DNA of 25,703 nt from an archaeon (GCA_024277355.1 JAJRVL010000006.1:1-25703); one strand, 5' to 3'. Shown: positions 1 to 25,703, counted from the first letter of the stretch. A program made the numbers and translations. The notes: generated from the letters alone by a model not told the origin.

Positions 1-1826
1 CAATAGGAGAAAAACAAAAAAAATTCATTGAAAAACAGGAATTAATGAACAAACAATTAGAAGAAACAAAAGAAAGAATAGAAGAAACAAGAATTTTACT
101 GTCAGAAAAAGAAATAAAAGCAGAAAAAGAAAAAATAAAAATAGAAGAAACAAAACAAAAAATAGAAGAAATAGAAATAAAATTAGAAGAAAAAAGCATT
201 CAGCTTGAAAAAGAAAAAGAAAAATACTTCAATAAAAAAAGCGAAACAGAAAGAATAGAAAAAGAAATTAAAATGCATTCATCTTTTTTAAAAGAAATAC
301 AAGAAGACTTAAACAACCAGAAATTAAAAGAAAACGCTTTATCATTAAAAAACACAGAAAAAAAATTACAGGAATTAGAAAAAGATTTAGAAGTAAAAGA
401 AAAAAAAGAAGAAATAAAAGAAGAAATACTGAAATTAAAAGAAATAAAAGAAAAACTAGAAAAAGAAATTAAAGCAATACTTGAAACATTAGATGAATTA
501 GGAAGCGTTGAAAGAGAAGAAAAAATAAAAAAACAAAAAAATGAAGCAGAAAAAAGTTTAGAAGAAAGCATAAAAGAAAAAGAAAAAATCAATTTAATTC
601 TAGAAGAAATAAAAAAAGAAAAAGAAGAAACAAAAAATCAGTTAACTGAATTCAAAAAAGAAGTTTTAACTGAAAACAGTTTAATTGAAGAAGTAAACAA
701 AGAAAAAATTTTACTAAAAGAATTAGAATTGAAAAGAAATTCAATAAAAGAAAACTTAAAAGAAAAAGAAGAAACAAAAAGTGATTCAGGAAATGAAATA
801 GAAGAAACCGAAGAAGAAATAATTGAAACAGAAAAAAACATTAAAAAAGAAGAAGAAAAAACAACTGAAGTTGAAAAAAAAATAAAAGAATTAACCATTG
901 AACTGGAAAAACAAAACAGGCAGAGTCATTTATTTTATGAAGAAAAAGAAAAAGTAAATAAAAAAATAGAAGGAATAAAAGACAAAAAATCAGTAACTGA
1001 AAATTCAATAGCAAAACTATCAAGGCAGGAAAATGAAATAAGAATCGACAACTCAAAAAATGAAGTAAGGATTGCAGATTTAGAAGAAGAAATTAAATCA
1101 TTTGAAGAAACAGAAGTTATTGAAGGAAAAGAATTAGGTGAATTAAAAGAAAGACTGAATAAAATTGAAAGAAGAATTAAAGAATTAGGCGCAGTAAACA
1201 TGAAAGCAATTGATTCATTCCAGGGACAAACAAAAGAATTAATTGAAATAAAAGAAAAAGCACAAAAATTAGATGAAGAAAGAATTGCAGTATTAGACTT
1301 AATTGAAAAAATAGAAATAAAAAGAGCTTCAGCTTTTAATGAATGCTTTACAGAAATAAATGAAAACTTTAAGAAAATGTATTATTCTTTAGGAGAAAAA
1401 GAAGGAATACTGAAATTAACTGAAGAAACTGATAAAACTAAAGCAGGATTATTAATTGAAGCAAAATATTCAGAAAATAAAATGATTAATATTGATTCAA
1501 TGAGCGGAGGAGAAAAAACTTTAACAGCCTTAGCATTTTTGTTTTCAATTCAGTTATATAAGCCTGCTCCATTTTATGTTTTTGATGAAGCAGACGCAGC
1601 ATTAGATAAAACTAATTCATTAAAAATGGCTAAAATGATTTATGAAGTATGCAGAAAAAGCCAGTTTATTGCAATAACTCATAATGATTCTTTAGTTAAA
1701 GAAGCAGATCAGATTATTGGAGTTGCATTAAACAAACAGAAAAGTTCAGTTATAGGACTGAAATTAAAAGACAAACTTGAACAAGAAATTAATGAAAATA
1801 ATAAAACTGATGTTTCAGTAAGCTGA
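1..1826 (+). CDS. smc: Chromosome segregation ATPase SMC, C-terminal ~600 aa (5'-truncated by window edge)
   Basis: The frame is open from the window edge, with no stop upstream of the first ATG at 45. About 400 aa of K/E/I-rich coiled coil precede the SMC/ABC C-terminal head: signature motif SGGEKTLTALAFLFS, Walker B FYVFDEADAALD, then ITHN. Confidence 0.9.
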   Translation, partial: IGEKQKKFIEKQELMNKQLEETKERIEETRILLSEKEIKAEKEKIKIEETKQKIEEIEIKLEEKSIQLEKEKEKYFNKKSETERIEKEIKMHSSFLKEIQEDLNNQKLKENALSLKNTEKKLQELEKDLEVKEKKEEIKEEILKLKEIKEKLEKEIKAILETLDELGSVEREEKIKKQKNEAEKSLEESIKEKEKINLILEEIKKEKEETKNQLTEFKKEVLTENSLIEEVNKEKILLKELELKRNSIKENLKEKEETKSDSGNEIEETEEEIIETEKNIKKEEEKTTEVEKKIKELTIELEKQNRQSHLFYEEKEKVNKKIEGIKDKKSVTENSIAKLSRQENEIRIDNSKNEVRIADLEEEIKSFEETEVIEGKELGELKERLNKIERRIKELGAVNMKAIDSFQGQTKELIEIKEKAQKLDEERIAVLDLIEKIEIKRASAFNECFTEINENFKKMYYSLGEKEGILKLTEETDKTKAGLLIEAKYSENKMINIDSMSGGEKTLTALAFLFSIQLYKPAPFYVFDEADAALDKTNSLKMAKMIYEVCRKSQFIAITHNDSLVKEADQIIGVALNKQKSSVIGLKLKDKLEQEINENNKTDVSVS

Positions 1827-1831
1827 TTAAA

Positions 1832-4174
1832 TTATTTTTTTTGACTGATTGCTTTTTTTGTTTTTGCTTTCAGTAGTTTAGTCTTTTTCAGGGTTTCTTT
1901 TTTTTCTTTAATTGAATCCGTTAATTCTTTTATTGAATCTTTTTTTAATTCAATTTCTTCATCGATTAATTCAGCGTATTTTTCATTGAATTCTTTAATT
2001 GAAATAAGGTTTTTTGATTTTAATTTTTTTAAGTCTCTTATTATTCTTTCTCTTGCTCTTGCTTTTTCTTTTTTTTCTTCTGATTCAATTAAATGAGAAG
2101 AAATTGAATGCATTTTAGTTCTTAATTCTTTTATCTGGAAAGAATAATCATTATTTAATTCTGAATGCTTTTCTTCTGAAATTTTTCCTTTAAAAAAAGC
2201 ATCATCTGAATTTCTTTTTAATTTTCTTATTTCATCTAACTGCTGTTCTAAAGTCTGTTCTTTTGTTTTTCTTGTAAACAGGAAAACAAAAGAAACAATA
2301 ATTAAAATTAAAAAAACAACTGCTAACGCAATTAAACCTGTGTCAGAAACTAAATTTTGTTTGGGTTTTTCTTCTGAATCAATAAAATCTGTTTCAGTAA
2401 AATCAGCATAATACGGATAAACTGAATCAGAAACAGCAAACAATTCTTCTGAAAGATAAGCTAAAGCTAAACCGCTTTTTATTTTATCTAATGCAGTTGA
2501 AGCATAACCTTGTTCTTTATAAAAGTCTGCTGCATTTAAAAAATATTTCGCATGGTCTAAATAAAGCCTGCTCCAGACAAAAGGATAATTTCTTAAAGAA
2601 AGATTTTTGTCAACTGCATTAATTTTTTCTTTTAAAAGGTTATATGATTCAGTTAAAGAAAGGTCTTTTGATTCCATTGAAGATTTAATTAAAGCATAAC
2701 TTGAAGCTGAATCAAAAGCAGTAACTAAATACCATGAATAATATTCTGCCTGCTTAGCAGAATTAAGTCTTCTTAAAATATCATCTTTTTCTGTTTCATC
2801 TAATGAATCAATTGAGTTTTCTGAAGCAATAATATAATTATCTGAATAATTTTTAAAAAAATCATCAGCCTTTACTTTTTTTTGAGACGAATTTGTTTTG
2901 GTATATAATTCTCTTGCAGTTTCAAACCAAGCTAAAGCAAACTCATAATCTTCAATTCTTTTCATCGAATCTAATTCCTGTGTTCTTGCACCAGAAGAAA
3001 TAACTATTTCAGATACATTTTCTATTTTTTCAATATTTATTTCAGCCCATAATAATCTTTGTTTTGCTGCAATATGCCATTCAAGGAAATCAATTGGAAT
3101 AAATCCATCTAAATTTTCTTTTAAATTTTCAATATTCTTTTTTAAGCCGTCAACTTTTAATACAAACAATTTTGAATCAGACTGCAAAATTGAAGGGTTC
3201 TCTGAAACGTCTTTAACTAAAGAAGCATAAACTTTTGCAATAAAAATATTATTTGCAGCTGAATACAAATAATTTTTTTCATATAATATTTCACCTTGAG
3301 TTAAACTTTGTTCAGCTGAATTCAAAGTAGTTAACAAAAAAGAAATTTCTGATCCATCTTCAATTGAAGTATTAGATAAAGCAGTTCGTGCTCCTTTAAT
3401 AGTTACTTTTGCTTCACCCAGCATTCTTTTAGATAATTCTTTCATTATTTTTAAGTCATCTGATTCAGGCAAAGGTTCAGGCAGGAATTCATTTATTTCT
3501 GAAGCTAATTCCTTTGAAGCATTAACATCAATTTCTTTTATTTCAGAAAAAGCATATTTTAATACTTCATCTATTCCTGAAACTTCAATTACTTTCATAT
3601 TCCAATTTTCTTCTGCATAATTAATTAAATTAATTGTTTTAACTGAATCATCTGTTTTAATTACCTGTCTTGATTCGCCTTTAGGAATCATAAATAATTT
3701 TAATCCAATTCTGTTTGCTTCCTCGCTTTTTGCAAAAACTCCTCCAACAGGGCCAACTTTTCCCTGATTTGAAATGGTTCCGGTTATTCCTACTTCATAA
3801 TTTAATGTTTTGTTTTGAAGCATTGAAATAGTCAATAAAGCCATTGCAGCACCTGCACTTGGCCCTTCAACAATTGAAGCATCAGAATCAATATCAAATA
3901 AGAAATCATAGTTTTTTGTTTCATCAGAATAATTTGATGCGACACTTAAAGCAGTTCTTTCAGCACTTTGAGTTGTTGTTCCAACTAAAGGATTAACATT
4001 ACTCCAGATTTCCCCTGTTCCTTCTCTAATAGTTAAATGCAAGTCAGCTGTAACTGCATCGCCTTCAGTTGTAACAGCAAAAATTTTCATTGAACCATTA
4101 GGCAGTACAGCAAAAACATTAGATAAAAGTAAAATAAAAATAAACAAACAAAAAAACTTTTTTTGGATAACCAT
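1832..4174 (-). CDS. Membrane-anchored extracytoplasmic Lon-like (S16) serine protease lacking an AAA+ module
   Basis: 780-aa ORF with an N-terminal signal peptide (KKFFCLFIFILLLSNVFA). Lon proteolytic-domain motifs: catalytic Ser context EGPSAGAAMAL (Ser106, nt 3857-3859), Lys context GPVGGVFAKSEEA (Lys149), then LFMIPKG. These are followed by a ~460-aa helical region, one TM helix GLIALAVVFLILIIVSFVFLF (nt 2276-2338) and a 147-aa K/E-rich coiled-coil tail. No Walker A motif is seen. Confidence 0.75.
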   Translation of the reverse strand: MVIQKKFFCLFIFILLLSNVFAVLPNGSMKIFAVTTEGDAVTADLHLTIREGTGEIWSNVNPLVGTTTQSAERTALSVASNYSDETKNYDFLFDIDSDASIVEGPSAGAAMALLTISMLQNKTLNYEVGITGTISNQGKVGPVGGVFAKSEEANRIGLKLFMIPKGESRQVIKTDDSVKTINLINYAEENWNMKVIEVSGIDEVLKYAFSEIKEIDVNASKELASEINEFLPEPLPESDDLKIMKELSKRMLGEAKVTIKGARTALSNTSIEDGSEISFLLTTLNSAEQSLTQGEILYEKNYLYSAANNIFIAKVYASLVKDVSENPSILQSDSKLFVLKVDGLKKNIENLKENLDGFIPIDFLEWHIAAKQRLLWAEINIEKIENVSEIVISSGARTQELDSMKRIEDYEFALAWFETARELYTKTNSSQKKVKADDFFKNYSDNYIIASENSIDSLDETEKDDILRRLNSAKQAEYYSWYLVTAFDSASSYALIKSSMESKDLSLTESYNLLKEKINAVDKNLSLRNYPFVWSRLYLDHAKYFLNAADFYKEQGYASTALDKIKSGLALAYLSEELFAVSDSVYPYYADFTETDFIDSEEKPKQNLVSDTGLIALAVVFLILIIVSFVFLFTRKTKEQTLEQQLDEIRKLKRNSDDAFFKGKISEEKHSELNNDYSFQIKELRTKMHSISSHLIESEEKKEKARARERIIRDLKKLKSKNLISIKEFNEKYAELIDEEIELKKDSIKELTDSIKEKKETLKKTKLLKAKTKKAISQKK

Positions 4175-4235
4175 AAACTAACCAATAAAATAAAAGAAAA
4201 AAGAGTTAATAATTGTTTTGCTTTTTTTAGTTCTT

Positions 4236-4901
4236 ATGAATAAAGGCCACGAACAAGTATGGAAAGAAAATAACTGGAAAAGATTTACTTCAACACACAT
4301 AAAAAAAGTTCTCCCAATAATTAAAGAAAACAAAGCAAAAAGAATTCTGGATTTAGCCTGCGGTCCCTGTTTAGGAGGAGCATTTCTTTTAAAAGAAAAA
4401 GGATTTAATGTTTTTGGGTTTGATGCATCAAAAACAGCAATAAGAAAATGCAGTGAAAAACTTGAAGAAAAAAAACTTTTAATTGGAAATATGTATGAAA
4501 AACTTCCTTATGAAAATGATTTTTTTGACTGTGTTATCTGCTTTCAGGCAATAAACCATGGAACACTAAAAGAAATAAGAAATTGTTTCAGTGAAATTTC
4601 AAGGATACTAAAAAAAGACGGATTGTTTTTTGTTTCATGCGGATTAAGAAATATTTTTAAAAAAGAAACAAAAAATATTTTTGTTAATGAAGTTGACAAC
4701 GAAAAATGGAGTTATTCAGAAAAAGATAATACTTTTACGCCGATAACTGGAATGGAAAAAGGAATACTTCATTATTTTTTTGAAGAAAATGAATTAATAA
4801 ATGAATTAGAAAAATATTTTGAATTACAAAAAATAGAAAATAAAAAAATAATTAAAGCAGGAGCTAAAGGGCATTTAGCTTATGCTAGAAATAAAAAATA
4901 A
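4236..4901 (+). CDS. Class I SAM-dependent methyltransferase
   Basis: SAM-binding motif I variant ILDLACGPCLGG, post-I acidic residue in FGFDAS, and DCVICFQAINH (motif II/III region). The tracked ORF opens at TTG 4218; the ATG at 4236 (MNKGHEQ...) is the more likely start. Confidence 0.75.
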   Translation: MNKGHEQVWKENNWKRFTSTHIKKVLPIIKENKAKRILDLACGPCLGGAFLLKEKGFNVFGFDASKTAIRKCSEKLEEKKLLIGNMYEKLPYENDFFDCVICFQAINHGTLKEIRNCFSEISRILKKDGLFFVSCGLRNIFKKETKNIFVNEVDNEKWSYSEKDNTFTPITGMEKGILHYFFEENELINELEKYFELQKIENKKIIKAGAKGHLAYARNKK

Positions 4902-4942
4902 AAAAAAGAAAAGAGGTTTAGCCGAATAAAGAGCCTAAACCT
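4901..4942 (-). terminator. Putative terminator of the ribosomal cluster: hairpin spanning the rpl12 stop codon followed by an oligo-T tract
   Basis: The minus strand reads AGGTTTAG-(13 nt)-CTAAACCT, an 8-bp stem (4914-4921 pairing with 4935-4942). It is immediately followed by CTTTTCTTTTTTTT. Confidence 0.4.
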
Positions 4943-5217
4943 GCTGCTGCTTCTTCTTCAGTTTTGCCTTTGTCTTCTACTTTTTCTTCTTTCTTTTCTT
5001 CGCCTGCTGGTGCTGAAGCTTGTGCTGGTGCTGCTGGCATAACTGAAGCTGATTTAATTGCTTCTTCTATATCAACATCTTTTAATGATGCAACTAAAGC
5101 TTTAACTCTTGATGAATCAACTTCAATTCCTGCTGCCTTTAAGACATCAGTAACTGCTTTTTCGTTGATTTCTTTTTTTGCGGCGTGCAAAAGCATTGCA
5201 GAATATACATACTCCAT
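4918..5217 (-). CDS. rpl12: Ribosomal stalk protein P1 (archaeal L12)
   Basis: [19 protein letters not shown]... N-terminal dimerisation domain, A/P/E/K-rich hinge, and the conserved C-terminal stalk peptide [13 protein letters not shown]. The start is moved to the ATG at 5217, preceded by GGAGGG. The tracked ORF begins 13 codons upstream. Confidence 0.93.
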
Positions 5218-5266
5218 TTTATTCCCTCCAAAAAATATAATTGAATAAAAAATCAATTAACAATAA

Positions 5267-6298
5267 TTACTTTTTCTCCTCTTTTTTTTCTTCTTTAGTT
5301 TCTTCTTTTTTGTTTTCAGTTTCTTCTTTAACTTTTTCTTCTGGTTTTACATCTTCTTTTTTGTCTTCAGCTTTTTCTTCTGTTTTGGTTTCTTCTTTCT
5401 TTTCTTCAGCTGGTTTTTCTTCTTGTGTTTTTTGATCAACCTTTTTTTCTAAAAAAGGTTGTTTTACTTTTGATTTTAAAACTGATGCCTGTAAATTTGC
5501 TTTTGAAATAAATGATTCAATTGTTTTTGAATTCATAATATTTGCTTCTAAAGCTAAATTCATTGAATCAAACACTGCTTTAGTTAAAAGCAAAGGAATT
5601 GTTTCTGAGTTTGTATAAGAAAGATTTAATGCTAAATTAAATGCGTTTTGTCTTGCTGAAACAAAGTTATTGAATACTTCTTCTTCATCAAAGTCTAATA
5701 CTTCTGCTTTAAATAATTCTCCTTTTTCATATACTGCAGTTAAATTTAATTTAACTTTAATTGGTTTAATATTTAATTTAGATAAAACTGATGCTACTGC
5801 TTCAGAGACTTTTTCTCCTTTTTTGCATACAACAGTGTCTTCTGAAACTTCAATTGAAGCTCCGGCTAATTTAACTTTTAACCCTGCTGCTTTTAAGTCG
5901 CTTAATGCTGGACCTGGGGGCAAACCTGTGTCTCCTGCAGGAACAATAATATCTATAGGAGAAATCATTCCTGTTTTAGCAGGAGAATTTCCTTTATTTT
6001 TTTTAATTAAAGAATATAATTCAAATGCATTTAATTCAGTGAATACAACTGCAATTGAATCTTTAGTAAAATCTTTTAATCCTGAATCTTTTAGTTTTGA
6101 CTGCTCTAATGCTTTCTGAAAAATTCTTGTTTTTGAAACTTTTACAACAGCCTTATCAGCTAATAATTTTCTTACATCAGCAAACAAGTTAGCAGAAAAA
6201 TTTTTTAGTTCTGCTACACCTACAATAGGATATTTATCAAATAACTGTTTTAATTCTTCTACTTGAGATTTTTTCCAGTCAATTGCATTAGAAGTCAT
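5267..6298 (-). CDS. rpl10: Ribosomal stalk protein P0 (uL10)
   Basis: 343 aa, positioned between rpl1 and rpl12 as in other archaea. Its ATG overlaps the rpl1 stop (ATGA), and a GGAGG lies upstream. The uL10/P0-like N-terminal body is followed by a long K/E-rich tail. Confidence 0.9.
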   Translation of the reverse strand: MTSNAIDWKKSQVEELKQLFDKYPIVGVAELKNFSANLFADVRKLLADKAVVKVSKTRIFQKALEQSKLKDSGLKDFTKDSIAVVFTELNAFELYSLIKKNKGNSPAKTGMISPIDIIVPAGDTGLPPGPALSDLKAAGLKVKLAGASIEVSEDTVVCKKGEKVSEAVASVLSKLNIKPIKVKLNLTAVYEKGELFKAEVLDFDEEEVFNNFVSARQNAFNLALNLSYTNSETIPLLLTKAVFDSMNLALEANIMNSKTIESFISKANLQASVLKSKVKQPFLEKKVDQKTQEEKPAEEKKEETKTEEKAEDKKEDVKPEEKVKEETENKKEETKEEKKEEKK

Positions 6299-6960
6299 TT
6301 TTTTGCCTCCTTTTCGCCGATTTTAATTGGAGGACCCATTGTAAGTTTTACAAGGACTGACTTAATGTTTTGATTTTTTGCAGGAAGTTTTTCTTCAACT
6401 GCATTATATATTGTTAAAATGTTTTCAGCTAAATCCACATCCTGCATTACTTCTTTTCCTACATTAACATGAATTAAAGGCATGAATTTTCCTTTTTTGT
6501 TTGTAAGTCTTGTACTTCCTGATGAAGATTCAAGTACAGATTGAACTTGTCTTAAATCCTGAGTAATTGGTTTAGGCATTTTTCCTCTTGGGGCTAAAGT
6601 TTGTCCCAAGAATTTTCCTACTGCAAGAATTGCAGGACCTTCAGCTAATAAAACATCATAAGTTTCAGCTATTTCCTGAATTTCTTTTTTAGATAACTTT
6701 GAGATTTCAGGTTCCATTATAATTTTTGAAACAATTCCGGTTAATTGTTTAGCAAAATCTTTGTCTTTGACAAAAGCTAAAGAATTAGCTTTTTTTGCTG
6801 AACCGTGAGGAATTTTTACTTCTAAGTCAATTCTATTTGCTGCTTTTTTAAAGTCAATTCCTTTAAAATTAATAGTTAAGTCTACTGACTGCTGGAATTT
6901 TCTTTTCTTAGATTTGTCTCTTGCTTCAGATAAAGCCTGAATTATTTCTTCTTGTTTCAT
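6295..6960 (-). CDS. rpl1: Ribosomal protein uL1
   Basis: 221 aa with typical uL1 features (KKRKFQQSVDLTINFKGIDFKK..., LAPRGKMPKP). GGAGG lies 8 nt upstream of the ATG. Conserved position in the L11-L1-P0-P1 cluster. Confidence 0.93.
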   Translation of the reverse strand: MKQEEIIQALSEARDKSKKRKFQQSVDLTINFKGIDFKKAANRIDLEVKIPHGSAKKANSLAFVKDKDFAKQLTGIVSKIIMEPEISKLSKKEIQEIAETYDVLLAEGPAILAVGKFLGQTLAPRGKMPKPITQDLRQVQSVLESSSGSTRLTNKKGKFMPLIHVNVGKEVMQDVDLAENILTIYNAVEEKLPAKNQNIKSVLVKLTMGPPIKIGEKEAKK

Positions 6961-7050
6961 ATAAAAATTGCCTCCTGCTTAAAGCAGTCAAACAGCGTAA
7001 AATTAAGTTTATTATAAGAAAAAAGTAAACAAAAAGGTTTAAAAAAGGAA

Positions 7051-7395
7051 TTATTTTTTCTTTTTTCTTGATTTTTTAGCTTCAAGGGATAAATCAAGGC
7101 TAATCATTGAATGAATATAATCTTCATTACCTAATTTTTCTATTGCTTTATCAGAAATACCTAATTCTTTAAGTCTTGCATAATCAGATTCAATTGAAGG
7201 AGTTCCTCTTTTGTTTTTTGAAATAATTTTTTTATTTGCCTGCATTTTTTTTGGTCTTTTTTTTGCTGCAGCTTGCAATTTTAGTTTTTTAAGCAAAGCA
7301 AGATTTATATTAATTATTTTCTGTCTTTTAACCAGATTCTTTTTTCCAGCAGGAGTTAATCTTCTTGTTTTTAATCTTGGTTTAGGTTTAGGCAT
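7051..7395 (-). CDS. Hypothetical highly basic (K/R-rich) small protein, possible nucleic-acid binder
   Basis: 114-aa ORF with K/R-rich N- and C-termini (MPKPKPRLKTRRL..., ...KKSRKKKK) and a short helix-hairpin-helix-like stretch (LKELGISDKAIEKLG). An AT-rich TATA-like sequence (CTTTATATATT on the coding strand) sits ~25-35 nt upstream of the ATG, and there is no SD. I recognise no family. Confidence 0.5.
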   Translation of the reverse strand: MPKPKPRLKTRRLTPAGKKNLVKRQKIININLALLKKLKLQAAAKKRPKKMQANKKIISKNKRGTPSIESDYARLKELGISDKAIEKLGNEDYIHSMISLDLSLEAKKSRKKKK

Positions 7396-7442
7396 AAAAA
7401 GATAATTGTATTAGAAATATATAAAGGTTATGGAATAAAAAA

Positions 7443-7874
7443 ATGAAATCAGAAAAATTTATTGAATTAAGAAAAGCAAAAAGTTTAGCTGTATTAATTA
7501 CAGCAACAACAATTATTTTATACATAACAAAGGGCTTGTTTTTGGCTTCAGAAATCTTAATGATTTTTTTAGGTTTAAGTGCGTTAATTAAAACAAAAAT
7601 TAACAGAACTAAATTAAACGAAAAAAAATCTGAAATAAAAAAAGGATTTTATTTTTCTGTTTCAGCAGTAATTTTTGGTTTTTTAATTGAAAAGTTTTTT
7701 GAATTAAATTTTATAATTGAATCAATTTTATTTGCTTTAATTTTTGCAGTCATTAAAGAAATTTATTCTGAAAAAAAAGAGAAATGGATTAATGCTTTTG
7801 TTTTAACTGGAAGCATTTTGATTTTTTCAGGAACAATTTTATTAATTAAATTAGACTTAATGAAATTTATTTGA
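7443..7874 (+). CDS. Hypothetical small integral membrane protein (about 4 predicted TM segments)
   Basis: 143-aa ORF with several hydrophobic stretches (LAVLITATTIILYI, ILMIFLGLSALI, FYFSVSAVIFGFLI, FVLTGSILIFSGTILLI). No recognised motif. Confidence 0.5.
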   Translation: MKSEKFIELRKAKSLAVLITATTIILYITKGLFLASEILMIFLGLSALIKTKINRTKLNEKKSEIKKGFYFSVSAVIFGFLIEKFFELNFIIESILFALIFAVIKEIYSEKKEKWINAFVLTGSILIFSGTILLIKLDLMKFI

Positions 7875-7905
7875 TTCAGTTAATTAATTTTTTTAGTTGT
7901 TTAAA

Positions 7906-8376
7906 TTAATTTAATTTTGAATCAAATTTTCCTTCTTGTAAATCTTTAATGGCATCTTTTGCTTTTTTGTCTTCAATTGTAATCCCTAAAGAATTACATG
8001 AACCCATTATTTCTGAAACTTGAGATTTTAGTTTATATGAACTTAAATCTGAAGCCTTCATTTTAGCTAATTTTACTACCTGTTCAATTGAAAGATTCCC
8101 TACTTGAGTTTCTTTTGCATTTGCAGTTCCTTTTGCAATGTTTGCTTCTTTTAAAATTATTGAACTTACAGGAGGACTTCCCACTTCAATTTCAAAATTC
8201 TTTTTTGAATCAATTTTAATTTTAACCGGAACTTTCATTCCTGCATAATTTTTTGTTTTTTCATTTATTTCCTGAACGATTTTCTGAATATTTACTCCTA
8301 ATGGACCTAAAGCAGGCCCTAATGGTGCTGCAGGAGAAGCTTTTCCTCCTTCAACCATAACTGAAACTTCTGGCAT
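7906..8376 (-). CDS. rpl11: Ribosomal protein uL11
   Basis: 156 aa. The N-terminus GGKASPAAPLGPALGPLGVN matches the conserved uL11 motif. GGTGAG lies upstream of the ATG. Conserved position after spt5. Confidence 0.93.
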   Translation of the reverse strand: MPEVSVMVEGGKASPAAPLGPALGPLGVNIQKIVQEINEKTKNYAGMKVPVKIKIDSKKNFEIEVGSPPVSSIILKEANIAKGTANAKETQVGNLSIEQVVKLAKMKASDLSSYKLKSQVSEIMGSCNSLGITIEDKKAKDAIKDLQEGKFDSKLN

Positions 8377-8386
8377 TTTCTCTCAC

Positions 8387-8827
8387 CTAATCCTTTATTA
8401 TCCTAATGTGTTCTGCTTTAATTGTAACCGGAATTTTTACTGCTGCTTCAAGTAATTCAACTGTAACTTCTTCTTTTGTTGGATTAACTCTTGTAACTCT
8501 TGCTTTTTCTCCTTTAAAGGGCCCTGCAATTAATTCAATTTTTTGTCCTTCTTTAATTGACTTCATTAAAGGTTTTGCTTCAAGCAAAGAACTTAATTCA
8601 TCTATTTTTACTTCTCCGCCAACAATTCCTTTTCCTTTAATATGAGGAGTATTAGTTATTGCTCTTCTTATAGTTAATTCAGTGTCTGCTTCAATTAAGA
8701 CATAACCTTTTAATCCTGGAATGACACATAAAGAATAAATATCTAATTCATCTGTGTTTATTTTATTTGATAAAATGTCCACAACTAATGCTTCTTGTCC
8801 TACTGTTGTTCTTAATGTAAAAATCAC
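8387..8827 (-). CDS. spt5: Transcription elongation factor Spt5 (archaeal NusG)
   Basis: 146 aa with an NGN domain followed by a KOW motif (IELIAGPFKGEKARVTRV). GTG start preceded by AGGTGA. Conserved position between secE and rpl11. Confidence 0.9.
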   Translation of the reverse strand: MIFTLRTTVGQEALVVDILSNKINTDELDIYSLCVIPGLKGYVLIEADTELTIRRAITNTPHIKGKGIVGGEVKIDELSSLLEAKPLMKSIKEGQKIELIAGPFKGEKARVTRVNPTKEEVTVELLEAAVKIPVTIKAEHIRIIKD

Positions 8828-8940
8828 TATTTCACCTTTTTTTATACTTGCCTTTAAACTGCAATAAAATACTTCAAAAAACAGCTAAAAGCTTTAATAG
8901 TAATAAATATTGCATGCAAATAAATTTATTAATTAAACTG

Positions 8941-9117
8941 TTAGCCTAAAAAACCGACAAACCTGAAAATCAATAAAATAATAAAAGCAAGTATTCCAAT
9001 AATAATTATTCCAATTCCTGTAACCTGAGACATTATTTTGTATTCCTGCGTGTCAGGTTTTTTTGATACAGTAAAAATTCTTTTAGTTGAATTAATAAAT
9101 CCTTTTAAGTCAAACAT
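8941..9117 (-). CDS. secE: Preprotein translocase subunit SecE / Sec61-gamma (58 aa; not in supplied ORF track)
   Basis: Hand translation of the minus strand gives MFDLKGFINSTKRIFTVSKKPDTQEYKIMSQVTGIGIIIIGILAFIILLIFRFVGFLG*. It has an amphipathic N-terminus with the conserved K-P pair and a single C-terminal TM helix. It lies exactly where secE sits, between ftsZ and spt5, in archaeal genomes. Confidence 0.75.
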   Translation of the reverse strand: MFDLKGFINSTKRIFTVSKKPDTQEYKIMSQVTGIGIIIIGILAFIILLIFRFVGFLG

Positions 9118-9154
9118 AATATCACTAAAAAATTAAAAAGAAAAAAGTTAAAAA

Positions 9155-10285
9155 CTAATCAGCAAACTCGATTCCTAAATCAATCATTCCATTTTCATCA
9201 ATTAAGCCTTTAACATCCCCTAAATAAGGAAATTTTCCTCCAGCAATTACAACCATTGCCTGAATCTGATTTCTTGGAAGTTCTTCGTCAATCATTGCAC
9301 CCCATATTATATGAGCATCAGCATTAATTTTTCCTACTACTGCTTCAACAATCATTTCTGCTTCTCTTAAAGTCATGTCTGTTCCGCCGACAACATTAAT
9401 TAAAGCTCTGTTTGCTTCGCTTATGTCAACATCTAATAAAGGAGAAGTCAAAGAATTTTCAACTGCTTCTAATGCACGGGAATCAGACATTTTTTCCTGA
9501 TGGCTTTCGCCTAAACCAATCATTGCTGCGCCGCCTCTTTCTAAAATTGTTCTTAAATCAGCAAAATCTAAATTAATTAATCCTGGTTTAGTTACCATTT
9601 CAGTTATTCCTTTAACTGCATTAGTTAAAACTTCATCTGCAACTTTAAATGCTGCAGCAACAGGCAAATCAGGAGCAATTTCTAAAATTTTATCGTTTGG
9701 AATTACAATTATTGTATCAGCTGCTTTTTTTAGTTTAGCTAATCCATCCATTGCATTTTCCATTCTTTTTTTTCCTTCAACAGTAAAAGGCAAAGTAACA
9801 ACTGCAATAACTAAAGCTTTTGTTTCTTTTGCAATTTCAGCAACAATTGGACTTGCACCAGTTCCTGTTCCTCCACCTAAACCACAAGTAATAAAAACTA
9901 AATCTGAATCAACAAGTAATTCTTGTAATTCATCTAATGATTCCTGTGCAGCTGCTTCTCCAACTGAAGGATTGCTTCCTGAACCTAAACCTCTTGTTAG
10001 TTCTTTTCCAATAAGCATTTTTTCGTCTGCAGTGACAGCAATTAAATCCTGTGCATCAGTGTTAACAACAAAAGTTTCAGCCCCATGAATTCCAACTTCA
10101 CTCATTCTGTCAACAGTATTACAGCCTCCGCCGCCAATTCCAATAACTCTTATTTTTGCTTTATTTGATTCAAGCAATTTAATTAATTCATCATCATGCT
10201 GACCTTTAACGGTTCTTTTTCCTTTAGGCCCTAATTTTTCACTATTCATATAATTTCTTACTGCTTTATCGACAACGTTTTTCAC
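9155..10285 (-). CDS. ftsZ: Cell division GTPase FtsZ
   Basis: 376 aa with tubulin/FtsZ signatures IGIGGGGCNTV and GLGGGTGTGASPIVAEIAKE, plus NTDAQ. GTG start 5 nt after GGAGGG. Linked to secE-spt5 as is typical in archaea. Confidence 0.95.
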   Translation of the reverse strand: MKNVVDKAVRNYMNSEKLGPKGKRTVKGQHDDELIKLLESNKAKIRVIGIGGGGCNTVDRMSEVGIHGAETFVVNTDAQDLIAVTADEKMLIGKELTRGLGSGSNPSVGEAAAQESLDELQELLVDSDLVFITCGLGGGTGTGASPIVAEIAKETKALVIAVVTLPFTVEGKKRMENAMDGLAKLKKAADTIIVIPNDKILEIAPDLPVAAAFKVADEVLTNAVKGITEMVTKPGLINLDFADLRTILERGGAAMIGLGESHQEKMSDSRALEAVENSLTSPLLDVDISEANRALINVVGGTDMTLREAEMIVEAVVGKINADAHIIWGAMIDEELPRNQIQAMVVIAGGKFPYLGDVKGLIDENGMIDLGIEFAD

Positions 10286-10396
10286 AGAATCCCTCCGAAA
10301 ACAACAATTAAAACTATACTATACTCTAAACAAAAACAATTAAAAATGGATTTTGATTTTTGCCTGTAAATTACCCCTGAAAAGTGACAAAAATAG

Positions 10397-11892
<1,496 letters not shown>

Positions 11893-11898
11893 TTATTT

Positions 11899-13212
11899 AT
11901 GTCTCTCTTAATAAAAAACGCAAAAATTCAGGAAAAAAATAAAACTTTAATTAAAAATGTTTTATGCAGAAACGGAAAAATTTATTCTATTACTAATTCT
12001 TTTCCTAAATCAGATAAAACAATTGACGCAAAAGGCAAATTACTTCTTTCAGGAGGAATAGATGTTCATGTTCATTTTAGGGAGCCTGGAATGAAATATA
12101 AAGCTGAATGGAAAACTGAAAGTAAGGCAGCAGCAGCAGGGGGCATAACTACAGTTTTTGACATGCCAAATACTTTGCCTCCAACTTTTACAGTAAAAGA
12201 ATTAAACAAGAAAAAAAATATTGCAGAGAAAAATTCTCTTGTAAATTTTGGTTTTCATTTTGGAACAGAAAAATTAAATGAAATAAAAAAAGCAAAAATT
12301 AATTCAGTTAAAATTTTCATGGGAAAAAGCACAGGAAATTTAGTGACAGAAAACAAAAAAATTAAAGAAATTTTTAAGCTTGCAAAACAAAAAAATTTAG
12401 TTTGTGTATTGCATGCAGAAGATGAAAAAATAATTGAAGAAAACATAAAGAAAGCAAAAGAAAAAAAATGGAATAATGTAAAGTTTCATAACAAAATAAG
12501 AAATGAAAAAGCAGAAATAAAAGCAATAAAAAATGCATTAAGTTTACAGAAAAAAATCGGAAACAAAATTCATTTTGCTCATGTTTCAACAGCAAAAGGA
12601 TTAAAAGAAATAATTAAATCTAAGAAAACAGGAAAAGGAAAGATTACCTGTGAAGTCTGTCCGCATCATTTGTTTTTAAATGAAAAGGATTTGAAAAGAC
12701 TTGGAAATTTTGGAAAAATGAATCCTCCTTTAAGGACAAAAAAAGACAATGAATTTTTATGGAAAAGTTTAATTCAGGGAAAAGTAGATATTGTTTCAAC
12801 AGATCATGCTCCTCACTTAAAAAAAGAAAAACAAAAAAAGTTTTTTGATGCGCCGTCAGGAGTAACCGGAGTTGAAACAGTTTATCCTTTGCTGTTAAAT
12901 AAAGTTGCAGAAAAGAAAATCAAGCTGGAAAAAGTAATTGAAGTTTTATGCGAGAATCCTGCAAGAATTTTTGGAATAAAAAACAAGGGAAAAATCAAGA
13001 AAGGATTTGATGCAGATTTAGTTTTAGTTGACTTAAACAAAAAATGGACAATAAGAAATAAAGAAATGCATTCAAAATGCAAATGGACTCCTTTTAATGG
13101 CAAAAAAATCAGTGGGAAAATTGAAACAACAATTATTGGCGGAAAAATAGTTTTTAATAAAACAAAGTTTCATAATAAATTTAAAGGAAAAAAAATTATT
13201 TTAACTAAATAA
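11899..13212 (+). CDS. pyrC: Dihydroorotase
   Basis: 437 aa with amidohydrolase metal-ligand motifs DVHVHFREPG, HAED and STDHAPH. Follows pyrB-pyrI. A T-rich tract follows the stop codon. Confidence 0.88.
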   Translation: MSLLIKNAKIQEKNKTLIKNVLCRNGKIYSITNSFPKSDKTIDAKGKLLLSGGIDVHVHFREPGMKYKAEWKTESKAAAAGGITTVFDMPNTLPPTFTVKELNKKKNIAEKNSLVNFGFHFGTEKLNEIKKAKINSVKIFMGKSTGNLVTENKKIKEIFKLAKQKNLVCVLHAEDEKIIEENIKKAKEKKWNNVKFHNKIRNEKAEIKAIKNALSLQKKIGNKIHFAHVSTAKGLKEIIKSKKTGKGKITCEVCPHHLFLNEKDLKRLGNFGKMNPPLRTKKDNEFLWKSLIQGKVDIVSTDHAPHLKKEKQKKFFDAPSGVTGVETVYPLLLNKVAEKKIKLEKVIEVLCENPARIFGIKNKGKIKKGFDADLVLVDLNKKWTIRNKEMHSKCKWTPFNGKKISGKIETTIIGGKIVFNKTKFHNKFKGKKIILTK

Positions 13213-13230
13213 ATTTCTTTTCGTTTTTTG
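13213..13230 (+). terminator. Putative oligo-T terminator after pyrC
   Basis: ATTTCTTTTCGTTTTTTG directly follows the pyrC stop. Archaeal termination commonly uses T-runs. Confidence 0.35.
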
Positions 13231-13249
13231 TCGTTGCATTCCATTTAAA
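13219..13249 (+). repeat. Direct repeat copy 1 (TTTCGTTTTTTGTCGTTGCATTCCATTTAAA)
   Basis: 28 of 31 nt identical to 14975-15005, in the same orientation. Lies between the pyrC stop and the 3' end of the lipoprotein cassette. Confidence 0.6.
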
Positions 13250-13250
13250 T

Positions 13251-13287
13251 GTTTTAGAAGAAATTAGCATCCGCATGCTTCTAAAAC
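13251..13287. terminator. Perfect 10-bp inverted repeat at the convergent pyrC / lipoprotein gene junction
   Basis: GTTTTAGAAG (13251-13260) and CTTCTAAAAC (13278-13287) flank a 17-nt loop and span the lipoprotein stop codon. This could be a bidirectional terminator hairpin, but a 10-bp AT-rich stem could also arise by chance. Confidence 0.3.
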
Positions 13288-13719
13288 TTCTTCTTTAGTC
13301 ATGTTTAATTGGTTTAGTTCTTGTTCTGTTAAATCAGCTGTACAGTTAGCACTTATTAATTTACAATAAGGAACATAATTTGTTTGACATTTGTTTTCTT
13401 CACAGCTATTATCTTCTAATATTGTTAAAGATATTCTTGATGGTTCTCCTTCAATTTTGCAGTCTGAACAGTTTTCTGTTTTCCATTGATTTATTTTTTC
13501 TGCAGATTCTTTATTTACTGATATAAAATCTGGGTTAAATAAAGAGCAACATTTTAATTGAACTACTTCACAATCTTCATCTGCTTCACAATATTTTTCT
13601 TGTGCTGTTATTTCTTCAGAATAAGCAATCAAGTCAGTATTAGGTTCATTAAACTGCAAACAACCACTAAAAAAGATTGCTAAAAATATAACTGTTATTA
13701 AAATTATTTTTTTGTTCAT
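13264..13719 (-). CDS. Cysteine-rich secreted lipoprotein (lipobox FFSGC), unknown function
   Basis: 151 aa. Signal peptide MNKKIILITVIFLAIFFSGC. The mature part contains 12 further cysteines (CC, CxxC-like spacings) and is acidic. The promoter motif TATAAAAACTTTAG (plus-strand reading) lies 22 nt from the ATG, with no SD. Confidence 0.65.
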   Translation of the reverse strand: MNKKIILITVIFLAIFFSGCLQFNEPNTDLIAYSEEITAQEKYCEADEDCEVVQLKCCSLFNPDFISVNKESAEKINQWKTENCSDCKIEGEPSRISLTILEDNSCEENKCQTNYVPYCKLISANCTADLTEQELNQLNMTKEEVLEACGC

Positions 13720-13741
13720 TGAATAAAATACACATAACTAA

Positions 13742-13755
13742 TATAAAAACTTTAG
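13742..13755 (-). promoter_or_regulatory. Putative archaeal BRE/TATA promoter of lipoprotein gene 13264-13719 (leaderless-type spacing)
   Basis: The coding strand reads CTAAAGTTTTTATA. Its proximal edge is 22 nt upstream of the ATG, with no SD in between. The same motif precedes the other two lipoprotein genes. Confidence 0.4.
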
Positions 13756-13897
13756 AGTTCAATAGCAAATCATGTTTTTTTCCTTAATCTTGACAAACCA
13801 TAAATTACAGTACTTCCTACACTGTAAGAGACAATTAAACTAAAAATGAAATTCAATAAAATCAGGATTAGTCTCATCAAATCTAAGAATATTCCAG

Positions 13898-14359
13898 CTA
13901 ATAAAATTTAGTTACAAATGCACTTACATAACAACCTATTGGTTCTCCATCATCTTTTAGTATAACTCTTGAAACATAAATGTCTAATTCTTTTGGAACT
14001 TGAATTTCTTTTTTTACTTGGAATTCGTAAACACGAATATTTCCTTTGAAAGCTTTGCATTTTTCAAAATCTTCTTTACATAATCCTTTTGATCTTTCAT
14101 CAATTCCACATTCCCAGCATATGTTTTCCCAGTTTGAATATTGTGTGGAATGAATAGAGTTTTTTTGTGTAATTTGAAAATCTGTAGTTTTAATGGAATA
14201 ATTATTAAAATTAGGAAATTTTACTTCATCTATACTATAGAAACATTCTTTTGCTTTTTCTTCTAACTCTTGCTCAGATAATTTTTGTTCTTGTATACAT
14301 CCGCTTAATAAAACTAAAAGAATTAAGCTTACTAATAAAATAATTTTTTTATTCATCAA
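13898..14359 (-). CDS. Secreted lipoprotein (lipobox LLSGC), paralog of 14500-14928
   Basis: 153 aa. Signal peptide MMNKKIILLVSLILLVLLSGC. Shares LSEQELEEKAKECFYSIDEV and a C-terminal VILKDDGEPIG block with the neighbouring gene. Confidence 0.65.
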   Translation of the reverse strand: MMNKKIILLVSLILLVLLSGCIQEQKLSEQELEEKAKECFYSIDEVKFPNFNNYSIKTTDFQITQKNSIHSTQYSNWENICWECGIDERSKGLCKEDFEKCKAFKGNIRVYEFQVKKEIQVPKELDIYVSRVILKDDGEPIGCYVSAFVTKFY

Positions 14360-14399
14360 TAAAGAATATTATTAAGTTGTATAAAAGCTTTAGGATTTG
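14245..14399 (-). repeat. Diverged tandem duplication, copy A (promoter + 5' coding region of lipoprotein gene)
   Basis: Aligns by eye over ~155 nt with 14817-14972 at roughly 70-75% identity. The aligned region covers the TATA motif, the start codon, the signal peptide and the EQEL.EKAKE.FYS block. Confidence 0.6.
14380..14393 (-). promoter_or_regulatory. Putative archaeal BRE/TATA promoter of lipoprotein gene 13898-14359
   Basis: The coding strand reads CTAAAGCTTTTATA, 20 nt upstream of the ATG, with no SD. Confidence 0.4.
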
Positions 14400-14499
14400 T
14401 TTTCAGTAAAAAATAAGACAAGCTTTTTCGTCAAGAACATAATTCTTTTTTTGAAGAAAAGACAATCAAAAAATTGGTTTATAGTATTTATTTAAATTT

Positions 14500-14928
14500 C
14501 TATTCAATGGCATGTTCTATTCCATTAATGTAACTAGCTATTAGTTCTCCATTGTTTTTTAGTATTACTTTTCCCCACATAGTTCTGTCATCCCGTTTTG
14601 TTTCTTCTTTTAGTTGAAAATTATATATATGAACTTTTTCATTTAAGGAATAAAATTCATTTTCAGTCAATAAGCATTCTTCTGGCAGGGCAAGTTCGCA
14701 ATCAAAGTCATATAAATCAAATTCTTTAGAATAAATTATTTCAGTTTTCTTTAAAACAAAATCAGAAGATTTAAAAGAAACCCCTATTATATCTACTTCA
14801 CTAAGGCTGTAAAAATATTCTTTTGCTTTTTCTTTTAGTTCTTGTTCTGTTAGTTTTTTTTGTTGAGTGCATCCACTAAACAAAATTAAAAGAATTATTC
14901 CTGTTAAGAAAAGAATTTTTTTATTCAT
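14500..14928 (-). CDS. Secreted lipoprotein (lipobox LFSGC), paralog of 13898-14359
   Basis: 142 aa. Signal peptide MNKKILFLTGIILLILFSGC. LTEQELKEKAKEYFYSLSEV and VILKNNGELIA align with the neighbouring paralog. Confidence 0.65.
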   Translation of the reverse strand: MNKKILFLTGIILLILFSGCTQQKKLTEQELKEKAKEYFYSLSEVDIIGVSFKSSDFVLKKTEIIYSKEFDLYDFDCELALPEECLLTENEFYSLNEKVHIYNFQLKEETKRDDRTMWGKVILKNNGELIASYINGIEHAIE

Positions 14929-14972
14929 TAGATAAAGAATATAATTAAGTTATATAAAAGCTTTAGGTTTAG
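14817..14972 (-). repeat. Diverged tandem duplication, copy B (promoter + 5' coding region of lipoprotein gene)
   Basis: See copy A. The start codons of the two paralogs are 569 nt apart. Confidence 0.6.
14953..14966 (-). promoter_or_regulatory. Putative archaeal BRE/TATA promoter of lipoprotein gene 14500-14928
   Basis: The coding strand reads CTAAAGCTTTTATA, 24 nt upstream of the ATG, with no SD. Confidence 0.4.
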
Positions 14973-14974
14973 TG

Positions 14975-15005
14975 TTTCGTCATTTGTCGTTGCATTCAAT
15001 TTAAA
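14975..15005 (+). repeat. Direct repeat copy 2 (TTTCGTCATTTGTCGTTGCATTCAATTTAAA)
   Basis: 28 of 31 nt identical to 13219-13249. Lies between the lipoprotein cassette promoter and the giant gene. Its ATTTAAA end sits ~50 nt upstream of the TTG start, so it may double as the TATA element of the giant gene. Confidence 0.6.
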
Positions 15006-15056
15006 ACTTTTGTGTGTCAGAAATTTTCTGGGAGAATTGAGGGGGAATAAATTACG

Positions 15057-18000
15057 TTGAAGAATAAGTTAGTTTTAATTCTATTTTTCTTGTTAATTTT
15101 TTCTATTAATGTTCAAGCTGGAATTATTAATTATTCTTTTGAAGTTCAGAATTCTGATTATAATACTGATGCTTTAGGCTGGACAGAATTTAAAACTAAT
15201 GCACTTTTTCAGGATTATAATGCTGAAACACAAGTTTGTTCTAATCAGTCAGTAACACCCTCAATATTAGCTGACACTTTTATAAGAGAATTTTCTGAAG
15301 ACGCAAGAAACGGAAATTATATATTTAAAACATTTTCTTCTGAAGTTGGAGTTTCTTTTACAAGAAATAATTATTATATAGGGGAATTAGGAATAGACAC
15401 AAATATTTGTTTTTGGATTAAAGGATGGGTTAGTGGAGGAACAGGATTTAGATTAGGGTTCTGGGATAATATGACAAACAATTATTGCAGAGTAGCAGAT
15501 ATTGGCAGTGTTGATGAAAATTGGAATTATGCTTGTGGAACATTTAAGACAGGATCATATAATGGATTTTTAACTTTAGAAAAAGAATGGCGAACTACAG
15601 GAATAGAACTTTTATGGGATGGATTTGATTCTTCTAGTTTAGGAATAAATATTCTAAAACCAACTCCAAACCAATACATAAAACAAAGAGATTTATTAAC
15701 AGTTGAATTTGAAATACAAGATAATGACTTTAATTTCCTTAATCTTAATCCTGAAGGAATACAATATAGATTAGATTTGCTTGATGATTGGAATTCAATT
15801 GAAGCAAGTGAATTTGGCATAAATAGCTTTAACACTACAGCTCCAGACGAGACAGGAGAACATATTTTAACAATAAGAGCATTGGTTAACGGAGCTTGGA
15901 TTCATGGAAGCACAAAATATTTAGTTTCTCCTCAAAAAATAGACTTAAAAATAAATTTCATTAAAGCTATTCAAGTAATAGAAGATGTAAACTTAGTTTC
16001 AGGGAAAGCAACTGCTGTAAAAGTTGGAGTGAACAACACAAATAACGCAGAAGAGGATCAGAATGTTACAGTAGAACTAACATTTAACGGACAAGAATAC
16101 CCATTAACTGAAGAATTTTATGGAGACTATAACTTCATATTCTATGTAAATAATCCATTTGAAATAGAAGATGCAACAGTAGTATTTTACTTAACTGCGA
16201 AAATAGATCCACAAAACAATTATGAAGAAAATGATGAAAACAACAATTCATTAGTGCAAGAAGTAATAGTAAAAAGAACTAGTGATTTAAATGTGTTATT
16301 TATTGCATTTGATTATGGACAAGATCTGGATTCATTTGAAAAAATTGTTGCACAATCAATAGAATTCTTGGAAGCAACTTATCCAATAATGAACTATGAT
16401 TATTATCTGGTTAATTATACAGGTAATTTAAATCTTGACCAGAACTATAATAAAATTTTATTTCGGCTAATGAAAGAAATTAAATTAATTGGGGAAGATG
16501 TTAATAAGAATAAGTTTAAGGCATTTAGATTTGTAGGAGTTGTTCCTAATGGATGGCATGTTGATCATAATGAATTTGAATCAAAAGGAGCAACACCTTG
16601 CAAAAAAGATACAATTCCTTTGGAATGTAAACCATACTTTTTGATAGAAGATGGTAATCGTTCTGTTTTAGCTCATGAGATAGGTCACACTTATGGGTTA
16701 AATGAAGAGTATGAGTTAAAGCTTAACGAACCCAATCCAAGTCCTACTGATTGTGGCATTACTTTTTGTTCTAATTATCAACAAAAATATATTGATAAAA
16801 ATTGGTGCTTAGGAAGTGTTGTCACCAATGGAATTTGGGTTAATGAAAAGAAAGTTTTTGTAAATCAGGATCTTAACATTTGTAATTATTCAAATCCTTA
16901 TTCTTATATGGGGACTGCTTTATATTCCCCGCCAGATAGATGGACTACTTTTAATGAATATGATTATTTATCTGAGAAGTTATATTTAGGGGGTCAATTT
17001 GGTAAGAGTAATAACCAAGATTTAAATATTTTATTTGTTAAGGGTTTTGTTGATAAGAATTTAAATGTAGAGTTGGATCATTTATATAAGATTGATAGAA
17101 CTGAAGAATTTGGGTCAAGTGATGGAAACTGTTTAATTAGGACATTGGATTCTAATGTATCAATAATAAATGACTATAATTTTTCAGTAAACTTTGATCT
17201 TTTTAGCGAAGGAATAAACACAATTGATTATTCCCCTTTTGTTTTGGGAATTAATTTTAATGAAAACTTGAATTCAGTTCAAGTGATTTGTAACGGTGAA
17301 CTGAAAACAGAAAGAAGCATTTCACAAAATGCTCCGACAGTATCTATTAGTTTCCCTAAAACAGGAGATATCTGGACTGACACAAATACACTAAGTTGGA
17401 CATCAGATGATTTAGATGGAGATGAATTATCTTTTGCTCTTTATTATAGTGCTGACAATGGTTCAATTTGGATTCCAATACAATCAGATGTCAATGATTT
17501 AAGTTATTCTTTTCCTTCATGGATAGTTGAAGGAACAAATCAATTTAAGTTTAAAGTGATTGCATCTGATGGAATACTTTCAAGTGAAAGCATTTCAGAT
17601 ACTTTCACAGTTGCAAATGCAGATATTAATGTTACGCCAAATGAAAAGAATTTTGGAACAATTAATAATTTGCAGAATGTTTCTCAAGACTTTAATATTG
17701 TTAATTCTGGTAATGCTGACTTAAATGTGTTTGATGAAAATCATTCAGGTAATTTAAGTTTAACTGGATTGAGTTTGCCTATTGTTTTACAGCCAGGAGA
17801 AAACCATGTTTTTAGTGTAGAATTGAATGTTTTAGGCATGAGTTTAGGAGAATTCACTGAAGACATTGCTTTGGGTTCAAATGATCCAAATCAAATAGTT
17901 AAAAGAATTAAAGTTTATGGAGTAATTGAACAAGCTAAACCTGACTTTACTATTAAAGCAGATAACATTACTTTTAATCCTGTTTATCCTGAACAAGATG

Positions 18001-23975: not shown

Positions 23976-25703
23976 ATGAAAAAAATAATTTTATTTTTTG
24001 CTTTAATTTTAATTTTAAATAATGTTAATTCATTAGATGTTTCAAGCTGTACATATAACAACGGAAATTTAGATCAGGCAAACACACAATATGATTTAAC
24101 TCAGGATATTCAAAGTGACGCAGAATGTTTTGTAATTAATGCAGACAATGTAATATTAAACTGCAATAATTATCAAATTACTTTTTCTAATACAACAATT
24201 GCAAACGGAATAGAAATTTTAGCAGGAAGCGGCAATGTTGAAATAAGAAACTGCAATATAAGAAACGGAACAGATTTTACCGGGGCTGCTTATCATTCAG
24301 GAAATGGAATAATTACATATGGAGCTAATTCAAACATTCATTCAAATAATATTAATATTACAGGAGATGGAGCAAGAGGAGTAAGAATAATGGCTCCAGG
24401 ATTACTTTACAACAATATAGTTCACACACAAGGAGAATATGCAAGAACATTATGGGTTACACAACCATCAGAAATATACGGCAACACAGTTTCAGTAAGA
24501 GGCTGTAATGCAATTTATAATTTATCAGCTGAATATTCAGCTGAAGGAAACTATTTAATTCACGACAATAATTTTACAGCAATAAAAGATTGTCTTCCTG
24601 CAAATTCAAGATCATGGGGAGTTACAATTCCATCAGGAGCCCAAGTATATAATAATATTTTTACAGGAATAGACGAAGATATGACTGCAGGAGGAACAAT
24701 GGTAACAATTGATATGCAAAACACAGTAAATTCAAGAATTTACAACAATACAATAGAAACATTTGGAGCCAATGCAAGAGGAATATATCTTTCAGGAGAT
24801 TCAGCTAATAATGAAATTTATTTAAATACTATTACAACAAATGTATCGCCAGATAGTGCAGGATCACCTGCAATAAGAATAAGACGTTCAGTTGGACTAA
24901 AAATCTTTAATAATACAATTAATGCAACTGCAGCAGGAATTATGATTGGTGATGATTATCGGCCTTATGCAGACGGAGAAATTTACGGCAACACAATTAA
25001 TGCATATAGAGGAATTCATTTTTACCAGTATACTGACGGAATATTAGACATTCATGACAACACAATTTCAAGCAACAAATATCACATTAATTTTGACTTA
25101 GAAGACGTGCCCCATCACTTAAGAAATATCACTATAATTCCCTGTACAACAAACTGTGCATCAGATTATTCACATATTTATTACAGACCAAGCAGTCCAA
25201 TAACCGGAGAAAACATTTTTACAAACACAAATTTAGACAGAACATTAATAAGAAATATAGCAGGTTCATTAAGAGTAAACTGGCGTTTAGATATAAATAT
25301 TTATGATTCTTCATCAAATTTATTAAACGGAGCAGACATTGAAATAAGAAATAATTCAAATCAAATAGTTTATTCTTCAACTAATTCAAATGCAATAACA
25401 GAAACAGATATAACAGAATATATAATGACTTCAAGTTCAACAACAGATTATGATTTGCCTCCATACACAATAAATGCAACTTACGGAGGAAACACACAAA
25501 CACAAATATTAGATGTTTATGCAGGACAAACTTCAACCCAATTTTATTTTACTTTAATTCCATGTACTGATGGAACAACACAAGCGTGTACAACAATTGA
25601 TTCTTGTAGTGGAACTCAAACTTGTTCAGGTAATGTCTGGGGTGCTTGTACTGATGTTCCTGATGATGGTTGTCCTGTTGTAATTGCTTCTTGTGTGGAA
25701 GGA
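23976..25703 (+). CDS. Secreted right-handed parallel beta-helix (PbH1/NosD-like) repeat protein, 3'-truncated by window edge (not in supplied ORF track)
   Basis: Hand translation from ATG 23976 stays open for 576 codons to the window end. Signal peptide MKKIILFFALILILNNVNS. Repeated ~22-25 aa units of the type I.NN.I...G..GI.L (NVEIRNCNIRNG, IHSNNINITGDGARGVRI, IYNNTIETFGANARGIYL, IFNNTINATAAGIMI, IYGNTINAYRGIHF, IHDNTISSN). A Cys-rich module begins near 25559. Confidence 0.75.
   Translation, partial: MKKIILFFALILILNNVNSLDVSSCTYNNGNLDQANTQYDLTQDIQSDAECFVINADNVILNCNNYQITFSNTTIANGIEILAGSGNVEIRNCNIRNGTDFTGAAYHSGNGIITYGANSNIHSNNINITGDGARGVRIMAPGLLYNNIVHTQGEYARTLWVTQPSEIYGNTVSVRGCNAIYNLSAEYSAEGNYLIHDNNFTAIKDCLPANSRSWGVTIPSGAQVYNNIFTGIDEDMTAGGTMVTIDMQNTVNSRIYNNTIETFGANARGIYLSGDSANNEIYLNTITTNVSPDSAGSPAIRIRRSVGLKIFNNTINATAAGIMIGDDYRPYADGEIYGNTINAYRGIHFYQYTDGILDIHDNTISSNKYHINFDLEDVPHHLRNITIIPCTTNCASDYSHIYYRPSSPITGENIFTNTNLDRTLIRNIAGSLRVNWRLDINIYDSSSNLLNGADIEIRNNSNQIVYSSTNSNAITETDITEYIMTSSSTTDYDLPPYTINATYGGNTQTQILDVYAGQTSTQFYFTLIPCTDGTTQACTTIDSCSGTQTCSGNVWGACTDVPDDGCPVVIASCVEG

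What the first reader, a model, noticed from the sequence alone, without database searches (positions are those of the whole stretch)
15057..20162. Giant 1701-aa secreted zincin with a mosaic of adhesion-type domains and no anchor
**Architecture read from the sequence, in order:**
- signal peptide
- N-terminal jelly-roll-like region (NYSFEVQN...LGWTEF, reminiscent of CBM4/9-type starts)
- Ig-like module
- CARDB-like module ending DPQNNYEENDENNNS
- metallopeptidase domain with HEIGHTYGLNEEYE (nt 16674-16715)
- beta-sandwich with Asp-box SADNGSIW
- ASH/choice-of-anchor-D-like module (NFGTIN...FNIVNSGNADLNV)
- CARDB with an embedded LamG
- two more CARDB-like sandwiches
- a ~210-aa C-terminal domain

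The HExxHxxGLxxEY spacing resembles the HExxHxxGLxDEY signature I recall for InhA-like M6 peptidases. That is from memory and unverified.

No TM segment, PGF-CTERM-like tail or lipobox is visible, so how the protein stays on the cell is open. It is by far the largest gene in the window and heads a translationally coupled operon. The likely role is protease plus lectin/adhesin at the cell surface, and the combination may be an undescribed architecture.
Basis: partly seen in the sequence, partly recalled or inferred. Interest (0 to 1): 0.7.

Follow-up and report, generated by a model that had tools for sequence, protein, structure and literature searches.

The report
Giant secreted archaeal metzincin protease-adhesin
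This is a real 1,701-residue secreted protein of a tiny symbiotic-type (DPANN) archaeon that puts a zinc protease of an uncatalogued family on a long stalk of adhesion-type domains, probably for working on another cell's surface; it is a new variant of a known kind, not a new principle.

Summary
ORF 15057-20162 (+) encodes 1,701 aa with a signal peptide and no other hydrophobic segment.

- **Catalytic domain.** HEIGHTYGLNEEYE lies exactly at nt 16674-16715. Pfam and NCBIfam miss aa 403-660. It belongs to a small uncurated family (35 clusters; consensus AHExGHTYGLCDEY...FMG). Its AlphaFold model (pLDDT 69) matches adamalysin/ADAM/fragilysin metzincins. The family profile aligns with snapalysin at the zinc motif.
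- **M6 idea.** M6 (InhA) membership is not met.
- **Other domains.** LamG nested in CARDB and a HYDIN/VesB-type Ig domain pass Pfam cut-offs. The other sandwiches are only weakly supported.
- **Relatives.** Eight or so orthologs (43-52% identity) are all unnamed proteins of Micrarchaeota/Iainarchaeota-type MAGs.
- **Cassette.** The gene is always coupled to a roughly 410-830-aa secreted partner. In this window the partner is broken by one in-frame TAA. Small membrane-tethered proteins sit upstream.
- **Divergence.** A syntenic relative has housekeeping proteins 70-92% identical, but its giant is 47% identical and carries a different N-terminal head. Head, LamG and part of the protease vary most.
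- **Mobile context.** Other copies adjoin T4SS-like genes.

Best reading: an extracellular protease-adhesin for cell-cell contact, held in trans.

The parts
15039..15045 (+). GAGGGGG Shine-Dalgarno-like run, 11 nt upstream of the TTG start
   Evidence: Read from the sequence.
15057..15119 (+). Signal peptide, aa 1-21, cleaved after VQA; no lipobox
   Evidence: This is the only hydrophobic segment in the Kyte-Doolittle scan. Orthologs that are complete at the N-terminus have equivalent signals.
15120..15650 (+). Variable N-terminal 'head', aa 22-198, fold unknown
   Evidence: No Pfam, NCBIfam or PDB hit. It is 9-30% identical or non-homologous among orthologs. A BNR_2-like region replaces it in P0002 and P0004, and TSP3 repeats in P0007.
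15651..15932 (+). Ig-like sandwich, aa 199-292
   Evidence: The conserved core of all orthologs starts here. The equivalent region of P0002 gives a sub-threshold Big_7 hit, E = 8e-5.
15933..16262 (+). CARDB-like module 1, aa 293-402, ending DPQNNYEENDENNNS
   Evidence: 51-63% identical among orthologs. Pfam CARDB is far below threshold (E = 2.4). hhalign against the true CARDB gives probability 25%, E = 8e-4.
16263..17036 (+). Metzincin-fold catalytic domain, aa 403-660
   Evidence: 35 family members found at E <= 1e-3. AlphaFold2 gives pLDDT 69 and pTM 0.70. Foldseek top hits are adamalysin II, ADAM33, ecarin, fragilysin and ADAMTS-5. The family profile against PDB gives snapalysin at E = 2e-5.
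16674..16715 (+). Zinc-binding motif HEIGHTYGLNEEYE. H540 and H544 are the proposed ligands, E541 the general base, E550 the proposed third ligand; Y552 is conserved.
   Evidence: H540, E541, H544 and Y552 are invariant, and position 550 is always D or E. The motif aligns with snapalysin HETGHVLGLPDHY.
16908..16910 (+). Met618 within YSYMG, candidate Met-turn
   Evidence: M618 and G619 are invariant in orthologs and near-invariant as 'FMG' across the family. In the model the residue lies just before the C-terminal helix.
17037..17351 (+). Accessory beta-sandwich, aa 661-765, that always follows the catalytic domain
   Evidence: Its first part (to about aa 700) is included in family alignment A3, and the rest appears in the family consensus A2 (LLVSGxIxKNG...GxYxxxLDxN). 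The model shows strands there.
17352..17612 (+). fn3-like sandwich with Asp-box SADNGSIW, aa 766-852
   Evidence: D800 and W805 are invariant. The fn3 hit is sub-threshold. The same module appears in the consensus of the family relatives.
17613..17927 (+). HYDIN/VesB/choice-of-anchor-D-type Ig domain, aa 853-957
   Evidence: PF22544 scores 26.7 bits against a cut-off of 25.5. NF012200 scores 32.9 against 45. It is the most conserved module, 56-86% identical.
17928..18191 (+). CARDB, N-terminal half, aa 958-1045
   Evidence: PF07705 scores 27.9 bits against 22.7, covering profile positions 1-68.
18192..18719 (+). LamG (concanavalin-A-like) domain nested inside the CARDB, aa 1046-1221
   Evidence: PF13385, E = 2.4e-25. 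It is absent from ortholog P0006/L013, where the CARDB is uninterrupted. Identity between most orthologs is only 24-30%.
18720..18911 (+). CARDB, C-terminal half, aa 1222-1285
   Evidence: CARDB profile positions 48-98 match about aa 1223-1273.
18912..19526 (+). Two further beta-sandwich modules, aa 1286-1385 and 1386-1490
   Evidence: 42-73% identical among orthologs. Resemblance to CARDB is weak (hhalign probability 36% and 11%).
19527..20162 (+). Conserved C-terminal domain, aa 1491-1701, plus the TGA stop; all-beta, blade-like repeats, ends ...LMYSLFDVNYFYWGNN
   Evidence: 57-73% identical. AlphaFold2 gives pLDDT 56. Nearly all of the listed Foldseek hits are beta-propeller enzymes at low TM, about 0.3. 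No TM helix. No PDB or Pfam sequence hit.
20162..22495 (+). Conserved secreted partner gene. Its ATG overlaps the giant's TGA. It is interrupted here by an in-frame TAA at 20708-20710.
   Evidence: The fused 777-aa translation aligns end to end with intact single ORFs in L001 (35%) and L013 (61%). The TAA aligns with Ala182. A partner follows the giant in every locus that extends far enough downstream.
14500..14928 (-). Small lipoprotein, type A (lipobox LFSGC), divergent from the giant gene
   Evidence: Translation. Homologs lie upstream of the giant in L001 and L006.
13898..14359 (-). Small lipoprotein, type A paralog (lipobox LLSGC)
13264..13719 (-). Small Cys-rich lipoprotein, type B (lipobox FFSGC, ends ACGC)
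   Evidence: Homologs lie upstream of the giant in L003/L004 and L007, where they carry an N-terminal signal anchor.

Best explanation
**What it is.** The gene encodes a Sec-exported extracellular protein of a DPANN archaeon. The nearest genome is a Candidatus Micrarchaeota MAG.

**Catalytic module.**
- The only enzymatic module is aa 403-660. It is a metzincin-type zinc endopeptidase of a small, uncurated family with consensus AHExGHTYGLCDEY ... FMG ... RW.
- Zinc is proposed to be held by His540, His544 and Glu550. Glu541 would act as general base, and Tyr552 and Met618 would buttress the site.

**Non-catalytic modules.**
- The protease is mounted on a conserved stalk of Ig/CARDB/fn3/HYDIN-type beta-sandwiches.
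- The stalk also carries a variable N-terminal head and a variable LamG lectin-type domain inserted in a CARDB loop.
- It ends in a conserved beta-propeller-blade-like C-terminal domain.

**Cassette.**
- The gene is translationally coupled to a conserved secreted partner.
- One to three small membrane-tethered proteins (lipoproteins or signal-anchored) are encoded divergently upstream.

**Proposed working (inferred).**
- The stalk projects the binding modules (head, LamG) and the protease away from the cell.
- There they bind and cleave glycoprotein surface layers of another cell, either the host or a mating partner.
- The protein has no anchor of its own. It would be retained non-covalently through its conserved C-terminal domain, the partner and/or the tethered small proteins.
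- The binding and catalytic modules diversify quickly and are exchanged between lineages, while the scaffold is conserved.

**Shown versus inferred.**
- Shown: the ORF, the export signal, the absence of an anchor, the metzincin fold and the conserved active-site residues, the domain identities above cut-off, the conserved gene cassette, and the mosaic divergence.
- Inferred: catalytic activity, substrate, retention in trans, and a role in cell-cell interaction.
For: **ORF and export.**
- ORF, signal peptide and motif coordinates are confirmed.
- No other hydrophobic segment exists.

**Archaeal context.** Flanking genes include Spt5-NGN, L10P, FtsZ and pyrB/I/C/E/F.

**Catalytic domain.**
- Active-site residues are invariant in 8 orthologs and in a 23-sequence family alignment.
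- The exhaustive search found 35 family members at E <= 1e-3.
- Their regions align over the whole roughly 300-aa domain.
- The family profile hits snapalysin 1C7K/1KUH at E = 2.2e-5, placing GLCDEY on the Asp-ligand motif GLPDHY and sharing a C-x-N-P motif.
- AlphaFold2 gives pLDDT 69 and pTM 0.70. The model has the beta-alpha-beta-alpha-beta ... active-site helix ... C-terminal helix order.
- Foldseek PDB top hits are all metzincins: 1DTH, ADAM33, ecarin, fragilysin and ADAMTS-5, at E = 2e-4 to 2e-3 and target-normalised TM up to 0.62.

**Other domains.** LamG, CARDB and HYDIN-Ig are above Pfam cut-offs.

**Cassette.**
- A partner follows the giant, and the two genes are coupled, in every locus that extends far enough.
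- The upstream small proteins are membrane-tethered.

**Mosaic divergence.**
- The syntenic MAG locus L006 has FtsZ at 90%, Spt5 at 92% and pyrB/I/E at 82-84% identity. Its giant is only 47% identical, and the alignment starts at aa 197.
- Per-domain identity shows the scaffold at 55-86%, against the head at 9-30%, the protease N-subdomain at 23-60% and LamG at 24-30%.

**Literature.**
- LamG-like proteins are expanded in Micrarchaeota, lie on genomic islands, and have been proposed to mediate host contact (PMC5498576).
- The SPEARE proteins of Nanohaloarchaeota combine a protease with LamG and adhesion domains (PMC6642349).
Against: - No curated peptidase family reaches threshold.
- The model is of moderate confidence and has low-confidence loops (residues 150-178 of the model). 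I could not measure ligand geometry.
- Several close orthologs carry a 5-7-residue insertion between the second His and the acidic residue, so the third ligand is assigned by conservation only.
- The third ligand here is Glu, not the family's usual Asp. This copy has also lost both cysteines of the family's conserved pair.
- No activity, localisation or expression data exist.
- Nothing shows that the partner or the lipoproteins bind the giant protein.
- In this window the partner carries a premature stop.
- Sequence alone does not establish a host-interaction role.
Confidence: 0.6

Rival explanations
1. It is a released nutritional protease. The protein is secreted free into the medium to digest environmental proteins for an auxotrophic, small-genome archaeon. 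The beta-sandwich and LamG modules only target it to particulate or glycosylated substrates, as carbohydrate-binding modules do on secreted hydrolases.
For: - It has a signal peptide and no anchor of any kind.
- The catalytic residues are intact.
- More distant family members are short secreted enzymes in which the protease domain follows directly after the signal peptide.
Against: - A 1,700-aa scaffold with conserved stalk domains, a strictly conserved co-translated partner and adjacent membrane-tethered proteins is more than substrate targeting needs.
- The head and LamG modules are swapped between otherwise close genomes. That pattern is more typical of partner-specific recognition than of bulk protein digestion.
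Confidence: 0.2
2. It is cargo of a conjugative, T4SS-type mobile element. The giant protein and its partner act as the contact adhesin and envelope-breaching enzyme that stabilise the donor-recipient (or symbiont-host) junction for a VirB2/VirB4-type apparatus. This would be analogous to surface adhesins such as PrgB in monoderm conjugation. The copy in this window is a chromosomal remnant of such an element.
For: - In two independent loci (L002 and L003/L004) the cassette lies head-to-head with genes for a TrbC/VirB2-type pilin, a PrgI/TraC-like protein and a DUF87/TraG VirB4-type ATPase. L002 also has an integrase.
- The syntenic L006 keeps a TrbC fragment, 89% identical to L002's over 38 aa, between pyrC and the cassette. 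It also keeps a homolog of an L002 small protein.
- The cassette interrupts an otherwise conserved pyr gene cluster.
- The giant's similarity pattern disagrees with genome relatedness: 52% to an Iainarchaeum-labelled MAG, against 47% to the syntenic relative.
- Monoderm conjugation relies on surface adhesins (PMC12102498).
Against: - The window itself has no T4SS gene, integrase, tRNA or remnant.
- Locus L001 shows none either.
- No orthologs lie on IMG/VR contigs.
- GC content of the cassette equals that of the flanks.
- Adjacency in 2-3 of about 8 loci could simply reflect islands that collect surface genes.
Confidence: 0.15
3. It is a non-catalytic adhesin or envelope component. The zincin-like module is a degenerate binding domain, and the protein is a purely structural surface fibre.
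For: - The catalytic domain's N-subdomain is the least conserved homologous part, at 23-25% identity to the orthologs.
- This copy has Glu for the usual Asp and has lost the family's cysteine pair.
- No curated peptidase model reaches threshold.
Against: - H540, E541, H544, the D/E at 550, Y552 and M618/G619 are invariant across all orthologs despite 23-60% overall identity in that region. The three HExxH residues are invariant across the wider family, and Y552 and the Met are near-invariant there.
- That pattern is the signature of a maintained active site.
Confidence: 0.08

Closest known systems
Snapalysin (MEROPS M7; Streptomyces small neutral protease, PDB 1C7K/1KUH)
   Same: - It is the only solved protein that the family profile reaches at a significant E-value (2.2e-5).
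- The alignment covers the active-site helix and the ligand loop: AHExGHxxGLxD-x-Y, with Asp as third zinc ligand, followed by a shared C-x-N-P motif.
- Both are secreted Met-zincins with an acidic third ligand.
   Different: - Snapalysin is a 132-residue single-domain enzyme whose Met-turn lies about 10 residues after the ligand (PMC3890501).
- Here the domain is about 260 aa and the conserved Met lies about 68 residues downstream.
- It has a Cys-rich insert and sits inside a 1,701-aa multidomain protein.
- Pfam PF02031 is not reached: there is no hit for the window, and 2 of 29 relatives hit at E >= 0.002.
Adamalysin/reprolysin/ADAM catalytic domains (MEROPS M12B), including fragilysin and ADAMDEC1
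   Same: - They give the best fold matches: 1DTH, 1R54, 9CLP, 3HY9 and 7POL.
- The order of secondary-structure elements is the same.
- ADAMDEC1 is a precedent for an Asp third ligand in this fold (HEXXHXXGXXD; PMC5174729).
   Different: - Sequence identity is 9-15%.
- The Reprolysin_2/4/5 Pfam models reach only 12.8-15.1 bits against cut-offs of 22-27.
- The third ligand is Glu/Asp, not His.
- There are no disintegrin or Cys-rich ADAM modules and no recognisable cysteine-switch prodomain.
   Same: - The motif is similar in style: HExxHxxGLxDEY against HEIGHTYGLNEEY.
- Both are secreted metzincins with an acidic third ligand followed by beta-sandwich domains.
   Different: - PF05547 scores 12.8 bits against 22, and TIGR03296 scores 13.9 against 110.8. 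Both matches are confined to about 25 residues at the motif.
- No M6 structure appears among the PDB profile hits at E <= 10 or in the top 50 fold matches.
SPEARE proteins of Nanohaloarchaeota (PMC6642349) and the LamG-rich surface proteins of Micrarchaeota Mia14 (PMC5498576)
   Same: - These are giant, extracytoplasmic DPANN proteins that combine a protease with LamG and other adhesion domains.
- They are proposed to mediate attachment to, and access into, a host cell.
- The LamG loci lie on genomic islands.
   Different: - SPEARE proteins carry a serine protease, a toxin-like domain, a transmembrane anchor and an intracellular restriction-endonuclease domain.
- Here the protease is a metzincin, and there is no TM segment and no nuclease.
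- The two are not homologous beyond LamG.
Pappalysins (MEROPS M43B; PAPP-A2, PDB 8SL1)
   Same: This is an analogous design: a large secreted metzincin that combines a LamG-like module with the catalytic domain and many accessory domains. The LamG region gives the only whole-protein PDB sequence hit (E = 0.0016).
   Different: - The similarity is confined to LamG.
- The catalytic domains are not detectably related in sequence.
- Pappalysins have His as third ligand.
- The domain order differs.

Membership tests
Metzincin clan MA(M) | HEXXHXXGXX(H/D) zinc-binding consensus on the active-site helix and following loop | tested here: met
   The window has H540-E-I-G-H544-T-Y-G547-L-N-E550. His, Glu and His are invariant, and position 550 is D or E in all orthologs. 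The wider family has GLCDEY. Variant: the acidic residue is Glu here, and five orthologs have a 5-7-aa insertion before it.
Metzincin clan MA(M) | Conserved Met-turn beneath the metal site | tested here: inconclusive
   M618 and G619 are invariant in orthologs and near-invariant as FMG across the family. The residue sits before the C-terminal helix in the model. I could not read coordinates to confirm that it packs under the zinc site.
Metzincin clan MA(M) | Catalytic-domain fold: five-stranded sheet, active-site helix and C-terminal helix | tested here: met
   The AlphaFold2 model has pLDDT 69 and pTM 0.70. All top Foldseek PDB hits are metzincins, best E = 2.4e-4 and TMt 0.62.
Metzincin clan MA(M) | Zinc-dependent peptidase activity | not testable with these tools
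   This needs a biochemical assay.
Peptidase M6 (InhA/thuringilysin) | Match to PF05547 or TIGR03296 at the curated cut-off | tested here: not met
   PF05547 scores 12.8 bits against 22. TIGR03296 scores 13.9 against 110.8. Both match the motif only.
Peptidase M7 (snapalysin) | Match to PF02031 at the curated cut-off; a minimal single domain of about 130 aa | tested here: not met
   The window protein has no PF02031 hit. Relatives reach E = 0.002 at best. The local profile-to-PDB alignment has E = 2e-5 over 41 residues only. The domain here is about 260 aa.
Peptidase M12B (reprolysin/ADAM) | Match to the Reprolysin Pfam models at cut-off; His as third ligand | tested here: not met
   Reprolysin_4 scores 15.1 against 22, Reprolysin_5 scores 13.3 against 27, and Reprolysin_2 scores 12.8 against 27. 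The third ligand position is Glu/Asp. Only the fold is shared.
CARDB (PF07705) | Pfam gathering score | tested here: met
   27.9 bits against 22.7. Two stretches flank the LamG. For the three other 'CARDB-like' modules the result is inconclusive.
Laminin_G_3 / LamG jelly-roll (PF13385) | Pfam gathering score | tested here: met
   89.9 bits against 27.6, aa 1067-1216.
HYDIN/VesB/CFA65-like Ig (PF22544); choice-of-anchor D (NF012200) | Curated cut-offs | tested here: met
   PF22544 is met, at 26.7 bits against 25.5. NF012200 is not met, at 32.9 against 45.
Archaeal C-terminal sorting signals (PGF-CTERM and similar) or lipoprotein anchoring | A C-terminal hydrophobic helix with a basic tail, or an N-terminal lipobox Cys | tested here: not met
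   No hydrophobic segment exists outside aa 1-26. The C-terminus is ...DVNYFYWGNN. The signal peptide ends VQA|G and has no Cys.
SPEARE proteins | Serine protease plus restriction-endonuclease domain plus TM anchor | tested here: not met
   None of these is detected. Only LamG and adhesion-type modules are shared.

The most novel reading that the evidence does not exclude
The three-part cassette is a mobile, fast-diversifying 'contact module' of DPANN archaea. The cassette consists of the tethered small proteins, the giant metzincin-adhesin and the secreted partner.

- **Scaffold and tips.** A conserved stalk displays exchangeable recognition and cutting tips: the N-terminal head, the LamG nested in CARDB, and the protease N-subdomain. 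These tips are swapped between lineages to match different host envelopes.
- **Tethering.** The giant protein has no anchor because it is held, and perhaps kept inactive toward its own cell, by the adjacent membrane-tethered small proteins acting as docking or inhibitor subunits.
- **Spread.** The module spreads with VirB2/VirB4-type elements and has become fixed inside the pyr gene cluster in this lineage.
Probability: 0.2. Interest if true: 0.7.

Novelty: new variant of a known kind. Interest (0 to 1): 0.45.

Why it matters
**Biological question.** DPANN archaea live attached to other cells, and how they recognise and breach a host envelope is largely unknown. This locus offers a concrete, testable candidate with four features:
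- a surface protease of a metzincin family that no curated library covers;
- lectin-type modules that are exchanged between close relatives;
- a conserved partner protein;
- conserved membrane-tethered neighbours.

**What it would add if active.**
- A new family in the metzincin clan.
- An archaeal example of an acidic-ligand adamalysin-like fold.
- Defined variable modules whose sequence could be correlated with host identity in metagenomes.

**What it does not change.** It does not alter any general principle. Large multidomain surface proteins with protease and LamG domains are already a recognised theme in DPANN genomes.

Tried and rejected
**Curated libraries on the catalytic region.** Pfam, NCBIfam and PHROGs gave only sub-threshold, motif-only hits.

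**M6 membership.** Rejected on curated scores.

**Shared domain between giant and partner.** I tested whether the giant's C-terminal domain and the partner's conserved C-terminal domain are homologous halves of one fold. hhalign gave probability 0.3%, and BLASTP found nothing.

**Internal repeats in the C-terminal domain.** Not significant by hhalign self-comparison. The four blade-like repeats are seen by eye only.

**N-terminal head as CBM4/9.** No hit in Pfam, NCBIfam or PDB.

**Partner and lipoprotein homologs next to distant family members (L009, L010).** None found.

**Viral origin.** IMG/VR holds only LamG-level matches.

**tRNA, Rfam elements or integrase in the window as signs of an integration site.** None found.

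**TAA recoding.** Unlikely, because TAA also ends the partner gene.

**Searches that could not run or added little.**
- The profile search of the word-indexed protein database with A3 returned only 7 proteins.
- The literature search for DPANN metalloprotease adhesins returned irrelevant papers.


Full report
**1. The observation.**

The window is AT-rich, with GC about 0.22-0.33, and is archaeal. It encodes Spt5-NGN, ribosomal proteins L1, L10P and L11, FtsZ, and the pyrimidine genes pyrB, pyrI and a dihydroorotase-type amidohydrolase upstream, with pyrE and pyrF downstream.

ORF 15057-20162 (+) is real, at 1,701 codons, and is by far the longest ORF. It starts at TTG, 11 nt after a GAGGGGG run. 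No Met occurs in the first ~140 residues, so only this start gives the signal peptide MKNKLVLILFFLLIFSINVQA|G.

A Kyte-Doolittle scan finds no hydrophobic segment other than this signal. That holds for the protein, for all orthologs complete at the N-terminus, and for the downstream partner. The C-terminus (...DVNYFYWGNN) is not a PGF-CTERM-type tail, and the signal has no lipobox cysteine. 'Secreted, no anchor' is therefore confirmed. HEIGHTYGLNEEYE is at nt 16674-16715, as stated.

**2. Domain content.**

Domains above Pfam gathering scores:
- Laminin_G_3 at aa 1067-1216, E = 2.4e-25.
- CARDB at aa 961-1034 (profile positions 1-68), with a second stretch at about aa 1223-1273 (profile positions 48-98).
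- HYDIN/VesB-like Ig at aa 857-953.

The LamG is thus inserted inside a CARDB domain. This is confirmed by a natural variant: ortholog P0006 (locus L013) has the CARDB uninterrupted and no LamG.

The Asp-box SADNGSIW lies in an fn3-like module whose D800 and W805 are invariant.

The remaining modules have only weak or no sequence support:
- The 'CARDB-like' module before the protease and the two late sandwiches resemble the true CARDB only weakly (hhalign probability 11-36%).
- The N-terminal 177 residues hit nothing.

**3. The protease domain.**

No curated model recognises it. The best scores are Reprolysin_4 at 15.1 bits, M6 at 12.8 bits and TIGR03296 at 13.9 bits. All are far below cut-off and cover only the motif.

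An exhaustive phmmer search of 1.84 billion representatives with aa 400-700 found 35 proteins at E <= 1e-3. In nearly all of them the similarity spans a whole domain of about 300 aa. They share these features:
- the motif AHExGHTYGLCDEY;
- an invariant or near-invariant FMG;
- an RW...Y.HL helix;
- a following beta-sandwich.

None of them hits a peptidase Pfam family above threshold either.

A profile of 23 members reaches snapalysin (M7; 1C7K/1KUH) at E = 2.2e-5. It aligns GLCDEY with GLPDHY, which contains snapalysin's Asp zinc ligand, and it aligns a shared C-x-N-P motif.

AlphaFold2 on that alignment gives a moderate model, with pLDDT 69 and pTM 0.70. The model has the metzincin order of elements: strand, helix, strand, long helix, strands, active-site helix carrying H138/E139/H142 of the model, long loops, and a C-terminal helix after the conserved Met.

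Foldseek against the PDB returns metzincins only at the top: adamalysin II 1DTH, ADAM33, ecarin, fragilysin and ADAMTS-5. E-values are 2e-4 to 2e-3 and target-normalised TM reaches 0.62.

In the eight orthologs, A539, H540, E541, H544, Y552, M618 and G619 are invariant and residue 550 is always D or E.

I conclude that aa 403-660 is a metzincin-fold domain with an acidic third ligand. It belongs to a family outside Pfam (2025 copy) and NCBIfam (2026).

Caveats:
- Five orthologs have a 5-7-residue insertion between the second His and the acidic residue.
- This copy has Asn and Glu where the family has its two cysteines (GLCDEY...CPN). Losing both together suggests that they form a disulfide in the other members. 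This is inference.

**4. Relatives and context.**

Full-length orthologs are few. They comprise eight clusters at 90% identity, 43-52% identical to the query. All are named 'hypothetical', 'LamG-like' or 'CARDB domain' proteins from Candidatus Micrarchaeota, 'archaeon', Iainarchaeum-labelled or Nanoarchaeota-labelled MAGs. One MAG carries two copies (L005 and L007).

*The partner.* In every locus that extends far enough downstream, the giant gene is followed by a secreted partner of 411-826 aa, with a 4-nt overlap or a 2-nt gap. The partner's last ~250 residues are 57-67% identical between loci. It has no significant family hit; there is only a sub-threshold OmpL47-type small-barrel match.

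*The partner in this window.* The two ORFs 20162-20710 and 20726-22495 are in the same frame, separated by one TAA. The fused translation aligns end to end with the intact single proteins of L001 (35%) and L013 (61%). The TAA sits opposite Ala182, between perfectly conserved flanks.

*Small upstream proteins.* Divergently upstream lie three small proteins with lipoboxes (LFSGC, LLSGC, FFSGC). Homologs or analogous small lipoproteins or signal-anchored proteins occupy the same position in the other loci where the upstream region is available.

**5. Evolutionary pattern.**

Locus L006 (Micrarchaeota MAG OS_PC_MetaG.mb.82; L011 is the same organism from another sample) is syntenic with the window from L11 through pyrF:

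| Gene | Amino-acid identity to the window |
|---|---|
| FtsZ | 90% |
| Spt5 | 92% |
| pyrB | 82% |
| pyrI | 84% |
| pyrC | 70% |
| pyrE | 84% |
| pyrF | 78% |

DNA identity in the flanks is about 80%. Yet the giant protein at the same position, between pyrC and pyrE, is only 47% identical. That is less than to an Iainarchaeum-labelled MAG (52%). The alignment starts at aa 197, because L006 carries a different and longer N-terminal region (BNR_2-like in the P0004/P0002 type).

Per-domain identities across all orthologs show a conserved scaffold and three hypervariable parts.

Conserved scaffold:

| Module | Identity among orthologs |
|---|---|
| HYDIN-type Ig | 56-86% |
| Other sandwiches | about 40-73% |
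| C-terminal domain | 57-73% |

Hypervariable parts:

| Module | Identity among orthologs |
|---|---|
| N-terminal head | non-homologous, or 9-30% |
| N-terminal subdomain of the protease | 23-60% |
| LamG | 24-30% for most pairs; absent in one |

Mobile-element context:
- In L002 and L003/L004 the cassette lies beside genes for a TrbC/VirB2-type pilin, a PrgI/TraC-like protein and a DUF87/TraG-type ATPase. L002 also has an integrase.
- L006 retains a TrbC fragment between pyrC and the cassette.
- The window has no such remnant, no tRNA and no Rfam element.
- IMG/VR holds no ortholog.

**6. The C-terminal domain.**

It has no sequence relative in Pfam or PDB. Its model is poor, with pLDDT 56 overall but 64-84 per ten-residue block for residues 71-160. 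Nearly all of the listed Foldseek hits are beta-propeller enzymes (GH43, GH62, GH117 and sialidases), at low TM of about 0.3.

By eye there are four blade-like repeats with an x-D-G-x-x-hydrophobic-strand pattern. I treat 'propeller-blade-like' as tentative. The domain is not related to the partner's conserved C-terminal domain.

**7. Interpretation.**

The best-supported reading is an exported, catalytically competent metzincin displayed on a long beta-sandwich stalk together with lectin-type modules. It is made together with a secreted partner and next to membrane-tethered small proteins.

Four observations favour a cell-cell contact role, with retention in trans:
- the protein has no anchor of its own;
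- its scaffold, C-terminal domain and neighbours are conserved;
- its likely binding and cutting parts are the ones that vary or are swapped between close genomes;
- DPANN archaea depend on contact with other cells, and LamG-rich surface proteins on genomic islands have been noted in Micrarchaeota (PMC5498576). Protease-plus-LamG giants have been noted in Nanohaloarchaeota (PMC6642349).

That role, the substrate and the trans-anchoring are inference.

The rivals are a released nutritional protease, an adhesin or breaching enzyme that is cargo of a T4SS-type element (compare the adhesin dependence of monoderm conjugation, PMC12102498), and an inactive adhesin.

**8. Novelty and score.**

The catalytic family is uncurated, and the full architecture is unnamed in all source records retrieved here and did not surface in my literature searches. 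Every component, though, is a known kind (metzincin, LamG, CARDB, Ig-like), and giant protease/adhesin surface proteins are a known DPANN theme. I rate it a new variant of a known kind, interest 0.45.

The more novel reading is a mobile, module-swapping contact cassette with trans-acting tether or inhibitor lipoproteins. The evidence does not exclude it, and I give it a probability of about 0.2.

Noticed in passing
window 20162-22495 (TAA at 20708-20710): The two ORFs after the giant gene are one conserved partner gene interrupted by a single in-frame TAA. Intact orthologs (L013, 774 aa, 61% identical; L001, 762 aa) align straight across it, and the TAA sits opposite an Ala. It is a nonsense allele, a recent pseudogene or a sequence error. 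The signal peptide would be separated from the conserved C-terminal domain.
   Followed up: yes
window 13264-14928 (- strand): Three tandem small lipoprotein genes (lipoboxes FFSGC, LLSGC, LFSGC) lie divergent from the giant gene. Two are paralogs, and one is Cys-rich and ends in CGC. Homologous or analogous membrane-tethered small proteins lie upstream of the giant gene in other loci. Their function is unknown; tether or inhibitor are possibilities.
   Followed up: partly
window 10445-23931 compared with L006:3831-18981: The cassette (lipoproteins, giant, partner) splits an otherwise contiguous pyrimidine gene cluster (pyrB-pyrI-pyrC | cassette | pyrE-pyrF). It sits at the same position in a related Micrarchaeota MAG. 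The flanking proteins are 70-92% identical, but the cassette proteins are only 44-66% identical, and the head domain is different.
   Followed up: yes
L002:304-6136, L003:4158-9386, L006:6667-6780: In other lineages the cassette lies beside a T4SS-like gene set: a TrbC/VirB2-type pilin, a PrgI/TraC-like protein, a DUF87/TraG VirB4-like ATPase and DUF6438 lipoproteins. L002 also has an integrase. The syntenic L006 keeps an 89%-identical fragment of the pilin gene next to pyrC, which suggests a mobile-element origin.
   Followed up: partly
L013:415-5439 (P0006): A natural ortholog lacks the LamG insertion, and its CARDB domain is continuous. LamG domains of the other orthologs are mostly only 24-30% identical to each other, which suggests that the insert is exchanged as a cassette.
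   Followed up: partly
window 16698-16731 (aa 548-559): This copy has Asn549 and Glu559 where the wider family has the two cysteines of GLCDEY...CPN. The simultaneous loss suggests that they form a disulfide in other members. Five close orthologs instead carry a 5-7-residue insertion between the second His and the acidic ligand.
   Followed up: partly
L005 and L007 (both from MAG JBDRFE01): One MAG carries two diverged paralogs of the giant gene (P0005 and P0008) on different contigs.
   Followed up: no
window 1832-4174 (- strand): A 780-aa ORF has its Lon_C proteolytic domain match near the N-terminus (aa 86-209) and no ATPase domain hit, which is an unusual layout for a Lon-type protease.
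   Followed up: no
window 1-1000: The first kilobase has very low GC (0.215) and a strong AT skew (0.58). It lies within an SMC_N-type ORF (45-1826).
   Followed up: no
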